A stretch of 64,000 nt of DNA from an uncultured Chitinophaga sp. Its GTDB lineage: Bacteria > Bacteroidota > Bacteroidia > Chitinophagales > LD1. A model generated the notes under the pieces. The model made no database searches, was not told the origin of the DNA, and saw only the letters and a list, made by a program, of their open reading frames with translations. Both the position numbers and the translations under genes were made by a program. The stretch covers positions 114,216 through 178,215 of the forward strand of contig CAZWAD010000001.1 of NCBI GenBank assembly GCA_964631835.1. The letters are read 5' to 3'. This document shows positions 1-64,000 of this stretch, in pieces (within the stretch, counting starts at the first letter, position 1; the number at the start of each line of letters is the position of its first letter).

Positions 1-95
1 CCGGGCAGGTGCTGGTGGTTTCGCAGTAAAATTAACCCCGCCTTTCACTAAATTCCGTAAGGTTTTGTATGCTATACCGACATAACAAATAAATC

Positions 96-764
96 ATGCA
101 CAGTATATTTTCAGTTTCCTTTTTTTCTTTTGTGTTTTTAATTGCTATTCACTCCTGCGCGGAGAAAAGAAATACTACAGAAATTACTCAATCCCAAAAC
201 AAGACGAATACAATGAGCGACAATACTAAGTTGGATACCATCACATTTGGCGGAGGGTGCTTTTGGTGCACCGAAGCAATTTTTCAAAGACTGAACGGAG
301 TAATCTCCGTGGAGTCCGGTTATTCGGGAGGAACTTTAAAGAACCCCACTTATAAAGAGGTTTGCAGCGGGCTTACCGGTCATGCCGAGTGCACACAAAT
401 AGTTTTCGATTCATCGGTTATTTCCCTGCCCGAAATCCTCGAAGTATTTTTCAAGACCCATGACCCCACCACCCTGAACCGGCAGGGAGGGGATGAGGGC
501 ACGCAATATCGTTCAGTTATATTTTACCGCAGCACTGAACAAAAGAAAATAGCTGATGATATTAAACAGGGTCTCGATAAAAGCGGAGCGTTTACGTCCT
601 CTATTGTTACAGAGATAGCTCCGTTCTCTGTTTTCTATAAAGCAGAAGATTACCATCAGAACTACTACAACGAAAACAAAAACAAGAACTCGTATTGCCA
701 GTATGTGATAGTACCCAAAGTAGAGAAGTTTGAGAAATACTTTGCCGACAAGATGAAAAAGTAA
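96..764 (+). CDS. msrA: peptide-methionine (S)-S-oxide reductase MsrA with N-terminal signal/lipoprotein-like leader
   Basis: GGGCFWC active-site motif and HDPTTLNRQG segment. Hydrophobic N-terminus ends in Cys. Confidence 0.9.
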   Translation: MHSIFSVSFFSFVFLIAIHSCAEKRNTTEITQSQNKTNTMSDNTKLDTITFGGGCFWCTEAIFQRLNGVISVESGYSGGTLKNPTYKEVCSGLTGHAECTQIVFDSSVISLPEILEVFFKTHDPTTLNRQGGDEGTQYRSVIFYRSTEQKKIADDIKQGLDKSGAFTSSIVTEIAPFSVFYKAEDYHQNYYNENKNKNSYCQYVIVPKVEKFEKYFADKMKK

Positions 765-838
765 TAACCGGAAGATTATTGTTCCGTTAACCCACTTCCA
801 CTCGGCAATTTTTTACATATTTGGCGAACTTAAAATGA

Positions 839-1393
839 ATGGAAAAGCTCGTAAAGCTCCATGACCGAACTTTCCGGATATACAAAAGCGAAACTGAAAT
901 TCTTTCGGCTGTAAGAGATATCGCCAGCAGGATTAACGAAGACTATATAGGCAGGCGTCCGCTCATCGTTCCCGTACTTAACGGCTCGTTTATTTTTGCT
1001 TCAGATTTAATTAAGGAATTACGTCTTGATTGTGAACTTTCGTTTATTAAAGTGTCTTCTTACAATGGCGTGAATACAACCGGCAGGCCGGTTACCTTAA
1101 TTGGTTTGTCCGAACCGGTTGAGGGCCGGCATGTAATTATTATTGAAGATATCGTTGATACCGGAAATACCCTGGCGAAAGCCCTTCCGGTTTTCAGGAG
1201 TAAAAATCCTGCTTCCATTAAAATCGCATCACTTCTTTTGAAGCCTTTAGCCTTAGGAGAAAATAACCCTGACATTAAAATTGATTACGCGGGTATGGAA
1301 ATTCCCAACGAATTTATTGTGGGCTATGGTTTGGATTACAACGGGCTTGGACGAAACCTGCGTGACATTTACCAGGAAGTTCCCGCGCAGTAA
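839..1393 (+). CDS. hpt: hypoxanthine phosphoribosyltransferase
   Basis: PRPP-binding motif VIIIEDIVDTGNTL. The 184-aa size is typical of Hpt. Confidence 0.9.
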   Translation: MEKLVKLHDRTFRIYKSETEILSAVRDIASRINEDYIGRRPLIVPVLNGSFIFASDLIKELRLDCELSFIKVSSYNGVNTTGRPVTLIGLSEPVEGRHVIIIEDIVDTGNTLAKALPVFRSKNPASIKIASLLLKPLALGENNPDIKIDYAGMEIPNEFIVGYGLDYNGLGRNLRDIYQEVPAQ

Positions 1394-1396
1394 TTA

Positions 1397-2611
1397 ATGA
1401 AAAACGAAATTGTTGTAATTGGCGGAGGAGCCGCAGGTTTTTTTGCGGCAATTACCTGTGCTGAAAAATATCCTGATTATAGCGTCACCATCCTTGAGAA
1501 ATCTTCTTCGCTTCTTCAAAAGGTAAAAATTAGCGGAGGTGGGCGATGCAATATAACCAACGCCTGTTTCGACCCAGAGGAGTTAGTAAAGAATTACCCG
1601 AGGGGTGAAAAGCAATTGCTTGGACCGTTTACGCGCTTCAATACTTCAAATACGATTGAATGGTTTGAAAGCAGGGGTGTTCAACTCAAAACAGAGCCAG
1701 ACAAAAGAATATTTCCGGTTACGGATTCCTCGCAAACCGTTATCGATTGCTTTTTAAACGAAGCAGAAAGACTGAGAGTGCGAGTTAGACTACGGACCGG
1801 TGTAGAGAAATTAGAGTTTGGAAAAGACAAATGGCAAATCGAAACAAACACGGGGGAAAGTATTGCAGCCAATTTTGTAATTATAACTACCGGAAGTTCA
1901 TCGGGAATGTGGAGCATTCTTGAAAAACTCGGTCACAAGATTGTTCCACCCGTTCCTTCTTTGTTTACATTCAATATAAATGATAAAAGAATTAAAGGGC
2001 TTGAAGGGTTATCCGTTTCATCCGCACAAATATCAATTCTGAATTTAACAAGAAGTAGACTATCTGCCACCGGTCCTTTGCTGATTACTCATTGGGGAAT
2101 AAGCGGTCCGGTTGTTCTTCGTTTGTCAGCCTGGGGTGCAAGAGAGCTTGCGGTAGTCAATCACAAATTTGATATTGAGTTAAATTGGTTGAATAAGACA
2201 TCTGCTGAGATAAAAGAATTGCTGAAATATTTCAAACAAAACAACCCAAAGAAAAATATAATTGCAAATCCACTTTTTAATATTCCAAAACGGTTGTGGG
2301 GGCGATTGGCACAAAATGTTTCAATAAAGGCTACAGAAAACTTTGCTGATTTATCAAACAAACAGATGGAAGAGTTTACGCGCTCGCTTTGCGCTTCAAA
2401 ATTTTCCGTAACTGGTAAATCAACCTATAAAGATGAATTTGTAACAGCAGGCGGGCTGGAGTTAAAGGAGGTGGATTTTAAAACCATGCAGAGCAAAAAA
2501 TTTCGGGGATTGTATTTTGCGGGTGAGGTTTTAGATATTGATGCTATAACTGGCGGATTTAATTTTCAGGCTGCATGGACAACCGGTTGGATTGCCGGAA
2601 CCTCCGTATAA
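1397..2611 (+). CDS. NAD(P)/FAD-dependent oxidoreductase, HI0933/BaiN-like flavoprotein
   Basis: N-terminal VIGGGAAG Rossmann motif, ISGGGRCNITN, and C-terminal ITGGFNFQ. Confidence 0.85.
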   Translation: MKNEIVVIGGGAAGFFAAITCAEKYPDYSVTILEKSSSLLQKVKISGGGRCNITNACFDPEELVKNYPRGEKQLLGPFTRFNTSNTIEWFESRGVQLKTEPDKRIFPVTDSSQTVIDCFLNEAERLRVRVRLRTGVEKLEFGKDKWQIETNTGESIAANFVIITTGSSSGMWSILEKLGHKIVPPVPSLFTFNINDKRIKGLEGLSVSSAQISILNLTRSRLSATGPLLITHWGISGPVVLRLSAWGARELAVVNHKFDIELNWLNKTSAEIKELLKYFKQNNPKKNIIANPLFNIPKRLWGRLAQNVSIKATENFADLSNKQMEEFTRSLCASKFSVTGKSTYKDEFVTAGGLELKEVDFKTMQSKKFRGLYFAGEVLDIDAITGGFNFQAAWTTGWIAGTSV

Positions 2612-2661
2612 CAAAAAAGCCACCCCCGACTTGGAATGGCTTGTAATTGGTTATAAAGTTC

Positions 2662-5496
2662 TTAGTTCGCTTCAGCTTTCGTTTTCTTTCCGAAGTTGTT
2701 GAAGTCGAAAGTCCATGCCAAATAATACATCGCTCCGATTTTAGGCGAACCAACCGCTTCGATATGCCAGTTATTATAAATATTTGAACCACCGAGGCGA
2801 ACAGTGGAATAAGCCTTCTCAATTTCATAATAAAGCTGTAGATCAAGGACATGGAAACTCGGAACTGTTCCATCAGCAAACGGGCTTTGCCATTCATAGT
2901 CTGTAACCCACTTAAAGTTAGCGCTAAAACCAAGTCCTTTCCATACCCGGTTACCGTTTACGCCTATATTTATTTTATGGCGGGGAGTATTGAAGCCGGA
3001 AAGAATAGTTGTTCCTGTGTTTTTTAAATTGCTGTCATCCAAATCGGAGTAGGTGTAATTTACATAAGGCGTAATTCCTCTTCCCACATAATATGCAACA
3101 CTAACCGCTACGCCCCAGGAAGGAGTTGTTCCTTCACCATTTACCCAGGTTTGGTAAGGTGTATAATAGCCGGAAAGTATATTGGTAACTCCTGATTCCT
3201 CACCGGCAATGCCAACATCGGTAGTATCGTTATACGGATGTGCTACGCGGGTAAAACCGATAAATCGTTTGTAAATGCTGTAGTATGCAGTCAGGTCAAC
3301 AAATACTTTGTTGTTGAAATCACCCCTATAACCGATTTCAAATGAAGTTACCCGTTCCGGTTGAATCGGCTTCAATGTAGTTGGAACCAAAACCGCTGCT
3401 GCCGCGTCTGCTTTGCTTCCTCCTTGTTCATTCAAAGCTAAAGTGTCTTCGGCATCGCGTATAGACTCAAGCGTATAAAGATTTTCCCATCCATTGAGGT
3501 TGCCTACCAGTTTGATTCTTCCAATGTCAAGATACAGATACTGGTCTTGCAAAGTAGGAGTTCTGAATGCTGCCGTAGCTGATGCGCGGAAAGTATGGTC
3601 GCTTTTTTTCGCTTTGTAAGTATAAACGAGCGAGCCTCTTGGCGAAACCTGCGCTTTAAAGTTCGAGTTTTTATCTACGCGGATTGAACCAATAATTTTA
3701 AAGTTGTCATTAAACAATCTCTTGGTCGCCTGCAAATACGCACCCACTTCATGGACTCGAATCTTTACATTAGCAGTATCTTCAAAGATTGTTCCGCGGG
3801 AGTTAGGCATATAGATACGGTACGATACACCGGTGATTATTTCCAGCCACTTTACAAAGTCCCAGTTATACTGCCCTTCAACATGCCACAACATGGAGCG
3901 GTCGTAGAACTTAGTTCCGTTAAGTGAATTCGCTTCTCCAATAAGATAGCTGAATGTATCTTTAAACTGCTGTGAGCCGCCTTTATACCAAAACTGCTCG
4001 GCATGAGCCCGGCCGGCTTTGCGGGCGGAATCAATCTGCCATTCACGAATGCAATCAGCACAGAAATCGGTAAGCGAGTCAATAGTTGCAAAATACTTGG
4101 AGCTGAACTCAGAAACATAATCAGGCACAGCAGCACGCGAAACATAAGCACCGGTCAACCCGATGTTGTAAGATTTTCCCGCATCTTCAATAGCTCCATA
4201 AGCGCGTATAAAAAAGTTCTTACCCTTCAATTCAATTTTTGGCTGGTGGAAATTAAATTCCTTGATTTGGTAACGGGCAGTAGCCTGGTAAACAGCAGTT
4301 CCGAATCCGTATTTGTAAGCTGCCTGTAATTCCAAATCGGGAGTAAAGCGGTAATGCAGGCCAACCGAAAACTTCAAGCTCTTGGCATTGTAATCAGCCA
4401 ATTCTTTTTCCATATAGCCGGGAGCTTTCACTTTCAAAAAGCCATTGGATGCCGCAGTATCAAAAATACTTGCCTGGGGATTGAAGTCGAGCCAGTTGTT
4501 TAGTTTTTCGTACCGGTCGTGGTCTTCCTGAGTAACCGGGCAAGTGGGGCAGTAAGGCTCCAATCTTTTTTTGCGGATTGAAGCATTGAGGTTTACATCC
4601 GCTTCAATGGCGCCATACAGGTTCAGCGAATCGTCATCCGCTACCCAATCGCTCATTTGCATGTACTCACCGGTAAACTTTATGGCAAACTTTTCTTTCT
4701 TTCCGAATGCCTGTGCGTAACGCAGCTGCGCATTCAGGTAAGGACCGGGAACCGTAGTTCCTCCGCCTTTTAACTGAACAGCAAGCCCCTGAAAATCGTA
4801 CGGGCTTTTGCTTCGCATGGTTATAACTCCCTGCATGGCGTTAGCTCCGTAAAGCGATGATGATGCTCCCGAGATAATCTCCACACTTTCCAAATCGAGG
4901 TCGTTTGCGCCTACCATGTTTCCAATCGGGAAGTTCAACCCCGGTGCTTCGTTATCTACCCCGTCAACAAACTGCTTGGTGCGCAGCGAACGGGTATCGC
5001 TGAAGCCGCGAAGGTTAATTACTTTAAAGCCCGAAGATGTGGTTACAATATCTACACCTTTAAAGTTTCCGATGCTCTGGTAGAAGTCACCGGAGGCGGC
5101 TGATTTGATTTCGCGCGAGGTCATTTTCTCGATTTGCACAGGAGCGGTCTTAATAGATTCGGCAACACGCGATGAAGTTACCACCACCTCGCCACCGGGA
5201 ATTTCGGCAGTTTCAAGAGTTACAGAAAAGTTGGTGTTGTTTCCAATGGTAATGTCGCGGGTTACATAGCCTACATACGAAACCGTAAGCCCCTTGGCAT
5301 CGGCTGGAACATCGAGTTTGAAATTGCCATCCGCATCGGTGGCGGTTCCTATCTTGGTTCCTTTTACAATAACCGTAGCGCCTACCATCGGCTCTTTGGT
5401 TTGTGAGTCAGTTATTTTTCCGGTAATGGTTTTAGTTTGGGCAAAGAGGAGGAATGAAGTACATACAAATGAAACAAACAGTAATAATTTCTTCAT
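2662..5496 (-). CDS. TonB-dependent receptor with carboxypeptidase-regulatory-like N-terminal domain
   Basis: Signal peptide, then ITGKITD..GATV.VKGT..GT.TD.DGNF (CarboxypepD_reg pattern). The 944-aa protein has a plug/barrel-sized body. Confidence 0.9.
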   Translation of the reverse strand: MKKLLLFVSFVCTSFLLFAQTKTITGKITDSQTKEPMVGATVIVKGTKIGTATDADGNFKLDVPADAKGLTVSYVGYVTRDITIGNNTNFSVTLETAEIPGGEVVVTSSRVAESIKTAPVQIEKMTSREIKSAASGDFYQSIGNFKGVDIVTTSSGFKVINLRGFSDTRSLRTKQFVDGVDNEAPGLNFPIGNMVGANDLDLESVEIISGASSSLYGANAMQGVITMRSKSPYDFQGLAVQLKGGGTTVPGPYLNAQLRYAQAFGKKEKFAIKFTGEYMQMSDWVADDDSLNLYGAIEADVNLNASIRKKRLEPYCPTCPVTQEDHDRYEKLNNWLDFNPQASIFDTAASNGFLKVKAPGYMEKELADYNAKSLKFSVGLHYRFTPDLELQAAYKYGFGTAVYQATARYQIKEFNFHQPKIELKGKNFFIRAYGAIEDAGKSYNIGLTGAYVSRAAVPDYVSEFSSKYFATIDSLTDFCADCIREWQIDSARKAGRAHAEQFWYKGGSQQFKDTFSYLIGEANSLNGTKFYDRSMLWHVEGQYNWDFVKWLEIITGVSYRIYMPNSRGTIFEDTANVKIRVHEVGAYLQATKRLFNDNFKIIGSIRVDKNSNFKAQVSPRGSLVYTYKAKKSDHTFRASATAAFRTPTLQDQYLYLDIGRIKLVGNLNGWENLYTLESIRDAEDTLALNEQGGSKADAAAAVLVPTTLKPIQPERVTSFEIGYRGDFNNKVFVDLTAYYSIYKRFIGFTRVAHPYNDTTDVGIAGEESGVTNILSGYYTPYQTWVNGEGTTPSWGVAVSVAYYVGRGITPYVNYTYSDLDDSNLKNTGTTILSGFNTPRHKINIGVNGNRVWKGLGFSANFKWVTDYEWQSPFADGTVPSFHVLDLQLYYEIEKAYSTVRLGGSNIYNNWHIEAVGSPKIGAMYYLAWTFDFNNFGKKTKAEAN

Positions 5497-5620
5497 TGTT
5501 TAATTGGTTTCTGGTTTACATTTTGGGCGGGGTCGAAGATAACAAAATATTGAAACGGCAAAATTTACGCGCCACTAAATTCAGCATACAGTAAATGCCT
5601 TTTTTAGCTTTGCGCGTGCT

Positions 5621-6109
5621 ATGGCTATTAAAATTCTGATAACCGGGGGAACCTTCGATAAAGAGTATGATGAACTGAACGGAAAGTTGTTTTTCAAAAA
5701 CACTCACCTGCCCGAAATTCTTGCTTTGGGGCGCTGCAGCCTGAATGTGGATGTGCGCACGCTGATGATGCTCGACAGCTTAGAAATGAAAGAAACCGAC
5801 CGTGAAATTATACTTAACCACTGCCGCAGTTGTGACGAGCAAAAAATAGTTATTACCCATGGCACCGATACTATGGAAACCACCGCCCGCATTCTGGGCG
5901 AAGCTGCGCTCGATAAAACCATTGTGCTTACCGGTGCAATGATTCCTTACAAGTTCGGAAGTTCCGATGGTTTGTTCAACCTTGGCAGCGCGCTGGCTTT
6001 TGTGCAAACCCTGCCGCAGGGAGTTTATGTGGCTATGAACGGAAAGTTTTTTTCCTGGAATAATGTGCGCAAAAACAAAACTTCGGGCGCTTTTGAAGAA
6101 CTGAATTAA
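5621..6109 (+). CDS. asparaginase-domain protein (short, N-terminal-domain type)
   Basis: ILITGGTFDK and THGTDTMETTA motifs of the L-asparaginase N-terminal domain. Only 162 aa long. Confidence 0.7.
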   Translation: MAIKILITGGTFDKEYDELNGKLFFKNTHLPEILALGRCSLNVDVRTLMMLDSLEMKETDREIILNHCRSCDEQKIVITHGTDTMETTARILGEAALDKTIVLTGAMIPYKFGSSDGLFNLGSALAFVQTLPQGVYVAMNGKFFSWNNVRKNKTSGAFEELN

Positions 6110-6173
6110 ACTGTAAAAAAACTTAGCAAATTAAATTCTCTTTCTATATTCGGCATTCAGAAAATTTTATTCA

Positions 6174-6617
6174 ATGAAAAAAGTAATTTCACTTGTGTTG
6201 ATTATCGCTTTTGTTGCAGGCTGTAACAAAGAAAAAATTTACAAAGAAAACCTGGAAGGGGTTTGGACAGTTTATAAATATCTGTTGCGCAACACCGATA
6301 AAACACAGCAGTTCCAGAACCAGCACCCCAACTACACCATTACATTTACGAAAGACGGCAGGTGGACGGAGTTTATGACCAACCCCGATACAAGCATTGT
6401 AAACGGAACTTATGCCTTTACCGATAATGACGAAAAGATTTTGCTGACCAATACCTACTTCACGTATGTATATTTTACCGATACGCTGGGAAATCCCGAT
6501 ACGCTTGAAGTGCCTCATATTTTGGAGCGCGAGTACACCATTTTTAATTTAACACGCGACCACGTGCAACTTCGCAACGATACTTCGCAACTTTATATGA
6601 ACAAGAAAACCGAATAA
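6174..6617 (+). CDS. lipoprotein, lipocalin-like (hypothetical)
   Basis: Lipobox-like LVLIIAFVAGC. Shares the G.W.v.KYL pattern with the next ORF. Confidence 0.6.
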   Translation: MKKVISLVLIIAFVAGCNKEKIYKENLEGVWTVYKYLLRNTDKTQQFQNQHPNYTITFTKDGRWTEFMTNPDTSIVNGTYAFTDNDEKILLTNTYFTYVYFTDTLGNPDTLEVPHILEREYTIFNLTRDHVQLRNDTSQLYMNKKTE

Positions 6618-6643
6618 ATTTTTAAAAGATAAAAGACCGAATC

Positions 6644-7129
6644 GTGAAAAAGACTTTACTTATTTCCATTGCCCTTATTGCCTTACTGGCTGCCTGCAAC
6701 CGCAAAGCATTTGTAAAAAAACTTACCGGTACCTGGGAGCTGAACAAATACCTCTTCAGCGGGCAAAACAACACTATGTATTATGATACCACTTTCAGGC
6801 AGTGGAAACTTACCCTTACCGAAAACCAGGTATACACCAAAACCTGGCTTAGTTATTCCTATACTCCTCAATCGGCTATTTTGGTTGATACCATTTCGTA
6901 CGATTCGGTGGGCATGGTTTATATTCTTGAATTCGATACTTTCCGCTATACCGATACCACCATTACCCCGCGCATAGAAATTGGCAAGTGGGAGCTGATT
7001 AACAGCGAAGAAGACCTGCAGCTTCGAAACGACTCAACCCGCGCGGTTGATATTTACCGCATTTTGGACCTTACCCAAAAAGAACTTAACCTGCGCAAAG
7101 GCAACGAAGAGCTTTACCTCGAAAAATAA
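6644..7129 (+). CDS. lipoprotein, paralogue of the preceding ORF (hypothetical)
   Basis: GTG start and lipobox LIALLAAC. The GTWELNKYLF segment parallels GVWTVYKYLL in 6174..6617. Confidence 0.6.
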   Translation: MKKTLLISIALIALLAACNRKAFVKKLTGTWELNKYLFSGQNNTMYYDTTFRQWKLTLTENQVYTKTWLSYSYTPQSAILVDTISYDSVGMVYILEFDTFRYTDTTITPRIEIGKWELINSEEDLQLRNDSTRAVDIYRILDLTQKELNLRKGNEELYLEK

Positions 7130-7198
7130 TTCAAGATTTCTGTTCCATAAAAAGAGGGCTATCGGGAAACCGGTGGCCTTTTTGTTTTCGGACTGAAC

Positions 7199-8143
7199 TT
7201 ATTTTTTCGGTTCTTTAGTAATCATCATCCTCACTTCCCGGGCTGATGTATTCTCTACTATTAAAAACTTCTTCACCGGTGTTTCGGCTGATATCGCAAC
7301 GCTTTCTCCGGCATTCAGCAAATTTTTCTGTGCCGGTGTTTCTTTAATATTATTTGCCTGCCAGTAAGGAATAGTTTGCGCACCCTGGTTGGTGAGCGTG
7401 AGCTTATATTTTTTGAGCAGCCTGGTGATTGCCGTTTTGCGCAGTTCATTGGGCGCTACGGTAAACCAGCTTTTGGGCACCTTGGGGTGGTGCTTTTCGG
7501 CCAGGCGGAACAAATGCCGCTTGGCGTAGCTGTTGCGAAACACCAAAGGCGCCACCGCTGCCACTTGCTGCCCGAAACCATAGTATGTGTTCAGTGTTTC
7601 AATACGCTTGCGGGTTTCGGTGGGGCGTTCCTTTTTATTCATTTGCTGCGCTTTGTTGTCATTGCGCAGTTGGGTAGTAAGCGCGGCAATTTCATCAATG
7701 GCTGCCTGCGAAAAGCCGGCTGTAATCAGCTCGTTTTTATATTTAGTAGCCACGCCATGCAGTGTTTCCATAAACTGCACCATCTTCAGCGGGCTGTTGC
7801 GCAGTTTCGAATACTGCCCTTCGCCAAACTCCTTCATGGCTTCTTTGCTGTTTGGAAAAGCTTTGCCCGCATAATATTTCACATCGCGGTATTTTTCGCG
7901 GCATTGGTCGAGGGCGGTAACGGCTTCTTCCATCAGTATCTCGCCCTCTATTACCTCCTGCTCATCGCTATGATATACCCAGGCATTTTCCTGTGCGGTA
8001 TCCCATGCCGCAAGAAAAGCCGCGTCCAGCGATGGGTCGAAGGCTGTAAAAGCTGCAATTTCAGCAGTAAAGTGGGTGTGCATTTTCCTGATGGCAGCTA
8101 ACATTTTCATATCAGAGCCTTTAAATTTGCGCTTTGCTTCCAT
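7199..8143 (-). CDS. hypothetical protein (orphan, 314 aa)
   Basis: Long ORF with protein-like composition. The 241-aa antisense ORF looks like a shadow (rich in C/H/F/R). No family recognised. Confidence 0.6.
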   Translation of the reverse strand: MEAKRKFKGSDMKMLAAIRKMHTHFTAEIAAFTAFDPSLDAAFLAAWDTAQENAWVYHSDEQEVIEGEILMEEAVTALDQCREKYRDVKYYAGKAFPNSKEAMKEFGEGQYSKLRNSPLKMVQFMETLHGVATKYKNELITAGFSQAAIDEIAALTTQLRNDNKAQQMNKKERPTETRKRIETLNTYYGFGQQVAAVAPLVFRNSYAKRHLFRLAEKHHPKVPKSWFTVAPNELRKTAITRLLKKYKLTLTNQGAQTIPYWQANNIKETPAQKNLLNAGESVAISAETPVKKFLIVENTSAREVRMMITKEPKK

Positions 8144-8149
8144 TTATGA

Positions 8150-8620
8150 TAGATTAGTTTAAGTTGCTAAATAAAAATTTTTATTCTATAAATAAATTTT
8201 TTAAGCCGTTTATTATTAATATAAAGTTTAAGTGTAAAAATATGTATTATGTATAAAGAATTTTGATTCGCTATTTTAAATGTATGAAGTATTTAATAAT
8301 TAAATTAAATTCCTGAAATAATATTCGCAAGAATGTATTATAAAATATCAGGTTTATTATTTAAACTAATATTATATTTAATCAACTACTATGTTTTTAT
8401 TTATAATTACTTGATTTTCTTATGTATGCGCATAAGATAATCATTAAGATACACGATGTTTTTAAAATTTCTGCTTACATTTTAATATACAAACCTGTAT
8501 ATTTTATTTACAGAACTAATTTTTATAAACAGATACTTGATAATAAGTAATAGAGAGATGATTGTTTTAAATTGAGAATTGCATTTTTTGACTATTTAAG
8601 ATAGCTTTTTCGCCATCTTA
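8150..8620. other. extremely AT-rich non-coding tract upstream of the 7199..8143 gene
   Basis: Hand count of 8161..8580 gives 75 G/C in 420 nt (about 18 percent). A coding line at 7441..7500 gives about 57 percent. No ORF in the track. Confidence 0.9.
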
Positions 8621-8635
8621 GTGCCGTTCATTTGT

Positions 8636-9538
8636 TTACCGGGCAATGATAAATCCTTTGGAAGAAGCGCTCGCGTGTGCGTCAATAAGTTTCAGCACAT
8701 AGTAACCTGCCGGAAGATGGCTAACAGATATGTTATTCATGTTTGGCGAAATATTTTTATGGGCGCACATCAAATTTCCGGTTACGTCATATATGTAAGC
8801 ATCAAAGGGGGTGTGATTTCCTTCATCGAAAGCAACAGTCAGCTCATCGGTGACGGGGTTGGGGGAAAGGCGGAAGGAGGTGGGTTTAATTTTCGAAACA
8901 GAAGTATAAAACTGACTTCTCCATTCAAACGAAACTGACTTATAATATACCAATTCAACTCCGCAGCTTCCGGCATAACCCATAGGCCAGTTAGGCCAGT
9001 ATTCCTGCGCACCGTATCCTGCATTTTCAATACCTATATTCTCAACAAACGTAGCGCTAAAGCCTGTTTCAAATCCCATATGGGTTATTTCATTTACCAT
9101 CAGCGCGCCAATTTGCAAATACGGAACATCATTCATATAGCAATTTACCCATGAGGTATCGCAGGTGGGCGCGTATTGTAAATATTCGCATCCGCCAAAG
9201 TGGCTATACAAAACCGAATAGCTGAACTTGGTAACAGGAGTATCAAGGCTTGAAAAAACGAGAGTATCATCCACTCCTGTTGTCCACCGGATAAAATATT
9301 GAATGGTATCGGAAAAATTATTTCTTCCGACAACCAAAAAACCCTTAGTTGGATGATGGGAATGAACAGGTCCGGGTCCATTTGGCGGGTAAGGAAAGTT
9401 GACATACTGATACTCACCGTACATCAATGTATCGCCCACTTGCCAGTCAAACGCCTCACCAATCGTTAGCGTATCGGTTGCTGCCCTTACATTAAAAGCA
9501 AAAAACAAAAACAGAAATACAGTGGCAAAGTGTTTCAC
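8636..9538 (-). CDS. secreted protein with T9SS C-terminal sorting domain
   Basis: N-terminal signal peptide. The C-terminus (LSPNPVTDELTVAF...YYVLKLID) follows the Por/T9SS CTD pattern. Confidence 0.8.
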   Translation of the reverse strand: MKHFATVFLFLFFAFNVRAATDTLTIGEAFDWQVGDTLMYGEYQYVNFPYPPNGPGPVHSHHPTKGFLVVGRNNFSDTIQYFIRWTTGVDDTLVFSSLDTPVTKFSYSVLYSHFGGCEYLQYAPTCDTSWVNCYMNDVPYLQIGALMVNEITHMGFETGFSATFVENIGIENAGYGAQEYWPNWPMGYAGSCGVELVYYKSVSFEWRSQFYTSVSKIKPTSFRLSPNPVTDELTVAFDEGNHTPFDAYIYDVTGNLMCAHKNISPNMNNISVSHLPAGYYVLKLIDAHASASSKGFIIAR

Positions 9539-9572
9539 GCACTAAAGGTAACAAAACAAAAAAGTTCAGCCT

Positions 9573-9725
9573 TTATTTTTTCGGCAACAGAATATCTACA
9601 GGCTCCTGCCACCGGTAACCGTCAAAAGTTATCAGAACAATATTTTCGGATTGCGCAGTTTGCTGCGAAAAACAATTCAGACCGGTGAAGAGAAAGAGAA
9701 TAAGAGTGCCAGGTAATTTTCGCAT
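9573..9725 (-). pseudogene. possible 5' remnant of an alkaline-phosphatase-superfamily (NPP-like) gene
   Basis: A 50-codon ORF encodes MRKLPGTLILFLFTGLNCFSQQTAQSENIVLITFDGYRWQEPVDILLPKK. It has a signal peptide and a VLI(T/S)xDG(F/Y)RW metal-site motif, then a stop. Confidence 0.3.
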
Positions 9726-9775
9726 AGTTAAACGATGACTGTCCGGGTAAAAACCGGAACCACAGAAGTGAAGAA

Positions 9776-9799
9776 ACTAAAAACCCCGCTTTCGGAAAA
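9776..9799 (-). terminator. putative intrinsic terminator after tRNA-Phe
   Basis: The minus-strand RNA reads UUCCG-AAAG-CGGGG followed by UUUUUAGUUU. Confidence 0.5.
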
Positions 9800-9817
9800 G
9801 AAAACAGGGTTTTATTG

Positions 9818-9890
9818 TGGTGTGGGAGGGAATCGAACCCCCGACACAAGGATTTTCAGTCCTTTGCTCTACCAACTGAGCTACCGCACC
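9818..9890 (-). tRNA. tRNA-Phe (anticodon GAA)
   Basis: Cloverleaf drawn by hand. Acceptor GGTGCGG/CCACACC has one C-A mismatch. D arm is GCTCAGTTGGTAGAGC. Anticodon stem AAGGA/TCCTT carries loop CTGAAAA. T arm is GGGGG-TTCGATT-CCCTC. CCA is not encoded. Confidence 0.92.
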
Positions 9891-9941
9891 ATAATTTTTG
9901 GGACGGCAAAAGTAGAATTTCTCCCTGCTTATGCAAACAAC

Positions 9942-10913
9942 TTATTTGCCCTGCAGAATTCTTATCCGGTATTTTTTCCGGTCGCGGTTAGTAAGCTGTG
10001 CATCGCGCAGCCAGGGGTTCAGAATCTTGATATGCTTGTATTTCAAATCAAACTGGGCGGCAAAGTCAGCAATGCTGGCAATACTGCTATCCACGTCCAC
10101 CGTCTTAAACTCGTAGGGCTGGTAAAGGTCATTGGGTTTCAACTGAAAACCTGCACGCTGCGGGTTTGAAAAAATAATTTTCATCGCCAGCATGCGGAAC
10201 AGGTAGCGCGATGTTTCCTGGTTAAAGAACATTTCATAATAATTGTTTGTCTTCTGGTCTTTAATCCGCGCAGCCATGCCGGGTATTCCGAGATTGAAAG
10301 ACGCAGCTGCAATAGTCCAGTTGCCGAGCTTGTCGTGTGCTTCTTTCAGGTAATCGGCAGCCGCGGCTGTTGATTTTTCGAGGTTAAACCGCTCATCCAC
10401 CTCACCGGTTACTTCGAGGCCGTATCTTTTGGCTGTTTCTTTAATAAACTGCCAGTAACCAACCGCTCCGGCAGGAGAAATTTCATTTCTGAACCCGCTT
10501 TCAATTAGTGCCAGGTATTTGAAATCAGCGGGTATTCCTTTTTCCGCCAACCCTTTTTCCACCTCATCGAAATGCCTGTTCGCAAGACGCATGGCAGAAA
10601 TGGTGTTGGAGTGCCAGTAGGCGTTCAGCTGCAGTTCCCGGTCTAACCGCTCTTTTACATCAGGGTCTTCAAGGGGCACTCTTTCTCCGGCAAAAAACAA
10701 ATCGCCTTCAACAGTTACCGGTAAAACAATTTGTGTGGAATCAATGGCATAAATCCATTTCAATCCGGGGCATTCGTTTTGGGTTCGCTCGAAAATATTA
10801 ACGGGCGCCTTGCCCGGTGCTGCCAACCGCTGATAAACACGGGCAGAAGCAAACCCCAGCAAAACAAGAAACCCTGCCAGAACCGGAATAAGATATTTCG
10901 GAGATTTTATCAC
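9942..10913 (-). CDS. lytic transglycosylase domain protein (MltD-like)
   Basis: SLT catalytic region LIESGFRNEISPAGAVGYWQF. Confidence 0.85.
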   Translation of the reverse strand: MIKSPKYLIPVLAGFLVLLGFASARVYQRLAAPGKAPVNIFERTQNECPGLKWIYAIDSTQIVLPVTVEGDLFFAGERVPLEDPDVKERLDRELQLNAYWHSNTISAMRLANRHFDEVEKGLAEKGIPADFKYLALIESGFRNEISPAGAVGYWQFIKETAKRYGLEVTGEVDERFNLEKSTAAAADYLKEAHDKLGNWTIAAASFNLGIPGMAARIKDQKTNNYYEMFFNQETSRYLFRMLAMKIIFSNPQRAGFQLKPNDLYQPYEFKTVDVDSSIASIADFAAQFDLKYKHIKILNPWLRDAQLTNRDRKKYRIRILQGK

Positions 10914-11431
10914 CCGGCTGTTTTTTTAAAGACAGGAACAGAAGAACAGGCCTCGCCAAACATCACCGAGTGTGCAACTTTAGAAAGTTCGTTAGTAATT
11001 TGAACATAAGCCGCTTCAGGAACTTGTCTTTCTCCGCATCCCTTCACCACTACGCGCTGATTTTTAAACTCATTCATGTTGAGTTTTGCGAGGTTGCGGT
11101 AAAGAAAAATTTCGGGCGCATGCTCCGGAGTGCTGCAGGCAATATCTTTTGCATAGGGGGATAACCGGGCGCTTAATATCATATAAGCCCACATCGGAAC
11201 TATTGCTTCTGCCGAACAGAACACAACCGCATATTTGCCGGAAAACTTCTTCCAGTCGGTTTGCTTTACGGCTTCACGGAACTCGGCTTCGCGCAGCATG
11301 ATTCCTTTGAAGAGAAAATCTTTCATGTCAACAAGAGCAATTTCTTCAGGAGACGGAAAGTATTTTTCAAGTTCCAGAGTTATCAAACCGCTTTCGGCCA
11401 CCCGGTTTACTATGGGTTTTGTTATTTCCAT
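10910..11431 (-). CDS. conserved hypothetical protein (DUF2480-like)
   Basis: Start moved to MEITKPIVNRV at 11431. The family assignment is from memory of a Bacteroidota-specific family and is not verified. Confidence 0.55.
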   Translation of the reverse strand: MEITKPIVNRVAESGLITLELEKYFPSPEEIALVDMKDFLFKGIMLREAEFREAVKQTDWKKFSGKYAVVFCSAEAIVPMWAYMILSARLSPYAKDIACSTPEHAPEIFLYRNLAKLNMNEFKNQRVVVKGCGERQVPEAAYVQITNELSKVAHSVMFGEACSSVPVFKKTAG

Positions 11432-11471
11432 TCTTCGAAAATAATCAAGATTCACAGGACTTACCCGAAAC

Positions 11472-11508
11472 AACACAGCCCCGGACTAAAAAAGTGCGGG
11501 GCTGTGTT
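11472..11508 (-). terminator. 12-bp perfect hairpin downstream of the ppiD-like gene
   Basis: AACACAGCCCCG (11472..11483) is the reverse complement of CGGGGCTGTGTT (11497..11508). There is no clear U tract. Confidence 0.45.
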
Positions 11509-11527
11509 ATTTAAAAGTATAAAGTAA

Positions 11528-13654
11528 TCAGAAAAACTCAATCCGGTTGTCGTCAATATCCGCCAGTTTTTTATGTACCTCCTGAGCGTAGCGTGCTTTG
11601 TTTTGCAACTGCTGTTGTGTGGAGAACGCATAAAGCCGGTAGTCGGTTTGTTTGGGCGGCTCCTGTACGGAAATAGTTTGAACAACATACGTACCCGAGT
11701 TTGTTTTTACAGGTTTTGAAAGTTTTCCGGTGCTTGTTGCCAGGGCAGTGGCTACAACTTCCGGCTCATACGAGCCGGGGCTGCCGAACGTAACTCTTTC
11801 GGCAGTTGAAACCGTTGCTCCGAGTTTGGCGGCTAAGTCATCAATGGTTGACGCTTTAGCTTCCGTTATTTTTTTCGATAAAACCTCAAACTTTTTCTGC
11901 TGCACCACCAGCGGCTTAATGGTTTCGCGAACTGCATCGAGTTCCGGTAGTCCCTTAGCGCGAATCTGGTCGAGCATTACCACCACCAGTTTGCGGTCAA
12001 TGATAAACACCTGCGAAACCTGACCCTTCTTTGTTGCTTTACCGTAAATCCATTTTACGAGATCGCGCGAGGTGCCGATACCGGGAATGCTGAAATCTTC
12101 CTGGCGCACTGTTTCTACGGTTTTAATGTTATTCTTTTTACCGGCTTCTTTAAATTTAGTTTCGGTGCTGTTGTCGGTTGCGAAAGCAGCCGCTTTGGAG
12201 TAGATAGCGTTTGTAGTTTCGGTACCCGGAATAATTTCTCTTACAAATGATGAAATCAGTACACCGGGTTTTGAGGGTTTCTCTTCTATTACCCGGAAAA
12301 GACGAACACCCTCTCCCTCTACAGCCCGATATGTTTTTCCTTTAACTGCGCGGTAGAAAATAACATCGTTGTAGTCTTTTCCTTTTGTATCTTTCTTAAC
12401 CCAGCCTATGTTGCCCTGAATGGTTTTTCCCAAAGGGTCGTCAGAAAATTGCGAAGCCAGCAAGCCGAAATCCTGATGCAGGGAATCAATAAGGTTTTGA
12501 ACGCTGTCCATCAGGCGGTACTTTTCCTGAACCAGAGGGTCGCCTGACTGAAGGCCGGCAAAGCTGAAAACAATTTCCTGCACCCGCACCGAATCGGAAA
12601 TCATTTTGCGGTCGCTGATTTTTGACAGCTTAAGGTTATTGCCTTCTACATAAGGACCTACGATAGATTTTACAGGTAAAATGAAAAAAGAATCCTTTAC
12701 AGGCGAATACAATTTATCTTTCTCGTAATAAACTCCGTCATATTCTTCCGAGTTGCCGATTAAAAGGAGGGAGTCATCGGAGGGGGTTTCTGATTTTTCA
12801 AACTCGGCACGCTGCTTTTCGAGGTCGCTGATAATTTTAGCCGTATCGGCTGCCGATGCCGCAAGGTCGAATGCCACGTACTGGATTTTGCGGGTTTCTT
12901 CGTCCAGCTTATATTTTGCTTCATGCTCCTCTAAATATTTTTTCAAATCATCATCGCTTACTTTCACTTCTTCTTCCTTAACTCCATCGTAAGACAGTTG
13001 AACATACTTGAAGTCAACCGTTCGGGTTTGGTCGTTGTAAATCATTTCGCCCATCCAGGCGGGTACATAAAGCCCTTTTGTAATCAGGTTGTTGTATTTA
13101 ATCTGAAACTGGTTTTGTTTCAGCAGCGATTCAAACTTCAGCCATTGCCTGCGCACCACCCCGGCATCAACACCCTGGCGGGGAGCGTCTAACTGGTTGA
13201 TGTACGTTTTTACCAGTGTGGGGTCAAACTGACCGGTGTTGGGGTTTCGGAACTGCTGGTCGTTTTGAACATACTGCGAAGCGTTTTCGCCCATCATCAG
13301 CTCGGCTAATTCATCACCGGTAACATTTACACCGAGGCGGGCATAAACCTTATCGAAAAGAATATCGCTCACCATTTCGTTCCAGGTTTGGGTGCGCAGG
13401 TAGTTGCGCTGGTCTTCGCCCATGGACTGTCCGCGCATTTGTTCCTCGGCATTCTTTACATTTTCAGAATACTTTGTTTCAAAATCTTTGATATTGATTT
13501 CTTCACCGTTTACCTCGCCTACGGTTTCGTTTCTTCCGCGAAGCACGCTGCTTTGGGAGTTGGTAAAGTCCATAATGATGAACCCCACAATGGAAAGACC
13601 GATAAGGAATATCAGAAGACCCGAGCGTTCGCGAATTTTGCCTATTACTGCCAT
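11528..13654 (-). CDS. periplasmic chaperone / peptidylprolyl isomerase, PpiD-like
   Basis: N-terminal membrane anchor MAVIGKIRERSGLLIFLIG. The 708-aa protein has a SurA/PpiD-like layout. Confidence 0.85.
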   Translation of the reverse strand: MAVIGKIRERSGLLIFLIGLSIVGFIIMDFTNSQSSVLRGRNETVGEVNGEEINIKDFETKYSENVKNAEEQMRGQSMGEDQRNYLRTQTWNEMVSDILFDKVYARLGVNVTGDELAELMMGENASQYVQNDQQFRNPNTGQFDPTLVKTYINQLDAPRQGVDAGVVRRQWLKFESLLKQNQFQIKYNNLITKGLYVPAWMGEMIYNDQTRTVDFKYVQLSYDGVKEEEVKVSDDDLKKYLEEHEAKYKLDEETRKIQYVAFDLAASAADTAKIISDLEKQRAEFEKSETPSDDSLLLIGNSEEYDGVYYEKDKLYSPVKDSFFILPVKSIVGPYVEGNNLKLSKISDRKMISDSVRVQEIVFSFAGLQSGDPLVQEKYRLMDSVQNLIDSLHQDFGLLASQFSDDPLGKTIQGNIGWVKKDTKGKDYNDVIFYRAVKGKTYRAVEGEGVRLFRVIEEKPSKPGVLISSFVREIIPGTETTNAIYSKAAAFATDNSTETKFKEAGKKNNIKTVETVRQEDFSIPGIGTSRDLVKWIYGKATKKGQVSQVFIIDRKLVVVMLDQIRAKGLPELDAVRETIKPLVVQQKKFEVLSKKITEAKASTIDDLAAKLGATVSTAERVTFGSPGSYEPEVVATALATSTGKLSKPVKTNSGTYVVQTISVQEPPKQTDYRLYAFSTQQQLQNKARYAQEVHKKLADIDDNRIEFF

Positions 13655-13799
13655 TTGAAATTTAGAATTTAGAATTCAGAATCGGGGTAATACACACCGG
13701 CATTTACCGGATCGCATTCGCCCTGGTTTTTTAAGGACGGCAAATAAAACGAAAAAAGCGGAAACAGGAAGTTTAAAGAAAGCGCATAAACACAAAAAA

Positions 13800-15065
13800 T
13801 CAGGGTATGTTTTTTACCTGCAGGTTTACCAGTTCAATGCGTTTTCCGGTGGCTTTAAGAATTTTGATGCGGAACTGGCGGGTGTCAATTATGGTTCCTG
13901 ATTCGGGGATGTCTTCAAAGGCGCTGATGATGTAGCCTGACAGGGTGTTGTATTCGCCTTCGGGAATGCCGAGGTTGTATTCATGGTTCAGGTAGCTGAT
14001 TTCCTGCCGCCCCGACAGGATAAACTCGCGGTCGGATATTTTGCGTTCTGCAGGGTTTTCTTCATCGTGTTCGTCTTTTATTTCGCCAAAAATTTCTTCC
14101 ATTAAATCTTCGAGGGTAATAATGCCGGCCGTGCCTCCGTATTCGTCCACCACCCATGCCACGTTCTTTTTTTCGCGGATAAACTGAAGAATCAAATCGC
14201 GGGCGGTCATGTTTTCGGGCACCGCCTGCATGGTTCGGATAATGGGTTTGAGAGCTGCCGGTGATTTCAGAAGGTCGAAATGGTGCACGTAGCCCAGTAT
14301 TTTGTCAATGGTTTCGTCATAAATGATAATTCGCGACAGCCGGGTTTCAATAAACTTTTTGCGCAGCGCATCGAGCCCTTCGCTTATTTCAAGCGCCTGA
14401 ATTTCGGGGCGCGGAATCATGCAGTTGCGAACCTTTACTTCTTTAAGGTAAAGGGCTTTTTCAAACATTTCGGTATTCAGGTGGTCGGTTTCGTCCACCC
14501 CTTCGCCCTCGGTAATGGCGGTTTCTTTTACCAGGTATTCAAGGTCTTCTTTGGTAAAGGCCGGTTTGCTTTCTACCAGGTCGGTTCCTAAAATCAGTTT
14601 AATGATTCCGCGCGAAAGCCCGTGAAACAGGTTGGCAAACGGTTTTAGAGGTATGTAAAAAAGGTATTTGACCGGGTACGAAAACCACAGCAGTGTTTCA
14701 TCGGAATTAACGCGGAAAAGAATTTTGGGAATCAGGTCACCGAAAATGAGGATGATGAAAGTGGTAATAATGGTTTGGATAACCACCAGCGACACTTCAT
14801 CGGCAGGCATAAAAGCAAAGTGTTCGCGGGTAAGGTATCCGCTCAGCATGCTGCCAAAAATAACCAGCGAAATATTGAGCCCTACCAGCATGGTGCTTAT
14901 AAACTTGGAGGGTTTGTCGTTAAACTCTGAAATAATTTTTGCGCGTCCCGAGCCTTTTTCTTTCAGCAGTTCAACGCGCAGCTTATTAGCAGATAAAAAA
15001 GCAATTTCGATACCCGAAAAAAAGGCAATAAGCAGCAGCGAGATGAATACAACGAGTATTTCCAT
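13800..15065 (-). CDS. hemolysin-family protein (CNNM/DUF21 membrane domain + CBS pair + CorC_HlyC), GldE-like
   Basis: Four N-terminal TM helices, a CBS-like middle region, and a C-terminal CorC/HlyC-like region. Confidence 0.85.
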   Translation of the reverse strand: MEILVVFISLLLIAFFSGIEIAFLSANKLRVELLKEKGSGRAKIISEFNDKPSKFISTMLVGLNISLVIFGSMLSGYLTREHFAFMPADEVSLVVIQTIITTFIILIFGDLIPKILFRVNSDETLLWFSYPVKYLFYIPLKPFANLFHGLSRGIIKLILGTDLVESKPAFTKEDLEYLVKETAITEGEGVDETDHLNTEMFEKALYLKEVKVRNCMIPRPEIQALEISEGLDALRKKFIETRLSRIIIYDETIDKILGYVHHFDLLKSPAALKPIIRTMQAVPENMTARDLILQFIREKKNVAWVVDEYGGTAGIITLEDLMEEIFGEIKDEHDEENPAERKISDREFILSGRQEISYLNHEYNLGIPEGEYNTLSGYIISAFEDIPESGTIIDTRQFRIKILKATGKRIELVNLQVKNIP

Positions 15066-15153
15066 TGATTTCGGAAGATAGCAAAAGGCAAATAAAAGCG
15101 AAAATTAGTTGCGGTTATGACTAAGCGCTGCGAACAAATGCAGGATAATCTGC

Positions 15154-15912
15154 TTACATTTTAAAAAACCACACATAAACCGTAAGCCCCGATACAAGGC
15201 TCACAATTATCTTTTTCATCCACACCTCGTTTACCGATACGCTCCACCGGCTGGTAAGCCAGCCGCCAAGCGAAGTGCCCGCGCTCATCACCAGTGCATA
15301 GTGCCAGTGCACATTTCCTTTCCATAAAAAAACCGCCAGCGCGGCAAAGGTGTAAATGAAGGTGATGAACACTTTGTAGTAATTGGTTTTATGAATATCG
15401 AAATGATGAAGCAGCAGCATGGGCGCCATCAGAAAAAAACCGGAGCCCGCCTGAATAAACCCGCCATAAACACCAATGAATATGTATAACACCACACCGG
15501 CTATCTTATCTTTCAATGTAACCCGTTCTTCACCCGTGTTTTTTGCTTTAAGCGGGTTGATGACGGTGATGACCAGAAAGAACAACATAACGCCCAGCAA
15601 TATTTTGTTGAATACATCGGCAGGAATTTTTACCGCCAGCAGCGCGCCCGCCACCGCACCGGGTATAGCCGCCAGCGCCAGCCACCATTTGTAGCTGTCG
15701 CCTTTTATGCCTTTGCTCTCGAAGCCGCGCACCGAAAAAAAGCTCTGGAAAATAATAGGTATGCGGTTGGTAGCGTTGGCTTCGGCAGGCGATAGCCCCG
15801 CAAACATAAATGCCGACAGCGACACCAGCGAGCCCGCAGCCGATATGGTATTGATAAACGCCACCGCCATGCCCGCCACAAAAAGGATAACCATGTTGAG
15901 CACCTCCATCAA
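15154..15912 (-). CDS. sulfite exporter TauE/SafE family membrane protein
   Basis: Polytopic 252-aa membrane protein with the TauE-type internal duplication pattern. Confidence 0.8.
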   Translation of the reverse strand: MMEVLNMVILFVAGMAVAFINTISAAGSLVSLSAFMFAGLSPAEANATNRIPIIFQSFFSVRGFESKGIKGDSYKWWLALAAIPGAVAGALLAVKIPADVFNKILLGVMLFFLVITVINPLKAKNTGEERVTLKDKIAGVVLYIFIGVYGGFIQAGSGFFLMAPMLLLHHFDIHKTNYYKVFITFIYTFAALAVFLWKGNVHWHYALVMSAGTSLGGWLTSRWSVSVNEVWMKKIIVSLVSGLTVYVWFFKM

Positions 15913-15944
15913 GGTGGTTTTTTATTTTTAGGAGAGAAACAAAT

Positions 15945-16214
15945 TTATCCGGGATAATACTTGTAAATATCTTTTCTGTTCAGAAACCTTTCAAAGATGG
16001 CTACGTGGTTCTCAATTCTTAAGCCCACCCGGTACTCTCCAATCCTTATGCGGTAATGATTTTTAAACCCCTGCAGCTTTTTCAAATTTCTGATTTCGGT
16101 GCTGTTGGCGGCACTTATCACTTGTTCGATGCAGGCAGCTACTTGCCTGATAAGTTTTTTGTTATGGATTTTGTCGGTATCTTTTTCAAAACTCTTATCA
16201 ATCAGCAGCTTCAT
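15945..16214 (-). CDS. type II toxin, RelE/ParE family
   Basis: 89 aa. The C-terminal YRIRIGEYRVGLRIENHVAIFERFLNRKDIY matches the RelE/ParE fold signature. Confidence 0.8.
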   Translation of the reverse strand: MKLLIDKSFEKDTDKIHNKKLIRQVAACIEQVISAANSTEIRNLKKLQGFKNHYRIRIGEYRVGLRIENHVAIFERFLNRKDIYKYYPG

Positions 16215-16411
16215 CCTTTCTTTAATTTGGCGAGGTAAGCTTTGGTGTTAACGTATTCACCGGTGCGGCCGGTTTTCATAGCGTTGGCAAGAGCTATGTC
16301 TTCAATAAATTCATTATTGATAAAGGCGGTTTTCAGGCCCACCTTTTTTGCCAGCTCGGCAAACATGGCCATGTCTTTTTTTGATTTGCTTTGCACCAGT
16401 AGAGTTTCCAT
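16211..16411 (-). CDS. putative cognate antitoxin
   Basis: A 66-aa ORF immediately upstream of the toxin, overlapping it by 4 bp. Confidence 0.6.
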   Translation of the reverse strand: METLLVQSKSKKDMAMFAELAKKVGLKTAFINNEFIEDIALANAMKTGRTGEYVNTKAYLAKLKKG

Positions 16412-16457
16412 GCTATTTCTTTTGTTACAAATATAAGCTAAACCCCAAACCCCCGCA

Positions 16458-16516
16458 CTATTTGCACAGGGTTGTCCCGCTAAAAAAGCGGGATAAAGTC
16501 CGGTTTGTTATTTTTA
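16458..16516 (+). repeat. copy A of a dispersed boundary repeat (CTATTTGCRCAGGGTT...GGTTTGTTATTTTTA) with an internal GTCCCGC-N7-GCGGGAT hairpin
   Basis: Both ends are shared with 17557..17594 and 18121..18158. The middle section carries an extra hairpin. Confidence 0.8.
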
Positions 16517-16553
16517 ATCCAATGTTGGCGAGGACGCCAACATGAAACACAAA

Positions 16554-16928
16554 TTACCCCTTCTTTATCATTTCGCGAAGCACATTGTTTTCGGTGCGAA
16601 GTTTCAAAAGCTCTTCATCTTTTAGTTTCATCTCGGTTTTCAATGCATCGAGCTCGCTGCGGGCAGCTTCCAAATCGGTTACGGGTACCTGCGGCACCGG
16701 TGGAACGGGGTAGAAATATTTCAGCAAATCGGTTTGCAGCACTTTGCCTGTAAGCAGCAGCTCGGCTATGCTCCAGTTGCGTCTTTTCAGCATCATGGTT
16801 ACGGTGGAGGTATGCCACCCGTTGACCCTTCCCAGCCTGCGGTGGGTAATTCGTTTTTCTTTCATCAGCTTACGGACAATTTCGCCAATGTGCGGCAGGT
16901 CTTTTTCCAATTGCGCTCTCTTTTTCAT
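16554..16928 (-). CDS. small DNA-binding protein: N-terminal HTH plus C-terminal coiled coil
   Basis: IGEIVRKLMKEKRITHRRLGRV....STVTMMLKRRNWSIAELLL..KVLQTDLLKYF is an XRE-like HTH pattern common in Bacteroidota. The C-terminus has a heptad-like EL..L..E.KLKDEELLKLR. Confidence 0.6.
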   Translation of the reverse strand: MKKRAQLEKDLPHIGEIVRKLMKEKRITHRRLGRVNGWHTSTVTMMLKRRNWSIAELLLTGKVLQTDLLKYFYPVPPVPQVPVTDLEAARSELDALKTEMKLKDEELLKLRTENNVLREMIKKG

Positions 16929-16960
16929 CTGTATGTATTTGATTTTTATCGGTCAGCTGG

Positions 16961-17009
16961 AATGCCCATGATATTCATTTTCTGCAGGTGATTTTGAATC
17001 ATGGGCATT
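16961..17009. repeat. hairpin repeat, AATGCYCATGAT family (copy 1)
   Basis: AATGCCCATGAT (16961..16972) is the perfect reverse complement of ATCATGGGCATT (16998..17009). Confidence 0.85.
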
Positions 17010-17483
17010 TCATGGTTTAGTTATGGTTATAGTTATTTGAATAAAACCCGATGCCTTTTGAATGATAATGGATGTTTTATGAATGACTTAAGATGTTTGT
17101 TTGTTAACTTCAGATAAGCGTTAAAGCTATTTTACTTACTACTAAATTAAAAAAACATTCGATTGAATCACCAGATACCTTCATTGAATTGATATAACAC
17201 CTCATTGAACTATACCGAAACACCTTTGAATAAAACTACACCCTTAGTTTTGATGATTCAATCACACTAATTGGTGATTCAATCACATATTTTGATGATT
17301 CTATTTAATACTTTGATGATTTAATCTCACTTTTTGGTGATTTTATCACACAATTTGATGACTCTATATCATCAAATTTTTATTCAGTAAATATAAAAAG
17401 TTATTCAATCCCATCTTTTGATTATTCAATCCCATCTATTGGTTATTCAATCCCACATTTTGATGATTCTATCACATCAAAAT
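16995..17483. repeat. array of roughly 20 motifs phased at exactly 21 bp (TTTGA / TGATTCAATCA cores), iteron- or operator-like
   Basis: Core starts are at 17254, 17275, 17296, 17317, 17338, 17359, 17380, 17401, 17422, 17443 and 17464. ATTGAA-type cores are at 17162, 17183, 17204 and 17225. TGAAT-type cores are at 17038, 17059 and 17080. No ORF covers the region. Confidence 0.85.
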
Positions 17484-17556
17484 GCAGTTCAACTAAGGTT
17501 TGGAACAGTTCAAGACGGGTGAGGGGGTTTTCAGTCCTAAAGGCCAAAGCCAGAGT

Positions 17557-17594
17557 GCTATTTGCGCAGGGTTAGGGAGGTTTGTTATTTTTAG
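17557..17594 (+). repeat. copy B of the boundary repeat (38 nt)
   Basis: GCTATTTGCGCAGGGTTAGGGAGGTTTGTTATTTTTAG matches copy C at 37 of 38 positions. Confidence 0.9.
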
Positions 17595-17620
17595 AAAGGG
17601 AAAGGAAAGTAGAAAATAGA

Positions 17621-18100
17621 TGTCATTGCGATTGCGAGCAGAGCGAAGCAACCTTATCTGCGACCGAAGCAAACTTCAACTTTGTTTTTATTTCCTTTCG
17701 ATACTCGATGGCGAATGCTACCAACGTAGGTTTAATAAGCACTGAATACTTTGTTTACATCTTAACAAACAAAGGGAATAATGTTCTTTATACAGGCGTT
17801 ACAAGTGATTTGCAAAACCGGTGCGAAGAGCATATCCATAAAAAACATCCGAATAGTTTTACAGCAAGATACAACGTAAACAAATTAGTTTACTATGAAC
17901 GATTTGGCAGTATTGAAGATGCTATTGCAAGAGAAAAGCAAATTAAAGGCGGAAGCAGGCAAAAGAAAATTGATTTGATTGTAAAAATGAATCCGTTCTG
18001 GAATGATTTATACGAAACAAAAATTATTAACTGGAATACAGAATAACAAAGTGGAAGGTTGCTTCGTCAGCGTGCAAAGCCACGCTTCCTCGCAATGACA
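17621..18100 (+). mobile_element. GIY-YIG cassette bounded by imperfect inverted repeats
   Basis: TGTCATTGCGA (17621..17631) pairs with TCGCAATGACA (18090..18100). CGAAGCAACCTT (17644..17655) pairs with AAGGTTGCTTCG (18055..18066). Confidence 0.7.
17708..18046 (+). CDS. GIY-YIG nuclease family protein
   Basis: Start moved to MANATNV at 17708. Motifs are YFVYILTNKGNNVLYTGVTSDL (GIY..YxG), R..EH and E..IKG.SR.KK. Confidence 0.85.
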   Translation: MANATNVGLISTEYFVYILTNKGNNVLYTGVTSDLQNRCEEHIHKKHPNSFTARYNVNKLVYYERFGSIEDAIAREKQIKGGSRQKKIDLIVKMNPFWNDLYETKIINWNTE

Positions 18101-18120
18101 AATCTAATCGCACAATCGCG

Positions 18121-18158
18121 GCTATTTGCGCAGGGTTGGGGAGGTTTGTTATTTTTAG
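18121..18158 (+). repeat. copy C of the boundary repeat (38 nt)
   Basis: Direct repeat of 17557..17594, lying 564 bp downstream of it. Confidence 0.9.
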
Positions 18159-18191
18159 ACTTCAAATTGGATTCAAAGAACCCAATAATCT

Positions 18192-18989
18192 ATGAGCGAA
18201 AGGAATGAAAGTAGATTTTTCAATCTTACTGTAGTTCTCACTGTTATTCCTGCATACATCTACTTTACATGTTTTATCTATGAACAAGGCGTTTGCAACC
18301 GCTTTGGTATTCCTTCATACTTAATAAACCCCAGTCTTACTACGATACTCATTTTTGGAACAACAATATGGGGTATAATTTTTTCAAGTTTAAAAGTGTT
18401 GGGATTGTCAACACCATTGTTCAAAGCCGTAGGAAATGAAAATATGAAACATCTCCGCGTTGTCCACGGGATTAATGCTCTAAGCTTAATTATAGCAATT
18501 CTGATGTTTTACGCTTATCCATTCAGTTGGACGCTAGTGCTGGTTTTATTGGTTGTAATTGCAATGCTAAATTTTATTACTTGGGGTCTCCCACTTCTGC
18601 TAAGAATTACTGAAAAGAAACCAACTAAAGACAAATTGTTAGAAATGCAAGGGGAGAAAGACAACTTCGATTTATTGATATACTTAACGGAAGGTTTAAC
18701 GAAACAAGAAAGGCTTTTTTTATTGATACTAATTTTTATTCCGATCATCAGTTATTTCTTTGGAGATGGACAAGCTCTAAAACAGAAAGAATTTCAATTG
18801 CTAGCCTTAAACAAAAATATTGTGGTTCTAAAAAAGTATGATGACCTATTGGTCTGTTCAAGCTTTGATAGAAAGACGAAGTTGTTAGGTGATAGCTTAG
18901 TTTTAATAAAGTTGAGCGATAAAGAACCCTTATTTCTGAATTCAGAAGAAGTTGGCCCCCTGAAACGTGCATTGCCAAACAAGAATTGA
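18192..18989 (+). CDS. hypothetical polytopic membrane protein (orphan, lower G+C)
   Basis: Several hydrophobic helices. Hand counts give 30-38 percent G+C in two 60-nt lines, against about 50 percent or more in neighbouring genes. Confidence 0.6.
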   Translation: MSERNESRFFNLTVVLTVIPAYIYFTCFIYEQGVCNRFGIPSYLINPSLTTILIFGTTIWGIIFSSLKVLGLSTPLFKAVGNENMKHLRVVHGINALSLIIAILMFYAYPFSWTLVLVLLVVIAMLNFITWGLPLLLRITEKKPTKDKLLEMQGEKDNFDLLIYLTEGLTKQERLFLLILIFIPIISYFFGDGQALKQKEFQLLALNKNIVVLKKYDDLLVCSSFDRKTKLLGDSLVLIKLSDKEPLFLNSEEVGPLKRALPNKN

Positions 18990-19005
18990 AAATACCGTAA
19001 CCTTC

Positions 19006-20298
19006 CTAATCAATAATCATACACGCGCCCACCGTCACATTATTGGCTTCGTCAATGAGGATGAAGCTGCCGGTGTCGCGGTTTTTGGTGTAGGCATCGA
19101 AGCACAGCGGTGCAGTGGTGCGCAGGGTAAGGCGCCCCACATCGTTCATGCCAATGCCGGGGTTTTCGGTAATGCGGTGCAGGGTGTTTATGTCGAGCTT
19201 GTATTTAATTTCTTTAACCACCGCGCGCACATCTTTGGTGGTGTGCTTCAGGGCATATTTTCCGTTTAGCTGCAGGGGCTTGTCGCTCATCCAGCAAACC
19301 ATTGCCTCAATATCCTGGCTCTGCTTGGGTATGTTGCCTTCGCGCACTATCATATCTCCCCGCGAAATATCAATGTCGTCTTCCAGCTGCACCGTAACTG
19401 AGAGCGGGGCAAAGGCTTCTTCGAGTTCTTTGCCGTCCAGCTCAATTGATTTCACCACCGAGGTAAACCCCGACTGCATCACCGCCACCTTATCGCCTTT
19501 GCGAATTACTCCGCTGGCGATTCTCCCTGCATAGCCGCGGTAGTCGTGAAACTCATCGTTGTACGGACGAATAACATACTGCACCGGAAAGCGCATGTCA
19601 ATGTGGTTGATGTCGCTGGCAATGTGGATGTTTTCGAGCAGGTACATGAGCGTAACACCTTCGTACCATTTTGTTTTGTCGGACCGGTGCACCACGTTGT
19701 CGCCATTCAGTGCCGAGATAGGAATGAAGTGGATGTCTTTTGTTTTGAGGCGGGTGGCAAACTCGCGGTATTCATTCACAATCTTGTTGTAAATCTTTTC
19801 ATCATAATCCACCAAATCCATTTTGTTGATGCAAAGCGCAATGTGCGGAATACCCAGCAGCGATGCGATAATGCTGTGGCGCTTGGTCTGCTCTACAATT
19901 CCCTGCCGCGCATCCACAAGAATGATGGCAAGGTTGGCGGTGCTTGCACCGGTAACCATATTGCGCGTGTATTGAATGTGCCCGGGAGTATCGGCAATAA
20001 TGAATTTGCGCTTGGGAGTAGAGAAATAGCGATACGCTACATCAATGGTAATTCCCTGTTCGCGCTCGGCACGCAAGCCATCGGTAAGCAATGCAAGATT
20101 GACAATCGTTTCGCCCCTGCGTTCCGATGTTGCCTTAATGTTTTCGTATTGGTCTTCGAAAATAGATTTGCTGTCGTAAAGCAGTCTTCCTATCAAGGTG
20201 GATTTGCCGTCATCAACGCTACCGGCTGTGGTGAAACGCAACAATTCCATGTTTAAATAACTCTTCGAATCAAATTTTTCTTCTACTCCGTTGGTCAT
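19006..20298 (-). CDS. cysN: sulfate adenylyltransferase subunit 1 (GTPase)
   Basis: GTPase motifs GSVDDGKST, DTPGH and NKMD. 430 aa. Confidence 0.92.
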   Translation of the reverse strand: MTNGVEEKFDSKSYLNMELLRFTTAGSVDDGKSTLIGRLLYDSKSIFEDQYENIKATSERRGETIVNLALLTDGLRAEREQGITIDVAYRYFSTPKRKFIIADTPGHIQYTRNMVTGASTANLAIILVDARQGIVEQTKRHSIIASLLGIPHIALCINKMDLVDYDEKIYNKIVNEYREFATRLKTKDIHFIPISALNGDNVVHRSDKTKWYEGVTLMYLLENIHIASDINHIDMRFPVQYVIRPYNDEFHDYRGYAGRIASGVIRKGDKVAVMQSGFTSVVKSIELDGKELEEAFAPLSVTVQLEDDIDISRGDMIVREGNIPKQSQDIEAMVCWMSDKPLQLNGKYALKHTTKDVRAVVKEIKYKLDINTLHRITENPGIGMNDVGRLTLRTTAPLCFDAYTKNRDTGSFILIDEANNVTVGACMIID

Positions 20299-20325
20299 AG
20301 TCTTTCGCTCAATTGTATTTGCCTG

Positions 20326-20357
20326 TAAAGTCCCCTTTAGGGGATTTAGGGGTTTTA
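20326..20357. repeat. TCCCCTTTAGGGGATTTAGGGG palindromic repeat in the cysD-cysN spacer
   Basis: TCCCCT/AGGGGA hairpin. Related to CTCCCTTTAGGGAGTTAGTGGGTTGGGG at 53631..53658. Confidence 0.75.
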
Positions 20358-21257
20358 AAAATATCCTTCTTTCTTTCTGTCCTCCATACTTGTTTCACTT
20401 CGCTTATCGTCAGCACGTCCACCACGCTCTGTTGTTCTTGATGAGGCAACCTCCTGAATAATATCATCGAGCGATGCCGCAGTAGAAACCGTAGCACCTG
20501 TTGAAGTAATATCACCAATCGTTCGAAAACGCACTACTTTTTCTTCGGCCTGCTCCGTTGGCTTCATGGGAATGTAAGGCGACTCTGCCAACAAAACTCC
20601 ATCGCGATTAAACACTCTTCGCTTATGCGAAAAATAAAGTGTAGGCATTTCAATTCCTTCCATGGCGAGGTATTGCCAAACATCCAACTCCGTCCAATTC
20701 GAAATAGGAAACACCCGGAAGTTTTCACCTACATGCATTTTACCATTGAATAAATTCCAAAGCTCCGGCCTTTGATTCTTCGGGTCCCACTGACCGAATT
20801 CATCGCGGTGCGAAAAGAAACGTTCTTTGGCGCGCGCTTTTTCTTCATCCCTTCTTGCGCCACCGATACATGCATCAAATTTGTGTTTCTCAATGGTGTC
20901 GAGCAATGTTGTTGTCTGCAAGCGAATACGAGATGCGCTGTAACCTTTTTCTTCGGCTACTCTTCCTTTGTCAATAGACTCCTGCACCAAACCGACAATC
21001 AGTTTTGCGTTGAGTTTCTTTACCAAGCTATCGCGGTAATCTAGTGTCTCCTGGAAGTTGTGACCTGTATCAATATGCACCAGCGGAAAAGGGATAGGAG
21101 AAGGATAGAATGCTTTCTTAGCAAGATAAGTTACAAGAATAGAATCCTTACCGCCACTAAACAGAATGGCGGGATTCTGAAACTGAGCCGCCACTTCGCG
21201 CAATACAAAAATGCTTTCGGCTTCAAGAGTCTTTAAATGATTAAGCGTATACGACAT
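20355..21257 (-). CDS. cysD: sulfate adenylyltransferase subunit 2
   Basis: PAPS-reductase-like fold with SGGKDS, and a C-terminal GERADDKRSE-like region. Confidence 0.92.
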   Translation of the reverse strand: MSYTLNHLKTLEAESIFVLREVAAQFQNPAILFSGGKDSILVTYLAKKAFYPSPIPFPLVHIDTGHNFQETLDYRDSLVKKLNAKLIVGLVQESIDKGRVAEEKGYSASRIRLQTTTLLDTIEKHKFDACIGGARRDEEKARAKERFFSHRDEFGQWDPKNQRPELWNLFNGKMHVGENFRVFPISNWTELDVWQYLAMEGIEMPTLYFSHKRRVFNRDGVLLAESPYIPMKPTEQAEEKVVRFRTIGDITSTGATVSTAASLDDIIQEVASSRTTERGGRADDKRSETSMEDRKKEGYF

Positions 21258-21265
21258 GAAAAGAT

Positions 21266-21877
21266 TTAGGATTTAGGATTTGGGATATGAGGAAGTACAA
21301 AGTCAAATGCTTCTTTGACGCTTTCCTCTACACTTTTATTTTTTGTTTGAATTTCTAAGTCAGCATTCTTCGGTTCTTCAAAAGGGGCATTGACGCCCGT
21401 GAAGTCTTGAATCTCACCTTTGCGCGCTTTGGCATAAAGCCCTTTTACATCGCGCTTCTCACATTCTTCAATCGGGGTATTTACAAATACCTCTATAAAA
21501 TCGCCTTTGCCGATAATGTTTCGCGCAAGGCTTCTTATTTCTTCTGTGGGCGAAACAAAACTGCAAATGGTAATTACCCCATTTGAAGCAAACAACTTTG
21601 CCACTTCTGCAATCCTGCGGATATTCTCTTTGCGGTCTTCATCACTAAATCCGAGATTGCTATTGATACCGGTTCGAACATTATCGCCATCCAAAACTAC
21701 CGTAAAGAAACCTTTTGCATGGAGCCTCTCTTCTAATCCTTTTGCAATGGTGCTTTTACCCGAGCCGCTCAATCCCGTAAACCACAGCACTTTTCCGCGT
21801 TGCCGTAAAAGTTCTTCCTTGCTTTCGCGAGGCAACAGGTGGTTAAACGGGTGTATATTTTCGGGTTTTTGATTCAT
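21266..21877 (-). CDS. cysC: adenylylsulfate kinase
   Basis: P-loop FTGLSGSGKST followed by LDGDNVR. Confidence 0.92.
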   Translation of the reverse strand: MNQKPENIHPFNHLLPRESKEELLRQRGKVLWFTGLSGSGKSTIAKGLEERLHAKGFFTVVLDGDNVRTGINSNLGFSDEDRKENIRRIAEVAKLFASNGVITICSFVSPTEEIRSLARNIIGKGDFIEVFVNTPIEECEKRDVKGLYAKARKGEIQDFTGVNAPFEEPKNADLEIQTKNKSVEESVKEAFDFVLPHIPNPKS

Positions 21878-22057
21878 AAAATGAGGGGCGAATGTAAAAT
21901 ATTATGCTAAATCTATTTAGTCAATAGACTTAAATATAATTTTGAGAAAAGAATAACACAAATTACTATGAAAAATAGCTTGCTAAAGTCAATTCGTGAA
22001 ACTAGCGTCTTTCTCAATCTCAATTAATTTGCAGAGTCTTTTTAATATTGAGTTCTA

Positions 22058-22939
22058 ATGGCGACAATTCTTGATTTAGTTGGTAATACCCCTTTAGTTG
22101 AGTTAAAAAACCTGAATAAACACTCAGGAGTGAAAGTTTATGCCAAAATGGAAGGTGACAACCCGGGCGGCAGCGTGAAAGACCGTGCAGCGTATGGTAT
22201 GATTAAGGGTGCCCTCGACCGTGGAGAAATAAAACCCGGCATGAAACTGATTGAAGCCACCAGCGGAAACACCGGGATTGCGTTGGCAATGATTGCGCGT
22301 TTGTTCGGAATTGAAATTGAGTTGGTGATGCCTGAAAGTTCTACCCGCGAGCGGGTGCTTACCATGGAGGCGTTCGGTGCTAAAGTGATTCTCACTTCCG
22401 ATGAAGGTTCTATGGAAGAGGCAATAGACTATGCTCATGCACAAGTGGCGAAGGGAGGTTACCTCATGCTGAATCAGTTTGCCAATCCCGACAATCCGAA
22501 AATGCATTACAATACAACTGGTCCTGAAATTTGGAAAGATACAGATGGTAAGGTGACTCACTTTGTTTCCTCCATGGGAACTACGGGAACGATTATGGGC
22601 ACTTCCATGTTTCTGAAAGAGAAAAATCCGGATATACAGATTGTTGGAGCGCAGCCAACAGATGGCTCACGAATTCCCGGAATACGCAGATGGCCGAAAG
22701 AATATCTCCCGAAGATTTTCCAACCGGAAAGAGTAGACAGAGTAGTTGATGTATCAGAAGAGGAAGCTGTCGCAATGACACGAAGACTTGCAAAAGAAGA
22801 AGGAGTCTTTTGCGGTATGAGCAGCGGTGGGGCGGTTCACATTGCTTTAAAGATTGCTGCAGAAATAAAAAACGGAGTAATCGTTGCCATCATTTGTGAT
22901 CGGGGTGACAGGTACTTGTCAAGCGATTTGTTTGGGTGA
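22058..22939 (+). CDS. cysteine synthase (CysM/CysK family, B-type length)
   Basis: PLP lysine motif NPGGSVKDR, then SGNTG and GTTGT. Confidence 0.88.
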   Translation: MATILDLVGNTPLVELKNLNKHSGVKVYAKMEGDNPGGSVKDRAAYGMIKGALDRGEIKPGMKLIEATSGNTGIALAMIARLFGIEIELVMPESSTRERVLTMEAFGAKVILTSDEGSMEEAIDYAHAQVAKGGYLMLNQFANPDNPKMHYNTTGPEIWKDTDGKVTHFVSSMGTTGTIMGTSMFLKEKNPDIQIVGAQPTDGSRIPGIRRWPKEYLPKIFQPERVDRVVDVSEEEAVAMTRRLAKEEGVFCGMSSGGAVHIALKIAAEIKNGVIVAIICDRGDRYLSSDLFG

Positions 22940-22989
22940 AAGCCTGAGTTAAAAAGAACTTCTATCTTCGGACAACTAAACTTTACTGT

Positions 22990-24264
22990 ATGAAGAAACT
23001 TCTACTTTCCATTGCAGTTCTTCTTTCACTTTTCACTCAGAAATTGTTTTCCCAATCGCCACCCACACAACCCACATCTGGGCCTGGAGGCAGTAATTAC
23101 CTTCACGGAGGTGTAACCCAATTCAAATATGCCGACAATGGAAATGGAGAAGATTTTTGGTTGTATGAACCCAACAATCCAACTCCCGATTCTGCCAATG
23201 TGGTCGTATTCATTCATGGGCTGGGAATGGTGAACACAAAATATTATGGCGCTTTCATCAAGCATTTAGTGCGTAAAGGAAATATTGTGATTGCACCGCG
23301 TTACCAACGAGACCTTGACTTTTTTGCCGGAATCAACGAATACAACGATAGTTGCGCAAAGGGAATTAAAAAGGCGCTTGATACCATTCAACAGCCCGGA
23401 CATGTGAAGGGGCGGATTCAGAATTATTTTATCCTCGGCCATTCAGTTGGAGGTGTGCTTACTGCAAATATGACCATGCTGTATGCGCAATATGGTTTGC
23501 CTAAGCCATTGGCTGCATTTTCCATGCAGCCCGGGGCTGCTAACTATCTGATGAGCAGTTATTCTTCATTTCCGGCAGATGTGAAGTATTTAATTTTGGT
23601 TAGTGAGGATGATGCCGTTGTTGGTACTGCTCCCGGCAATACGATATTCAATCAAACAATTTTAGTTCCCACATCTCACAAAAATCTAGTTCATTCTTAT
23701 GCCGATAGTCATGGCTCGCCTGCAATTACCGCATCACATGGAGATCCCGGTGCCTTAGACAACGCTTTTGATAACGGTGAATCAAATCTTTTTATCACCA
23801 TAGCGGGAGGCGCTCCCGTGGATGCTTACGACTGGTATTGTACCTGGAAATTGCAGGATGCTTTGATGGATTGCGCCCTTTATAATCAAAATTGTGAATA
23901 CGCTTTTGGAGATACTCCTGAACAACATGGCATGGGGAACTGGAGCGATGGAACACCTGTCAGAATTTTAGAAATAACACCGGCCGCAACAACGTCAGTG
24001 AACGATGTGAAAAAAGAAGCCGAGGTTTCTGTTTATCCGAACCCAGCGACAGAAAGTTTACACTTTACGGTTTCGGGTTTACAATTGAATACAAAATTGC
24101 AGTTGCAGGTGTTTGATGAGTTAGGAAGAATAGTCACAGAACAAACTTTAGACATCGAAAACTATAAACTGAAAATTGAAAACTTTGAACCAGGAATTTA
24201 CTTCTACCAATTGAAGAACTCTTCGAACGAAATCCTGAAAACAGGAAAGGTAGTAGTAGAATAG
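22990..24264 (+). CDS. secreted alpha/beta-hydrolase-like protein with T9SS C-terminal sorting domain
   Basis: Signal peptide, nucleophile-elbow-like GHSVGG, and C-terminal VYPNPATESLHFTV...GIYFYQL. Confidence 0.75.
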   Translation: MKKLLLSIAVLLSLFTQKLFSQSPPTQPTSGPGGSNYLHGGVTQFKYADNGNGEDFWLYEPNNPTPDSANVVVFIHGLGMVNTKYYGAFIKHLVRKGNIVIAPRYQRDLDFFAGINEYNDSCAKGIKKALDTIQQPGHVKGRIQNYFILGHSVGGVLTANMTMLYAQYGLPKPLAAFSMQPGAANYLMSSYSSFPADVKYLILVSEDDAVVGTAPGNTIFNQTILVPTSHKNLVHSYADSHGSPAITASHGDPGALDNAFDNGESNLFITIAGGAPVDAYDWYCTWKLQDALMDCALYNQNCEYAFGDTPEQHGMGNWSDGTPVRILEITPAATTSVNDVKKEAEVSVYPNPATESLHFTVSGLQLNTKLQLQVFDELGRIVTEQTLDIENYKLKIENFEPGIYFYQLKNSSNEILKTGKVVVE

Positions 24265-25431
24265 TTACGAATTAATCGCAATCCAACTCATTAGCCCGAT
24301 ACTTTCTTTCAAAGCATCTTCGTCAATATTAAAAGTTGAAGTGTGAACGCCTGAAGTGATTCCTTTCTTTTTATTGCCAACTCCCAAGCGATAGAAACAA
24401 GCCGGAACATGATGAGTGTAGTACGCAAAATCCTCGCTGCCCATTCGCGTTGGCATGTCAACCACATTCTTTGTACCTATGAAATCCTGTGCAAGAGATT
24501 TTGTTTGCGCTGTAACTTTTTCATCATTGATGAGAACCGGATACCCTTGGAGAATATTTACATCGCAATGCGTTAGATATTTTTCCGAAACCGAATTGCA
24601 AATGGCTTCGATTTGTTTGTGAAGTTGAAACCGAAGATTTTCATCAAAGCAACGTAACGTTCCGGCAATCTCTACAACATCCGGAACAACATTTGTAGCT
24701 CCTTTACCTTCAATTTTTCCGAACGAAAGAACGACCGGGATTTGAGGATTGGTAAGTTGTCTTAATTCCAAAAGAATTTCTGCGGCAATCAGAAGTGGGT
24801 TTTTCAGCTCTTCAATTTTAGCTGCGTGTCCGCCCGTTCCTACAACGGTCAAATAAATTTCATCGCTGCTTGCCATAAACTTGCCGGAACAGAAACCGAA
24901 AGTTCCGGCCTCTAATTCGGGAGAAACATGCAAGCCAAAAATTTTATCGGGTTTCGGATTTTCCAGAGTTCCCTCTTTAATCATTGCCTCTGCCCCACTC
25001 GGAATTTTTTCTTCGCTCGGCTGGAAGATGAACTTAACAGTTCCTTCAAAATCATTTTTAAGTTCGGAAAGAATCATAGCCGTTCCAAGCAAATTGCTCG
25101 TATGCACATCGTGACCGCACGCGTGCATTACCCCTTCGTTCTTTGAACAATAGTCAATCTTATTTTCCTCTTTAATCGGAAGTGCATCCATATCGGCACG
25201 AAGTGCAACGCATCTTTTTTCAGGATTTTTCCCCCTTAAAACTCCAACCACTCCGTTTTTTGCGACAGCTGTCCGAGTCTCGATTCCCAACTTCCGCAAC
25301 TCTGTTGCTACCAATTTTGATGTCTCGGTTTCCTGCCAGCTTAATTCCGGATTGGCGTGAATTTGCCTGCGCAGTTCGACTACCCGCGGAAAATATTTTT
25401 CAGAAAGTTGTTTGACTGTATTTTTCATCAA
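24265..25431 (-). CDS. M20-family amidohydrolase (N-acyl-L-amino acid amidohydrolase type)
   Basis: HANPELS..E, ALRADMDALP and MHACGHD motifs. Confidence 0.88.
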   Translation of the reverse strand: MMKNTVKQLSEKYFPRVVELRRQIHANPELSWQETETSKLVATELRKLGIETRTAVAKNGVVGVLRGKNPEKRCVALRADMDALPIKEENKIDYCSKNEGVMHACGHDVHTSNLLGTAMILSELKNDFEGTVKFIFQPSEEKIPSGAEAMIKEGTLENPKPDKIFGLHVSPELEAGTFGFCSGKFMASSDEIYLTVVGTGGHAAKIEELKNPLLIAAEILLELRQLTNPQIPVVLSFGKIEGKGATNVVPDVVEIAGTLRCFDENLRFQLHKQIEAICNSVSEKYLTHCDVNILQGYPVLINDEKVTAQTKSLAQDFIGTKNVVDMPTRMGSEDFAYYTHHVPACFYRLGVGNKKKGITSGVHTSTFNIDEDALKESIGLMSWIAINS

Positions 25432-25436
25432 GATTG

Positions 25437-25847
25437 TTATTTAATCTTGATTTTGTCCTTTACAATAAATGCACCAGGATAGAGAACAATGACCTGTTGT
25501 AAATAATAAGTGGCTTCAAGCCGCGAATGAAAATCGCCTAAGCGGAGCTTGTAATACGGCTGCTCATATTCTACGTAAGAGGCGAGGTCTGGAAAGTCTT
25601 TATACATCGCCCCTTTGCTTTTATAAACTTCATCGCGTACATCGGTGTACATTATCTGAATGCGATACCCGTTTGCAAATTCTTTTTTCCGGTTGTAGTC
25701 GTTGTACTTGGAAAGCAGTTCATCAACTTTGACTTCCTGTTTTACAGAATAATTATTGTGGATAGAAACTACAGTACTATCTTGTGCAAAACAGGAGACA
25801 GAAAACAGAAAACAGAAAACAGAAAGATACAATTTGAATTTTTTCAT
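25437..25847 (-). CDS. SPOR domain protein
   Basis: Signal peptide, then GYRIQI...F.....A...L.. in a SPOR-like repeat layout. Confidence 0.65.
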   Translation of the reverse strand: MKKFKLYLSVFCFLFSVSCFAQDSTVVSIHNNYSVKQEVKVDELLSKYNDYNRKKEFANGYRIQIMYTDVRDEVYKSKGAMYKDFPDLASYVEYEQPYYKLRLGDFHSRLEATYYLQQVIVLYPGAFIVKDKIKIK

Positions 25848-26488
25848 ACTACTAAGCTTACACCGGCAGATGTGCCTATCCTATCGGCTCCGGCTTCTAC
25901 TAATTGTTTTGCAAATTCCTTATCGCGGATACCGCCACTTGCTTTTATTTTTATTGACTTGGGTAGATTGGATCTTAACAATCTCACGACCTCCACAGTA
26001 GCACCAGGCTGAATAAATCCTGTTGATGTTTTTACAAAATCTACGGTCATTTCTTTACACAATTCGCATGCCGAAATTATTTCAGCTTCTGTCAACAAGC
26101 CAGTTTCAAGAATAACCTTCAGTTTTCCTCCGCGAAGTTGTGTGATCGTAGCCACACTGGTTAACTCATTTTTAAGATAATTGGTATCTCCGGCTTTTAA
26201 AGCTATGAGGTTAATAACCATATCAATCTCATCAGCACCCTCATCTATTGCTCTTCTTGCCTCCTCAACTTTTGCAGGGGTATGAGCATACCCGAGTGGA
26301 AAGCCAACAACTGTTGCTACTTTCACGTTGGTCCCCGTCAACCATAACTTGCATCTGCGGACAAAATAAGGAGGAACGCAAACGGCAGCAAATCCATGCT
26401 CTTTAGCTTCAATACAAAGTTTTTTAACCTCTTTTTCCGAGGCATCAGATTTAAGAAGGGTATGGTCAATTCTTGATGCAAGGTTCAT
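25844..26488 (-). CDS. deoC: deoxyribose-phosphate aldolase
   Basis: Start moved to MNLASRIDHTLLK at 26488. Motifs FVKTSTGF (Schiff-base lysine) and IKASGGIR are present. Confidence 0.88.
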   Translation of the reverse strand: MNLASRIDHTLLKSDASEKEVKKLCIEAKEHGFAAVCVPPYFVRRCKLWLTGTNVKVATVVGFPLGYAHTPAKVEEARRAIDEGADEIDMVINLIALKAGDTNYLKNELTSVATITQLRGGKLKVILETGLLTEAEIISACELCKEMTVDFVKTSTGFIQPGATVEVVRLLRSNLPKSIKIKASGGIRDKEFAKQLVEAGADRIGTSAGVSLVV

Positions 26489-26535
26489 GAAATGAAAATA
26501 AAAAAATAGGACGATTGCCTCAGGCGGCAATGACA

Positions 26536-29500
26536 CTAAACCTCCTTTCCGTGACAGTTCTTATACTTCTTGCCGCTACCACAAGGACATGGGTCGTTTC
26601 GACCGATTTTTTCTCCTACCCGGATGGGTTCAGCTTTCTTCTCTATAGGCTGGTGCTGCTGGGGTTGGCCATTACCGGAGTTGCCGCTCATAATCTCACC
26701 TCTGCCCTCCTGAATTTTCTTAGCAAATGATTTTTGCTTTTCTTGCTCGACATTGCGCATAGCCGCAGGTTCGGACTGTGGCACTTGTCCTTTGAACAGG
26801 AATGAAGCGATTTCGCGGTTAACGGTTCCAATCATGCTAGAGAAAAGGTTAAATGCCTCTTTTTTATAAATCACCAAAGGGTCTTTTTGCTCATAGCTTG
26901 CAAGCTGCACTTCCTGTTTCAAATCATCTACTGCGCGCAGGTGGTGCTTCCATGCCTCATCAATCAGCGAAAGCGTAATTGCCTTTTCAAAATATGAAAT
27001 CAAATCTTTGCCCTGGCTTTTGAGGACTTTTTCTAAGTCCACCACGATATTTGCTGCCTTCTTGCCGTCTGTATAAGGAATGGCGACAAATTTTATTGCA
27101 TCGCCCCGGGTTTCAGAAATATTTTTAAGCACCGGCAGAACGGTTTTTGACATATGTTCCGTCTTACGCCTATAAAGTTCTTTAGCTTCAGTAAAAAGTT
27201 TTTCGGTCAATACCTGAACATTTTCTTTTTGCAGTTCATCCGGGGTAATAGAAGTGTCAAGAGAAAAGTAACGGATTACTTCCAGTTTGAAACTTTCGTA
27301 ATCATTACTTCCCTTGGCGTTGTCCGTCAGTTCTTCACACAAATCGTAAAAACTGTTATTAATGTCGAGCGAAAGACGCTCACCGAATAAAGCGTGTTTG
27401 CGTTTTGAATAAATTACTTCACGCTGGCGGTTCATTACGTCATCATATTCAAGCAAGCGTTTTCGTATTCCGAAGTTATTTTCTTCCACTTTCTTCTGGG
27501 CACGCTCGATGGATTTAGAAATCATCGAATGCTGAATTACCTCCCCTTCTTCATAGCCCATGCGGTCCATCACCTTCACAATTCTTTCCGAACCGAAAAG
27601 ACGCATCAATTCATCTTCCATAGAAACGAAAAACTGGGAAGTTCCCGGGTCACCTTGGCGACCTGCCCGGCCACGCAACTGGCGGTCAACTCTTCGCGAG
27701 TCGTGGCGCTCGGAGCCAATAATAGCAAGACCTCCTGCCTGCTTCACATCGTCCTTTATTTTTATGTCTGTTCCCCGTCCCGCCATGTTGGTGGCTATAG
27801 TTACCGTTCCGGCAATACCGGCTTCGGCAACAATCTCCGCTTCGCGCTGATGCTGCTTTGCGTTCAAAACGTTATGCTTGATTTTCCGCATGGTGAGCAT
27901 GCGCGAAAGCAATTCTGAAATTTCCACGGAAGTAGTGCCTACAAGAACCGGTCGTCCGGCTTGAGTCAGCTTTACGGTCTCTTCAATAATCGCATTGAAT
28001 TTTTCTTTTCGCGTTTTATAAACCAAATCTTCCTTGTCATCGCGCACCATTGGCCTGTTGGTAGGTATGGAAGAAACTTCGAGTTTGTATATGTCCCAAA
28101 ACTCCTGAGCCTCCGTTTCAGCAGTACCGGTCATTCCGCATAGTTTATGAAACATGCGGAAATAATTTTGCAGTGTGATGGTTGCCAGTGTTTGTGAAGC
28201 CGACTCCACCTTTACATTTTCTTTCGCTTCAATTGCCTGGTGTAAACCATCGCTGTATCTTCTTCCTTCGAGGATACGACCAGTGTTTTCATCCACAATT
28301 TTTACCTTACCGTCCATCACCACATAGTCAACATCTTTCTCAAAGAGGGTATAGGCTTTCAGCAACTGCTGAACCGAGTGAATACGCTCGCTCTTTTCGC
28401 TGAATTCCTGCATAAGCGCATCCTTTCGCTGAACTTTTTCTTCGGCAGAAACCTCCATGTGTTCGATTTCTGCAACCACATTTCCCATGTCGGGGATAAC
28501 AAAGAAATGTGGGTCTTCGCCTGCCCCGGTAATCAGTTCAATCCCCTTATCGGTAAGTTCTACGCTGTTATTTTTCTCGTCAATATGGAAGTAAAGTTCC
28601 TTGTCAACAATAGGCATGTGTTTTTGTTGCTCACCGAGATAGAAATTTTCGGTTGCCTGCATAATTTGTTTCACGCCTGGTTCACTCAAAAATTTAATTA
28701 ATGCGCTGTTATTGGGCAAGCCCCGATGAGCGCGAAACAAAGCGAGTCCACCTTCGCCCTCTTTCTCCCCGGTTTTCCCTTCTTTTATTAATCGCCTTGC
28801 ATCAATTAAAAACTGGTTGGTGATTTTTTTCTGTACATCATACAGCTTTTGGATGCGCGGTTTCAAATCATAAAACTGCTTTTCATCGCCCGAATCAACT
28901 TGTCCCGAAATGATGAGCGGAGTTCGTGCGTCATCAATCAGAACAGAATCCACTTCATCCACCATTGCGTAATGATGTTTGCGCTGCACCATTTCATTCG
29001 GACTATTCACCATGTTGTCGCGCAGGTAATCGAAACCGAATTCATTATTCGTTCCGTAAGTGATGTCAGCTAAATAAGCATTGCGCCTTGTTTCGCTGTG
29101 GGGCTGATATTTATCAATGCAATCAACTCGCAAACCAAGGAACTGGAACAGCGGACCATTCCATTCACTATCTCTTCGTGCCAGATAATCGTTAACGGTT
29201 ACAATGTGGACACCTTCCCCGGCAAGCGCGTTGAGATAAGCAGGTAAAGTAGCTACCAGCGTTTTCCCCTCACCGGTTGCCATTTCGGAAATCTTCCCTT
29301 CGTGAAGAACGATACCTCCAATAAGCTGAACATCGTAATGAACCATATTCCATTTTACTTCGCTTCCTGCGGCAAGCCAGCTATTGGCATAATGAACTTT
29401 CTCGCCTTCAATTTTTATGTTTTGGAATTTTGCAGCCAGTTCGCGATCTAAATTGGTTGCAATTGCCTCAAGAGATTCATTGTTTGAAAAACGATAAGCA

Positions 29501-29856
29501 GTTTCTTTTACAACTGCAAAAGCTTCAGGTAAAATCTCTTTTAGGATTTCTTCAATTTTCTTGTCGCGGTCCTTGCGCAATTCGTCAATTTTTTTGTAGT
29601 GATCGTCTTTTAGTTGTAGGTCTTCTTCTGCTTCGGCTTTTTCTTTCAGGTCGGCAATTTCCCTATCGATGTCAGTAAGGTGTTCTGAAATTCTCTGACG
29701 GAACTCAACCGTTTTATGCCGAAGTTCATCATTGCTTAAACTTTTCAGTTTTTCATACTCTTGATTTATTTGAGCAACAACCGGCTGCATCTCTTTATAC
29801 TCGCGGTCGCTCTTACTGCCGAAAACAGATTTTACTATGCTATCAAAAAATCCCAT
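26536..29856 (-). CDS. secA: preprotein translocase ATPase SecA
   Basis: MATGEGKTLV Walker A, a DEVDS box, and the C-terminal zinc finger CPCGSGKKYKNCHG. Confidence 0.97.
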   Translation of the reverse strand: MGFFDSIVKSVFGSKSDREYKEMQPVVAQINQEYEKLKSLSNDELRHKTVEFRQRISEHLTDIDREIADLKEKAEAEEDLQLKDDHYKKIDELRKDRDKKIEEILKEILPEAFAVVKETAYRFSNNESLEAIATNLDRELAAKFQNIKIEGEKVHYANSWLAAGSEVKWNMVHYDVQLIGGIVLHEGKISEMATGEGKTLVATLPAYLNALAGEGVHIVTVNDYLARRDSEWNGPLFQFLGLRVDCIDKYQPHSETRRNAYLADITYGTNNEFGFDYLRDNMVNSPNEMVQRKHHYAMVDEVDSVLIDDARTPLIISGQVDSGDEKQFYDLKPRIQKLYDVQKKITNQFLIDARRLIKEGKTGEKEGEGGLALFRAHRGLPNNSALIKFLSEPGVKQIMQATENFYLGEQQKHMPIVDKELYFHIDEKNNSVELTDKGIELITGAGEDPHFFVIPDMGNVVAEIEHMEVSAEEKVQRKDALMQEFSEKSERIHSVQQLLKAYTLFEKDVDYVVMDGKVKIVDENTGRILEGRRYSDGLHQAIEAKENVKVESASQTLATITLQNYFRMFHKLCGMTGTAETEAQEFWDIYKLEVSSIPTNRPMVRDDKEDLVYKTRKEKFNAIIEETVKLTQAGRPVLVGTTSVEISELLSRMLTMRKIKHNVLNAKQHQREAEIVAEAGIAGTVTIATNMAGRGTDIKIKDDVKQAGGLAIIGSERHDSRRVDRQLRGRAGRQGDPGTSQFFVSMEDELMRLFGSERIVKVMDRMGYEEGEVIQHSMISKSIERAQKKVEENNFGIRKRLLEYDDVMNRQREVIYSKRKHALFGERLSLDINNSFYDLCEELTDNAKGSNDYESFKLEVIRYFSLDTSITPDELQKENVQVLTEKLFTEAKELYRRKTEHMSKTVLPVLKNISETRGDAIKFVAIPYTDGKKAANIVVDLEKVLKSQGKDLISYFEKAITLSLIDEAWKHHLRAVDDLKQEVQLASYEQKDPLVIYKKEAFNLFSSMIGTVNREIASFLFKGQVPQSEPAAMRNVEQEKQKSFAKKIQEGRGEIMSGNSGNGQPQQHQPIEKKAEPIRVGEKIGRNDPCPCGSGKKYKNCHGKEV

Positions 29857-30063
29857 GAAGGAAGGTTAATCGTTTGGTTATTGTTTAATCGTGCCGATTG
29901 GCTCTTTATTGTAAAAGGGGTGCTAAGCTAAAAGATTTTAAGTAGTGGGTTCTGTTCAACAATCGGGCAGAAAATTTTTAAAGATTTTTTGGCTGAATGT
30001 GGAGAATATACTGGCGAATGTGTCCGCTGCGATTTTAGATTCGCGCCATTAATTCAGACTGAG

Positions 30064-31338
30064 ATGAAGATACTTTTGTTGGGTTCGGGCGGACGTGAGC
30101 ATGCCTTTGCCTGGAAGCTTTCTCAAAGCCCTTTGTGCGAAATGCTTTTTATTGCTCCCGGTAATGCCGGGACGAGTCAACTCGGAGAAAATGTTGCCAT
30201 TGGGGTAAACGATTTTGAGGCAATTGAAAAATTCGTTCTTGAGAATGCGATTGAAATGGTGATAGTAGGACCTGAAGACCCGCTGGTAAACGGCATCTAT
30301 GATTATTTCCGGTCAAAAGAGCGGCTAAAAGGTATTCCGGTAATTGGTCCATCAAAGCAGGGTGCGCAGTTAGAAGGAAGCAAAGCCTTTGCCAAACAAT
30401 TTATGGTTCGCCATGGAATCCCTACTGCGGCTTACGGAGAGTTTACGATTGAAAACCTGGAAGACGGATTTGATTTTATTGATGAACAAACTCCTCCCAT
30501 TGTTTTAAAAGCTGACGGGCTTGCTGCCGGTAAAGGCGTTTTGATTTTACCGGAACACGGAGAAGCGAAAGAGCGGCTCCGCGAAATGATTGAGCAAAAC
30601 AAGTTTGGAAAGGCAAGTGAGAAAGTTGTAATTGAGCAATTCCTGAGAGGAATTGAGTTTTCGGTTTTTGTTTTAACCGATGGAGAAAATTACAAAATTC
30701 TTCCGCAAGCGAAAGATTACAAACGGATTGGCGAAGGCGACACCGGTTTGAATACCGGAGGCATGGGTTGTATTTCTCCTGTTCCTTTTGTAACTGAGGA
30801 GCTTATGAAGAAAGTGGAAGAGCGTGTCATTGTTCCAACGATTGAAGGGTTAAAGAAAGACGGAATTGTTTATAAGGGCTTTATCTACATTGGCTTTATG
30901 AATGTTGGCGGAGAACCTTATGTAATTGAATACAACTGCCGGATGGGCGACCCCGAAACAGAAATAGTTTTACCGAGAATAGAAAGCGATTTAGTTGAAT
31001 TGCTTGTTGCTGTTGGAAATGGAACCTTAAAAGAAAAACAAATTGAAATTGATGAGCGGGCTGCTGCCACGGTTATTGTTGCATCAGGTGGTTATCCGGA
31101 AGATTATGAAAAGGGAAGAGAGATAACAGGTCTTGATTCGGTTACCGAATCAATAGTATTTCATGCCGGAACAAAGGAAGAAGAAGAAAAAATTCTTACC
31201 AATGGAGGGCGGGTTCTTGCTGTAACTTCCTTCGGAAAAGATATTCATGAGGCAGTCACAAAATCAAATGCTGCTATTGCGAAAATAAATTTTGAAGGGA
31301 AATATTACCGGACGGATATTGGTTATGAGTTTCGATAA
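30064..31338 (+). CDS. purD: phosphoribosylamine-glycine ligase
   Basis: Start moved to MKILLLGSGGREHA at 30064. ATP-grasp body. Confidence 0.95.
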   Translation: MKILLLGSGGREHAFAWKLSQSPLCEMLFIAPGNAGTSQLGENVAIGVNDFEAIEKFVLENAIEMVIVGPEDPLVNGIYDYFRSKERLKGIPVIGPSKQGAQLEGSKAFAKQFMVRHGIPTAAYGEFTIENLEDGFDFIDEQTPPIVLKADGLAAGKGVLILPEHGEAKERLREMIEQNKFGKASEKVVIEQFLRGIEFSVFVLTDGENYKILPQAKDYKRIGEGDTGLNTGGMGCISPVPFVTEELMKKVEERVIVPTIEGLKKDGIVYKGFIYIGFMNVGGEPYVIEYNCRMGDPETEIVLPRIESDLVELLVAVGNGTLKEKQIEIDERAAATVIVASGGYPEDYEKGREITGLDSVTESIVFHAGTKEEEEKILTNGGRVLAVTSFGKDIHEAVTKSNAAIAKINFEGKYYRTDIGYEFR

Positions 31339-31340
31339 CT

Positions 31341-31375
31341 AAAAAAGGCTCTTGAAAATCAAGAGCCTTTTTTAT
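31341..31375. terminator. bidirectional intrinsic terminator
   Basis: AAAAAAGGCTCTTGA-AAA-TCAAGAGCCTTTTTT is a perfect stem with A and T runs on either side. It lies between convergent genes. Confidence 0.8.
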
Positions 31376-31390
31376 TTGAATAAGCAGCAA

Positions 31391-32191
31391 TTATTCTATA
31401 GAAACATTTTTCGAAGCAAAGCCTTCTGTAGTTCTCAACTGCACGGTGTAAATACCTCTTGAATAACCACTCAGGTCAATCACTGAATTGTATAAACCGA
31501 TTACATCTAAATTCTGAGCAAAAACCTTTCTGCCTGTTGCATCCACTACAACAATTTCACCATTTACACGGCTTCCGGCATTCAGCTTTACGTTAACCAC
31601 TCCGTTTGAAGGATTGGGGTAAACGAAGAAAGCTGAATTCAGAGCAGAACTGAAATCGTTGATACCTGTTGCATGGCAAACCTCGCCCTGATTGATTACA
31701 TCGAGATAGTAATCGCCAAAGGGGGAAAACTGGTTAAGCTGACCATTGTAAACATAAGGAGTGTCAATGGGTCCTATAATAGGAATTGTCGCCTGGGCGC
31801 GTGTCCATGCGGTTCCCCATGCGGTAATATAATAGCGACCTGTTGGGTCATTCGTGGTTCCCTGAAATCTTACGCAACCATTTCCTCCTCCGGGTACCAC
31901 GTCAGGAGTTCTTGAAAACATAATTCCATTTGGCAAACCGGTTACTGAATCAATACGGACAGAGTCAACCTGAAAGTGAGCCTGAAATCCGAAGATGCTG
32001 GTGTCAACAGCCGATTGAATTTGTCCTTGTACCGTTTGGTCGAAGCTTTGGCCAACAATTACGCAGGGCAAATTAGCAGCAGTAGGATTACAACCAGGTG
32101 TTGTTTGTGCTGCCGGGTTAACTACACACTGAGCATTACCAATGCCCGCCACCAGCACCAGCAAAGCTAGAAGAGAGTAAAACTTTTTCAT
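31391..32191 (-). CDS. secreted protein with T9SS C-terminal sorting domain
   Basis: Signal peptide and C-terminal VYPNPSNGVVNVKL...GIYTVQL. Confidence 0.75.
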   Translation of the reverse strand: MKKFYSLLALLVLVAGIGNAQCVVNPAAQTTPGCNPTAANLPCVIVGQSFDQTVQGQIQSAVDTSIFGFQAHFQVDSVRIDSVTGLPNGIMFSRTPDVVPGGGNGCVRFQGTTNDPTGRYYITAWGTAWTRAQATIPIIGPIDTPYVYNGQLNQFSPFGDYYLDVINQGEVCHATGINDFSSALNSAFFVYPNPSNGVVNVKLNAGSRVNGEIVVVDATGRKVFAQNLDVIGLYNSVIDLSGYSRGIYTVQLRTTEGFASKNVSIE

Positions 32192-32269
32192 TTTTGATTT
32201 TTATTGTTTAGTTATAAAATAATTTTGAACCGTAAAAATAGGTTTTTATCATTCAAAACAAAATGATTT

Positions 32270-33076
32270 CTATTCGATGGAAACCAGTTTTGACGTAAAG
32301 CCGTTTGGTGTTTTTAGCTGTATAGTATAAAGCCCTTTCGATACTCTGTCCAGATTTATGAAGGAGGTAGGAGATTCCTGACCCATGAGTTGTGAGTATA
32401 TCGCCCGTCCGGTTAAGTCTGAAATTTCTATTTCTGACGGCATTCTATTTTTTGATTCTATTGTTAACCGAAATGAGCCATTATTCGGGTTGGGGCAAAC
32501 ACTAATTTCATTGCCTGAAATTTGAAAGTCGCTTATGTCTGAAAAAGGGCGGCAAGCTGCGCCCTGTTCAATGACATCTACATACATATCGAACATGCCT
32601 TGGGATAAATTCTGAAGAGTTGCCATATCAAGGGTGGTATCACCATCAAAAAATGGCGGGAACGGCATTCCGTGCGCGGTGAAAGTTCCGTTAAAGGTAA
32701 CGGGGTAGCGGCCTGACGGGTCGCTTGTGGTTCCGTAAACCAGAGCACAACCTCTTTCACCGCCATACAACACTCCGTTTGCCGGGTTAGGAGAGTAGGC
32801 GATGCCATTAGGCAAACCATTCACACCGGTAATTACTACTGAATCAACAGTTAAGATAAAGGGAAAGGGGGCGCCAAAATCCTGAAGGTTTATGGTTTGC
32901 GGTACTGCGATTTGAATGACCTCGCCATAAGCAACATTTCGCTCAATGCAAGGCAGGCTATCCGGAGCCGGATAAAAGAAACGTGTATTTGCTGAGTCAA
33001 TAACACATCCTCCGCCTGCAAAAATCAGATGAATGAAGGCAAGATAAAAAACAAAGAAAGAGCACAATTTTTTCAT
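32270..33076 (-). CDS. secreted protein with T9SS C-terminal sorting domain, paralogue of 31391..32191
   Basis: Shared core VDSV.I..V.GLPNGI......G..GC....GTT.DP.GRY, plus C-terminal CPNPNNGSFRLTI...GLYTIQL. Confidence 0.75.
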   Translation of the reverse strand: MKKLCSFFVFYLAFIHLIFAGGGCVIDSANTRFFYPAPDSLPCIERNVAYGEVIQIAVPQTINLQDFGAPFPFILTVDSVVITGVNGLPNGIAYSPNPANGVLYGGERGCALVYGTTSDPSGRYPVTFNGTFTAHGMPFPPFFDGDTTLDMATLQNLSQGMFDMYVDVIEQGAACRPFSDISDFQISGNEISVCPNPNNGSFRLTIESKNRMPSEIEISDLTGRAIYSQLMGQESPTSFINLDRVSKGLYTIQLKTPNGFTSKLVSIE

Positions 33077-33145
33077 GTATCAATTTTAAAGGCGGTGAAT
33101 ATAAAAAGTGAAAGATAAAAACTAAGTCTGAGAGGATGTAATTAT

Positions 33146-34027
33146 TTATTTTCTTATGTTTTCTACCGTAAATCCTTTTTCGCGAAGCAGCGCAACAATG
33201 CCTTCGTTACCCGGCAAGTGCAGTGCGCCTACGGCAATAAAAGTTGATTGCTCATGCGTAAACTCTGCAATGCGGTTAGCCATTCGTTTGTTACGCTCGG
33301 TAACAATGGCTTTGTAAAACTTTTCGGGCATTTGTGAGGTAATTTCATTGGCCACCAGGCTATCTAAGTTTTGCTCGAGGTAAAAGCGCAAAACATCAAG
33401 CCCTGCGTTTTTATCTTCCTCCAGCGAGCGGATTTCCTGCACCAGCAAATCAGCCTGCTCCTGGTAAGTAAGCACATTCAGCGCATCTATCTGCTCGTCA
33501 GTCTTTTCAATACCTATTATTTTTTTCTTTTTTCCTTTTCCGGGAGGGTTTTTGGCGAGCTTGTAAAAGTAGAGGTCGAGTATTTCTTTGTTGCCTTCAA
33601 TTGATGAGTCGCTCAGATTCATTTCGCCCATTTCCAAAATCATCATAGTAAAAACCGGTGATACATTGTCGAAAAGCTTTACTGAAAAGCCTGTCTGTTT
33701 CTTCACTACCGAGTCGAGAAAATGATATTCTCTTTCCGGAATCATTTTTTTGAGGCTATACTCTTTCCCCATTAGCAGTTTCGGAATCAACCCGAGGTTG
33801 AAAGCTTCTTTGGGGTCAAGCTCCATGGCGTATGCTTTTGCCGAATTGAAAAACGGCATTACACTATCACTAAATGCAAACACCCGCGCGTCTTTGGTAT
33901 GCATGGTGCCATATAGGAATGACGGCTGTTCCAAGCCGTTACCTGAAATTTTCCAAAGGAGTGAGTTATATTGTGCTCCGCTTATCAGGAAACTGAACGA
34001 AGCAAGAAGGCTAAACAAATGTTTCAT
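33146..34027 (-). CDS. TraB/GumN family protein
   Basis: Start moved to MKHLFSLL at 34027. LLWKISGNGL..PSFLYGTMH motif and C-terminal VGALHLPG. Confidence 0.75.
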   Translation of the reverse strand: MKHLFSLLASFSFLISGAQYNSLLWKISGNGLEQPSFLYGTMHTKDARVFAFSDSVMPFFNSAKAYAMELDPKEAFNLGLIPKLLMGKEYSLKKMIPEREYHFLDSVVKKQTGFSVKLFDNVSPVFTMMILEMGEMNLSDSSIEGNKEILDLYFYKLAKNPPGKGKKKKIIGIEKTDEQIDALNVLTYQEQADLLVQEIRSLEEDKNAGLDVLRFYLEQNLDSLVANEITSQMPEKFYKAIVTERNKRMANRIAEFTHEQSTFIAVGALHLPGNEGIVALLREKGFTVENIRK

Positions 34028-34049
34028 CGTGCGAATAAAATCAAAGTAA

Positions 34050-34622
34050 GTGATAGTCATTGACGACAAAACCATAAGCGATGATGTGGTAGAAGAGCAA
34101 TTCGTATGCGACCTCAACGCCTGCAAGGGCGCTTGCTGCACCGAGGGCGATTATGGAGCACCGCTCGATGCCAGCGAGTTACCGGTTCTTGATTCTATTT
34201 TCGAAAAAGTAAAACCATACCTGACCGAAGAAGGAATCCGCACCATTGAAAAGCAAGGTAAGTATGTTTTTGAACCCGAAAATCAAGCCTGGTGTACTCC
34301 TTTAATCCATGGCGATAAAGGCTGCGCCTGGCTCAATTATGACGAAAAGGGAATTGCCATTTGCGGAATAGAAAAAGCATTTAATGATGGAGTGATCGAT
34401 TTCCGCAAGCCCATTTCATGCCATCTCTATCCCATCCGGATAACAAAGTATCAGGGTTTCGATGCGGTGAACTACGAGCGCTGGCATGTTTGCAATGCCG
34501 CATGTAAAAACGGTAAAGCGCTGAAAGTTCCGGTTTTTAAGTTTTTGAAAGAAGCGCTGATAAGAAAATACGGACAGGAGTTTTATAAAGTGCTGGAGCT
34601 ATATACAGAGAAAAAGAAATAA
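34050..34622 (+). CDS. conserved Cys-rich protein (DUF3109-like)
   Basis: CKGACC and other conserved Cys clusters. The family assignment is from memory. Confidence 0.6.
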   Translation: MIVIDDKTISDDVVEEQFVCDLNACKGACCTEGDYGAPLDASELPVLDSIFEKVKPYLTEEGIRTIEKQGKYVFEPENQAWCTPLIHGDKGCAWLNYDEKGIAICGIEKAFNDGVIDFRKPISCHLYPIRITKYQGFDAVNYERWHVCNAACKNGKALKVPVFKFLKEALIRKYGQEFYKVLELYTEKKK

Positions 34623-34714
34623 TTGTCCTTTCGTCTATTCAAAAACTTCCTTTCTGTTATAATGATTTTGCCCACTTAGCGTTTATGTTCTAAACAGCAG
34701 CATAAATTTGTTTC

Positions 34715-36988
34715 GTGGCAAAGTCTAAATCGCGGATTGCGTGGTTTTTCAATTACAATCCGAAAAAATTCTGGGATGTTTTCAAGCGCATTCAAATTCT
34801 TCTTTGGTCGTTTATCGCGTTTGTAATTGTGTTTTTTATAGGCGTAAACTATGGGCTGCTGGGCGAAATGCCCGACCTCGAAGCTATTCAAAACCCGAAC
34901 AGCGCTGTTTCTACAACTATTTATTCTGCCGATTATGAAGTGCTCGGCTCTTACTTTACCGAAAACCGGATTGAGGTTTCGTACAGCGAGCTTTCACCGT
35001 ACTTAGTAAAAGCGCTTATCGCTACCGAGGACAAACGGTTTTACGAGCACTCCGGAATTGATTTAATTGGACTGTTCCGTGCCATTGCTTTTGCCTTTGT
35101 TCCGGGTTTGGAAGGCGGTGGAGGCTCAACGCTTACACAGCAGCTGGCAAAAAATCTTTTTCACCGCGATTTTGAAAATGCCGGGCTGAGGCGAAGGCTT
35201 GGTCAAAAATTAAAAGAGTGGGTGCTTGCCGCCAAACTGGAGCGCACTTTCACTAAGGACGAACTGATAGCCCTGTATCTTAACACGGTCGAGTTCAGCT
35301 CCATGTCGTATGGAATAAAGACGGCTTCGTTTACGTATTTTTACAAAACCCCCGACAAACTTAAGCCGGAAGAAGCAGCACTGCTCGCGGGCATTGTCAA
35401 TGCCCCATCTCGGTTAAATCCCAAGCGGCATCCCGAGCGAGCTATAGAACGCAGAAACCTCGTGCTCGACAGAATGGCTGAAGCCAACGCTTTGACGCGG
35501 GCTCAAGCCGATTCACTTAAAGAAAAACCCATCAAGCTTAATTTTCATAATCCCGATTACCGCGAGGGCAATGCCACTTACATCCGCGAATACATACGCC
35601 AGGAACTGAAAGCCTGGTGCGAAAAAAATCCGAAACCCGGTGGAGGTAAATGGAATATTTATGAAGACGGTTTGAAAGTTTTCACCACCATTGATTCGCG
35701 GATGCAAAAACATGCGGAAGCCGCCATTGCACAGCACCTTACCTTTTTGCAGAATGTTTATTTCAAAGAATGGAAAGGAAAAGATTCGTGGAAGACCGGT
35801 TATCGCGCTAAGCCGGATTTGCTCGATAAAATGATGAAGCAAACCGACCGGTATATCCATATGAAAGCCGCGGGAAAGTCGGAAGCGGAAATCAAAAGAG
35901 TTTTCAATACAAAAGTTGAAATGACAATCTTCAGCTGGAATGCAGATACCACTGGCTATGGCATTGATACTTTTATGACTCCGCTCGACTCGCTCCGGTA
36001 TTATCTGCAAATAATTCAGGTGGGGTTTCTGGCCATGGACGCCAAGACCGGTGAGGTGAAAGCCTGGGTGGGTGGACCTAATATCAGGTACTTTCAGCTT
36101 GACCATGTAAAGAAATCTACCAGGCGCCAGACCGGTTCAACCATGAAACCGTTTTTGTATGCCATGGCTCTGGAGCGAAATTACGAGCCCTGCACGCTCA
36201 TCCCGTACCTGCCTCCCGAATGTGGCGGTATTGATGCGAGCTGGAACCCCGAAGCGACCGGTAAATGGCAGGAAGGCGAGATGGTTCCCATGAAGGACGG
36301 GCTGGCGGCATCCGACAACCGGATTACCGCACGCATCATGTGCGACATTGGCGACCCGAACCTGCTCGTTGATTTCATCAGGCGCTGCCAGGTGGAAAGT
36401 GACTTAGAGGCTGTTCCCTCATTGGCGTTGGGCACCTGCGATGTTTCGCTTTTTGAAATGGCGGGCGCTTATACCTGTTTTGCTAATCTGGGTACTTACA
36501 GCAAGCCGTATTTCATTAAGCGCATTGAAGATAAAGACGGCAATGTGCTTGCTCAGTTCGGAAGCGTGCAAAAAGAAGCCATTGCTGAAAAAACCGCTTA
36601 CGTCACCACCGAAATGCTCAAGGGCGTTATCAATAAAGGAACAGCAGCGGGTATTCGTTCGCGCTATGGGTTGCAAATGCCGCTTGCCGGTAAAACCGGT
36701 ACCACGCAGGGCAATGCCGATGCCTGGTTTATGGGCTATACGCCCGACCTGGTAGTGGGCGCATGGGTGGGTTTTGAGCAGCCGAGCGTTCACTTTGCTT
36801 CGAACAAGACCGGTGCCGGTGCAACAGCCGCCATGCCCATTGTAGGAAATTTTATGCGCAGAAGTTTCACCGACCGTTCGCTGCGGTTAAAAACCGAGGA
36901 GTTTTCTTTGCCCGCGGATTCTTCTTCGGCTGCATCGGTCAATTGGGATTGCGCAGCCGTTTCCGACACGGTAAAAAAAAAGCCGTGA
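34715..36988 (+). CDS. mrcA: penicillin-binding protein 1A (glycosyltransferase + transpeptidase)
   Basis: GT51 motifs EDKRFYEHSGID and GGSTLTQQ. Transpeptidase motifs STMKP and KTGTT. Confidence 0.92.
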   Translation: MAKSKSRIAWFFNYNPKKFWDVFKRIQILLWSFIAFVIVFFIGVNYGLLGEMPDLEAIQNPNSAVSTTIYSADYEVLGSYFTENRIEVSYSELSPYLVKALIATEDKRFYEHSGIDLIGLFRAIAFAFVPGLEGGGGSTLTQQLAKNLFHRDFENAGLRRRLGQKLKEWVLAAKLERTFTKDELIALYLNTVEFSSMSYGIKTASFTYFYKTPDKLKPEEAALLAGIVNAPSRLNPKRHPERAIERRNLVLDRMAEANALTRAQADSLKEKPIKLNFHNPDYREGNATYIREYIRQELKAWCEKNPKPGGGKWNIYEDGLKVFTTIDSRMQKHAEAAIAQHLTFLQNVYFKEWKGKDSWKTGYRAKPDLLDKMMKQTDRYIHMKAAGKSEAEIKRVFNTKVEMTIFSWNADTTGYGIDTFMTPLDSLRYYLQIIQVGFLAMDAKTGEVKAWVGGPNIRYFQLDHVKKSTRRQTGSTMKPFLYAMALERNYEPCTLIPYLPPECGGIDASWNPEATGKWQEGEMVPMKDGLAASDNRITARIMCDIGDPNLLVDFIRRCQVESDLEAVPSLALGTCDVSLFEMAGAYTCFANLGTYSKPYFIKRIEDKDGNVLAQFGSVQKEAIAEKTAYVTTEMLKGVINKGTAAGIRSRYGLQMPLAGKTGTTQGNADAWFMGYTPDLVVGAWVGFEQPSVHFASNKTGAGATAAMPIVGNFMRRSFTDRSLRLKTEEFSLPADSSSAASVNWDCAAVSDTVKKKP

Positions 36989-37128
36989 CGGTAATTAAGG
37001 AAATACTGGAAGATGTGTTTAGGCCTAAATCGCCTGAAGTAAAGTCGCGGAAGGAGAAGAGAAAATGGGAAAAGGAGCAGAGGAAAGCAGCAAAAAGAAA
37101 ACAAAACTAAATTACCATTCTCCGAACA

Positions 37129-37827
37129 ATGCAACCCGGCAAACTTTTCCTTATTCCTTCTTTTTTAGGCGAAGACAATCCGGCTGTTATTCCGCAGCAG
37201 GTGAAAGATGCGGTTCAGGGGCTCCATGAATTTATTGTGGAAGATGCCCGCACCGCCCGCAGGTTTTTACGCGCCATCGGCTACAAGAAAAATTTCGATA
37301 CCGAAGTTACTATTCACGAATTAGATAAACATGCCGCAAAACAGGATTGCGAAAAACTTCTGAAAAATGTTTTGACAGGAAAAAACTGCGGCATTATTTC
37401 CGAAGCCGGTAACCCCTGCATTGCCGACCCCGGAAATGAGCTGGTGGCTTTTGCGCATAAAAAAAATATTGAAGTAATTCCGCTGGTTGGTCCCTCCTCC
37501 ATTCTTCTCGCATTAGTTGCTTCGGGTTTTAACGGACAGCAATTTACGTTTCACGGCTACCTGCCTGTTAAAGAACCGGAGCGCAGCAGTAAAATAAAAA
37601 AGCTGGCAGCAGCAATTGAAAAGGGAACGCAAATATTTATGGAAGTTCCTTACCGGAATCAAAAACTGCTGGAAGATATTTTGAAAGCCTGCGGGGATAA
37701 CCTTTCGCTATGCATAGCCTGCGACCTCACTCTTCCTTCGCAATTCATTAAAACAAAAACAGTAAAGGACTGGAGGAAAGAAAAACCGGAGTTGAACAAG
37801 CGGTATTGTATTTTTCTTTTCGGGTAA
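37129..37827 (+). CDS. SAM-dependent methyltransferase, tetrapyrrole-methylase fold (RsmI/YraL-like)
   Basis: LFLIPSFLG start, SEAG.P.I.DPG motif, PGPSS-like VGPSS. Confidence 0.75.
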   Translation: MQPGKLFLIPSFLGEDNPAVIPQQVKDAVQGLHEFIVEDARTARRFLRAIGYKKNFDTEVTIHELDKHAAKQDCEKLLKNVLTGKNCGIISEAGNPCIADPGNELVAFAHKKNIEVIPLVGPSSILLALVASGFNGQQFTFHGYLPVKEPERSSKIKKLAAAIEKGTQIFMEVPYRNQKLLEDILKACGDNLSLCIACDLTLPSQFIKTKTVKDWRKEKPELNKRYCIFLFG

Positions 37828-38454
37828 CTACTCACTAAAATACAACGCACTCACCGGGTCGCTCCATAACCCGAACTGCTCGTCTTTTTTTATTCCAACG
37901 GCCATAAACCACACGCGCACCACGGTGCCCGGTACATAATTTTCGGGTTTGTAATACAGCGGGCTGTAAAAGCGTATGCCCAGGCTTTTCCATTCGCCCT
38001 GGGTTATGCGCTCGGCAACCTTTACTCGAAACTCCATAGCCTGCACGCCCTTCTTTTTAAACCTTACTTCAATCATTTCGCCACCCATAACAGCTTTAAG
38101 TTTTGGTTTGTATTCGCGCGCATCGGCATGTATGGGGTGCGACATCACCCTGAGGTCGGCTGCAGAACTATCCTGAAATGCAGGCGAAGCCTTCATTTTA
38201 TTGATGATGTGGCGCAGGGGGCGCAGGTGCGTTGTACGCATCTGCTGCTTTTTGTTTACTGCGGCTTTGGAGGCCGCGCGCGCTTGGTAAGCGGCATGAA
38301 TTTGAGCCGTGTATTCATCGCAAAGTTGTTGGGCATTGGTAATGTCGGTTGCAGTAAGCCCCAAACCGGGTCCATGGTCCGAAATTTTTTCACGCAGGTT
38401 CAAAAGCCATTGGTTTAGTTCCTGGTCGGGTATAGGAGCGAAATCTTTAGCCAT
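37828..38454 (-). CDS. hypothetical protein (orphan, 208 aa; helical N-half, beta-rich C-half)
   Basis: Clean ORF with protein-like composition. No family recognised. Confidence 0.55.
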   Translation of the reverse strand: MAKDFAPIPDQELNQWLLNLREKISDHGPGLGLTATDITNAQQLCDEYTAQIHAAYQARAASKAAVNKKQQMRTTHLRPLRHIINKMKASPAFQDSSAADLRVMSHPIHADAREYKPKLKAVMGGEMIEVRFKKKGVQAMEFRVKVAERITQGEWKSLGIRFYSPLYYKPENYVPGTVVRVWFMAVGIKKDEQFGLWSDPVSALYFSE

Positions 38455-38499
38455 TTTATGGTGTTTTTGTGGATTTAGCGCAATGATACGAAGTTTTTC

Positions 38500-38760
38500 A
38501 AAGGCAGTATAACATTTATTGCTTTTATTTATAAAAAAATGGTACTCGTTTTTAAAATTTTTGAAGTCATTTTTAAAATTTATATTGTCATTAAAAAATA
38601 AATTGTTTACAATTTATTTTATATTATAAGCAATGCAAAAAACTTTGAAATTTCAATTATATATGTATAAGGAAATATAAATTATAAAGTAGTATGTTTA
38701 TTTATAAATGTTATCTTTATAATTATTATTTATGGCAATTAAATATTAATTGCTATTGTA
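38500..38760. other. extremely AT-rich non-coding tract upstream of the 37828..38454 gene
   Basis: Hand count of 38521..38760 gives 35 G/C in 240 nt (about 15 percent). Confidence 0.9.
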
Positions 38761-39000
38761 AACTCCTCCCACAACCCGCATTAATCTTTCCGCCATGCTG
38801 CATTCTTCATGTATGGCATGAATAAACCCTGCTCATGCGTTTTACCCAGTGGGTATCTGCCTGTTTCGTGAAAAAATTATCTGCCGCTTACGCCTTAGCT
38901 GCCCGCGGTAACGGCTCGCAGCTTAATAACAGCCTTCCGCAAAAATGCACTTGTCATCTCCGAATGTTGTTTGTTCATTTGCCCGCGTAATTCAACGGCT

Positions 39001-40119
39001 ATGAACAAAAAGCTTCTCTTCATTATTCCCGTGGTGCTGATTACCATTGGGCTGGTCGGCTTTGTTTCGTGCAACCGCACCAAAACCATCAAACCCGAGC
39101 GCAAATCCATTACCGAGGCGGTGTATGCCAGCGGATTCCTGGTGCCGAAAAACGAATACAAGGTGTTTGCCCTGGGCGATGGATACATTACGGCCAAGTA
39201 TAAAGAAGGAGGCGATACGGTAAAAAAAGGCGAAACTATTTTCCGGATTCAGAGCGATGCTGCGGCAGCCCGCCTAAGCGCGGCAGCGGCAGGGCTGGAA
39301 TTTGCCAAACAAAACAGCGAAGACAACTCACCGGTGCTCACCGATTTGAAAAACAAAATAAAAAGCGCGGAAGCGAAATTCAAAAACGACTCGCTCAATT
39401 ACATCCGCTTCAAAAATATGTTCGATGCGCAGGCGGTAACCCGTGCGCAGTTCGACCAGGCAGCGCTGGCTTACGAAGTTTCTGGCAACGATTTAAAATC
39501 GGCTAAAGAAATTTTCAACCGCACCCGCGACCAGCTTCGCGTAGAAGTAAAAAACGCCCAAAGCGCTGCTGCGGCTTCCGGGTTAGATTTTTCCAACTAC
39601 CAAATTAAAAGCCTGCTCGATGGAATAGTTTACGATACCTACAAGGACCTGGGCGAAGCCGTACGCAGAAACGAACTGGTGGCTGTTGTTGGTGAAGCGG
39701 GCGATAAAATACTGGAGCTTTCGGTTGACCAAAGCGATATTGCAAAAGTAAAATTAGGGCAGCAGGTGGTGGTGAAGATGGACGTAACCGGCAGCAAAAT
39801 TTACAAAGCGCAGGTAAGCAAAATTTACCCCGGTATGAACCAGAGCGACCAGAGTTTTAAAGTGGAAGCGGTATTCACCGAAAGCTACGGGCTTAATTTT
39901 GTTCACGCCAGCGTAGAAGCCAACATCATTATTGCTGAAAAAGACAACGCCCTCATACTGCCCAAAAACGTAGTATCGGCAAGCGATGAAGTAGAGGTGA
40001 AAAGCATGGGCATGAATAAAAAAGTAAAAATCAAGCGCGGGCTTGAGAACCTGGAATTTGTGGAAGTAGCCGAAGGGCTGAAAGAAACCGATGAAATAGT
40101 GCTTCCCAAGACAAAATAA
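39001..40119 (+). CDS. efflux transporter periplasmic adaptor subunit (HlyD/MFP family)
   Basis: Start moved to MNKKLLFI at 39001. Membrane anchor, long alanine-rich coiled-coil hairpin, and beta-barrel C-terminus. Confidence 0.85.
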   Translation: MNKKLLFIIPVVLITIGLVGFVSCNRTKTIKPERKSITEAVYASGFLVPKNEYKVFALGDGYITAKYKEGGDTVKKGETIFRIQSDAAAARLSAAAAGLEFAKQNSEDNSPVLTDLKNKIKSAEAKFKNDSLNYIRFKNMFDAQAVTRAQFDQAALAYEVSGNDLKSAKEIFNRTRDQLRVEVKNAQSAAAASGLDFSNYQIKSLLDGIVYDTYKDLGEAVRRNELVAVVGEAGDKILELSVDQSDIAKVKLGQQVVVKMDVTGSKIYKAQVSKIYPGMNQSDQSFKVEAVFTESYGLNFVHASVEANIIIAEKDNALILPKNVVSASDEVEVKSMGMNKKVKIKRGLENLEFVEVAEGLKETDEIVLPKTK

Positions 40120-40122
40120 AAG

Positions 40123-41382
40123 ATGAAGCTGAGTGTAAACTTTGAAATAGCCAAAATCCACCTCCTCGCCAAAAAACGGCAAACGTTCATTGCCATGCTC
40201 GGAGTAACCTTTGGCATTGGCATGTATATTCTTATGATTAGTTTCATGCAGGGCTTCAATGAATTTCTGGAAGATACGCTGCTTTCCTCCACACCCGACA
40301 TTCGCATTTACAACGACATAAAAACCGACTTCAGCCACTCCATACTCGATGAAATTTCCGATACCGCCAAAACGCTCAACGTGGTTCACCACCCCAAGCC
40401 CAAAGATATTACCCCCAACCTGAAAAACGCCCAGGGTATTTTAGACGATTTAAAAAAAGATGAAAGGATTCTTGCCATCAGCCCCCAGCTTTCTACTCAG
40501 GTATTTTATGTAAACGGCCCGGCACAAATCAACGGCACACTCAGCGGAGTCAATGTTCTGGAAGAAGCCCAGCTCACCGGTCTTTACGATAAAATGAAAA
40601 CCGGAAAAATCGAAAACCTCCTCACCATCGACAACGGAATACTGATGGGTCACGGGCTCGCCAACAAACTGAATGTGCACGTGGGCGATATTGTAACCCT
40701 CGCCACTCCCAAAGGAACAGCCATGCGTTTCCGCATTGTAGGAACCTTCCAGTTCGGAATCGGCTCGCTCGATAACATCAAAAGCTACGTCAACCTCTCA
40801 AAAGTTCAGCAACTGGTCGGAAAAGACAACCAGTATGTTACCGATATCGGAATAAAACTGAAGAACTACGACCTCGCCACCGAAATGGCAGCCGAGTTCG
40901 CCCACCGCTACAACTACAAAGCCGATGACTGGAAAACCACCAACGCCAGCGCCATGGTTTCTATCCTGATTCGTAATGTGATGACCTTCGTGGTGTCGTT
41001 CACCCTTTTGGTTGTTGCCGGCTTTGGCATCTACAACATCATGAGCATGACCATCCAGAACAAGCTGAAAGATATTGCCATTCTGAAAGCGCAGGGCTTC
41101 GCCTCGCGCGACATCCGCCAGATATTTTTGACCGAAAGCATTACCATAGGAGTAATGGGCGCTTTCACCGGTCTGGTTCTCGGCTTCATTCTCAGCAGCC
41201 TGGTTTACAATCTGCCGTTTCCTAAAAACGAGTTTATCAGCATTACTCACTTTCCGGTGGTGTTTCATGTAAGGCATTATGCCTTTGGCGTAGGGTTTGG
41301 AATAATTACCACCTTGTTTGCCGGGCTTATGCCTGCTGTCCGCGCAGGAAAAATTGACCCGGTAGAAATTTTAAGAGGATAG
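40123..41382 (+). CDS. ABC transporter permease, FtsX/MacB-LolE type
   Basis: TM1, a large periplasmic domain, then a three-TM FtsX module (LKAQGF...I...F). Confidence 0.88.
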   Translation: MKLSVNFEIAKIHLLAKKRQTFIAMLGVTFGIGMYILMISFMQGFNEFLEDTLLSSTPDIRIYNDIKTDFSHSILDEISDTAKTLNVVHHPKPKDITPNLKNAQGILDDLKKDERILAISPQLSTQVFYVNGPAQINGTLSGVNVLEEAQLTGLYDKMKTGKIENLLTIDNGILMGHGLANKLNVHVGDIVTLATPKGTAMRFRIVGTFQFGIGSLDNIKSYVNLSKVQQLVGKDNQYVTDIGIKLKNYDLATEMAAEFAHRYNYKADDWKTTNASAMVSILIRNVMTFVVSFTLLVVAGFGIYNIMSMTIQNKLKDIAILKAQGFASRDIRQIFLTESITIGVMGAFTGLVLGFILSSLVYNLPFPKNEFISITHFPVVFHVRHYAFGVGFGIITTLFAGLMPAVRAGKIDPVEILRG

Positions 41383-41383
41383 C

Positions 41384-42058
41384 ATGAAAGTTCTCGAAGC
41401 CCGCAAACTGAACAAATACTTCCACGAGCCCGAGGAGTTCCATGTGCTGAAGGATGTTTCCTTTGAAGTAAAGCGCGGTGAGTTTATCTCTGTGGTTGGA
41501 AAGTCCGGCTGCGGAAAGTCCACCTTGCTTTATCTTATTTCCACCCTCGATACCGACTATACCGGTGAGATTTTCATCAATAACCGGAAAGTAACCGGGC
41601 TTACGCAGAACGAGCTGGCGCATTTCCGGAACGAACATATCGGCTTTGTGTTCCAGTTTCATTTCCTGCTCCCCGAATTTTCTGCGTTGAAGAATGTTAT
41701 GCTGCCGGCTGAAAAACTCGGCAAGTACTCTAAAAGCGAAATCGAGGACCGCGCCTATGAAAAACTCAGGTGGCTCGATATGGATAAGTTTGCGCTGAAA
41801 CTGTCGAGTAAATTATCGGGCGGGCAGCAGCAGCGCGTGGCTATTGCCCGTGCGCTTATCAATGACCCCACCATCATCATGGGCGATGAGCCCACCGGTA
41901 ATCTCGACTCGGTAAACTCCGACCTTGTTTTTGAAATTATGAAAGACCTCTCGAAAAGCCGGGGGCAAACGGTTATATCCGTTACGCACGATACCGATTT
42001 TGCCGCAGCCAGCGACCGGGTAATTGAAATGAAAGACGGAGAAATTATCAGCCAATGA
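41384..42058 (+). CDS. ABC transporter ATP-binding protein (MacB/LolD type)
   Basis: Walker A GKSGCGKST, signature LSGGQQQRVAIARAL, Walker B IIMGDEPTGNLD. Confidence 0.93.
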   Translation: MKVLEARKLNKYFHEPEEFHVLKDVSFEVKRGEFISVVGKSGCGKSTLLYLISTLDTDYTGEIFINNRKVTGLTQNELAHFRNEHIGFVFQFHFLLPEFSALKNVMLPAEKLGKYSKSEIEDRAYEKLRWLDMDKFALKLSSKLSGGQQQRVAIARALINDPTIIMGDEPTGNLDSVNSDLVFEIMKDLSKSRGQTVISVTHDTDFAAASDRVIEMKDGEIISQ

Positions 42059-43065
42059 AACTAAAGGAAGAAACAAAAATTGCCATTGGCATTATCGGCA
42101 CCATCTATTTAGTGTTTATGGTGGTTAAAACTTTTTTCTTTCTCGACCAGTCCATCGGCTTCCATGTTATTACCAGTGTAGCGGGCCTGGTTTTTATCGG
42201 GGTGTTCGGCTATATGGTGCGCGCTATTGATTTGTACCTGGATAAAATTTACCCCTTCGAGAAAAATGTTTTTAAAAGAATTCTCATTCAGTTTTTAACT
42301 ACCCTTCTGGTGCTTCTCGCCATACGCCTTATTCCTTACTTTATTTTCAAGGACAGAATTCCCATTCACCCGAGCCGGGAATTGTGGGTAGCCACTTTTG
42401 CCATCAACATTTTTATGGTGCTCAGTGTTATCCTTTCCATTTTCGGCTATCACTTTTTTGTCCGCTGGAAACAGGGGAAAATTTTAGCGGCAGAACTGGA
42501 AAAGGAAAAAGCACAGGTTCAATACGATAATCTGAAAAACCAGCTTAACCCGCACTTTCTTTTCAACTCACTTTCATCCCTTAACTCTTTAATTTTTGAA
42601 AACCCGCAGCTTGCTTCCGACTTTCTGCAGCAGTTGAGCAAAGTTTACCGCTATGTACTGGAGAATAAGGAAAAGAATTTAGTGAGTGTTGAAACCGAAG
42701 TGCGCTTTGTAAATCATTATGTGCAGTTGCTGAAAACACGGTTTGAGGGCTCATTACAGGTAAGGTTCAATTTAAGCGAAGAAGCCAGGGAAAAAAAAAT
42801 TGTTCCGGTTACTTTGCAGGTGCTGTTGGAAAACGCGGTAAAGCATAATGTTGTTTCCTCAGTTTCGCCATTAACGGTTGAAGTACTCAGCGAAAATGAG
42901 TTTTTAGTGGTGAAAAATAATTTACAAAAGAAGGACGTAATAGAAATATCGAACGGACAGGGTTTGGATAACCTGAAAAACCTTTACCGTTATCTGAGCA
43001 AGGTCCCGGTGGAAATAAAAGAACACGGAAAAGAGTTTACTGTAAAAATTCCTTTACTGACATGA
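42055..43065 (+). CDS. sensor histidine kinase, LytS/YehU type (His_kinase PF06580-like)
   Basis: Membrane-only N-terminus, then LKNQLNPHFLFNSLSSL and LLENAVKHN. Confidence 0.88.
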   Translation: MKLKEETKIAIGIIGTIYLVFMVVKTFFFLDQSIGFHVITSVAGLVFIGVFGYMVRAIDLYLDKIYPFEKNVFKRILIQFLTTLLVLLAIRLIPYFIFKDRIPIHPSRELWVATFAINIFMVLSVILSIFGYHFFVRWKQGKILAAELEKEKAQVQYDNLKNQLNPHFLFNSLSSLNSLIFENPQLASDFLQQLSKVYRYVLENKEKNLVSVETEVRFVNHYVQLLKTRFEGSLQVRFNLSEEAREKKIVPVTLQVLLENAVKHNVVSSVSPLTVEVLSENEFLVVKNNLQKKDVIEISNGQGLDNLKNLYRYLSKVPVEIKEHGKEFTVKIPLLT

Positions 43066-43829
43066 AAGCGGTAATTATAGAAGACGAAACTTTGGTAGCG
43101 AAAAACCTTCAGCGTATGCTGAAACAGGTTGACCCGCAAGTGGAGATTTTGGCGGTACTCCCTTCCGTTTTCGCTTCTGTAAATTGGCTGAAAGAAAATC
43201 CAGCGCCCGATTTAATCTTTATGGATATTCAGCTGAGTGATGGGGTGAGTTTCGATATTTTTAATAAAACCAGGATTGAAAGCCCGGTCATCTTCACTAC
43301 TGCTTATAATGAATATGCTATCCGCGCTTTTAAAGTAAACAGCGTAGATTATTTGCTCAAACCGATTGATAAGGAGCAACTGCAAAACGCACTGGAAAAG
43401 TTCAGGAAATATTTTGGCATAAAGAACGAAGCGATGAGTGGTCGGTTTAAGACCATGCTCGAAAACCTTCAGAAAAAGAACGCGCCAAAATTCCGGGAGC
43501 GTTTTCTTGCTCACTATAAGTCAGGAATTGTTCCGGTTCAGGAAAACCGTGTTTCTTATTTTATTAAGGATACGATTATTTATTTGGTGACAAGTGAAAA
43601 TGAAAAACTGGTTACCGACTACAATACCATTGATGAAATTGAAGAAACCGCTGACCCTGAAAAATTCTTCCGCGCCAACCGGCAAACGATTATCTATATT
43701 GACTCGATAGATACTTACAAAAAGCACGATACCGGAAAAATTGAAGTTCATCTGAAGTGCGATAAAAACATGCGCATAGATGTGAGCCGTGAAAAGGCGA
43801 ATGCTTTTGTGGAATGGGTTGATAAATAA
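43062..43829 (+). CDS. LytTR-family response regulator
   Basis: Receiver domain (DLIFMDIQLSDG) plus a C-terminal LytTR DNA-binding domain. Confidence 0.9.
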   Translation: MKAVIIEDETLVAKNLQRMLKQVDPQVEILAVLPSVFASVNWLKENPAPDLIFMDIQLSDGVSFDIFNKTRIESPVIFTTAYNEYAIRAFKVNSVDYLLKPIDKEQLQNALEKFRKYFGIKNEAMSGRFKTMLENLQKKNAPKFRERFLAHYKSGIVPVQENRVSYFIKDTIIYLVTSENEKLVTDYNTIDEIEETADPEKFFRANRQTIIYIDSIDTYKKHDTGKIEVHLKCDKNMRIDVSREKANAFVEWVDK

Positions 43830-43838
43830 ATCGGCAAA

Positions 43839-44390
43839 ATGAAAGTTGAAGAAGCGATTAAAGTGTTTGAAGCGGTTTCTGCTGATGCTGAAAAGCTTTT
43901 CGGAAACCTTTCCCCGCAACAACTGAACTGGAAACCTTCTGTCGAAAAATGGAGCATCGCCCAATGCCTCGACCATCTGATGGTTTCCAACATTACTTTT
44001 TATCCGCAACTGGAGTCGGTGATTTCAGGAAAACACAAAAACAGTTTTTATCAAAACATCCGATTAATTTCACGCTTCTTTGGCAATTACCTGATTCGCG
44101 AAACAGGACCTGTTGTAAACAAACCACAAAGAAATCCTCCCGTCTGGACTCCTGCACAAAGTGATTTGTCGCCCACAATTATTTCTGATTTTTTAAAACA
44201 TCAGCAAGAGTTTTCTTGGCTAATCCGGCAATTGGAACATGTAAATCTGGATTCTACCGTAATCAGTTCTCCTGCATTAGCAATAATTACTTACAACCTG
44301 AATGATGCACTCACTATTCTTGCAGGACATGAGCAGCGGCATCTGCTACAGGCAAAAAACGTGTTGAACCATCCGTCATTTCCTAGGTAA
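43839..44390 (+). CDS. DinB-family protein
   Basis: Four-helix-bundle pattern with W..KPS.EKWSI.QCLDHL and GHEQRHL. Confidence 0.8.
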   Translation: MKVEEAIKVFEAVSADAEKLFGNLSPQQLNWKPSVEKWSIAQCLDHLMVSNITFYPQLESVISGKHKNSFYQNIRLISRFFGNYLIRETGPVVNKPQRNPPVWTPAQSDLSPTIISDFLKHQQEFSWLIRQLEHVNLDSTVISSPALAIITYNLNDALTILAGHEQRHLLQAKNVLNHPSFPR

Positions 44391-44448
44391 CATTTGTTAC
44401 CAATTAGAGTTACATTTTTTGCCAACTTTGCAACTGAAAAGCTGAAGT

Positions 44449-45846
44449 ATGAAAGTTGAACAAATATATACGGGCTGCCTCGCTGAAGCAGCATACTATA
44501 TTGAGTCGGAGGGTGAAGCAGCTATTATAGACCCGCTTCGCGAAACCGCGCCCTACATTAAGCGCGCTGAAAAAGACAATGCTAAAATCAAATACATTTT
44601 CGAAACACACTTCCATGCTGATTTTGTTTCGGGACATGTGGAGCTTTCGCAAAAAACCGGAGCAAAAATTGTTTATGGTCCAAATGCCGAATGTGGCTTT
44701 GATGCCCATATTGCAAAAGACGGGGAGGAGTTTTCAATAGGAAAATTGAAACTTAAGGTTCTGCATACTCCCGGCCATACTCCCGAATCGTCAACCTATC
44801 TTTTGTTTGACGAAAATGGAAAAGAGCATTGTATTTTCACCGGTGACACGCTATTCATTGGTGATGTTGGTCGCCCCGATTTGGCAATTAAGTCTGATGT
44901 TACAGAAAAAGATTTAGCCGGAATGCTTTACGATTCACTGCGCAATAGAATCATGAAATTACCGGATGATGTAATTGTGTACCCCGCTCACGGAGCTGGT
45001 TCACCTTGCGGCAAAAGCATGAGCAGGGAAACTTCCGATACTCTTGGCAATCAGAAGAAATTCAATTACGCGCTTCGCAATGTTTCAAAGGAGGAGTTTA
45101 TCAGGGAAGTAACTACGGGGTTGCTTCCTCCGCCACAATATTTTTCTAAAAATGCCTTGCTCAACAAACACGGTGCGGGAAAATTAGACGAAGTGTATGA
45201 ACAGTCTCTTAAAAAATTTTCTCCGGAAGAATTTGAAGAGGTGGCAGAAAGCGCACATGCTCTTGTGCTGGACACACGCAATGCTGAGGACTTTTCAAAA
45301 GGCTTTATTCCCAATTCCATAAACATCAGTCTCGATGGGCAGTTTGCTATTTGGGTCGGCACTTTAATTCCCGATTTAGGCCAGCCGGTTCTGTTGGTTT
45401 GCGAGGAAGGAAGAGAGCGGGAAACCATTATGCGCTTAGCCCGCGTAGGTTACGACAATACGCTCGGCTATTTGAACAGAGGAATTGCCGCATGGAAAAA
45501 TTCTGGCAGAGAACTCGATTTCATAAAATCCATTTCAGCCAATGAATTCGCCCAAAAATACACCGAAGAGCTAAACATACTTGATGTGCGCAAACCTGGG
45601 GAATATGAGGGCGGGCATGTCGTAAATGCTGAAAACAAACCTCTTGATTTTATCAATGAATGGACAAATGAAGTTTACAGAGGCAAAACATATTTTATTC
45701 ATTGCACCGGTGGTTACCGCTCCATGACAGCCGCCTCCATTTTAAAATCAAGAGGGTTTGAAAATGTAATCAATATATCGGATGGGTTTAATTCTATCTC
45801 ATTAACCGGTATACCAAAAACAAATCTTGTTCACGAAAAACGATAG
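44449..45846 (+). CDS. MBL-fold persulfide-dioxygenase-like domain fused to two rhodanese domains (CstB-like layout)
   Basis: THFHADFVSGH and HTPGHTPES metal sites. Two rhodanese-like segments follow, and the second carries active-site CTGGYRS. Confidence 0.85.
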   Translation: MKVEQIYTGCLAEAAYYIESEGEAAIIDPLRETAPYIKRAEKDNAKIKYIFETHFHADFVSGHVELSQKTGAKIVYGPNAECGFDAHIAKDGEEFSIGKLKLKVLHTPGHTPESSTYLLFDENGKEHCIFTGDTLFIGDVGRPDLAIKSDVTEKDLAGMLYDSLRNRIMKLPDDVIVYPAHGAGSPCGKSMSRETSDTLGNQKKFNYALRNVSKEEFIREVTTGLLPPPQYFSKNALLNKHGAGKLDEVYEQSLKKFSPEEFEEVAESAHALVLDTRNAEDFSKGFIPNSINISLDGQFAIWVGTLIPDLGQPVLLVCEEGRERETIMRLARVGYDNTLGYLNRGIAAWKNSGRELDFIKSISANEFAQKYTEELNILDVRKPGEYEGGHVVNAENKPLDFINEWTNEVYRGKTYFIHCTGGYRSMTAASILKSRGFENVINISDGFNSISLTGIPKTNLVHEKR

Positions 45847-45852
45847 TCAGTT

Positions 45853-46569
45853 ATGAACTTCAGAAATTTTGCAACTCTTCTTTTTCTCAGTCTTTTTATG
45901 TCTTGTAACAGCCAGAACTCATCTGTAAAAAATATTAACCCGGCAGAATTCGAGAAAGGAATCACACAACCAAATGCGCAATTAGTTGATGTGCGAACTC
46001 CAGAAGAATATTCCGAAAAAAGGATTTTAAACTCGCAGAACATTAATATTAATGATGCGCTTTTTGAAAAACACATGAGCCAGCTAGATAAATCAAAACC
46101 GCTTTATGTTTATTGTTTGGTAGGGGGCAGAAGCGGCAGGGCCGCTGATTGGGCGGTGAAAAACGGTTTTAAGGAAGTTTACAATCTGAACGGTGGAATA
46201 TCGGCTTGGATAGGGGAGAAAAAACCAATTGAAACATCGGTTACCGAAGAGAAAACCGCAGGTATGAGTTTCGATGATTATCTCAGCCATATTAAGGCAA
46301 GTAATAAATTAGTAGTGGTTGATTTTAATGCCGTTTGGTGCGGGCCATGCAAAATACTGAAGCCGATTGTGCAGAGGCAGGTGAGAAAAAATTCAGCTTC
46401 GGTTGAGTTGTTTGAAATTGACGTTGACAAAAACCCCAATGTGGCAAACACCATGAACATTCGTTCTATTCCGCTTTTATTGCTATACAAGAACGGAAAA
46501 GAAGTCTGGCGAAGTTTAGGACTGATAGAAGAAGGTGTTCTCGCTGAAAAAATTAAAGAGTTTTCGTAG
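45853..46569 (+). CDS. lipoprotein-signal rhodanese-thioredoxin fusion
   Basis: Lipobox-like LFMSC, rhodanese loop YCLVGGRSGRA, thioredoxin WCGPC. Confidence 0.85.
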   Translation: MNFRNFATLLFLSLFMSCNSQNSSVKNINPAEFEKGITQPNAQLVDVRTPEEYSEKRILNSQNININDALFEKHMSQLDKSKPLYVYCLVGGRSGRAADWAVKNGFKEVYNLNGGISAWIGEKKPIETSVTEEKTAGMSFDDYLSHIKASNKLVVVDFNAVWCGPCKILKPIVQRQVRKNSASVELFEIDVDKNPNVANTMNIRSIPLLLLYKNGKEVWRSLGLIEEGVLAEKIKEFS

Positions 46570-46656
46570 CTGTTTATTTTTACAATAGGGCACAAGCACA
46601 AAGAAATTAAGCCCTGGCTTTTCCCTTGATGTATTTGTGTAACTATTTTCGCACCC

Positions 46657-46926
46657 ATGAAATACTACAAAATTACGGTTCAGGGAAAAGTGCAGGGTGT
46701 TTTCTTTCGCTCCTCAGCCAAGAAAATGGCTGATGCTCTTGCGGTAAAAGGTTTTGTGCGCAACGAACCTAATGGTGATGTATATATTGAAGCAGAAGCC
46801 GATGAGAAAATGCTCGTAAAATTTGTAGAATGGTGCCATCAGGGTCCCGTGAATGCCGAAGTAGCACATGTTTCCATTAAAGAAGGTTTTTTCCAAAACT
46901 TTAAAACGTTTGAAATTATACGGTGA
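46657..46926 (+). CDS. acyP: acylphosphatase
   Basis: VQGKVQGVFFR and GFVRN motifs. 89 aa. Confidence 0.88.
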   Translation: MKYYKITVQGKVQGVFFRSSAKKMADALAVKGFVRNEPNGDVYIEAEADEKMLVKFVEWCHQGPVNAEVAHVSIKEGFFQNFKTFEIIR

Positions 46927-46961
46927 GTAAACATTTTGCTATTTATTTCTACTTTAGCCCT

Positions 46962-47024
46962 ATGTTATTCGTTCAAAACACCTGTTGTTGTCTTTCCCGG
47001 TGGGGTATAGAAGATGTTTTGTAA
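46962..47024 (+). CDS. putative cysteine leader peptide MLFVQNTCCCLSRWGIEDVL
   Basis: A 20-codon ORF with TGT TGT TGT at 46983..46991. It lies 27 nt upstream of an intrinsic terminator and directly upstream of cysE-cysK. Confidence 0.55.
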   Translation: MLFVQNTCCCLSRWGIEDVL

Positions 47025-47050
47025 TAACTGACAAGCGATAAAAACATTTT

Positions 47051-47086
47051 AAAACCCTTCTCTTGACGAAGGGTTTTTTATTTTTT
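47051..47086 (+). terminator. intrinsic terminator (attenuator) upstream of cysE
   Basis: AAAACCCTTC-TCTTGAC-GAAGGGTTTT followed by TTATTTTTT. Confidence 0.8.
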
Positions 47087-47098
47087 AAATTATATAAA

Positions 47099-47905
47099 AT
47101 GCAAAACCCAAAAATAGATTTCAGCACCTTGCCTTCAAGGACGTTTATCTATAAATTTATAGATGAGCTGCTCGACTTCCTTTTTCCCACAGAATCGAAC
47201 CATACTTTCAGGTATGAAGTAGCCGGAGAAAAAGAAGAGCGCCTGAAACATAATCTTCAGGAAATTCTCAAACCGCTGAACGGAAAGCTCAATCCGCCTG
47301 CTCAAGAAATCACCGCAAAGTTTTTTCAATCGCTGTCTTCAGTTTATGACAAGTTGATTTTGGACGCTGAATTCTTTATGAAGTCAGACCCAGCAGCTGA
47401 AAGTGTTGAAGAGGTGATTATTGCTTACCCTGGCTTTTATGCCATTACTGTTTACCGTCTTGCTCATGAACTTTCAAAACTTAATGTGCCGATTATTCCC
47501 CGTGTAATCAGTGAATATGCGCATACTAAAACAGGTATTGACATCCACCCTGGCGCAACCATCGGTACTCCTTTTTTTATTGACCACGGCACCGGTGTCG
47601 TAATCGGGCAAACGACCGTTATCGGCAGCCATGTGAAAATTTATCAGGGCGTAACGCTTGGTGCTCTGGCTGTTAGAAAAGAATCGCAGGGTGCCAAGCG
47701 CCACCCCACGATTGAGGACAGTGTCATTCTCTATGCCGGAAGCTGTATTCTCGGAGGCGAAACGGTTGTGGGACACGACAGCGTAATTGGCGGAAATGTG
47801 TGGCTGACCGAAAGCGTTGCGCCACTGTCTATTGTTTATCACAAAAGTGAAGTCCATATTCGCGACAAATCTGAAATGAATGAAGTCATCGACTTCGTTA
47901 TCTAA
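47099..47905 (+). CDS. cysE: serine O-acetyltransferase
   Basis: Start moved to MQNPKIDF at 47099. Hexapeptide-repeat C-half with GIDIHPGATIG..FFIDHGTGVVIG. Confidence 0.9.
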   Translation: MQNPKIDFSTLPSRTFIYKFIDELLDFLFPTESNHTFRYEVAGEKEERLKHNLQEILKPLNGKLNPPAQEITAKFFQSLSSVYDKLILDAEFFMKSDPAAESVEEVIIAYPGFYAITVYRLAHELSKLNVPIIPRVISEYAHTKTGIDIHPGATIGTPFFIDHGTGVVIGQTTVIGSHVKIYQGVTLGALAVRKESQGAKRHPTIEDSVILYAGSCILGGETVVGHDSVIGGNVWLTESVAPLSIVYHKSEVHIRDKSEMNEVIDFVI

Positions 47906-47932
47906 TAACTATCAACCAACAACAAATTTTTC

Positions 47933-48850
47933 ATGAAAGCAAACAACATCCTTGAAACCATCGGCAACACTCCGCACCTGCGAATCAATAAACTCTTTGA
48001 CAGCAGCCACGAAGTCTGGATTAAACTGGAGCGTGCCAATCCCGGGGGAAGCATTAAGGACCGCATCGCTCTTTCCATGATTGAAGATGCCGAGCAAAAG
48101 GGTTTGCTCAAGCCCGGCAGTGTAATTATTGAACCTACTTCGGGCAACACCGGTATTGGCTTGGCAATGGTGGCGTGTGTAAAAGGCTACAAACTGATTC
48201 TCGTTATGCCAGAATCAATGAGTATAGAAAGAAGAAGACTGATGAAAGCTTATGGCGCCACTTTCGAGCTTACCCCCCGCGAAAAAGGGATGAAGGGCGC
48301 TATAGCCAAAGCCCAGGAACTTGCCGATGCAACCCCCGACTCGTGGATACCTCAGCAGTTTGACAATGCTGCTAACGTGGCAGTGCATATAAAACATACC
48401 GCTCAGGAAATTCTTACCGATTTTCCTGAAGGCATTGATTACCTCATTACGGGAGTTGGAACAGGTGGTCATATTACCGGTGTGGGCAAAGCGCTGAAAG
48501 AAAAGTTTCCTTCTTTAAAAGTATATGCTGTAGAGCCGGCTCTTTCGCCCGTAATAAGCGGTGGTCAGCCTGCTCCGCATCCCATTCAGGGAATTGGTGC
48601 GGGGTTTATTCCCGCCAACCTGGATACGAAGGTGCTTGACGGGGTTATTCAGGTGTCGAAAGAAGAGGCTTTTGATTTCGCCATCCGTGCAGCCAGCCAG
48701 GAAGCCCTCTTTGGCGGAATTTCATCAGGAGCAACCCTCGCTGCAATTGCAAAAAAGATTACCGAAATACCTGCCGGCAAGCGTATACTCGGCTTTAATT
48801 ACGATACCGGTGAACGCTACCTGAGCATAGAGGGGCTTTTCGCCCTTTAA
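47933..48850 (+). CDS. cysK: cysteine synthase A (O-acetylserine sulfhydrylase)
   Basis: [12 protein letters not shown] lysine, [13 protein letters not shown]. Confidence 0.93.
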
Positions 48851-48872
48851 TCCCCGCCTTTTACAGCAAACC

Positions 48873-48902
48873 ACCATATTTATATGTACATATAAATATG
48901 GT
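48873..48902. repeat. 30-bp perfect palindrome after cysK
   Basis: In ACCATATTTATATGTACATATAAATATGGT the left 15 nt are the exact reverse complement of the right 15 nt. Confidence 0.9.
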
Positions 48903-48974
48903 AAACCCCATTTGCAAAAATGTTTCCCCGAATTGCTTGACAAATGACGCGGGGCGTTTATATTAGCGTCATGA

Positions 48975-49019
48975 AATGCTCATGATTCAAAATCATGAAA
49001 AACGAAAATCATGAGCATT
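48975..49019. repeat. hairpin repeat, AATGCYCATGAT family (copy 2)
   Basis: AATGCTCATGATT (48975..48987) is the perfect reverse complement of AATCATGAGCATT (49007..49019). A third AATCATGA sits in the loop. Confidence 0.85.
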
Positions 49020-49050
49020 CCATCTGACAATTAAAATCAAATTATAACAG

Positions 49051-49116
49051 ATGAAAATTATCATTTCAACCGGTTGGTGGCATGCTGAAAAAACAGCGGG
49101 CTGCGCAATGCGTTGA
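49051..49116 (+). CDS. putative trp leader peptide MKIIISTGWWHAEKTAGCAMR
   Basis: A 21-codon ORF with tandem TGG TGG at 49075..49080. It is followed by a terminator and then trpE. Confidence 0.65.
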   Translation: MKIIISTGWWHAEKTAGCAMR

Positions 49117-49138
49117 AATGATTGATTATATTTTTTCG

Positions 49139-49173
49139 AAAGCCCGTTGTAGTAACAATGGGCTTTTTCTTTT
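49139..49173 (+). terminator. intrinsic terminator (attenuator) upstream of trpE
   Basis: Stem AAAGCCCGTTG / CAATGGGCTTT with a 6-nt loop, then TTCTTTT. Confidence 0.8.
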
Positions 49174-49186
49174 ACGCTGAAACGAA

Positions 49187-50575
49187 ATGAGATATACCAC
49201 ACATACTTTTCAAATGCTTGCCGATACACACACGCCCGTGGGTATTTACCTGAAGCTGCGCGATGTGTTTCATCAAACGCTGCTGCTGGAAAGCTCCGAT
49301 TATCATGCGGCAGAAAACAGTTTTTCGTTTATCTGCTGCCATGCCGTGGCATCTGTAAAAGTGCTGGAGGGTGCCGTGGAAATTGACGGATACAAAACCG
49401 GCAAGCAGACTGTTTCGTTTGAGCAGAAGCCGCTGTTTGAATCGTTTCAGCAGTTCAGCGATTCGTTTACCGAAACAAACGGCAAGGCCACTATTGCCAA
49501 CGGGCTGTTTGGTTATGTAAGCAGCGATGCGGTGCAGCACTTCGATAATTTTTCGTTCAGGAATGAAGACCGCGAAATTCCTTCGGTGTGGTTTACGTTT
49601 TACCGTTTTGTCATCGCGTTCAACCATTTTAAAGACGAGCTGGTTATTTACGAAAACGTGCCGGAGGGCGAAACTGGCGAAACGGAAAAAATAATTACGC
49701 TCATCCGCAATAAGAACATGGCGGTGTATCCGTTTGAAACCGCGGGCGAAGAAAAAACCAATGTGACCGACCCGGAATTTATTTCGATGATTGAACGCGC
49801 CATAGGGCATTGTTACCGTGGCGATGTTTTTCAGCTGGTGCTGTCGCGCAGGTTTATGCAAAAATTTACGGGCGATGATATGAATGTGTATCGCACGCTG
49901 CGCTCGATAAATCCTTCGCCCTACCTGTTTTATTTCGATTACGGCAACTTCCGGATTTTTGGTTCTTCGCCCGAAGCGCAGCTGGTGGTGAAGGGCAACA
50001 AAGCGAAAATCAATCCCATTGCAGGAACTTTTAAGCGCACCGGTGATGATGAGCAGGATAAAATGCTGGCGGAAAAACTGGCGAAGGATGAAAAAGAAAA
50101 TGCCGAGCATGTGATGCTGGTGGATTTGGCGCGCAACGATTTATCGAAGCATTGCAGCGCGGTGGAGGTGAAGCATTACAAGCAGATTCATTTTTACTCG
50201 CACGTGATTCATTTGGTGAGCGAAGTGATGGGAACGCTCGATGGCAAACACAATGCTTTGCAGTTACTGGCAGATTCGTTTCCTGCGGGCACACTTTCGG
50301 GTGCGCCCAAGCACGAAGCGATTGAGCTGATTCGCAAATACGAAAATATGCTGCGCGGATTTTATGGCGGGTGTATCGGCTTTATCGGTTTCAATGGCGA
50401 TATCAATACTGCTATTACCATCCGCTCGTTTTTGAGCAAGAACAACACGCTGCATTACCAGGCGGGCGCGGGAGTGGTGGCGGCATCGAATCCGCAAAGC
50501 GAGCTGGAGGAAGTTCACAACAAGCTGCGCGCCTTACGCACAGCCATTGAGCAGGCAAAACAAATGAGTGTATGA
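49187..50575 (+). CDS. trpE: anthranilate synthase component I
   Basis: LLESS, SPE..L, GAPK and a chorismate-binding C-half. Confidence 0.95.
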   Translation: MRYTTHTFQMLADTHTPVGIYLKLRDVFHQTLLLESSDYHAAENSFSFICCHAVASVKVLEGAVEIDGYKTGKQTVSFEQKPLFESFQQFSDSFTETNGKATIANGLFGYVSSDAVQHFDNFSFRNEDREIPSVWFTFYRFVIAFNHFKDELVIYENVPEGETGETEKIITLIRNKNMAVYPFETAGEEKTNVTDPEFISMIERAIGHCYRGDVFQLVLSRRFMQKFTGDDMNVYRTLRSINPSPYLFYFDYGNFRIFGSSPEAQLVVKGNKAKINPIAGTFKRTGDDEQDKMLAEKLAKDEKENAEHVMLVDLARNDLSKHCSAVEVKHYKQIHFYSHVIHLVSEVMGTLDGKHNALQLLADSFPAGTLSGAPKHEAIELIRKYENMLRGFYGGCIGFIGFNGDINTAITIRSFLSKNNTLHYQAGAGVVAASNPQSELEEVHNKLRALRTAIEQAKQMSV

Positions 50576-51144
50576 TGAAGAAGATATTAGTGATAGACAA
50601 TTACGATTCGTTTACTTACAACTTAGTGTATCTGCTGAGGCAGTTTGAAGATGTAACGGTAGATGTGGTGCGGAATGATTTTGTGGAAATGGAAGCGGTG
50701 AAGAATTACGACAAGCTTTTGTTTTCACCGGGACCTGGAATTCCCGAAGAAGCGGGGCTGATGTGCGAGGTGATAAAAGAATATGCTGGAAAGAAATCTA
50801 TGCTCGGTGTTTGTCTTGGTCATCAGGCAATTGGAGAAGTGTTTGGCTCGAAGCTTAAAAATTTGACAAAAGTTTTTCACGGAATAGCAACAGATATTTT
50901 CGTGAAGGATTCAAATGGAGTTTTTAAAGATGTTCCGAAAACTTTTAAAGCGGGCAGGTATCACTCCTGGGTGATTGATGAAAATAATTTGTCGGATGAT
51001 TTGGAAGTAACGGCTACGGATGAGAACAACCTCATTATGGCAGTGGCGCATAAAAAATATGATATACAGGGCGTTCAGTTTCACCCAGAATCAATTTTGA
51101 CCGAGCATTCAGTAACGATGATGAGCAACTGGATAAATAAATAG
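50572..51144 (+). CDS. trpG: anthranilate synthase component II (glutamine amidotransferase)
   Basis: ATGA overlap with trpE. GVCLGHQ and VQFHPES triad motifs. Confidence 0.95.
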   Translation: MMKKILVIDNYDSFTYNLVYLLRQFEDVTVDVVRNDFVEMEAVKNYDKLLFSPGPGIPEEAGLMCEVIKEYAGKKSMLGVCLGHQAIGEVFGSKLKNLTKVFHGIATDIFVKDSNGVFKDVPKTFKAGRYHSWVIDENNLSDDLEVTATDENNLIMAVAHKKYDIQGVQFHPESILTEHSVTMMSNWINK

Positions 51145-51145
51145 G

Positions 51146-52129
51146 ATGAAGGCGATACTCAACAACTTAATAGAACTGCAAACGCTCTCACGCAAAGAGG
51201 CGTACGAGTTGATGAAAAACATCGGCACGGGTGCTTTCAACGAAGCACACATTGCCGCGCTGCTCACCGTGCTGATGATGCGCCCGCTTACGCTTGATGA
51301 GCTACATGGTTTTCGTGAAGCACTTTTGGAATTGTGTGTTCCGTTTAATGCAGATGAAGAAACTATAGACTTATGCGGCACGGGGGGCGATGGAAAAAAC
51401 ACGTTTAATATTTCTACGCTTTCTTCGATTGTAGTTGCTGCCTGCGGATATAAAGTAACCAAGCACGGTAACTACGGAGTATCTAGCGCCAGCGGCTCAT
51501 CGAATGTGATGGAGTATTATAGTTACAAATTCACCAACGATGAAAGTGTTTTGAAGAAGCAGTTGGATGCCTGCAACATTTGTTTCTTGCATGCACCTTT
51601 ATTTCACCTTGCGCTAAAGCATGTTGCCAACGTTCGCAAGCAGATGGGCATCAAAACTTTCTTCAATATGCTGGGGCCTTTGGTAAATCCTGCACAACCT
51701 GCTTACCGCCTAACAGGTGTTTTCAATTTAGAGTTGGCGCGCTTGTATCATTATCTTTTACAACAAGACCCCGGCAGCTATAAAGTGCTGCACGATTTGA
51801 ATGGCTACGATGAAATTTCTCTCACCGGTTTAGTGAAGGTTTATTCTAAAGAAGGCGAACAAGTTTTCAGTCCGGAAGATTTAGGCTTCAAACAAAAACA
51901 AGCCAGCGAACTTTTTGGAGGAGATACAGTAAAAGAAGCCGCAGAGATTTTCATGAGTGTATTGGAAAACAAAAGCACTGCCACGCAGCAGGAAGTGGTA
52001 ATTGCTAATGCAGCAACTGCTATTCAAACAATAGAGCCAGAACTTTCATTTACTGATTGTGCTGCAAAAGCGAAAGAAGCAATCATATCAGGCAACGCAT
52101 TAAAGACATTTAAATCGCTTGTGGCATGA
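51146..52129 (+). CDS. trpD: anthranilate phosphoribosyltransferase
   Basis: DLCGTGGDG..TFNIST and KHGN motifs. Confidence 0.95.
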   Translation: MKAILNNLIELQTLSRKEAYELMKNIGTGAFNEAHIAALLTVLMMRPLTLDELHGFREALLELCVPFNADEETIDLCGTGGDGKNTFNISTLSSIVVAACGYKVTKHGNYGVSSASGSSNVMEYYSYKFTNDESVLKKQLDACNICFLHAPLFHLALKHVANVRKQMGIKTFFNMLGPLVNPAQPAYRLTGVFNLELARLYHYLLQQDPGSYKVLHDLNGYDEISLTGLVKVYSKEGEQVFSPEDLGFKQKQASELFGGDTVKEAAEIFMSVLENKSTATQQEVVIANAATAIQTIEPELSFTDCAAKAKEAIISGNALKTFKSLVA

Positions 52130-52917
52130 ATTACTTAGATGAGATAATCGCTCATAAACGGAAAGAGCTAGAAGTAAGAAAGCTACTTCGTACGGTTAGT
52201 CAGTTGGAGAATGATGTTTTATTTAAACGGGCAACTACTTCGCTGAAAGATATCCTCAGTCAAAAAAATAATAGTGGCATCATCGCAGAATTTAAACGCG
52301 CATCTCCGAGTAAGGGGTTTATAAACAAGTATGCAGAAGTAAAAAAAACAACTACCGGTTATATTAAGGCAGGTGCATCCGCTCTGTCTGTTCTTACGGA
52401 TGAAAAATATTTTGGAGGCACTGCAAAAGATTTAACCGAAGCGCGACAAGTAAATGCCTGCCCTATCCTCCGAAAAGACTTTACCGTTGACGAATACCAA
52501 ATCATTGAAGCAAAATCTATCGGTGCGGATGTTATTCTTTTGATAGCCGCGGTGTTGAGCAAAAAAGAAATCAAATCACTTACTGATGTTGCTGTGTCTT
52601 TGGGCTTAGAAGTGTTATTGGAAATTCACGAAGCAGAGGAATTGGACAAAGCCGATGTATCACAACACCTTATCGGCATCAACAACCGCAACCTGAAAAC
52701 CTTTGAAGTAAATCTGGAGCACAGTATTCAATTGGCGGAGCAACTTCCCAAAGGCGTTGTAAAAATTGCCGAGAGTGGAATAAGTCAGCCCGAAAATATT
52801 TTGCTGCTGAAGCAACATGGTTTCAATGGTTTTTTGATTGGAGGGAATTTTATGAAAGAAGCGCAACCCGAAATTGCTTGCAAAAAATTTATTGATAGTC
52901 TTTCTGTCTTGGTATGA
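52126..52917 (+). CDS. trpC: indole-3-glycerol phosphate synthase
   Basis: IAEFKRASPSKG, LRKDF and GINNRNL motifs. Overlaps trpD by 4 bp. Confidence 0.95.
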   Translation: MNYLDEIIAHKRKELEVRKLLRTVSQLENDVLFKRATTSLKDILSQKNNSGIIAEFKRASPSKGFINKYAEVKKTTTGYIKAGASALSVLTDEKYFGGTAKDLTEARQVNACPILRKDFTVDEYQIIEAKSIGADVILLIAAVLSKKEIKSLTDVAVSLGLEVLLEIHEAEELDKADVSQHLIGINNRNLKTFEVNLEHSIQLAEQLPKGVVKIAESGISQPENILLLKQHGFNGFLIGGNFMKEAQPEIACKKFIDSLSVLV

Positions 52918-53537
52918 AAACAAAAATCTGCGGCTTAAGGGAAAAACAGAATATTGCGGATTTAGCGAAGCTAAATCCGCAGTGGATGGGCTTCATCTTT
53001 GCTCCAGCTTCTCCGCGCTATTTCAATTCGGCAAAAGAACCCGCAGATTTAAGATCAATTCCCTCTTCCATTAACAAAGTCGGAGTGTTCGTGAACGAAA
53101 CATCAGAGAAGGTGAAAGAAACAATTCAGCAACACAACTTAAACGCCATTCAACTCCACGGCAACGAAACTCCCGAATACTGTGCATCGCTTCAATCACC
53201 CGGCATTGAAATCATCAAAGCATTCAGCGTGGATGATGACTTTGATTTCAGCATCACCGAATCCTATTCTCCTTTCGTAGATTATTTCCTATTCGATACC
53301 AAAGGCAAACAAGCAGGCGGCAACGGAATCGCCTTCAACTGGAATATCCTAAACGGCAAACGTTTTGCGAAACCGTTTTTATTGAGCGGAGGCATTTCAC
53401 CCGAACATGCAGAGGCAATAAAGCAATTCACTCATCCCGATTGCATCGGCATCGACATCAATAGCCGCTTCGAAATTTCTCCCGGCCTGAAAGATGTTGC
53501 GGCTATTCGTTTATTCTTACAACAAATTCAGTCATGA
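52914..53537 (+). CDS. trpF: phosphoribosylanthranilate isomerase
   Basis: KICG, QLHG.E and LSGG motifs. Overlaps trpC by 4 bp. Confidence 0.93.
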   Translation: MKTKICGLREKQNIADLAKLNPQWMGFIFAPASPRYFNSAKEPADLRSIPSSINKVGVFVNETSEKVKETIQQHNLNAIQLHGNETPEYCASLQSPGIEIIKAFSVDDDFDFSITESYSPFVDYFLFDTKGKQAGGNGIAFNWNILNGKRFAKPFLLSGGISPEHAEAIKQFTHPDCIGIDINSRFEISPGLKDVAAIRLFLQQIQS

Positions 53538-53548
53538 GTTACACCAAA

Positions 53549-53671
53549 GCATTCATTGCCGCGCAGACCCCTGCCCCTAAAGGGGTAAGGCAACGCAGAA
53601 AAAACATAGCTTGTATTTTGCGTAGCGGTTCTCCCTTTAGGGAGTTAGTGGGTTGGGGGTCTATTCTAAAC
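53549..53671. repeat. palindromic repeat element inserted between trpF and trpB, flanked by 26-bp direct repeats (53523..53548 and 53672..53697)
   Basis: The direct repeats are CAAATTCAGTCATGAGTTACACCAAA and CAAATTCAACCATGAGTTACACCAAA. The insert has AGACCCC...GGGGTCT ends and internal CCCCTAAAGGGG and CTCCCTTTAGGGAG hairpins. Confidence 0.85.
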
Positions 53672-53682
53672 CAAATTCAACC

Positions 53683-54858
53683 ATGAGTTACACCAAAACC
53701 AAAAACGGCTTTTACGGAGAATTTGGCGGAGCCTTCATCCCCGAAATGCTCCACGCCAATGTCGAAGAGCTGCAGCAGAATTACGAGCGCATTATCGAAC
53801 AACCTGATTTCAAAAAAGAAATGGAGCAACTTCTGCGCGATTATGTGGGCCGTCCTACTCCGCTCTTTTTTGCTGAACGCCTTTCGCAGCATTACGGCAC
53901 CAACATTTATTTAAAGCGCGAAGATCTTTGCCACACGGGAGCGCATAAAATCAATAACACCATCGGGCAGATTCTGCTGGCGCAGCGCCTCGGCAAAAAA
54001 CGAATCATTGCCGAAACCGGTGCAGGGCAACACGGAGTGGCTACCGCCACCGTCTGCGCCCTCAAAGGTTTGGAGTGCATTGTTTACATGGGGCAGAAAG
54101 ACACCGAGCGCCAGGCGCCCAATGTGGCGCGTATGAAAATGCTGGGTGCCAAAGTGGTGCCCGTTACCAGCGGTAACATGACCCTCAAAGATGCCACCAA
54201 CGAAGCCATCCGCGACTGGATCAACCATCCCGATGAAACACACTACATCATCGGCTCGGTGGTCGGTCCTCATCCTTATCCCGAAATGGTGGCGCGCTTT
54301 CAATCTGTCATCAGTGCCGAAATGCAAACACAGCTGCACGAAAAAACCAACCGCAATCACCCCGACTATGTGCTGGCATGTGTGGGCGGAGGCAGCAATG
54401 CAGCAGGCGCTTTCTATCATTTTCTCGATGACGAAAAAGTAAAACTCATTGCCGTAGAAGCCGCGGGCAAAGGTCTTGAGAGTGGTCACTCAGCCGCTAC
54501 TACTTACCTCGGCAAAAAAGGAATTATTCACGGCAGCATGACCCTGCTCATGCAAACCGCTGACGGACAAATCGAAGAACCCTATTCGCTTTCTGCGGGG
54601 CTCGATTACCCCGGCATTGGTCCGCTGCATGCGCATTTGTTCCAAAGCGGGCGCGCGCAGTTTAAGTATGTAACCGATGACAAAGCTTTGCAAGCCGCCT
54701 TCTTCCTCGCCAAAAACGAAGGCATTATCTGCGCCCTCGAAACCGCTCATGCACTGGCCGCTTTAGAGCAAGTCAATTTCCGCAAAACCAATGTGGTGGT
54801 CATCTGCCTCTCGGGCCGTGGCGACAAAGATTTAGAAGCGTACATGAAGCATTTGTAG
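53683..54858 (+). CDS. trpB: tryptophan synthase beta chain
   Basis: Start moved to [16 protein letters not shown] at 53683. [12 protein letters not shown] lysine and GGGSNA motifs. Confidence 0.96.
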
Positions 54859-54920
54859 AAAAAGAATTGGTGCCTGTCCCGAACTTGTTTCGGGAGCGCG
54901 TCCCGCACAAAGCAGCGGGT

Positions 54921-55060
54921 CGGGCTTTACGCTACAATCTTTTTTGCTGCTGCATTTTGTCCCCCTCTGCATAGCCTGTGTTTAGCTGAGGGGGTGCCCG
55001 TTTCGGGCGGGGGAGGTTTTTTCATCCGCAGCAAAAAAGGATTTCCGCTTCAATCCCTCG
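54921..55060. repeat. composite palindromic element downstream of trpB
   Basis: The imperfect arms share a perfect core, TTTTTTGCTGC (54940..54950) against GCAGCAAAAAA (55028..55038). Inner hairpins are CCCCCTC...GAGGGGG and GCCCG-TTT-CGGGC. Confidence 0.7.
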
Positions 55061-55107
55061 CGCAAACAGCCGCCTTTCACTCACAAGTTTGCCCTTGCGA
55101 GGTCGGC

Positions 55108-55136
55108 TCTGCGACCGAAGCAAACTTCCACTTTGT
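55108..55136 (+). repeat. solo copy of the left-end sequence of the GIY-YIG cassette
   Basis: TCTGCGACCGAAGCAAACTTCCACTTTGT matches 17657..17685 at 28 of 29 positions. Confidence 0.85.
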
Positions 55137-55195
55137 ATTTTTGTATTCGCTCCATCGGAGCAATCTGTTTGTAGAAAATACATAATTGCCCCTCC

Positions 55196-55764
55196 GCGCA
55201 CCGTAGGTGCCGCCTTATTTCCCTCTTCAAAACGCCTTCGTTATTTTCACGCGTAAATTATTCACCATGCCAAACACATATACTCAACTCTACATTCAAA
55301 TTGTATTTGCTGTGCAAGGCAGACAAAACCTAATTCCCAAACAACACAAAGAAGAACTGCATAGATACATTACCGGTATAGTTCAGAAACGAAATCATAA
55401 AATGATTGCCATAAATTCAATGCCTGACCACGCGCATATTTTTGTCGGATTAAAACCCACGCAATCCATTTCAGATTTAGTGCGCGACATCAAAACCAAT
55501 TCTTCTTCATTTATTACAGAGAAAAAATTTGTACGCGGTAAATTTAATTGGCAGGAAGGTTTCGGAGCATTCTCTTATTCGCATTCGCAAATTGATGCCG
55601 TTGTCAAATACATACTAAATCAGGAAGAACATCATTGCAACAAAACTTTTCGTGAGGAATACATCGGCTTCCTCAAAAAATTTGAGGTTGAATACGATGG
55701 GAAATACTTGTTTGACTGGATTGGGTGATTCTGTCAAATGCAACAGGCGGCACCTACGGTGCGC
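55196..55764 (+). mobile_element. IS200/RAYT-like unit: Y1 transposase gene bracketed by a perfect 20-bp inverted repeat
   Basis: GCGCACCGTAGGTGCCGCCT (55196..55215) is the exact reverse complement of AGGCGGCACCTACGGTGCGC (55745..55764). Confidence 0.85.
55267..55728 (+). CDS. IS200-like / REP-associated tyrosine (Y1, HUH) transposase
   Basis: Start moved to MPNTYTQLYIQIVF at 55267. HUH motif PDHAHIFVG and Tyr motif YILNQEEHH. Confidence 0.85.
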   Translation: MPNTYTQLYIQIVFAVQGRQNLIPKQHKEELHRYITGIVQKRNHKMIAINSMPDHAHIFVGLKPTQSISDLVRDIKTNSSSFITEKKFVRGKFNWQEGFGAFSYSHSQIDAVVKYILNQEEHHCNKTFREEYIGFLKKFEVEYDGKYLFDWIG

Positions 55765-55923
55765 CCCCAAAACGCTTCTTTATCTATACTGCAAACAGAA
55801 AACTCCTAACGGAGTAAGATAAAAACTGGTTGAGCATGGCCAGGCTAATCGCGTAGTGCGCTTTTTTTTGTTTAGCGTAACGAAATAAATTTTAGCCAAT
55901 TTCTTCCCGGCCTTGATCTTTTG

Positions 55924-55949
55924 GTTCTTTTGCATCAAGGCAAAAGAAC
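55924..55949. repeat. hairpin repeat, CTTTTGGTTCYTTT family (copy 1)
   Basis: GTTCTTTTGC-ATCAAG-GCAAAAGAAC, a perfect 10-bp stem. Confidence 0.85.
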
Positions 55950-56039
55950 AAACGCTATTCAACAACCACCCTTCCCAACAAAAGCACTGCCTTTCGAGCA
56001 GAGCCTGTCCGTTTCACGCGGAGCGATTGAAATGCTCAT

Positions 56040-56082
56040 GGTTCCATTATGTTTAAAAATGAGCATGAGCATTCAATGTGTC
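56040..56082. repeat. hairpin repeat, AATGCYCATGAT family (copy 3)
   Basis: AATGCTCATG (56040..56049) is the reverse complement of CATGAGCATT (56073..56082). Confidence 0.8.
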
Positions 56083-56126
56083 CTTTTAAAATCTAACGAG
56101 TTCACATTAAACGTACGATTCTTTTG

Positions 56127-56153
56127 GTTCCTTTTCTTCTAAAGAAAAGGAAC
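56127..56153. repeat. hairpin repeat, CTTTTGGTTCYTTT family (copy 2)
   Basis: GTTCCTTTTCTT-CTA-AAGAAAAGGAAC, a perfect 12-bp stem. It shares the 5' flank GATYCTTTTGGTTC with copy 1. Confidence 0.85.
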
Positions 56154-56240
56154 AAGAAAAACACTTTCAATCAAAAACATCAATTCGGCTAAAGCCAACG
56201 GCAAAACAAAAATCCCTCTCCCGCGAGGTAAAGCCCATTT

Positions 56241-56470
56241 CTGCCGCCCCATATTTAACATCTGCCGCCCCATAATTCCCTTCCGCCTTGCCGTAACCAG
56301 TTTCTGCCTCGTCATAATTAACATCTTCCTCACCATAAAATGTTCCCGCCCTTCCATAATTGCTCTCCGCCCTCTCATATTCAATCTCCGCCTTCCCATA
56401 TCGGGTCTTCGCTTTCCCCTAATCTCCCTGCGCCTGTCCTTATCCTTTCCCCGCCTCTCCCTTTCCAAGT
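56241..56470. repeat. degenerate tandem repeat, about 11 units of 20-21 bp (consensus near CTSCGCCYYCCATAATTNNNT)
   Basis: Units were read by hand, for example CTGCCGCCCCATATTTAACAT, CTGCCGCCCCATAATTCCCTT, CTCCGCCCTCTCATATTCAAT and CTCCGCCTTCCCATATCGGGT. Confidence 0.8.
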
Positions 56471-56526
56471 TCCCACATCTTTAACTTCTCTGCCCTTTTC
56501 TCCACTTTGCCCCTCTCAAAAACGAA

Positions 56527-56739
56527 ATGAGCCGCATAGTCACCCTCTTTAAAACCAAACACGGCAACATCGTTTCGGTATATTCCGCACCCGGCTTTCC
56601 GAACCTGAACGATACACCGCGCTGGCTCAAAAATGCTTCATCGGGTGTATCAAGAGAAGATGAATGCCAACAAAAAATCGCATACACATATCGTAAATGG
56701 CAACACTCATTTCGATTATTCCAATTTAAACCGCGATAA
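56527..56739 (+). pseudogene. trpA: truncated tryptophan synthase alpha chain (only about the first 40 codons are TrpA-like)
   Basis: MSRIVTLFKTKHGNIVSVYSAPGFPNLNDTPRWLKNASSGV fits the TrpA N-terminal pattern (RI..LF..K..N.LS.Y.TAG.PNLNDT......SGV). The downstream sequence lacks the IE.G.PFSDP motif. The ORF stops after 70 codons. Confidence 0.7.
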
Positions 56740-57006
56740 AAAGCAAATGCTTAATTCCAAAATTCTCACCTTCCGCAGAAAGTGCAAACCCACGGGCATA
56801 TTGCTGGGCGACTGTATTAACGAAGCCGAACAACTGACTGCTGCCGCATTAGAAAAAGAAATGAAGGAGATGGAACGGAAGAAGAAAGATTTTCTGCGGA
56901 AATCAGATTAAAGCAGGCGCTTAATTTTCAATACCGCATCACTTTGGAAAAAGAACCACTTTCACCCCGAGCCCCCAAAGGGCAGGTGCATTTTCAGCGG
57001 GCAAAA

Positions 57007-57360
57007 TCAAATCTGGGTTTCGGTCCACTCATTGAAAAGCTCATCCACAAAAATGTTTTCTTCGGGTGTAATGGGCTTAACCGCTTTGGTAAGTTTAATG
57101 GCGTAATCTAGAAGTTCAATGCGCTCTTTCTCAGTGCTGTCTTCATAAAAATCAGCCATGCACTTTTGAAAATGCACCATGTAGTCTTCCGGCTTCAGCG
57201 CGCTGAGAATTTCAATTTCCTTATCGAGGTTAACGTGCAGCGGCATTTCTTTTTCCAGCCATTTTTCAATCACTAAATCTTCTTTGCCGAAAAACTTTCC
57301 GTCAACAGCCGCCAGTATCATCAGTATGTGATACCCGGCAATGGGTTTGTTCATTTTCAT
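57007..57360 (-). CDS. hypothetical protein, TerB-like helical domain
   Basis: ILMILAAVDGKFFGKEDLVIEKWL and a second E...ELLDYAI..T.A....T.EE...V.EL half resemble the TerB/DjlA-N repeat. This is a weak by-eye call. Confidence 0.45.
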   Translation of the reverse strand: MKMNKPIAGYHILMILAAVDGKFFGKEDLVIEKWLEKEMPLHVNLDKEIEILSALKPEDYMVHFQKCMADFYEDSTEKERIELLDYAIKLTKAVKPITPEENIFVDELFNEWTETQI

Positions 57361-57570
57361 CTGTATATATTTTGTTTTTTATTGGTCAAGCAGAAAGTTC
57401 GTGATATGCATTTTGTTCGATGTATAAGCAATCATGAACATTTTATAACGCTTCATTTTTTTCTTCCCTAAATATAAAATTTTCTTTCCACTGCGTGCAT
57501 GGCGAACAAAAAAATTTATTTTTCCCTGCGGGTTTTTATTCGCGGTTTATTCGTTACATTTATTTCCTCT

Positions 57571-58038
57571 ATGCGTGCAAAAAAATATTTCTCTGTTTTC
57601 GTTGCTGCTTTTTTCTCAGCGGCATTTGTTGGCGCACAATCCGGTGGCGGCTATGAGGGCAATGCGTTGTTTTCGTTTCTGGGCAAAAGCGCATCGGGTG
57701 AGGATATCAAAAACCTGGCTGCGAATTACAACTGCGAGCGGATAAACGAGTCGCATTATTTATGTAAGGATGGCATTGAGCTTATTCTGCAGAAAGGGGT
57801 TTTGAGCGAAATTCATTTATACAAAACCAGCGCGGTGTATGGCGGTTTCAAGGGACGGCTTCCGAAAGATTTGCGTTTTGGAATGGGCTCCGGTGATGTA
57901 AAGCGGTTGCTGGGCAAGCCGCTGGTCAGTTATAGTTCCGGTTACTGCGAATTTGAATTGCCGGAGTGTATTGTATCCTGCTGGTTCGATGGCAGCTCGC
58001 TGAGCCAGGTTCACCTCACGCTTAAGCCGGTGAATTAG
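57571..58038 (+). CDS. hypothetical secreted protein
   Basis: Start moved to MRAKKYFSVFVAAFFSAAFVGAQS at 57571 (signal peptide). Two similar halves end in ..LSEIHLY and ..LSQVHLT. Confidence 0.5.
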   Translation: MRAKKYFSVFVAAFFSAAFVGAQSGGGYEGNALFSFLGKSASGEDIKNLAANYNCERINESHYLCKDGIELILQKGVLSEIHLYKTSAVYGGFKGRLPKDLRFGMGSGDVKRLLGKPLVSYSSGYCEFELPECIVSCWFDGSSLSQVHLTLKPVN

Positions 58039-58041
58039 TTT

Positions 58042-59040
58042 TCAGGAATATTGCCGCAGCATTTCCTTCGCGGTGTTTTTTATTTCCTTTTTTAACCCCC
58101 TGGGTTCTGAAATTTTTACCTGCTCCCCGTAGCTCAGCAACTGCATTTTAAGCTCGTGGTTAATAACTACGTTCAGCGATATGCGCAATTCGTTTTTGGT
58201 GTCTTTTAAAATTTTCTGCGATTGATGAATGGGAATGGTCTTGATGTACTTTCCCTGAATGGGTGTAAATGATAAAATAACCTTCTCCGGCTTTCCCCCT
58301 CCGATAGTAACCCCCACCACATTTTTAAAAAAGTTTTTCCGGTCAATTTTTTTCGGGTCAAATGTTTCTTCGGTAAGCTGCAAATCATGAATGCGGTCGA
58401 GCGCAAACGTGAGTATCTTCTTTTCTTTGCTATTCACGCGCCTGCCAATGACATACCAGAAGTTTTTCGCCTCCTTAATTAAATACGGCTCCAGGAAATT
58501 CTGTGAAATATTATCGCTGCCGTGTTTCTGGTAGGTAAATTTCAAAATACGTTTTTCCGAAATAGCGCGCAGCACCGGTTCCACAAATTCGATTCCCTTA
58601 AACACAAAGGGCTTGTCTAAATGAATATAGTCCGCCTCCCCGCGGGCTTCTTTGTTCAGTTTTACAGTAGAAGCAATTTTACGGATGGCGTCTTCAAATT
58701 CTTTAATGGCGGGCAGGTGCTTGAACTGGTCGAGAATGCTGATGGCAAAATCGAGCCCGTGCAACTCATCGGCAGTAACCGGCAGGTTGCTGATGGAATA
58801 GTTTTCCTCGCTGTAGCGGTAGGTTCTTTCTGCCTTGTTATAAATTATCGGAGCGTTGAAGTTCAGGTTCTGGTTGTAACGCATCTCCTGCAGGTCAAGC
58901 TGTATGGTTCGTTTGGAAACCGGGTTATCTAATTTACCACTTACAAAATCAATCAGCTCTTCCAATTGCGGATAGGGCTTTTTGCGCAGGCGGTAATCAA
59001 TGGCTCGGTAACGGCTGTAAGCATCGCGGTTTAACGGCAT
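58042..59040 (-). CDS. WYL-domain transcriptional regulator (wHTH-WYL-WCX layout)
   Basis: Start moved to MPLNRDAYSRYRAIDYRL at 59040. N-terminal wHTH (VSKRTIQLDLQEM) and WYL core NFWYVIGRR.....ILTFALDRI. Confidence 0.85.
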   Translation of the reverse strand: MPLNRDAYSRYRAIDYRLRKKPYPQLEELIDFVSGKLDNPVSKRTIQLDLQEMRYNQNLNFNAPIIYNKAERTYRYSEENYSISNLPVTADELHGLDFAISILDQFKHLPAIKEFEDAIRKIASTVKLNKEARGEADYIHLDKPFVFKGIEFVEPVLRAISEKRILKFTYQKHGSDNISQNFLEPYLIKEAKNFWYVIGRRVNSKEKKILTFALDRIHDLQLTEETFDPKKIDRKNFFKNVVGVTIGGGKPEKVILSFTPIQGKYIKTIPIHQSQKILKDTKNELRISLNVVINHELKMQLLSYGEQVKISEPRGLKKEIKNTAKEMLRQYS

Positions 59041-59121
59041 AGGGCAAAAAAAGAAATAATTTTTTTCTGCGCATATACATTGCGCTGTGCGGGTGCACTT
59101 TTGCTTTATAAAACAACCGTT

Positions 59122-59514
59122 ATGAAGAAACATTTAAACAGCCGCGAAATTTTTATCAACGAAATTCAGTTTCATCGCAAGGATGTTATTTACCTGTTTG
59201 GGTTTTTCTGTTCCGATGGGAAGTTTGTGCGCAGCCGCTTCGTATGCAACCGTAAAATGCTTTACGCCCTGCTGGTGCAAAACGGGAAGACCGGGCGGGA
59301 AATTATTGCCCTCATCCGCACCCTGCTCGAACGCCCTCATGCTTCACCCCTGTGCATTGATCTGATTGACCACTTCGGCACCACGCTTCCGCTGCAGGCG
59401 TATTCCATACAAATGCAAATTCCTTTTCCCGAAACCTCGTTTGAAAAAGCAAACAGCGAACGCGGAAATGAGGTGCTTTTTATTGAACGCATAATTCCTT
59501 TCCCTGCCGCGTAA
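59122..59514 (+). CDS. hypothetical protein (130 aa), divergent from the WYL regulator
   Basis: ATG at 59122 inside the tracked ORF. No family recognised. Confidence 0.4.
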   Translation: MKKHLNSREIFINEIQFHRKDVIYLFGFFCSDGKFVRSRFVCNRKMLYALLVQNGKTGREIIALIRTLLERPHASPLCIDLIDHFGTTLPLQAYSIQMQIPFPETSFEKANSERGNEVLFIERIIPFPAA

Positions 59515-59539
59515 ATCATTTAAAAACTAAACCCATTTT

Positions 59540-59737
59540 ATGAGTATCAAAACTTACAACCGAATCAATCCTCCTAAAAAAACAGTAGGCGATTACCTGC
59601 AATCGCTCAACAGCGATGAACTGGAAAACATTTACAGCTTGACATTTTCATACGAAGTAAAAATACCGGAGCTGATAAAGAAGATGCAGGATGAGTTGCT
59701 AAAGCGGAAAGCCGATTTTCAAGTAACCTTGATATAA
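59540..59737 (+). CDS. hypothetical small protein (65 aa)
   Basis: Tracked ORF starting 25 nt after the preceding ORF, on the same strand. No family recognised. Confidence 0.35.
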   Translation: MSIKTYNRINPPKKTVGDYLQSLNSDELENIYSLTFSYEVKIPELIKKMQDELLKRKADFQVTLI

Positions 59738-59789
59738 CACAACAAAGGTGGTTTGCAGGTAAGCCCTGCGTCTTGGATGCACGGACTTT

Positions 59790-61022
59790 TTACATTTTCA
59801 GCTTCCTCATTTTCGGAGCAAACACAAACGTTGCAACTACCACCATAAGGGTCATACATCCTCCGAAAATGACAGACGGCACCGTGCCCATAATTTTTGC
59901 TGCCAGTCCACTTTCAAAGGCACCAATTTCGTTCGATGAAGAAATAAAGATTTGATTGATGGCGCTTACCCGCCCGCGCATGTTATCGGGCGTCATGGTT
60001 TGCAGAATGGTTTGGCGGATAACCACGCTTATATTATCGAAAGCACCGGTGAGGAAAAGCATGGCGAAAGAAAGAAGAAAGCTTTCTGAAACCGCAAAGG
60101 CAATAGTGGCGATTCCAAAACCCGTAACAGCTATTAATAAATTTCTTCCGGCAAATCGAACCGGTGGATTATATGCCAGGAACAAACCCATGATTACGCT
60201 TCCCAGAAAAGGAGCTGAGCGAAGAAACCCCAACCCCTGGGGGCCAATGTGAAGAATATCTTTAGCATATACCGGCAGAAGCGCTACGGCTCCGCCAAAT
60301 AACACGGCAAACAAATCAAGCGAAATAGCCGAAAGCATGACTTGCGTTTTAAAAACAAAGCGCAGGCCTGCCGTGAGCGATTCGAAAAGCGTTTCGTTCT
60401 TTTCTTTAGGAGGGGTGGGTTTTACCGGCACACGGAGAAATATGAAAAACGAAGCCAGCATAAGCACAACCGCAATTGAAAAGGAAATTCGGATATTGGT
60501 ATAGCCGTATATTATTCCGCCCAAAGCAGGGCCGGCTACGGCTGCTGTTTGCCATGTGTTGCTGCCCCAGGTAGCTCCGTTGGCATACAACTCCCTCGGA
60601 AGCAGTTGTGGGAAAATACTTTGAAATGCGGGAGCCATAAATCCGCGGACAATTCCGCTTAAGCCAATGATGAAGTATATCGGCATCGGGCCATAGGTTT
60701 TTAAAAACTGTGCATCGCCCGCCAGAAAAAAACCTATGGCGGCAAAGCAGAGGGTTATTCCTATGATTGTGCTCCGGGCTATTTTGTACCTATTAAAAGT
60801 ATCTGCTGCGTGTCCGCTGTAAAGCGAGGTAAGGATAAACGGAAGCGCTTCGCTTAATCCAATCAGCCCGAGAGCAAGTTTGTCGTTAGTGATTTCATAA
60901 ATTTTCCAGCCGACAATCGTTTCTGCCATTTGCACAGCAAACGTGAGCGTAAACCTGGAAAGCTGAAAATTTCGGAAAGCGGCAATTCGCAATGCCGCGT
61001 ATGCGTCCGGCTTGTCTTTCAT
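59790..61022 (-). CDS. MFS transporter
   Basis: Start moved to MKDKPDAY at 61022. A 12-TM layout typical of the MFS_3/EntS-like group. Confidence 0.85.
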   Translation of the reverse strand: MKDKPDAYAALRIAAFRNFQLSRFTLTFAVQMAETIVGWKIYEITNDKLALGLIGLSEALPFILTSLYSGHAADTFNRYKIARSTIIGITLCFAAIGFFLAGDAQFLKTYGPMPIYFIIGLSGIVRGFMAPAFQSIFPQLLPRELYANGATWGSNTWQTAAVAGPALGGIIYGYTNIRISFSIAVVLMLASFFIFLRVPVKPTPPKEKNETLFESLTAGLRFVFKTQVMLSAISLDLFAVLFGGAVALLPVYAKDILHIGPQGLGFLRSAPFLGSVIMGLFLAYNPPVRFAGRNLLIAVTGFGIATIAFAVSESFLLSFAMLFLTGAFDNISVVIRQTILQTMTPDNMRGRVSAINQIFISSSNEIGAFESGLAAKIMGTVPSVIFGGCMTLMVVVATFVFAPKMRKLKM

Positions 61023-61023
61023 T

Positions 61024-61815
61024 TCATGTGCTTCTTTGCCGTACTGCTTCAAATAATAGTAGTGCCGCACTCACACTTACATTCAGCGAATCAATTTTTC
61101 CGCGCATGGGGATTTTGATTTTTTCGTTTGCAGTCTCAATCCATTCTTTGCTTAACCCTGTGGCTTCGGTGCCGACAACAATAGCGGTAGCGGTTTTAAA
61201 ATTTTGTTCGTAGTGAAATTTTTTAGCCCCTAATTCTGCCGCAAATGTGGTGATGCTGTTTCTTTTCAAAAATAAGATTGCCTCTTTGGTTTCACAAACA
61301 GCTACTTGATTTGTGAAGACGGTTCCGATGCTTGAGCGGATAACGTTCGGGTTATACAAATCGGTTTTTGAGTCGCAGATAATCACGGCATCAACACCTG
61401 CGGCATCGCAGGTGCGAAACATGGCGCCAAGATTGCCGGGCTTTTCCACCCCCTCAATAACCAGGATAAGCGGATTTTCTTTTATCCGAAGACTTTCCAG
61501 CGGATGTATTTTCGGCTCTGCTGTAGCAATTATACCTTCGGTTGTTTCGCGATAAGCTAGTGAATTATAAATAGATTTTGAAATTGCTTGCTGGTAGTTG
61601 ACAGCTGACAATTCTGAAAGCGGATACTGTGTTGAATCCCGAAAAATTTCGGGACAAATAAAAAGTTCGTTGATTTTATAACCCGCTTTATGAGCAAGGA
61701 TTGTTTCGCGCAAACCCTCAATCAAAATCAGATTTTGTTTTCTTCGTTCGCCTGTTTTTTCAAGCTTCTTCAGGTTTTTGATTTTTGGGTTTTGGGTGCT
61801 GCTTATGCGCTCCAT
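61024..61815 (-). CDS. TrmH/SpoU-family RNA 2'-O-methyltransferase
   Basis: Start moved to MERISSTQNPKIK at 61815. Motifs are LVIEGVEKPGNLGAMFRT, VGTEATGLS and IPMRGKIDSLNVSVSAA. Confidence 0.85.
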   Translation of the reverse strand: MERISSTQNPKIKNLKKLEKTGERRKQNLILIEGLRETILAHKAGYKINELFICPEIFRDSTQYPLSELSAVNYQQAISKSIYNSLAYRETTEGIIATAEPKIHPLESLRIKENPLILVIEGVEKPGNLGAMFRTCDAAGVDAVIICDSKTDLYNPNVIRSSIGTVFTNQVAVCETKEAILFLKRNSITTFAAELGAKKFHYEQNFKTATAIVVGTEATGLSKEWIETANEKIKIPMRGKIDSLNVSVSAALLLFEAVRQRST

Positions 61816-61881
61816 GGTGTGCGAATGTAGGGTTTTTGATTTCGCGATAATTGGTGTTATTCGTAGATACAAATTTTTTTC

Positions 61882-62904
61882 GTGTCAGCACCGGCTCAAA
61901 CAAAGGTTGTTTTTTATCACTATAATGCCGAGGAGTGTATTTGTGAGGAAGACACTTCATTAAGTACGTGCGCGGCCTATGACACATCAAATCATGTAAG
62001 CTGGATAAGTATTATCGGAATCAGCGACTCGGCTGTATTGCACCAGGCGGCAGAAATTTTTAAAATTCACCCGCTGGTGATGGAAGACATCGCCAACCCC
62101 AACCAGCGCGCCAAGGTGGAGGCTTACGGAGATATGCTTTATATCGTTCTTCGCACTTTTACGGTAAAGGACGGGGCGATTTTAGACCAACAGGCAAGTT
62201 TTGTTTTACGCAATAACTTACTCCTTTCTTTTCGGGAATATGATTTGGGGATTTTTAGAAAAATGGTGGGCGATAAATTGATTTCGGGTGCCGGAAATCT
62301 TCGTAAAAAGGGCGAAGATTATTTGTTGTACACCATCCTCGATATCATTATTGATCACTACTATTTTGTTTTGGAACACATTAACGAACAATTAGAAATG
62401 CTTGACAGCGAAATTCTGAGGCGCCCCGATGACCATCATATCATTTTGCTGCAACAACTGAAGAACGAAGTGTTATATCTCCGGAAATTTCTTCTTCCCG
62501 CCCGCGACCTGATAAATAACCTAATACGGAATGAAGTACAATATTTCGAAGAAGAGAATAAATATTATCTCCGCGATTTGCAGGACCATGTAACCCGCGA
62601 CATTGAAGAGCTGGATTTTCAGCGCGATCAGGTAAACTCGCTCATGGATTTATATTACTCGTTCCAGACACACAAAATGAACAATGTAATGAAAACGCTT
62701 ACTACGGTTTCGTTTGTGTTGCTTCCGCTTACATTTATTGCTACCATTTACGGAATGAACTTCCGCTTTATGCCCCGCGTTGATGACCCGTACGGGTTTT
62801 GGGAGGTCCTTGGTGGTATGGGCATCGTATCGTCTATCCTCCTGTTTTTTGCTTTCAGAAGAAAGTGGATTTCGACAAAAACATTTACAAAAGACAAGGA
62901 ATAG
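61882..62904 (+). CDS. corA: magnesium/cobalt transporter CorA
   Basis: YGMNF signature and two C-terminal TM helices. Apparent GTG start. Confidence 0.9.
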   Translation: MSAPAQTKVVFYHYNAEECICEEDTSLSTCAAYDTSNHVSWISIIGISDSAVLHQAAEIFKIHPLVMEDIANPNQRAKVEAYGDMLYIVLRTFTVKDGAILDQQASFVLRNNLLLSFREYDLGIFRKMVGDKLISGAGNLRKKGEDYLLYTILDIIIDHYYFVLEHINEQLEMLDSEILRRPDDHHIILLQQLKNEVLYLRKFLLPARDLINNLIRNEVQYFEEENKYYLRDLQDHVTRDIEELDFQRDQVNSLMDLYYSFQTHKMNNVMKTLTTVSFVLLPLTFIATIYGMNFRFMPRVDDPYGFWEVLGGMGIVSSILLFFAFRRKWISTKTFTKDKE

Positions 62905-62906
62905 TA

Positions 62907-63479
62907 ATGAAAATAGGCCTCTTCTTTGGTTCTTTTAACCCGGTTCATAATGGTCATTTGATTATTGCCAATTACATCTGTGAAACCACAGATTTGAATA
63001 AAGTGTGGCTGGTTGTTTCTCCTCAAAACCCATTGAAACCAAAGGAAACTTTACTCCGGGAGTATGACCGTTTACATCTCATTAACCTCGCCATTGAAGA
63101 CAACAAAAACCTGAAGGCTTCAAATATTGAATTTAACCTGCCTAAACCAAGCTACACTATTGATACACTTATTTACTTAAAAGAAAAGTATCCTCAGCAT
63201 GAGTTTGCTCTAATCATGGGCAGCGATAACATTGCAAGTATTCATAAATGGAAAAACTATGAATTACTGCTTAAATACCCGGTTTATATCTATCCTCGGA
63301 GAGCAACCGATAAAAACCCCTTCCCGAAAAACAAAAACATAAGAATTCTTGACTTCCCTTACCTCGACATCTCTGCCACTTTCATTCGAGAGAATTTGAA
63401 GAAAGGCATCTCCATGCAATATTTCCTGCCCGAATCTGTTTGGAAGTACATTGAAGAAACTAAACTCTATCGGAAATAA
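62907..63479 (+). CDS. nadD: nicotinate-nucleotide adenylyltransferase
   Basis: Start moved to MKIGLFFGSFNPVHNGH at 62907. ISATFIR motif. Confidence 0.92.
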   Translation: MKIGLFFGSFNPVHNGHLIIANYICETTDLNKVWLVVSPQNPLKPKETLLREYDRLHLINLAIEDNKNLKASNIEFNLPKPSYTIDTLIYLKEKYPQHEFALIMGSDNIASIHKWKNYELLLKYPVYIYPRRATDKNPFPKNKNIRILDFPYLDISATFIRENLKKGISMQYFLPESVWKYIEETKLYRK

Positions 63480-63489
63480 TTTTTTAACA

Positions 63490-63620
63490 ATAGCCGTGTG
63501 AATTAGGCCGAAAACTCGTGCATATTTCGCTTAAATCTTTTTTTGGCGATATGAAAATAATTTGCTTCACGTTTTTTCCTTTTCGCCCGCTAAAAAATTG
63601 AAAGAAATTCACACGGCTAT
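63490..63620. repeat. 131-nt extended imperfect hairpin closed by a perfect 15-bp inverted repeat
   Basis: ATAGCCGTGTGAATT (63490..63504) is the reverse complement of AATTCACACGGCTAT (63606..63620). Inner partial pairing is GGCCGAAAA..CGTG against CACG..TTTTCGCCC. Confidence 0.8.
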
Positions 63621-63779
63621 CCACTATCAGTTCAAAACAATTTATCCATAACCATATGTCAACACAAATTTCCACAACTTGTTAATAACCTCGTGGTTTT
63701 GAGTGGTGGCGCGGGTTTTCAATCTACATGGCTTGTTGGTAGTTGTTCACCCTGTTTGGTAAACTTTTATTTCAAAGTT

Positions 63780-64000
63780 TTTACTTTACTTTTTTTACAG
63801 TAACTCACACGTTTAATAATGGTTGTTTTGTTTTAATAATTAACTTATATATTATAATTCAAGGTTGTTGGTTGTTGATTTTTGTTTTCTTGTAAATGAT
63901 GGTTTAAATTGTTTAGGGTAACAATAAATGGAAATAACTTCGCGTTGATTTTTAAATGAAAGATTCAAAGACCATACTGCTTTGCTTGACCTTTTTTTTT
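63780..64000. other. AT-rich non-coding tract at the window edge
   Basis: Hand count of 63781..63900 gives 26 G/C in 120 nt (about 22 percent). No tracked ORF. Confidence 0.8.

What the first reader, a model, noticed from the sequence alone, without database searches (positions are those of the whole stretch)
46955..47090. Leader ORF with three consecutive Cys codons plus an intrinsic terminator upstream of cysE-cysK: candidate cysteine-sensing translational attenuator
The ORF at 46962..47024 encodes MLFVQNTCCCLSRWGIEDVL, with TGT TGT TGT at 46983..46991. A strong terminator follows at 47051..47086 (AAAACCCTTC-TCTTGAC-GAAGGGTTTT then a T run). The cysE ATG at 47099 comes 13 nt after it.

Candidate competing structures are visible:
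- GAAG..TTTT at 47010..47020 can pair with the terminator left arm at 47051..47060 (4+4 bp around an internal loop).
- ATGTTTT (47014..47020) can pair with AAAACAT (47041..47047).

A ribosome stalled on the Cys codons would leave 47010..47020 free. A ribosome reaching the stop at 47022 would cover it. This is the logic of classical leader-peptide attenuation, known for trp, his, leu, thr, ilv and pheA leaders.

I do not know of a described Cys-codon leader peptide. In Firmicutes cysteine genes are usually described under T-box control, and in Proteobacteria under transcription-factor control. The novelty claim remains unverified.
Basis: partly seen in the sequence, partly recalled or inferred. 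Interest (0 to 1): 0.85.

Follow-up and report, generated by a model that had tools for sequence, protein, structure and literature searches.

The report
Cysteine-codon leader attenuator before cysE-cysK
A 20-codon mini-gene with three consecutive cysteine codons, followed by a transcription stop signal, sits just upstream of the cysteine-synthesis genes and is conserved across many Bacteroidota. It most likely lets the ribosome sense cysteine supply, a textbook mechanism that I did not find described for this amino acid in this phylum.

Summary
The interpretation, ribosome-mediated attenuation that senses cysteine, is strongly supported by comparison with other genomes.

- **Conservation near:** all 11 distinct relatives examined (cysE 65-83% identical) carry a short ORF with four or five Cys codons (three to five consecutive) and a terminator about 20 nt before cysE. 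This holds whatever gene lies upstream.
- **Conservation far:** nine or more distant Bacteroidota lineages (Flavobacterium, Saprospiraceae, Lewinellaceae, Bacteroidales, Tenuifilaceae) have unrelated terminator sequences. Each has a matching post-Cys segment complementary to its own terminator 5' arm (combined p about 2e-8).
- **Folding:** with a masked ribosome, a stall at the Cys codons gives an antiterminator. A ribosome at the stop codon leaves the terminator free to form.
- **Promoter:** a conserved -7 promoter box ending 4 nt before the leader AUG predicts a leaderless leader mRNA.
- **Prior art:** They are described in Actinobacteria (shown experimentally in mycobacteria), Deinococcus and Rhodobacterales.
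- **What looks new:** I found no description, and no Rfam family, for Bacteroidota cysE-cysK.

Verdict: a new member of a known kind, with no experimental evidence yet.

The parts
46950..46957 (+). Putative sigma-A -7 promoter box, TACTTTAG (consensus TAnnTTTG). It predicts a transcription start at or next to A46962, so the leader ORF would be leaderless.
   Evidence: A TAnnTT(T/A)G motif ends exactly 4 nt before the leader ATG in all 10 close relatives examined. A TTG lies 17-19 nt upstream in 5 of them, but not in the window. PMC9723704 places TAnnTTTG at -12 to -5. This is inference; no transcription start data exist.
46962..47024 (+). Leader ORF of 20 codons plus stop: MLFVQNTCCCLSRWGIEDVL.
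   Evidence: Homologous ORFs occur in 11 distinct relatives, and only the Cys run is conserved. Of 23 (TGY)>=3 runs upstream of cysE, 21 have an in-frame ATG in the Cys frame, against 5 and 5 in the other two frames.
46983..46991 (+). Three consecutive Cys codons (TGT TGT TGT). This is the proposed sensing site where the ribosome stalls when Cys-tRNA(Cys) is scarce.
   Evidence: Relatives have three to five consecutive Cys codons using both TGT and TGC (71 and 23 overall), so the constraint is on codon identity.
46996..46998 (+). Region 1 (CCC). It pairs with GGG at 47003-47005 in free RNA and is covered by a ribosome stalled on the Cys codons.
   Evidence: The pairing appears in both the minimum-energy and centroid structures. 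Comparable CCUU/AAGG hairpins are seen by eye in L084, L086, L171, L175 and L176. This is the least tested part.
47000..47020 (+). Region 2, the 5' strand of the antiterminator. G47000 and GGGGU 47002-47006 form the outer helix; AAGAUGUUUU 47011-47020 forms the inner helix.
   Evidence: RNAalifold predicts this structure when the terminator 3' arm is left out. 91% of cells pair across 10 relatives. Masked-ribosome folds agree.
47041..47060 (+). Region 3, the 3' strand of the antiterminator. AAAACAUUUU 47041-47050 and ACCCU 47054-47058 plus C47060 overlap the terminator 5' arm.
47051..47086 (+). Intrinsic terminator (regions 3:4). A 10-bp stem, 47051-47060 with 47068-47077, a 7-nt loop, then UUAUUUUUU.
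   Evidence: and about -12 kcal/mol. It is present in every relative, 17-36 nt before cysE or cysK in most. 98.7% of cells pair in the alignment. It forms in the free-RNA minimum-energy fold of all 21 leaders tested.
47099..47905 (+). cysE (serine O-acetyltransferase), the first regulated gene.
47933..48850 (+). cysK (cysteine synthase A), the second gene of the operon.
   Evidence: TIGR01139, 401.7 bits. cysK follows cysE on the same strand in 130 of the loci held.

Best explanation
This is a classical ribosome-mediated (leader-peptide) transcription attenuator that senses cysteinyl-tRNA(Cys) and controls the cysE-cysK operon.

**Start of the transcript.** Transcription probably starts at or next to the A of the leader AUG. 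A -7 box lies at 46950-46957, so the leader would be leaderless.

**Cysteine plentiful.** The ribosome runs through the three Cys codons to the stop at 47022. There it covers region 2 (47000-47020). The terminator hairpin (47051-47077 plus the U run) forms, and RNA polymerase stops 12-20 nt before cysE.

**Cysteine scarce.** When Cys-tRNA(Cys) is scarce the ribosome stalls with a Cys codon in its A site.
- It covers region 1 (CCC 46996-46998) but leaves region 2 free.
- Region 2 pairs with 47041-47060: GGGGU with ACCCU, and AAGAUGUUUU with AAAACAUUUU.
- That pairing ties up the terminator 5' arm before the 3' arm is made, so polymerase reads into cysE-cysK.

**Shown:** the sequence features, their conservation, the complementarity and the in-silico switching.

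**Inferred:** the transcription start, translation of the leader, the stalling, and the regulated termination.
For: 1. **Close relatives.** All 11 distinct relatives with cysE 65-83% identical have the same arrangement.
   - It occurs where the upstream gene is divergent (L081, L084, L086, L175).
   - It occurs after rplL with its own terminator (L173) and after a tRNA (L178).
   - So the hairpin is not the terminator of the upstream gene.
2. **The peptide.** Only the Cys run is conserved, it uses synonymous TGT and TGC, and the ATG is in the Cys frame in 21 of 23 cases.
3. **Distant lineages.** L008, L017, L020, L030, L032, L050, L052, L055 and L090 have different terminators. Each has a post-Cys segment complementary to its own terminator 5' arm, for example CGGAAAAGGG/CCCUUUUCCG in L032 and GAAGAGU/ACUCUUC in L055. 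Fisher combined p is about 2e-8 for 10 independent lineages against shuffles.
4. **Masked-ribosome folding of 19 leaders.**
   - A stall at the second Cys codon gives an antiterminator of -9 to -32 kcal/mol in all 19.
   - A ribosome at the stop gives 0 to -3.5 kcal/mol, with the arm free.
   - Free RNA forms the terminator.
   - In the window the switch holds for a stall at any of the three Cys codons and is lost one codon later.
5. **Enrichment.** Cys-run short ORFs upstream of cysE: 13 seen against 1.35 expected.
6. **Same design nearby.** A Trp leader of the same design lies 2 kb downstream before trpE, so this organism uses the mechanism.
7. **Other positions.** Cys leaders with terminators also occur directly before cysK (L109) and after cysE (L098) in other lineages.
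Against: - **No experimental data.** There are no transcription start, 3' end or expression data of any kind.
- **The window's own antiterminator is weak.** It is not distinguishable from shuffles on its own: p = 0.25 and p = 0.62.
- **The terminator state is more stable.** The antiterminator is about -13.3 kcal/mol. The terminator plus the inner hairpin is -18.3 kcal/mol. Read-through would therefore need a kinetic trap, as in E. coli trp.
- **Little covariation.** Within the close clade the sequences are too similar for it: one double change in 12 pairs.
- **Not universal.** The leader was found at about 10 of roughly 59 Bacteroidota cysE loci in the genome sample and 3 of 76 in the metagenome sample.
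- **No -33 TTG in the window.** None lies at the expected spacing.
- **Read-through from upstream is possible.** Transcripts from the acylphosphatase gene could also enter the leader.
Confidence: 0.8

Rival explanations
1. The Cys-codon leader ORF does sense cysteine, but it acts on translation or mRNA stability of cysE rather than through regulated transcription termination. Possible routes are structure around the cysE start or re-initiation, as in the mycobacterial polycysteine short ORFs.
For: The only experimentally studied polycysteine leader works by hiding the ribosome-binding site, not by termination. In the window the terminator state is thermodynamically favoured even with a stalled ribosome. 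L001 and L018 have Cys leaders but no convincing terminator.
Against: A GC-rich hairpin followed directly by a U run is conserved in nearly all members. It ends 17-36 nt before the start codon in most, so it does not cover the start. I state from general knowledge, not tested here, that Bacteroidota lack Shine-Dalgarno-based initiation, so there is no such site to hide. The complementary segment targets the terminator 5' arm specifically.
Confidence: 0.08
2. The same terminator/antiterminator switch is driven by a protein or small molecule that binds the RNA, with the (UGY)n tract as the binding site. The ORF would be incidental.
For: The UGY repeats are also a conserved RNA sequence. No translation data exist.
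Against: An in-frame ATG with no stop precedes the TGY run in 21 of 23 cases, against 5 and 5 in the other frames. The stop codon lies consistently close to region 2. No complex conserved structure and no Rfam family were found. A Trp-codon leader of the same layout sits nearby.
Confidence: 0.05
3. The short ORF encodes a functional Cys-rich micropeptide, for example a metal-binding or redox peptide, or a precursor of a modified peptide. It would be co-located with the cysteine genes and followed by its own terminator.
For: Cys-rich small peptides exist. The ORF is conserved as an ORF.
Against: Apart from the Cys run, the peptide sequence and length are not conserved even among close relatives. 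No modifying or exporting genes lie nearby. A terminator immediately before cysE would then leave cysE without an evident promoter, since only 21 nt remain.
Confidence: 0.03
4. Coincidence: the hairpin is simply the terminator of the upstream acylphosphatase gene, and the CCC ORF is a chance reading frame.
For: In the window the upstream gene is co-directional and has no other terminator.
Against: The same ORF and hairpin are present where the upstream gene is divergent or has its own terminator. The enrichment statistics also argue against chance.
Confidence: 0.02

Closest known systems
Classical leader-peptide transcription attenuators of enterobacterial amino-acid operons (trpL, hisL, pheL, leuL, thrL, ilvL; Rfam Trp_leader RF00513, Phe_leader RF01859 and others)
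   Same: - A short leader ORF with tandem codons for the pathway's own amino acid.
- Four-region logic: 1:2, 2:3 antiterminator, 3:4 terminator.
- An intrinsic terminator just upstream of the first structural gene.
- A terminator that is more stable than the antiterminator.
   Different: - The amino acid sensed is cysteine.
- The phylum is Bacteroidota.
- There is no sequence or model similarity: the best Rfam leader hit is Phe_leader at 20-24 bits against a threshold of 55.
- The leader ORF is predicted to be leaderless rather than Shine-Dalgarno-led.
Polycysteine leaderless short ORFs of mycobacteria (Canestrari et al., bioRxiv 10.1101/834739; predicted earlier in Actinobacteria, PMC1262725)
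   Same: - Runs of Cys codons in a short ORF at the 5' end of cysteine-metabolism operons.
- Leaderless translation of the sensor ORF, shown there and predicted here.
- Proposed ribosome stalling on low Cys-tRNA.
   Different: [quoted passage not shown] Here a canonical terminator and antiterminator pair is conserved. The phyla are unrelated and the sequences are not homologous.
uORFC-8-2 motif upstream of cysS in Rhodobacterales (PMC8632094) and the leaderless 10-aa Cys leader of Deinococcus deserti cysS (PMC4007540)
   Same: A short upstream ORF with tandem Cys codons. In Rhodobacterales it is followed by a terminator-like stem and a U run and is interpreted as ribosome-mediated attenuation. 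In Deinococcus it is leaderless.
   Different: Those elements control the tRNA synthetase gene cysS, have only two Cys codons and occur in other phyla. Here the targets are the biosynthetic genes cysE and cysK, with three to six Cys codons.
Leader-peptide attenuators of Bacteroidota for other amino acids (trp and ilvE leaders in Flavobacterium psychrophilum, PMC9723704; the Trp leader in this window at 49051-49167)
   Same: Same phylum, same layout (a short ORF, complementarity to the terminator 5' arm, a terminator about 20 nt before the gene) and the same genome. The model built from the Cys leaders even scores the window's Trp leader at 24 bits.
   Different: Different regulatory codons and a different operon. 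I found no paper that reports a Cys version in this phylum.

Membership tests
Classical ribosome-mediated (leader-peptide) transcription attenuator | A short ORF with its own start and stop in the 5' leader of a biosynthetic operon | tested here: met
   ORF 46962-47024. It is conserved as an ORF in 11 close and 9 or more distant relatives.
Classical ribosome-mediated (leader-peptide) transcription attenuator | Tandem codons for the amino acid made by the downstream operon, read in the ORF's frame | tested here: met
   CCC at codons 8-10. Relatives have three to six Cys. The run is in frame with an upstream ATG in 21 of 23 cases, against 5 and 5 in the other frames. The downstream genes are cysE and cysK.
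Classical ribosome-mediated (leader-peptide) transcription attenuator | An intrinsic terminator between the leader ORF and the first structural gene | tested here: met
   Hairpin 47051-47077 plus a U run. It is conserved, with 98.7% of cells paired. This is sequence-level evidence only.
Classical ribosome-mediated (leader-peptide) transcription attenuator | An alternative antiterminator that uses the terminator 5' arm. Its 5' strand must be free when the ribosome stalls at the regulatory codons and covered when the ribosome reaches the stop. | tested here: met
   Supported by the RNAalifold consensus and by lineage-specific complementarity with combined p about 2e-8. Masked-ribosome folds also agree. 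The window alone is not individually significant (p = 0.25).
Classical ribosome-mediated (leader-peptide) transcription attenuator | Compensatory base changes that support the alternative helices | tested here: inconclusive
   Within the close clade there is one pair with a change on both sides out of 12, and the shuffles reach the same score. The support comes from unrelated lineages that each match their own terminator.
Classical ribosome-mediated (leader-peptide) transcription attenuator | Premature termination that is relieved when the cognate aminoacyl-tRNA is scarce | not testable with these tools
   This needs Term-seq, Northern blots or reporters under cysteine limitation.
Rfam leader families (Trp_leader, Phe_leader, His_leader, Leu_leader, Thr_leader and others) | A score at or above the family's gathering threshold | tested here: not met
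   Nothing in the window's leader reaches threshold. The best leader hit is Phe_leader at 23.6 bits against 55. None of 20 related loci has a hit in its leader.
Mycobacterial polycysteine leaderless short-ORF attenuators ('Cys ribulon') | A polycysteine short ORF that starts at the transcript's 5' end | tested here: inconclusive
   Polycysteine: met. Leaderless: only inferred, from a -7 box ending 4 nt before the AUG in 10 of 10 close relatives. No transcription start data exist.
Mycobacterial polycysteine leaderless short-ORF attenuators ('Cys ribulon') | [quoted passage not shown] | tested here: not met
   Here the conserved structure is a hairpin plus a U run that ends 21 nt before the cysE AUG and does not cover it.

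The most novel reading that the evidence does not exclude
An undescribed family of Cys-codon leader ORFs is spread over several orders of Bacteroidota and is probably leaderless. It controls cysE and cysK by a full terminator/antiterminator switch. This would be the first classical (termination-type) cysteine attenuator for cysteine biosynthesis genes. It would have arisen independently of the actinobacterial polycysteine short ORFs, and would be the first cis-regulatory system proposed for cysteine synthesis in this phylum.
Probability: 0.55. Interest if true: 0.6.

Novelty: new member of a known kind. Interest (0 to 1): 0.5.

Why it matters
How Bacteroidota regulate cysteine synthesis is, to my knowledge, poorly described, and my literature searches found no regulator for these genes.

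- **A testable answer.** This element gives a concrete answer for many lineages: the ribosome itself reads cysteine supply.
- **A gap filled.** Cysteine has been absent from the textbook list of classical terminator-type attenuators for biosynthetic operons.
- **Convergent evolution.** The same trick, a leaderless polycysteine sensor ORF, has arisen in phyla as distant as Actinobacteria, Deinococcus and Bacteroidota.
- **Annotation.** The leader is unannotated, has no Rfam model, and causes wrong cysE start calls (L176).

Tried and rejected
- **Rfam.** Scans of the region, the whole window and 20 related loci found no family in the leader.
- **Sigma-70 promoter scan.** It is not informative for Bacteroidota.
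- **Exact look-up of the window's cysE.** It is not on record.
- **Scans of the genome and metagenome collections.** They served as distant samples rather than as close relatives. Only 3 of 76 metagenome loci had a Cys-run ORF.
- **Covariation within the close clade.** It was uninformative because the sequences are too similar.
- **Counting terminator-arm nucleotides paired upstream.** This statistic did not separate real from shuffled sequences, and the script then crashed at the first of the two added loci, L109. The energy-based test did separate them.
Rejected in favour of GGGGU/ACCCU, which is the conserved register (AAGGG/CCCUU in relatives).
- **A GTG start at 46923.** It overlaps the acylphosphatase stop and would give a 33-aa ORF. 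Rejected as the conserved start, because relatives with other upstream genes share only the ATG.
- **Other CCC ORFs.** The one at 60554 appears to lie inside a long coding region, and the context of the one at 41755 was not examined. A short ORF, MFSFNPVSCCCN, in L015 precedes a RuvB-like gene and has no terminator.
- **Lopatovskaya et al. 2010 and Vitreschak et al. 2004.** These surveys of attenuators, which include Bacteroidetes, are not held in the library. An earlier mention of a Cys leader there cannot be excluded.

Full report
**1. The observation**

The sequence is exactly as described.
- ATG 46962 opens a 20-codon ORF, MLFVQNTCCCLSRWGIEDVL, that stops at TAA 47022-47024.
- TGT TGT TGT lies at 46983-46991.
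- A 10-bp hairpin pairs AAAACCCTTC (47051-47060) with GAAGGGTTTT (47068-47077) and is followed by TTATTTTTT.
- The next ATG, at 47099, opens a 268-aa protein. Its homologues are annotated as serine O-acetyltransferase.
- cysK follows at 47933-48850, scoring 401.7 bits against TIGR01139, above the cut-off.

The gene upstream is a co-directional acylphosphatase, 46657-46926. The terminator scan lists the hairpin.

Only three ATG-started short ORFs containing CCC exist in the whole window on both strands. Finding one in this 172-nt spacer by chance is therefore unlikely, at about 0.004 expected. No Rfam family matches the region.

**2. Close relatives**

Homologues of the window's cysE drop quickly to 83% identity and are named Bacteroidota or Chitinophagales. 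I fetched the DNA around eleven distinct relatives with cysE 65-83% identical. Every one has, 111-150 nt upstream of the annotated cysE start, a short ORF whose only conserved feature is a Cys run:

| Locus | Leader peptide |
|---|---|
| L081 | MLFLQNICCCCCSLCKGR |
| L083 | MLFIKHTDCCCCCFGHKG |
| L084 | MKFIQIICCCCCSPCKGE |
| L086 | MIRLQNMRCCCSPYRGC |
| L168 | MLFIKHVCCCCCITAEGTKYVL |
| L170 | MLFFEYTCCCCCKTPKGG |
| L171 | MLFTQSIFCCCCCSILKGN |
| L173 | MTITKHACCCCSLIGAVYLFCD |
| L175 | MAVQKAFYDCCCPPL |
| L176 | MKLYSASICCVCCKSLRV |
| L178 | MPFFVHACCCCCANLAKGTK |

Each ORF is followed by the hairpin (A)ACCCTTCG...CGAAGGGTT plus a T run about 20 nt before cysE.

The upstream neighbour differs among these loci.
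- It is divergent in L081, L084, L086 and L175.
- It is rplL with its own terminator in L173.
- It is a tRNA in L178.
- It is the acylphosphatase gene only in L083 and L170.

The hairpin therefore belongs to cysE and not to the upstream gene.

**3. Distant relatives**

A sample of 80 cysE loci was drawn from one genome per species. It showed Cys-run short ORFs upstream of cysE in these lineages:
- Chitinophagaceae (L001)
- Bacteroidales (L008, L030)
- an unclassified Bacteroidetes genome (L017)
- Ancylomarina (L018)
- Lewinellaceae (L020)
- Saprospiraceae (L032)
- Flavobacterium (L050, L055)
- Tenuifilaceae (L052)

None with this layout occurs among the roughly 21 loci from other phyla.

Such ORFs (at least 3 Cys within 5 residues) are about ten times denser in the 350 nt before cysE than elsewhere in the same loci: 13 seen against 1.35 expected, P about 2e-9.

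Of 23 (TGY)>=3 runs upstream of cysE, 21 have an in-frame ATG without a stop in the Cys frame. The other two frames have 5 each. Both TGT (71) and TGC (23) are used. The constraint is therefore on translated Cys codons and not on an RNA motif.

The element is not universal. It was found at about 10 of roughly 59 Bacteroidota loci in that sample and at only 3 of 76 loci from a metagenome sample.

A covariance model built from the close clade gave these results:
- It recovers L052, L017, L030 and L008 at E < 0.002.
- It finds Cys leaders in other positions: between cysE and cysK in L109 (MFRLSVSICCCCLLRGGAVHD plus a terminator, then the cysK ATG), and after cysE in L098.

**4. Structure and mechanism**

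In the alignment of ten close relatives the terminator pairs in 98.7% of cells.

With the terminator 3' arm removed, RNAalifold predicts one alternative structure. AAGGG (GGGGU in the window) near the 3' end of the ORF pairs with the CCCUU of the terminator 5' arm. An inner helix pairs UAUGUUUUG with CAAAAUAUU. Of these cells, 91% pair, against 41-65% when the partners are slid. The sequences are too alike for covariation: one G-C where others have A-U or G-U.

Independent support comes from the distant lineages. Their terminators differ in sequence, yet each has a segment between the Cys run and about 15 nt past the stop codon that is complementary to its own terminator 5' arm. Against 1000 shuffles each, Fisher's combined p is about 2e-8 for ten independent lineages and about 6e-9 for all 19 leaders entered. 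For two of the 19 (L171, L173) the script picked the wrong hairpin, and they entered at p = 1. The window alone gives p = 0.25.

Geometry fits the classical model.
- Region 2 starts 12-31 nt after the first Cys codon (42 nt in L090).
- It ends within about 20 nt of the stop codon.

Folding with a masked ribosome gave the following:

| State | Result |
|---|---|
| A site on the second Cys codon, before the 3' arm exists | Antiterminator forms in all 19 leaders, -9 to -32 kcal/mol |
| Ribosome at the stop codon | Almost nothing folds, 0 to -3.5 kcal/mol; the 5' arm is free |
| Free RNA | Terminator forms in all 21 leaders tested |

In the window the antiterminator forms for a stall at any of the three Cys codons. 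It loses its outer helix one codon later, and it is absent with the ribosome at the stop. It is less stable (-13.3 kcal/mol) than the terminator plus the inner hairpin (-18.3 kcal/mol). It must therefore act by forming first. From my own knowledge, this is also the case in E. coli trp.

A small 1:2 hairpin, CCC 46996-46998 with GGG 47003-47005, appears in the minimum-energy and centroid folds. It would be opened by a ribosome stalled on the Cys codons.

**5. Promoter**

In all ten close relatives examined, a TAnnTT(T/A)G motif ends exactly 4 nt before the leader ATG. Five of them have a TTG 17-19 nt further upstream; the window has none at that spacing.

The Flavobacterium psychrophilum transcriptome paper places the sigma-A box TAnnTTTG at -12 to -5 and reports 5.5% leaderless mRNAs (PMC9723704). 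Taken together, these place the transcription start on the A of the leader AUG. This is inference only.

**6. What is known**

- Polycysteine leaderless short ORFs were shown experimentally to be cysteine-responsive attenuators in M. smegmatis. They act on translation (bioRxiv 10.1101/834739).
- Deinococcus deserti has a leaderless 10-aa leader with two Cys before cysS (PMC4007540).
- Rhodobacterales have the uORFC-8-2 motif, with two Cys codons and a terminator, before cysS (PMC8632094).
- Leader-peptide attenuation for ilvE, and RNA-level control of the trp operon, are reported in Flavobacterium, but no Cys case appears in that paper or its supplements.

Eight full-text searches found no description of a Cys leader in Bacteroidota or before cysE-cysK. 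Two older surveys of attenuators that cover Bacteroidetes are not held in the library, so an earlier mention cannot be excluded.

**7. Verdict**

The finding is real and its interpretation is well supported in silico. It is a classical ribosome-mediated attenuator that uses Cys codons, conserved in part of the Bacteroidota and probably leaderless. Nothing has been tested experimentally.

The mechanism is textbook, and Cys-sensing leaders exist elsewhere. I therefore file it as a new member of a known kind, of moderate interest.

Noticed in passing
window 49051-49190: A Trp leader of the same design lies before trpE. The ORF is MKIIISTGWWHAEKTAGCAMR, with tandem Trp codons. CAGCGGGCT at about 49096-49104 is complementary to the terminator 5' arm AGCCCGTTG. 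The terminator is at 49138-49167 with a T run, and the trpE ATG is at 49187. Rfam Trp_leader scores only 20.5 bits (threshold 41). The Cys-leader model R1 scores it at 24 bits.
   Followed up: partly
window 46950-46962, and the same position in L081, L083, L084, L086, L168, L170, L171, L173, L175: A -7 promoter-like box, TAnnTT(T/A)G, ends exactly 4 nt before the leader ATG in every close relative examined. This predicts that the leader mRNA starts at its AUG (leaderless). It would parallel the leaderless Cys sensor ORFs of mycobacteria and Deinococcus.
   Followed up: partly
L176 1490-1532: The gene caller starts cysE at an ATG that lies inside the 3' arm of the attenuator terminator (GGCCCTTCAT-CAC-ATGAAGGGCC). 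The start that aligns with other cysE genes is the ATG at 1530. Unannotated attenuators can therefore cause wrong start calls.
   Followed up: yes
L109 2393-2487; L098 1453-1612: In other lineages Cys-run leaders with terminators sit between cysE and cysK (L109, MFRLSVSICCCCLLRGGAVHD). In L098 one sits downstream of cysE before an unknown gene (MKKLFIKYQANTSMCTCCCCMRFNTEMDR). The element is therefore not tied to cysE alone.
   Followed up: partly
window 44449-46926: The three co-directional genes upstream are an MBL-fold/rhodanese protein, a rhodanese-thioredoxin fusion and an acylphosphatase. No terminator lies between the acylphosphatase stop and the leader. A GTG at 46923 overlaps that stop (GTGA) and would extend the leader ORF to 33 aa, but this is not conserved in relatives. 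L170 shares the rhodanese-thioredoxin and acylphosphatase neighbours.
   Followed up: partly
L084 2871-3236; L168 1193-1558: In some relatives a 121-aa gene hitting PF05635 (the 23S rRNA intervening-sequence protein family) is inserted between cysE and cysK.
   Followed up: no
L015 1789-1828: A short ORF, MFSFNPVSCCCN, lies upstream of a RuvB-like gene and about 1.1 kb before cysE, with no obvious terminator. It may be chance or a different kind of Cys leader.
   Followed up: partly
window 54914-55068 (-): A Flavo-1 RNA matches above the Rfam threshold (57.2 bits against 42). This is consistent with a Bacteroidota origin for the window.
   Followed up: no

What the first reader, a model, noticed from the sequence alone, without database searches (positions are those of the whole stretch)
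49040..49186. trp operon leader peptide with tandem Trp codons, terminator and a 9-bp antiterminator pairing
The ORF at 49051..49116 encodes MKIIISTGWWHAEKTAGCAMR, with TGG TGG at 49075..49080. The terminator at 49139..49173 has stem AAAGCCCGTTG/CAATGGGCTTT followed by TTCTTTT. The trpE ATG is at 49187.

CAGCGGGCT (49094..49102) can pair with AGCCCGTTG (49141..49149) over 9 bp including one G-U. That pairing sequesters the left arm of the terminator.

A ribosome stalled at the Trp codons would leave 49094..49102 free. One reaching the stop at 49114 would cover it. This is a compact two-state version of the enterobacterial trpL mechanism, here in an apparently Bacteroidota genome. The leader RNA also starts with a 13-bp perfect hairpin of a dispersed repeat family (48975..49019).
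Basis: partly seen in the sequence, partly recalled or inferred. Interest (0 to 1): 0.6.

Follow-up and report, generated by a model that had tools for sequence, protein, structure and literature searches.

The report
Tryptophan operon leader-peptide attenuator
Just upstream of the tryptophan-synthesis genes lies a 21-codon mini-gene with two tryptophan codons and a switchable terminator; this is the textbook way bacteria sense tryptophan shortage, seen here as a divergent copy of a leader already predicted for Bacteroidota.

Summary
This includes the ORF 49051..49116 (MKIIISTGWWHAEKTAGCAMR), the Trp codons 49075..49080, the terminator 49138..49167 with its U-tract, the 9-10 bp pairing of 49093..49102 with 49141..49150, and the trpE ATG at 49187.

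It is not chance. 145 of 149 related Chitinophagales/Bacteroidota trpE loci carry a WW(W) leader ORF plus terminator. A covariance model built only from distant relatives finds 49040..49175 as its best hit in the window.

The interpretation needs one correction. This is not a "compact two-state" device. A strong hairpin (49056..49127, -30 kcal/mol) pairs the Trp-codon region with the antiterminator strand, which gives the classic three-structure logic (1:2, 2:3, 3:4) of E. coli trpL. The same ribosome-masking procedure reproduces the E. coli switch.

The class is already known as a prediction: the Bacteroid-trp leader of Weinberg 2010, Rfam RF01692. The window's copy is too divergent to be detected by RF01692 or RF00513.

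My verdict is an ordinary, well-supported, new member of a known kind. No expression data exist, and the transcription start in this genome is unresolved.

The parts
48911..48923 (+). Only TTTG in the intergenic region, followed 5 nt later by an ATG (TTTGCAAAAATG). This is a candidate Bacteroidota-type -7 promoter element with the same geometry as the relatives' leader promoters.
   Evidence: In 101 of 118 unique relatives a TTTG ends 6-8 nt before the leader ATG. The window has no TTTG next to ATG 49051 and only this one in 48851..49186. The promoter role is inferred, not shown.
48937..48964 (+). Match to the sigma-70 consensus, TTGACA-16-TATATT. This is an alternative candidate promoter.
   Evidence: 11 of 12 consensus positions match. 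Such matches are no more frequent in the region than in shuffles, and Bacteroidota usually use a different consensus (established knowledge). This is weak evidence.
48971..49023 (+). Hairpin of a dispersed repeat (ATGCTCATG...CATGAGCAT), 28 nt upstream of the leader ATG.
   Evidence: 17-nt arms are 94% complementary. Copies lie at 56032..56072 and 16961..17009. There is no evidence that it takes part in attenuation.
49051..49116 (+). Leader peptide ORF (trpL-like), MKIIISTGWWHAEKTAGCAMR.
   Evidence: Homologous WW(W) ORFs occur in 145 of 149 related trpE loci.
49075..49080 (+). Tandem Trp codons TGG TGG, the proposed sensing site.
   Evidence: TGGTGG is invariant or nearly so across 58 aligned relatives.
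49056..49127 (+). Anti-antiterminator hairpin (1:2). 49056..49070 pairs with 49113..49127. 49073..49087 (including the second Trp codon and the His and Ala codons) pairs with 49094..49109.
   Evidence: This is the minimum-energy structure, -30.3 kcal/mol on its own. Equivalent pairing of the Trp-codon region with region 2 is seen in the nearest relatives L001 and L081.
49093..49102 (+). Region 2 core, ACAGCGGGCT, the 5' strand of the antiterminator. It begins 15 nt after the first base of the last Trp codon.
   Evidence: It pairs with 49141..49150 when 28 nt around a Trp codon in the A site are masked (-21.1 kcal/mol). The duplex is -18.3 kcal/mol, with 0 of 100 shuffles as good.
49141..49150 (+). 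Region 3, AGCCCGTTGT. It is shared between the antiterminator (with region 2) and the terminator (with region 4).
49138..49173 (+). Intrinsic terminator (attenuator): 13-bp stem 49138..49150 / 49155..49167, loop AGTA, then a T-rich tail to 49173.
   Evidence: The homologous stem in relatives is 98.7% paired, with changes on both sides at 8 of 9 pairs.
49187..54858 (+). Regulated operon: trpE (49187..50575), trpG (50572..51144), trpD (51146..52129), trpC (52126..52917), trpF (52914..53537), trpB (53653..54858).
   Evidence: Pfam matches are all far above their cut-offs.

Best explanation
This is a ribosome-mediated transcription attenuator of the trpEGDCFB operon. It is built like E. coli trpL, with four RNA segments.

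- No ribosome on the leader: segment 1 (N-terminal codons plus the Trp/His/Ala codons, 49056..49087) pairs with segment 2 (49094..49127). Segment 3 (49141..49150) is then free to pair with segment 4 (49155..49167). The terminator forms and transcription stops near 49170.
- Charged tRNA-Trp plentiful: the ribosome translates through segment 2 to the stop codon at 49114. This keeps segment 2 unavailable while segments 3 and 4 are made, so termination again occurs.
- tRNA-Trp scarce: the ribosome stalls with a Trp codon (49075 or 49078) in its A site. Its footprint, reaching to about 49087-49090, holds segment 1. Segment 2, starting at 49093, is just clear of the ribosome and pairs with segment 3 as soon as that is transcribed. 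The terminator cannot form, and RNA polymerase reads into trpE.

What is shown here: the sequence elements, their thermodynamic plausibility, their conservation and geometry across relatives, and the equivalence to E. coli under the same procedure. What is inferred: actual translation of the ORF, termination at the hairpin, the response to tryptophan, and where the transcript starts.
For: 1. Anatomy and energetics. The free RNA folds into 1:2 (-30.3) plus 3:4 (-17.6), with total z = -5.5. With 28 nt masked around a Trp codon in the A site, and the RNA cut before segment 4, the minimum-energy fold is the 10-bp 2:3 helix (-21.1). With the mask at the stop codon, no 2:3 helix forms.

2. Positive control. 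The identical procedure on the E. coli trp leader gives the textbook 1:2, 2:3 and 3:4 structures. The E. coli sequence was verified as 100% identical to annotated trpL in 5390 or more genomes. Its 2:3 helix starts +17 nt from the second Trp codon, against +15 in the window.

3. Conservation.
- 145 of 149 related trpE loci have a WW(W) short ORF, giving 92 unique ORF sequences. Chance expectation is about 1%.
- The terminator covaries strongly.
- In about 54 of 60 unique leaders, the best complement to the terminator's 5' arm begins 15-17 nt after the last Trp codon. This holds even though that strand's sequence differs between clades: ACAGCGGGCU, GAGCGGGCUA, GUUGGGGUA, GUUAGGGUA, UCGGGGUGCUG, GGGGUCUGU.
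- There is a compensatory G-C to A-U change between subfamilies (pair 95-160).

4. Window versus L001. At position 49148 the terminator stem has T-A in the window and C-G in L001, a compensatory change. The same base pairs with a G of segment 2 in both (G-U and G-C).

5. Homology. A covariance model built from 58 relatives, excluding the window and L001, has its best hit in the window at 49040..49175 (32.9 bits, E about 3.5e-4).

6. The element belongs to trpE, not to the upstream gene. No relative has cysK upstream, and the neighbours differ in size and orientation.
Against: - There are no transcript or expression data of any kind.
- The transcription start is not identified. The -7 box that sits 6-8 nt before the leader ATG in most relatives is missing here, and a repeat hairpin lies 28 nt upstream of the ATG.
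- With segment 4 present, the terminator state is slightly more stable than the antiterminator state even under the stall mask (-23.4 to -24.8 versus -21.1 to -22.5). Read-through therefore depends on kinetic order of folding, as it does in E. coli.
- Column-based covariation for the 2:3 helix is only modest (69% of cells paired), because the register shifts between subfamilies.
- The 1:2 hairpin begins 5 nt after the AUG and could hinder initiation once formed.
- Ribosome-mediated attenuation has not, to my knowledge or in the papers I could search, been demonstrated experimentally in any Bacteroidota.
Confidence: 0.85

Rival explanations
1. This is the two-state attenuator proposed by the first reader. 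Only the antiterminator (2:3) and terminator (3:4) matter, and the ribosome alone decides by covering or exposing 49094..49102. No anti-antiterminator takes part.
For: The 2:3 and 3:4 helices are real, and under a stop-codon mask the 2:3 helix is lost. In many relatives the truncated free RNA already shows partial 2:3 pairing, so a 1:2 element is not always dominant in simple folding.
Against: In the window, the free RNA's minimum-energy fold sequesters 49094..49109 in a -30 kcal/mol hairpin with the Trp-codon segment. The nearest relatives L001 and L081 do the same. In the wider family a conserved CUCC just after the Trp codons pairs with the GGGG of segment 2 (helix 1, 77% paired).
Confidence: 0.06
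2. The element is a decaying or rewired relic. An insertion carrying the repeat hairpin (roughly 48924..49050) separated the leader ORF from its ancestral promoter. The ORF may therefore be poorly translated, and the terminator may act mostly constitutively, with read-through set by something other than Trp codon translation.
For: The window lacks the TTTG-N7-ATG arrangement found in 101 of 118 relatives. The only TTTG, at 48911, is followed by an ATG with family-like spacing but a 6-codon ORF without Trp. The repeat hairpin lies between that site and the real leader ORF.
Against: The ORF, the Trp codons, and all of the 1:2, 2:3 and 3:4 complementarities are intact. The 2:3 duplex is the strongest of all 60 leaders compared. 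The sequence upstream of ATG 49051 is A-rich and predicted unpaired. The insertion itself is only inferred.
Confidence: 0.05
3. The switch is set by a trans-acting factor such as a TRAP-like protein, uncharged tRNA as in a T-box, or a small RNA, rather than by a translating ribosome. The ORF would be incidental.
For: None positive. Such systems do regulate trp operons in Firmicutes (established knowledge; one search lists TRAP papers).
Against: There are no (G/U)AG repeats. No T-box or other Rfam family hits the region at E <= 10 apart from sub-threshold leader families. The in-frame ATG, WW(W) and stop are conserved in 145 of 149 loci, while the N-terminal codons vary freely in sequence and in multiples of three.
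Confidence: 0.03
4. This is a chance ORF next to the terminator of the upstream cysK gene.
For: The hairpin lies downstream of cysK (which ends at 48850) on the same strand.
Against: The hairpin is 290 nt from cysK and 20 nt from trpE. Relatives with quite different upstream genes, some divergently oriented, keep the ORF and terminator. The chance rate of a WW ORF is about 1%.
Confidence: 0.01

Closest known systems
Bacteroid-trp leader (Rfam RF01692; Weinberg et al. 2010, PMC2864571, Additional file 1)
   Same: It lies upstream of trpE in Bacteroidota. It has a short ORF with two or more UGG codons, usually followed by a His codon. It has a loosely conserved hairpin that pairs the region around the Trp codons with sequence near the stop codon, and it ends at a terminator. 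Seed sequences encode peptides such as MKTFANKYWWWHS..., the same motif as the window's relatives.
   Different: The window's sequence gives no RF01692 hit even at E <= 10. Its relatives reach only 28-30 bits against a cut-off of 49. It has two Trp codons rather than three, 11 codons rather than 8 after them, and a much stronger 1:2 hairpin. The published description gives no antiterminator and no mechanism beyond 'presumably attenuation'.
E. coli trpL / enterobacterial trp operon leader (Rfam RF00513)
   Same: It has two tandem Trp codons and the 1:2, 2:3 and 3:4 alternative helices. The antiterminator strand begins 15-17 nt after the last Trp codon. The terminator has a GCCCG core and a U-tract, and the distance from Trp codons to terminator is similar, about 55-60 nt.
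   Different: The RF00513 score is 20.5 bits against a cut-off of 41. The stop codon is 36 nt after the last Trp codon rather than 12, so segment 2 lies inside the ORF and is translated rather than merely shielded from the stop codon. The phylum differs, there is no Shine-Dalgarno sequence, and common ancestry is not evident.
Chitinophagaceae/Sediminibacterium trp leaders (the family modelled here as R1)
   Same: The position is the same (upstream of orthologous trpE). They share the WW(W)H motif, an antiterminator strand at +15..+17 inside the ORF, and a G/C-core terminator. The R1 model hits the window at 32.9 bits.
   Different: In those leaders, segment 1 is a CUCC tetranucleotide downstream of the Trp codons, and a -7 promoter box sits 7 nt before the ATG, so the mRNA is probably leaderless. 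In the window, segment 1 includes the Trp codons themselves and no adjacent -7 box is present.

Membership tests
Ribosome-mediated amino-acid attenuators (trpL class, functional definition) | Short ORF enriched in codons for the end-product amino acid, immediately upstream of the biosynthetic operon | tested here: met
   The 21-codon ORF has TGG TGG and lies 71 nt upstream of trpE. It is conserved in 145 of 149 relatives.
Ribosome-mediated amino-acid attenuators (trpL class, functional definition) | Intrinsic terminator between the ORF and the first structural gene | tested here: met
   A 13-bp stem with a U-tract lies at 49138..49173. The homologous stem covaries.
Ribosome-mediated amino-acid attenuators (trpL class, functional definition) | Antiterminator that uses the terminator's 5' arm and is exposed by a ribosome stalled at the regulatory codons | tested here: met
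   A 10-bp 2:3 helix starts +15 nt from the last Trp codon, and it forms under the stall mask. This is computational evidence only.
Ribosome-mediated amino-acid attenuators (trpL class, functional definition) | Anti-antiterminator (1:2) overlapping the regulatory codons | tested here: met
   49073..49087 pairs with 49094..49109 inside the hairpin 49056..49127.
Ribosome-mediated amino-acid attenuators (trpL class, functional definition) | Read-through increases when the cognate charged tRNA is scarce | not testable with these tools
   This needs Term-seq or reporter assays.
Rfam RF00513 Trp_leader | Covariance-model score at or above the gathering threshold (41 bits) | tested here: not met
   20.5 bits at 49069..49171.
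Rfam RF01692 Bacteroid-trp | Covariance-model score at or above the gathering threshold (49 bits) | tested here: not met
   There is no hit at E <= 10 in the window. Relatives L007 and L003 score 30.4 and 27.9 bits.
Rfam RF01692 Bacteroid-trp | Upstream of trpE/trpB in Bacteroidota, with two or more conserved UGG codons in a short ORF and a hairpin spanning them (descriptive definition, PMC2864571 Additional file 1) | tested here: met
   The closest TrpE homologues are from Chitinophagales.
Chitinophagales trp leader family (model R1 built here) | Significant match to a model built without the window | tested here: met
   The best hit in the window is 49040..49175, at 32.9 bits and E about 3.5e-4 (rough calibration).
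TRAP-dependent or T-box trp regulation | (G/U)AG triplet repeats, or a T-box specifier and conserved T-box sequence | tested here: not met
   There is no Rfam T-box hit at E <= 10. No triplet repeat is visible in the sequence.

The most novel reading that the evidence does not exclude
In Chitinophagales, and probably more widely in Bacteroidota, the trp leader peptide may be translated from a leaderless or nearly leaderless mRNA: a -7 box TAnnTTTG ends 7 nt before the ATG. Ribosome loading at the very 5' end would then be the step that synchronises transcription and translation. The antiterminator strand lies inside the ORF. In this genome that arrangement may have been broken by insertion of a roughly 130-nt repeat-bearing element between the old promoter/ATG (48911..48923) and the leader ORF. 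That would make the window a natural 'leadered' variant of a leaderless attenuator. A further open point is the near-universal His codon after the Trp run, which could mean more than RNA pairing.
Probability: 0.2. Interest if true: 0.45.

Novelty: new member of a known kind. Interest (0 to 1): 0.25.

Why it matters
It adds a well-documented but divergent example of Trp attenuation in a phylum where this mechanism has only been predicted and never tested. Current Rfam models miss it entirely, so automated annotation would leave the trp operon's regulation blank.

The comparative set assembled here gives a concrete model for the Bacteroidota leader: the antiterminator strand begins 15-17 nt after the last Trp codon and lies inside the ORF, and most relatives have a -7 promoter box 7 nt before the ATG. 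The original 2010 description did not provide such a model.

Beyond that, the element is the expected regulation for this operon and changes no general understanding.

Tried and rejected
- **Rfam, whole region and a narrow 271-nt slice, E <= 10.** Only sub-threshold Trp_leader (20.5 bits) and unrelated noise came up, with no Bacteroid-trp hit. Gathering-threshold scans of 20 relatives found no leader family either.
- **Column-based covariation for the 2:3 helix on the model-guided alignment.** The result was modest (69% paired, 14 double-change cells), because subfamilies use registers shifted by one base. I replaced it with per-sequence duplex searches against shuffles.
- **RNAalifold on the family.** It recovers only the terminator and a trivial 3-bp helix. 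Alternative structures cannot be captured in one consensus.
- **cysK terminator idea.** No relative has cysK upstream.
- **TRAP or T-box.** No repeats and no hits.
- **Peptide-level selection on the C-terminal residues.** Rejected as the main force. The RGL and GVL endings are the same GGGG-containing nucleotides read one base apart.
- **Literature searches for experimental work on Bacteroidota trp attenuation.** They found only the 2010 prediction. The review by Merino, Jensen and Yanofsky was not held.
- **Closer relatives.** The genome and metagenome scans gave only four loci above 60% TrpE identity: L001, L002 (truncated, no upstream region), L081 and L082. Covariation within the window's own clade therefore rests on three sequences.
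- **Promoter.** I could not assign one.

Full report
**What is in the sequence.**
- The ORF 49051..49116 encodes MKIIISTGWWHAEKTAGCAMR, with TGG TGG at 49075..49080.
- A G/C-cored hairpin lies at 49138..49167 (13 bp, loop AGTA), followed by TTCTTTT.
- The trpE ATG is at 49187.

Pfam confirms an uninterrupted trpE-trpG-trpD-trpC-trpF-trpB series from 49187 to 54858. The consensus scan ranks the hairpin among the best terminator-like sites in 10 kb. The 9-bp complementarity between CAGCGGGCT (49094..49102) and AGCCCGTTG (49141..49149) is real, and A49093-U49150 extends it to 10 bp.

**Is it more than chance?**
- The 147-nt stretch folds far better than shuffles (-49.5 against -30.1 kcal/mol, z = -5.5, 0 of 200).
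- The best duplex between the leader and the terminator's 5' arm is -18.3 kcal/mol against a shuffle mean of -9.9 (0 of 100).
- A short ORF with tandem Trp codons arises in 0.6% of shuffles of this region and in 1.2% of equal-sized windows elsewhere in the 64 kb.

The minimum-energy fold has two parts: the terminator, and a long hairpin at 49056..49127 (-30.3 kcal/mol alone).
- In the long hairpin the N-terminal codons (49056..49070) pair with 49113..49127.
- GUUGGUGGC.AUGCUG (49073..49087: the Gly codon's last two bases, both Trp codons, and the His and Ala codons) pairs with CAGCG.GCUGC.CAAU (49094..49109).
- The proposed antiterminator strand is therefore sequestered in naked RNA by the segment a Trp-stalled ribosome would occupy.

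I masked 28 nt around an A-site Trp codon and cut the RNA before the terminator's 3' arm. The minimum-energy fold then became the 10-bp 2:3 helix (-21.1 to -22.5 kcal/mol). With the mask at the stop codon, no 2:3 helix forms.

With segment 4 present, terminator and antiterminator states differ by only about 2-3 kcal/mol. The outcome should therefore depend on which helix forms first.

This is the four-segment logic of E. coli trpL, not a two-state simplification. As a control I ran the same script on the E. coli trp leader, whose sequence I verified as 100% identical to annotated trpL. The script returns the textbook 1:2, 2:3 and 3:4 structures. The E. coli 2:3 helix starts +17 nt from the second Trp codon, against +15 in the window.

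**Relatives.** TrpE homologues were retrieved with flanks from species-representative genomes and from metagenomes. The nearest are Chitinophagales MAGs (89% identity but truncated; 67-69%).
- Of 149 loci with at least 230 nt upstream, 145 carry a short ORF with WW or WWW just upstream of trpE.
- These give 92 unique ORF sequences and 75 unique peptides, typically MxxxxNKYWWWHTNSVRGL.
- Each ORF checked is followed by a terminator whose stem is 98.7% paired, with changes on both sides at 8 of 9 positions.
- The upstream neighbour is never cysK and varies in size and orientation, so the element belongs to trpE.

**Geometry is conserved although sequence is not.**
- In about 54 of 60 unique leaders, the best complement to the terminator's 5' arm starts 15-17 nt after the first base of the last Trp codon (10th-90th percentile 15-17). 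That is just beyond the 3' edge of a ribosome holding that codon in its A site.
- The complement ends a few bases before or at the stop codon.
- The strand itself differs between clades (ACAGCGGGCU, GAGCGGGCUA, GUUGGGGUA, GUUAGGGUA, UCGGGGUGCUG, GGGGUCUGU) and tracks changes in the terminator arm. One example is GUUGGGGU/ACCCCGAC against GUUAGGGU/ACCCUAAC.
- Between the window and its nearest full relative L001, position 49148 changes T-A to C-G in the terminator. It stays paired to the same G of segment 2.
- The window's own clade (L001, L081/L082) also pairs the Trp-codon segment with segment 2 in free RNA.
- In the larger family, segment 1 is instead a conserved CUCC within 12-14 nt after the Trp codons, and it pairs with the GGGG of segment 2.

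The peptide endings RGL and GVL are the same GGGG-containing nucleotides read one base apart. This indicates selection on the RNA rather than on the peptide.

**Homology test.** A covariance model built from 58 relatives, excluding the window and L001, was run over the whole window. Its top hit is 49040..49175 (32.9 bits, E about 3.5e-4 with rough calibration). L001 scores 39.5 bits.

**Relation to known families.** Rfam holds two relevant families.
- RF00513 (enterobacterial Trp_leader) matches 49069..49171 at 20.5 bits, below its cut-off of 41.
- RF01692 (Bacteroid-trp, 'Bacteroidete tryptophan peptide leader RNA') does not match the window at E <= 10. It matches the relatives L007 and L003 only at 30.4 and 27.9 bits, below its cut-off of 49.

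Weinberg et al. 2010 describe that motif as controlling trpB and trpE in Bacteroidetes. [quoted passage not shown] They describe only 'a loosely conserved hairpin' (PMC2864571, Additional file 1). Their seed sequences encode the same ...NKYWWWHS... motif as the relatives found here.

So the kind is known as a prediction. The window is a divergent member linked to it through the Chitinophagaceae leaders. I found no experimental study of it.

**Differences from E. coli trpL.** The stop codon lies 36 nt after the last Trp codon (27 nt in most relatives) rather than 12 nt. Segment 2 is therefore inside the ORF and is translated when Trp is plentiful. A ribosome parked at the stop codon would cover only about four of its ten bases. 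There is no Shine-Dalgarno sequence, and the ATG sits in an A-rich, unpaired stretch.

**Unresolved: the promoter.**
- In 101 of 118 unique relatives a TTTG ends 6-8 nt before the leader ATG, and 63 of these are a full TAnnTTTG, the Bacteroidota -7 element (established knowledge). This implies a leaderless or nearly leaderless leader-peptide mRNA.
- The window has no such box beside ATG 49051.
- Its only TTTG in the intergenic region is at 48911 (TTTGCAAAAATG), with family-like spacing to an ATG that opens a 6-codon ORF without Trp.
- Between that site and the real leader lies a repeat hairpin (48971..49023) with sister copies at 56032..56072 and 16961..17009.
- A sigma-70-like TTGACA-16-TATATT also occurs at 48937..48964.

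An insertion that displaced the ancestral promoter is a reasonable guess, but I could not test it.

**Verdict.** The interpretation as a Trp attenuator is well supported, with about 0.85 confidence in the mechanism as stated. The 'compact two-state' claim is not supported. The element is a new, divergent member of a known (predicted) kind, and its interest is modest.

Noticed in passing
window 55207..55728 (+), with 48976..49018, 56032..56072, 16961..17009: An IS200-like Y1 transposase (Pfam PF01797, 90 bits) sits directly after trpB. The hairpin repeat ATGCTCATG-N-CATGAGCAT occurs upstream of the trp leader and about 300 nt downstream of this gene, with a variant at 16961..17009. This looks like a REP-like repeat with its REP-associated transposase.
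   Followed up: partly
window 54859..56200: No trpA follows trpB. A crude motif search for TrpA signatures (PFSDP.ADG, G[VIL]PFSD and GFG[IV]) gave no TrpA-like context in any of the six frames of the window. The operon here appears to be trpEGDCFB only.
   Followed up: partly
window 46963..47086 (+): A second leader-like element lies upstream of the cysE-like and cysK genes. The ORF MLFVQNTCCCLSRWGIEDVL has three consecutive Cys codons and is followed by the terminator 47051..47077 with a T-run. The trp-leader model R1 scores it at 24.6 bits, mostly from the terminator.
   Followed up: partly
window 48873..48902: A perfect 30-nt palindrome, ACCATATTTATATGT|ACATATAAATATGGT, lies 23 nt after the cysK stop and is unique in the window. 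It has no U-tract on either strand, so it may be a protein-binding site rather than a terminator.
   Followed up: partly
L007, L017, L025 and most other relatives, about 20 nt upstream of the leader ATG: A Bacteroidota -7 promoter box (TAnnTTTG) ends 7 nt before the leader-peptide ATG in 80 of 118 unique relatives, and 6-8 nt before it in 101. The leader peptide is therefore probably translated from a leaderless or near-leaderless mRNA.
   Followed up: partly
L003 about 2670..2977 and L009 1840..2126 (Bacteroidales MAGs): Two WWW leader ORFs lie in tandem upstream of trpE. The model R1 hits both copies in L009.
   Followed up: no
leader ORFs of 92 unique relatives; window 49081..49083: The codon after the Trp run is His in 81 of 92 leaders (CAT 76, CAC 5), and its first base is C in 88 of 92. 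Weinberg's alignment also flags it. The cause, whether RNA pairing (UGGC with GCCA) or a property of the codon or residue, is unexplained.
   Followed up: partly
L042, L120, L128 (L032 is truncated): A few relatives match the leader RNA model but lack an in-frame WW ORF. In L042, for example, the TGGTGGTGG is out of frame with the ATG. This could be assembly error, an alternative start or decay.
   Followed up: no
window 49069..49041 (-): A strong sigma-70-like match on the minus strand, inside the leader ORF (TTGAAA-17-TATAAT with an upstream TG, 11 of 12 positions). In this A/T-rich stretch it is probably chance.
   Followed up: no

What the first reader, a model, noticed from the sequence alone, without database searches (positions are those of the whole stretch)
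53523..53697. 149-bp palindromic-repeat insertion splits the trpF/trpB ATGA junction and is bridged by an open 50-codon ORF that restores stop/start overlap at both ends
CAAATTCAGTCATGAGTTACACCAAA (53523..53548) recurs as CAAATTCAACCATGAGTTACACCAAA (53672..53697), identical at 24 of 26 positions and offset by 149 bp.

The first copy contains the trpF stop as ATGA (ATG 53534, TGA 53535..53537). The second contains the true trpB start (ATG 53683, [16 protein letters not shown]). Ancestrally trpF and trpB were therefore almost certainly ATGA-coupled, like the other junctions.

An ORF starts at the orphaned ATG 53534 and runs 50 sense codons without a stop ([50 protein letters not shown]). It ends at TGA 53684..53686, overlapping the trpB ATG as ATGA again. 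The chance expectation for 49 open codons is roughly one in ten.

The inserted DNA is an imperfect palindrome with AGACCCC...GGGGTCT ends and CCCCTAAAGGGG and CTCCCTTTAGGGAG hairpins. This may be a miniature element that tolerates, or is selected for, in-frame read-through so that downstream translational coupling survives.
Basis: seen in the sequence. Interest (0 to 1): 0.65.

Follow-up and report, generated by a model that had tools for sequence, protein, structure and literature searches.

The report
Palindromic junction insertion with relay ORF
A small palindromic repeat from a family found across Bacteroidota landed long ago in the overlapping stop/start junction between two tryptophan genes, and a short reading frame through it has stayed open in two diverged lineages, so it probably hands ribosomes on to the downstream gene, as mycobacterial MIRU repeats are thought to do.

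Summary
Nine contigs from relatives (TrpF 77-89% identical) have trpF and trpB overlapping directly as ATGA, so the 149 bp is an insertion. It consists of a ~110-nt palindromic element (53549-53658) plus a 39-40-nt duplication of the junction, which recreates ATGA at both ends.

The element belongs to a mostly Bacteroidota family of inverted modules, (A/G)CCCC-N2-5-CCCCTAAAGGGG ... CCCCTTTAGGGG-N2-5-GGGG(T/C). Some copies lie in frame inside real genes, as Rickettsia palindromic elements do. Many fill exact stop-to-start gaps in housekeeping operons.

One metagenome contig (L132) carries the same insertion at the same junction. It has 99 extra bases (33 codons), an 83-codon open bridging ORF and ATGA overlaps at both ends. 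The element is 87% identical between the two lineages, while trpF fourfold sites are 48.5% identical.

The best reading is an old, constrained insertion whose bridging ORF relays ribosomes from trpF to trpB. The ORF-specific statistics are only moderate (p about 0.01-0.04). Most junction copies in the family have no bridging ORF. The principle has a precedent in MIRUs, so this is a new variant of a known kind.

The parts
52914..53537 (+). trpF (207 aa), ending in TGA 53535-53537
   Evidence: ORF list. Homologues carry PF00697.
53509..53548 (+). Left copy of the duplicated junction: the 3' end of trpF, ATGA, and the first five trpB-type codons
   Evidence: Direct repeat with 53659-53697, 34/40 identical with one gap. 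It matches the single-copy junction of relatives.
53534..53537 (+). ATGA overlap 1: the trpF stop and the start of the bridging ORF
53534..53686 (+). Bridging ORF of 50 codons. It is the only stop-free + strand frame across the insert.
   Evidence: An identical 50-aa gene product is on record from an NCBI contig (P0136). An orthologous 83-codon ORF is in L132.
53549..53658 (.). Inserted palindromic element core. It is absent from relatives and homologous to L028 3950-4056 and L132 659-866.
   Evidence: Empty-site alignment, L028 alignment, L132 alignment.
53565..53585 (.). Left arm module AGACCCC-TG-CCCCTAAAGGGG
   Evidence: Family consensus.
53586..53630 (.). Variable centre with its own imperfect stem (GCAACGCAGAAAA / TTTTGCGTAGC)
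   Evidence: Fold. Most differences from L132 and L028 lie here.
53631..53662 (.). Right arm module CTCCCTTTAGGGAG-TTAGT-GGGTTGGGGGTCT. Its last 4 nt overlap the start of the right repeat copy, so the boundary is ambiguous.
53659..53697 (+). Right copy of the duplicated junction: the native upstream context of trpB, ATGA, and the first five trpB codons
   Evidence: L132 shares the same 1-nt deletion (ATTCT-AAACC).
53683..53686 (+). ATGA overlap 2: the stop of the bridging ORF and the start of trpB
53683..54858 (+). trpB (391 aa)
   Evidence: ORF list. Relatives have a 391-aa PALP-domain gene starting at the same codon.

Best explanation
A ~110-nt non-autonomous palindromic repeat, a member of a mostly Bacteroidota family, inserted once in an ancestor into the ATGA stop/start overlap of trpF and trpB. 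About 40 nt of the junction was duplicated with it.

The left copy keeps the trpF stop and the native trpB-type start site. The right copy keeps the native upstream context and start of trpB.

Inferred mechanism: ribosomes finishing trpF reinitiate at ATG 53534, as they did on ancestral trpB. They translate the 50-codon frame through the element and melt its hairpin on the way. They terminate at TGA 53684-53686, on top of the trpB ATG, where they reinitiate again. The ORF would therefore act as a ribosome relay, not as a protein. Selection would keep it stop-free and in register.

Shown: the insertion, its family membership, its age and its nucleotide conservation. Also shown: the ORF is open and in register in two lineages. 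Inferred: that the ORF is translated and that trpB expression depends on it.
For: 1. Insertion. Nine relative contigs have a direct -4 overlap and no spacer.

2. Family membership. The pattern gave at least 120 loci, nearly all Bacteroidota, with conserved flanks beyond the searched pattern.

3. Orthologous filled site in L132.
- The same element, the same flanking repeat and the same 1-nt deletion in the right repeat copy.
- trpF 2-646, ORF 643-894, trpB from 891, so ATGA at both ends.

4. Openness and register.
- The L132 insert is longer by 99 nt, exactly 33 codons.
- The ORF frame has 0 stops in both genomes. The other + frames have 3-8 stops.
- Rough neutral chance for L132 is about 0.04: 0.43 for no stop from 24 substitutions, times 0.28 for the extra 99 nt being open, times 1/3 for length. 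It is about 0.013 if the 36-nt and 63-nt extras were separate events.
- Chance of the original configuration is about 0.116 x 1/3.

5. Constraint.
- The element is 96/110 (87.3%) identical between the window and L132.
- trpF fourfold sites are 48.5% identical (binomial p about 1e-17).

6. The peptide is poorly conserved (65% over 31 aa). This fits a relay rather than a functional protein.

7. Four other trp junctions are ATGA or a 1-nt gap, so the operon is built for coupling.

8. No terminator-like or promoter-like site lies in the insert.

9. Precedent. MIRUs insert at start codons with an internal ORF coupled at -4, which is thought to minimise the cost of insertion (PMC12548453; PMC3184786).

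10. The duplication puts the hairpin 27 nt after the trpF stop. In E. coli, REPs within 15 nt of a stop stall ribosomes (PMC12306157).
Against: - Both ATGA overlaps are preserved for free. The T and G of ATG 53534 lie in the trpF stop, and its A is a wobble base. The A after the trpB ATG is the first base of trpB codon 2.
- The only independent signal is therefore the frame and its openness, at p about 0.01-0.04 in one replicate lineage. The locus was also picked because its ORF was open.
- Most family copies at operon junctions are closed in all frames yet persist, even in ribosomal-protein and ATP-synthase operons. A bridging ORF is therefore not generally required.
- The strong nucleotide conservation sits in the palindromic arms. 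This points to a constraint on structure or recognition, not on translation.
- In L132 the first codons of the left copy have diverged (MSYPK versus MTYTK).
- L001, an empty-site relative, is closer to the window (TrpF 89%) than L132 is (84%). So the insert has been lost at least once, or moved by recombination. It is dispensable.
- There are no expression data.
Confidence: 0.6

Rival explanations
1. Tolerated passenger. The insertion is real and old, but the bridging ORF is open by chance and by inheritance. trpB is translated by independent initiation, because the duplication preserved its native upstream context. Nothing depends on translation of the ORF.
For: - Openness alone has p = 0.116 in the window and 0.055 in L132 under shuffling.
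- The overlaps at both ends are explained by trpF and trpB constraints.
- 64 of 126 family copies are closed in every frame, and junction copies without bridging ORFs persist in essential operons.
- The closer relative L001 lacks the insert.
Against: - The 99-nt length difference is exactly 33 codons and stop-free.
- 24 substitutions produced no stop.
- The joint probability is about 0.01-0.04.
- The element is conserved far above neutral sites, so the locus is not drifting freely.
Confidence: 0.22
2. The constrained feature is the nucleic-acid element itself. The arms would act as an RNA hairpin that sets relative trpF/trpB mRNA stability or processing, or as a DNA or RNA binding site for a conserved factor. 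The ORF would be incidental.
For: - The arms are identical between the window and L132 over a 32-nt block, while the centre and the peptide diverge.
- 87% identity against 48.5% at fourfold sites.
- The module sequence is conserved across orders, in a few other phyla and in viral contigs.
- The fold is stable.
Against: - In L132 the right inner arm is split by a 63-nt insertion. The long stem is therefore not what is conserved.
- No Rfam family matches the element.
- No terminator-like site is present.
- This rival does not explain the three-fold register of the indels.
- It is not exclusive of the best explanation.
Confidence: 0.13
3. The 50-aa product is a functional small protein acquired through the insertion.
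For: It is called as a gene in two assemblies (P0136, P0137).
Against: - Only 65% identity over 31 residues, and a 33-residue length difference, between orthologues.
- A full HMMER scan of 1.84 billion representatives found only two further weak hits (P0138, P0139, E about 2e-5). One is a repetitive protein, the other is 31% identical over 30 residues, and neither looks homologous.
- Its ends are duplicated TrpB N-terminus and TrpF C-terminus sequence.
Confidence: 0.03
4. Assembly artefact at a palindrome.
For: Palindromes and short duplications can be misassembled.
Against: The same architecture appears in two independent assemblies: an NCBI genome contig of 515 kb and a JGI metagenome contig. 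They are about 18% diverged in nucleotide sequence.
Confidence: 0.02

Closest known systems
MIRU (mycobacterial interspersed repetitive units; Supply et al. 1997, as described in PMC12548453 and PMC3184786)
   Same: A short repeat inserted between co-transcribed genes. An ORF runs through it in the direction of the operon. The ORF start and stop overlap the neighbours' stop and start at -4 spacing. This is interpreted as a way to insert with minimal effect on downstream expression.
   Different: In MIRUs the ORF and its overlapping ends belong to the repeat. Here both overlaps come from a 39-40-nt duplication of host sequence. This element is a long palindrome of a Bacteroidota family, and no tandem array is present at this locus. 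Most junction copies of this family have no bridging ORF.
Rickettsia palindromic elements (RPE; Ogata et al. 2000, cited in PMC3184786)
   Same: A palindromic repeat of about 100-150 bp that survives in frame inside conserved protein-coding genes. Here that applies to the close homologue L028 (MMPL transporter) and to family copies in urocanase, MnmE, a histidine kinase and a GH2 enzyme.
   Different: The phylum and sequence family differ. The window copy is intercistronic, not inside a gene. Only about 7 of 126 sampled copies are inside genes.
REP / BIME / REPIN elements with RAYT transposases
   Same: Short G+C-rich hairpin modules occur singly or as inverted pairs around a spacer. They lie mostly between co-directional genes and often close to stop codons.
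   Different: The module consensus has no GTAG or CGTC tag. The IS200-like Y1 transposase gene in the window is flanked by a different 19-nt inverted repeat. Copy number per genome is unknown.
MITEs transcribed within operons (Correia/NEMIS, ERIC, YPAL)
   Same: A non-autonomous element of about 100-150 bp with terminal inverted repeats. It folds into a long RNA hairpin and is found inside transcription units.
   Different: There is no consistent short target duplication in the family and no known parent insertion sequence. The window copy has an unusually long duplication. From my own knowledge, not tested here, only a few insertion sequences such as IS1634 and IS1549 are reported to make long, variable direct repeats.

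Membership tests
MIRU-like junction repeat | Short repeat located between genes of one operon | tested here: met
   A ~110-nt core lies between trpF and trpB in a trpEGDCFB cluster with -4 or +1 spacings.
MIRU-like junction repeat | An ORF through the repeat whose start and stop overlap the neighbours' stop and start (-4) | tested here: met
   ATGA at 53534-53537 and 53683-53686. The same holds in L132, at 643-646 and 891-894.
MIRU-like junction repeat | The overlapping ORF ends are supplied by the repeat itself | tested here: not met
   Both ends are copies of the host junction, as shown by the direct repeat and the empty-site alignment.
MIRU-like junction repeat | Sequence membership in the mycobacterial MIRU family, often in tandem arrays | not tested
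   No MIRU consensus was available for comparison. The host is Bacteroidota and the architecture is palindromic, so I claim only a functional analogy.
RPE-like in-frame palindromic element | Palindromic repeat of about 100-150 bp | tested here: met
   Arms and fold. Family architecture.
RPE-like in-frame palindromic element | Copies inserted in frame in conserved protein genes, with the host frame preserved | tested here: met
   L028 sits in an MMPL transporter, where homologues lack at least 23 residues. L086 is in urocanase, L035 in MnmE, L007 in an HATPase_c domain and L014 in a GH2/malectin linker. The window copy itself is not inside a gene.
RPE-like in-frame palindromic element | Sequence membership in the Rickettsia RPE families | not tested
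   No RPE consensus was compared. Pattern hits are almost all Bacteroidota.
REP/REPIN with RAYT | Short imperfect palindromes, commonly as inverted pairs | tested here: met
   There are 291 modules in the fetched DNA. Pairs have 24-62 nt spacers.
REP/REPIN with RAYT | GTAG or CGTC tetranucleotide tag at one end (definition from the PMC3733652 abstract) | tested here: not met
   The module consensus is (T-rich)-C4-6-AAN-CCCCTAAAGGGG-A and carries no such tag.
REP/REPIN with RAYT | A cognate Y1 transposase gene flanked by the same repeat | tested here: not met
   The Y1_Tnp gene at 55267-55728 is flanked by GCGCACCGTAGGTGCCGCC and its complement. This is unrelated to the module.
REP/REPIN with RAYT | High copy number within one genome | not testable with these tools
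   The source genome could not be fetched. The 64-kb window holds one pair and one solo module.
MITE | Terminal inverted repeats around a non-coding core | tested here: met
MITE | Short target-site duplication of fixed length | tested here: not met
   No consistent flanking duplication exists across 126 copies. The window has a 39-40-nt repeat instead.
MITE | A parent insertion sequence with the same ends | not tested
   No transposase-containing copy was looked for systematically.

The most novel reading that the evidence does not exclude
The Bacteroidota CCCCTAAAGGGG-module palindromes would be a mobile family that preferentially ends up, or is preferentially kept, at exact stop/start junctions of operons. 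Examples are L14>L24, L6>L18, ATP synthase b>delta and NuoJ>NuoK. There the ~80-100-nt hairpin puts the upstream stop and the downstream ATG within 0-3 nt of the two sides of its closing base pair. A terminating ribosome could then be handed across the base of the stem without translating the insert. The trpF/trpB locus would be a second solution to the same problem, a relay ORF. This would be a new way for selfish DNA to live inside tightly coupled operons in a phylum that hardly uses Shine-Dalgarno sequences.
Probability: 0.3. Interest if true: 0.8.

Novelty: new variant of a known kind. Interest (0 to 1): 0.6.

Why it matters
- It gives a natural two-lineage example of a relay ORF. The ORF keeps translational coupling alive across an inserted repeat, outside mycobacteria and by a different route, namely duplication of the host junction.
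- It points to a palindromic repeat family, mostly in Bacteroidota, that I could not find described. The family behaves both like RPEs, sitting in frame inside genes, and like operon-junction elements.
- Bacteroidota initiate translation largely without Shine-Dalgarno pairing. These loci are therefore ready-made test cases for how reinitiation copes with 80-250 nt of structured spacer.
- They are also test cases for how selfish DNA minimises its cost.

Tried and rejected
- Other copies in the window. A 50-mer search with up to 3 mismatches and a blastn-short search found no second copy of the element. Only a solo family module turned up at 20328-20354.
- Rfam. No family matches the element. 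The only hit in 48-58 kb is Flavo-1, downstream of trpB.
- Exact look-ups of window TrpF, TrpB and the 50-aa ORF in the contig index all failed. The source genome could therefore not be fetched.
- The metagenome scan with AGACCCCTGCCCCTAAAGGGG gave 5 hits. None is a full-length homologue.
- The last word-indexed protein search, with concatenated element peptides, returned nothing. That query design was poor.
- Long target duplication as a family trait: rejected. Only tandem arrays and the window show flank repeats.
- A recombination breakpoint at the junction, to explain CAGTC versus CAACC: no support. L132 has CAATC in both copies, so each window copy is one substitution from the ancestor.
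- Constraint on the first codons of the left copy: not significant (p = 0.09), and these codons have diverged in L132.
- Terminator or sigma-70 promoter inside the insert: none.
- Literature searches for the module sequence, and for Bacteroidota palindromic or in-frame repeats, found no description.
Full report
**1. The observation**

The window carries trpE (49187-50575), trpG, trpD, trpC, trpF (52914-53537) and trpB (53683-54858) on the + strand. The junctions trpE/G, trpD/C and trpC/F are ATGA overlaps, and trpG/D is TAG-G-ATG.

- A 26-mer occurs at 53523-53548 and again at 53672-53697, 24 of 26 identical, offset 149.
- ATGA sits at 53534 and at 53683.
- A 50-codon ORF runs from 53534 to 53686.
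- There is an imperfect palindrome with 10/10 complementary inner arms and AGACCCC/GGGGTCT outer ends.

As RNA the stretch folds at -50.3 kcal/mol, z = -2.9. The direct repeat is longer than reported: 53509-53548 versus 53659-53697, 34 of 40 identical with one gap.

**2. It is an insertion**

The closest TrpF proteins in public data are 77-89% identical. They come from uncultured Bacteroidota.

Nine contigs that encode them all have trpF and trpB overlapping by 4 nt with no spacer. These are L001-L004, L130, L131 and three contigs known from gene coordinates only. The alignment shows a clean 149-nt gap in the relatives.

The insert therefore consists of a ~110-nt element (53549-53658) plus a ~39-40-nt duplication of the junction.

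**3. What the element is**

It has no second copy in the window and no Rfam match.

My estimate for uniform base composition is about 17. Nearly all hits were Bacteroidota of many orders. A few were Thiotrichaceae, Clostridia and others.

Sequence outside the searched pattern is also conserved. The module is a C-run, then 2-5 nt, then CCCCTAAAGGGG. The palindrome extends one base beyond the runs, as A...T or G...C. The same architecture is found in 29 of 34 hits in viral contigs.

One locus is a full-length homologue of the window element in the opposite orientation. This is L028, an uncultured Bacteroidetes MAG. A metagenome scan with the left arm found no further full-length homologue.

**4. 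Copies inside genes**

L028 lies in frame inside a 1262-codon MMPL-family transporter gene. It sits in a linker where eight homologues lack at least 23 residues.

Six more family copies lie in frame in long ORFs. They are read in one recurring frame as ...PPSPLKGE...SPLGDLGV.... Their hosts are as follows:
- urocanase (L086);
- MnmE (L035);
- the HATPase_c domain of a sensor kinase (L007);
- a GH2/malectin linker (L014);
- L033, which had no Pfam match;
- L050, which matched only a domain of unknown function (DUF4350).

This is the behaviour known from Rickettsia palindromic elements. In contrast, 64 of 126 copies have no stop-free frame at all.

**5. Copies at gene junctions**

About 20-25 of 126 copies fill the whole gap between a long upstream ORF's stop and a long downstream ORF's ATG. 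An example is TAA-ACCCC...GGGGT-ATG.

Pfam confirms junctions L14>L24, L6>L18, ATP synthase b>delta and NuoJ>NuoK. It also confirms copies abutting the starts of trpE-like and trpD-like genes.

In 12 such cases the gap folds into one hairpin. In 10 of the 12 its closing pair lies within 3 nt of both the stop and the ATG.

After deleting the elements in silico, 12 of 98 sit in co-directional gaps of 10 nt or less. Only 0.2% of non-coding positions in the same loci lie in such gaps. One caveat applies: the sample required perfect inner arms, which may favour copies under constraint.

These junction copies generally have no bridging ORF and no long flanking repeat. The window also holds a solo module at 20328-20354. 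It directly follows the stop of a PAPS_reduct (cysD-like) gene and precedes a cysN-like gene.

**6. The decisive comparison**

A full HMMER scan with the 50-aa ORF found two informative proteins.
- P0136 is identical to the query. It comes from an NCBI contig of 515 kb, presumably the source genome.
- P0137 is an 83-aa protein from a JGI metagenome contig.

The JGI contig, L132, has trpF at 2-646, an ORF at 643-894 and trpB from 891. It therefore has ATGA at both ends.

The alignment shows the same element at the same site with the same flanking repeat. The right repeat copy carries the same 1-nt deletion (ATTCT-AAACC). This points to one ancestral event.

L132 has 99 extra bases, aligned as 36 + 63 nt of small internal palindromes. 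That is exactly 33 codons. In both genomes the ORF frame has no stop, while the other + frames have 3-8 stops.

Rough neutral chances are as follows:

| Requirement | Chance |
|---|---|
| 24 substitutions create no stop | 0.43 |
| Extra 99 nt is open | 0.28 |
| Length is a multiple of three | 1/3 |
| Product | about 0.04 |
| Product if the two extras were separate events | about 0.013 |

TrpF is 84% identical between the window and L132, and fourfold sites are only 48.5% identical. Yet the 110 aligned element positions are 87.3% identical (p about 1e-17). The conserved blocks are the arms. The peptide is poorly conserved, at 65% over 31 residues.

L001, which has an empty site, is closer to the window (89%) than L132 is. 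So the insert was either lost in that lineage or moved by recombination. Loss is easy through the 40-nt repeats. No breakpoint is evident.

Both L132 repeat copies read CAATC. The window's CAGTC (left) and CAACC (right) are therefore each one step from the ancestor.

**7. Most likely mechanism**

Shown: an old single insertion of a family member with a junction duplication. Also shown: strong nucleotide constraint, and an ORF that stays open and in register.

Inferred: ribosomes ending trpF reinitiate at 53534, because the left copy is the native trpB start site. They read through and unfold the palindrome. They stop on the trpB ATG and reinitiate. The ORF would be a relay, not a protein.

The duplication also places the hairpin 27 nt after the trpF stop and 20 nt before the trpB ATG. 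In E. coli, REPs closer than about 15 nt to a stop stall ribosomes (PMC12306157). No terminator-like or promoter-like site lies in the insert.

How the 40-nt duplication arose is unknown. Widely staggered nicks, or insertion into a pre-existing small tandem duplication, are both possible. It is not a trait of the family.

**8. Weaknesses**

- The overlaps at both ends are held by trpF and trpB constraints.
- The openness statistics are moderate and rest on one replicate lineage.
- The locus was chosen because the ORF was open.
- Junction copies elsewhere manage without a bridging ORF.
- The conservation sits in the arms, which fits a structural or recognition role at least as well as a translational one.
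- There are no expression data.

**9. Comparison with known systems**

The principle matches MIRUs. These insert at start codons with an internal ORF coupled at -4, which is thought to minimise the effect on the downstream gene (PMC12548453; PMC3184786). Here, however, the overlaps come from duplicated host sequence and the element is a palindrome.

In-frame copies resemble RPEs. The module pairs resemble REPINs, but they lack the GTAG/CGTC tag. They are also unrelated to the repeats flanking the Y1 transposase gene in the window.

I found no description of this module family in the searchable literature. That library is incomplete.

**10. Verdict**

It does not hold as a general property of the element family.
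- This is a new variant of a known kind.
- The junction-filling hairpin copies in housekeeping operons are the most novel lead.

Noticed in passing
window 20328-20354 (- strand): A solo family module (AACCCCTAAATCCCCTAAAGGGGACTT on the - strand) starts directly after the stop codon of a PAPS_reduct (cysD-like) gene at 20355-21257. It lies 29 nt before the ATG of a cysN-like GTPase gene at 19006-20298.
   Followed up: partly
window 54914-55068 (- strand): A Flavo-1 RNA (RF01705) match, 57 bits against a gathering score of 42. It lies immediately downstream of trpB and upstream of an IS200-like transposase gene.
   Followed up: no
window 55196-55764: A Y1_Tnp (IS200-like, RAYT-like) gene at 55267-55728. 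It is flanked by perfect 19-nt inverted repeats, GCGCACCGTAGGTGCCGCC (55196-55214) and GGCGGCACCTACGGTGCGC (55746-55764). These contain GTAG and are unrelated to the trp element.
   Followed up: partly
window 54859-57000; L004 11785-15249: No trpA-sized gene follows trpB, either in the window or in the MAG relative L004. trpA must lie elsewhere in this lineage.
   Followed up: no
L130 3096-3732: In a relative with TrpF 87% identical, a nucleotidyltransferase/HepT-like (MNT/HEPN-type) gene pair sits between trpC and trpF. trpF is called 24 residues shorter there. This is another insertion at a junction of the same operon.
   Followed up: no
L009 4592-4791; L093 6907-7707; L096; L048: In some genomes the paired modules form tandem arrays, with periods of roughly 115-140 nt, rather than single insertions.
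   Followed up: no
L133-L164 (IMG/VR contigs): 32 viral or proviral contigs carry the paired-module pattern, and 29 of 34 hits have the full outer C-run/G-run architecture. Phages are a possible vehicle for the wide spread of the family.
   Followed up: partly
L017, L042, L051, L109, L112, L120, L124: Cytophagales genomes (Larkinella and relatives) hold a subfamily with a conserved centre (GGACGC...CCGGATGC). Its palindromic flanks are locus-specific and extend 5-19 nt beyond the G-runs.
   Followed up: no
L072 7435-7508 and L102 401-480: The same atpG>scpB junction is filled in two different Chitinophagales genomes. The arms are intact but the centres differ in sequence and length (36 versus 42 nt). 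This suggests long persistence at one junction.
   Followed up: partly
window 56346-56400: A short 21-nt tandem repeat (2.6 copies) lies in a C-rich, low-complexity stretch downstream of the transposase gene.
   Followed up: no
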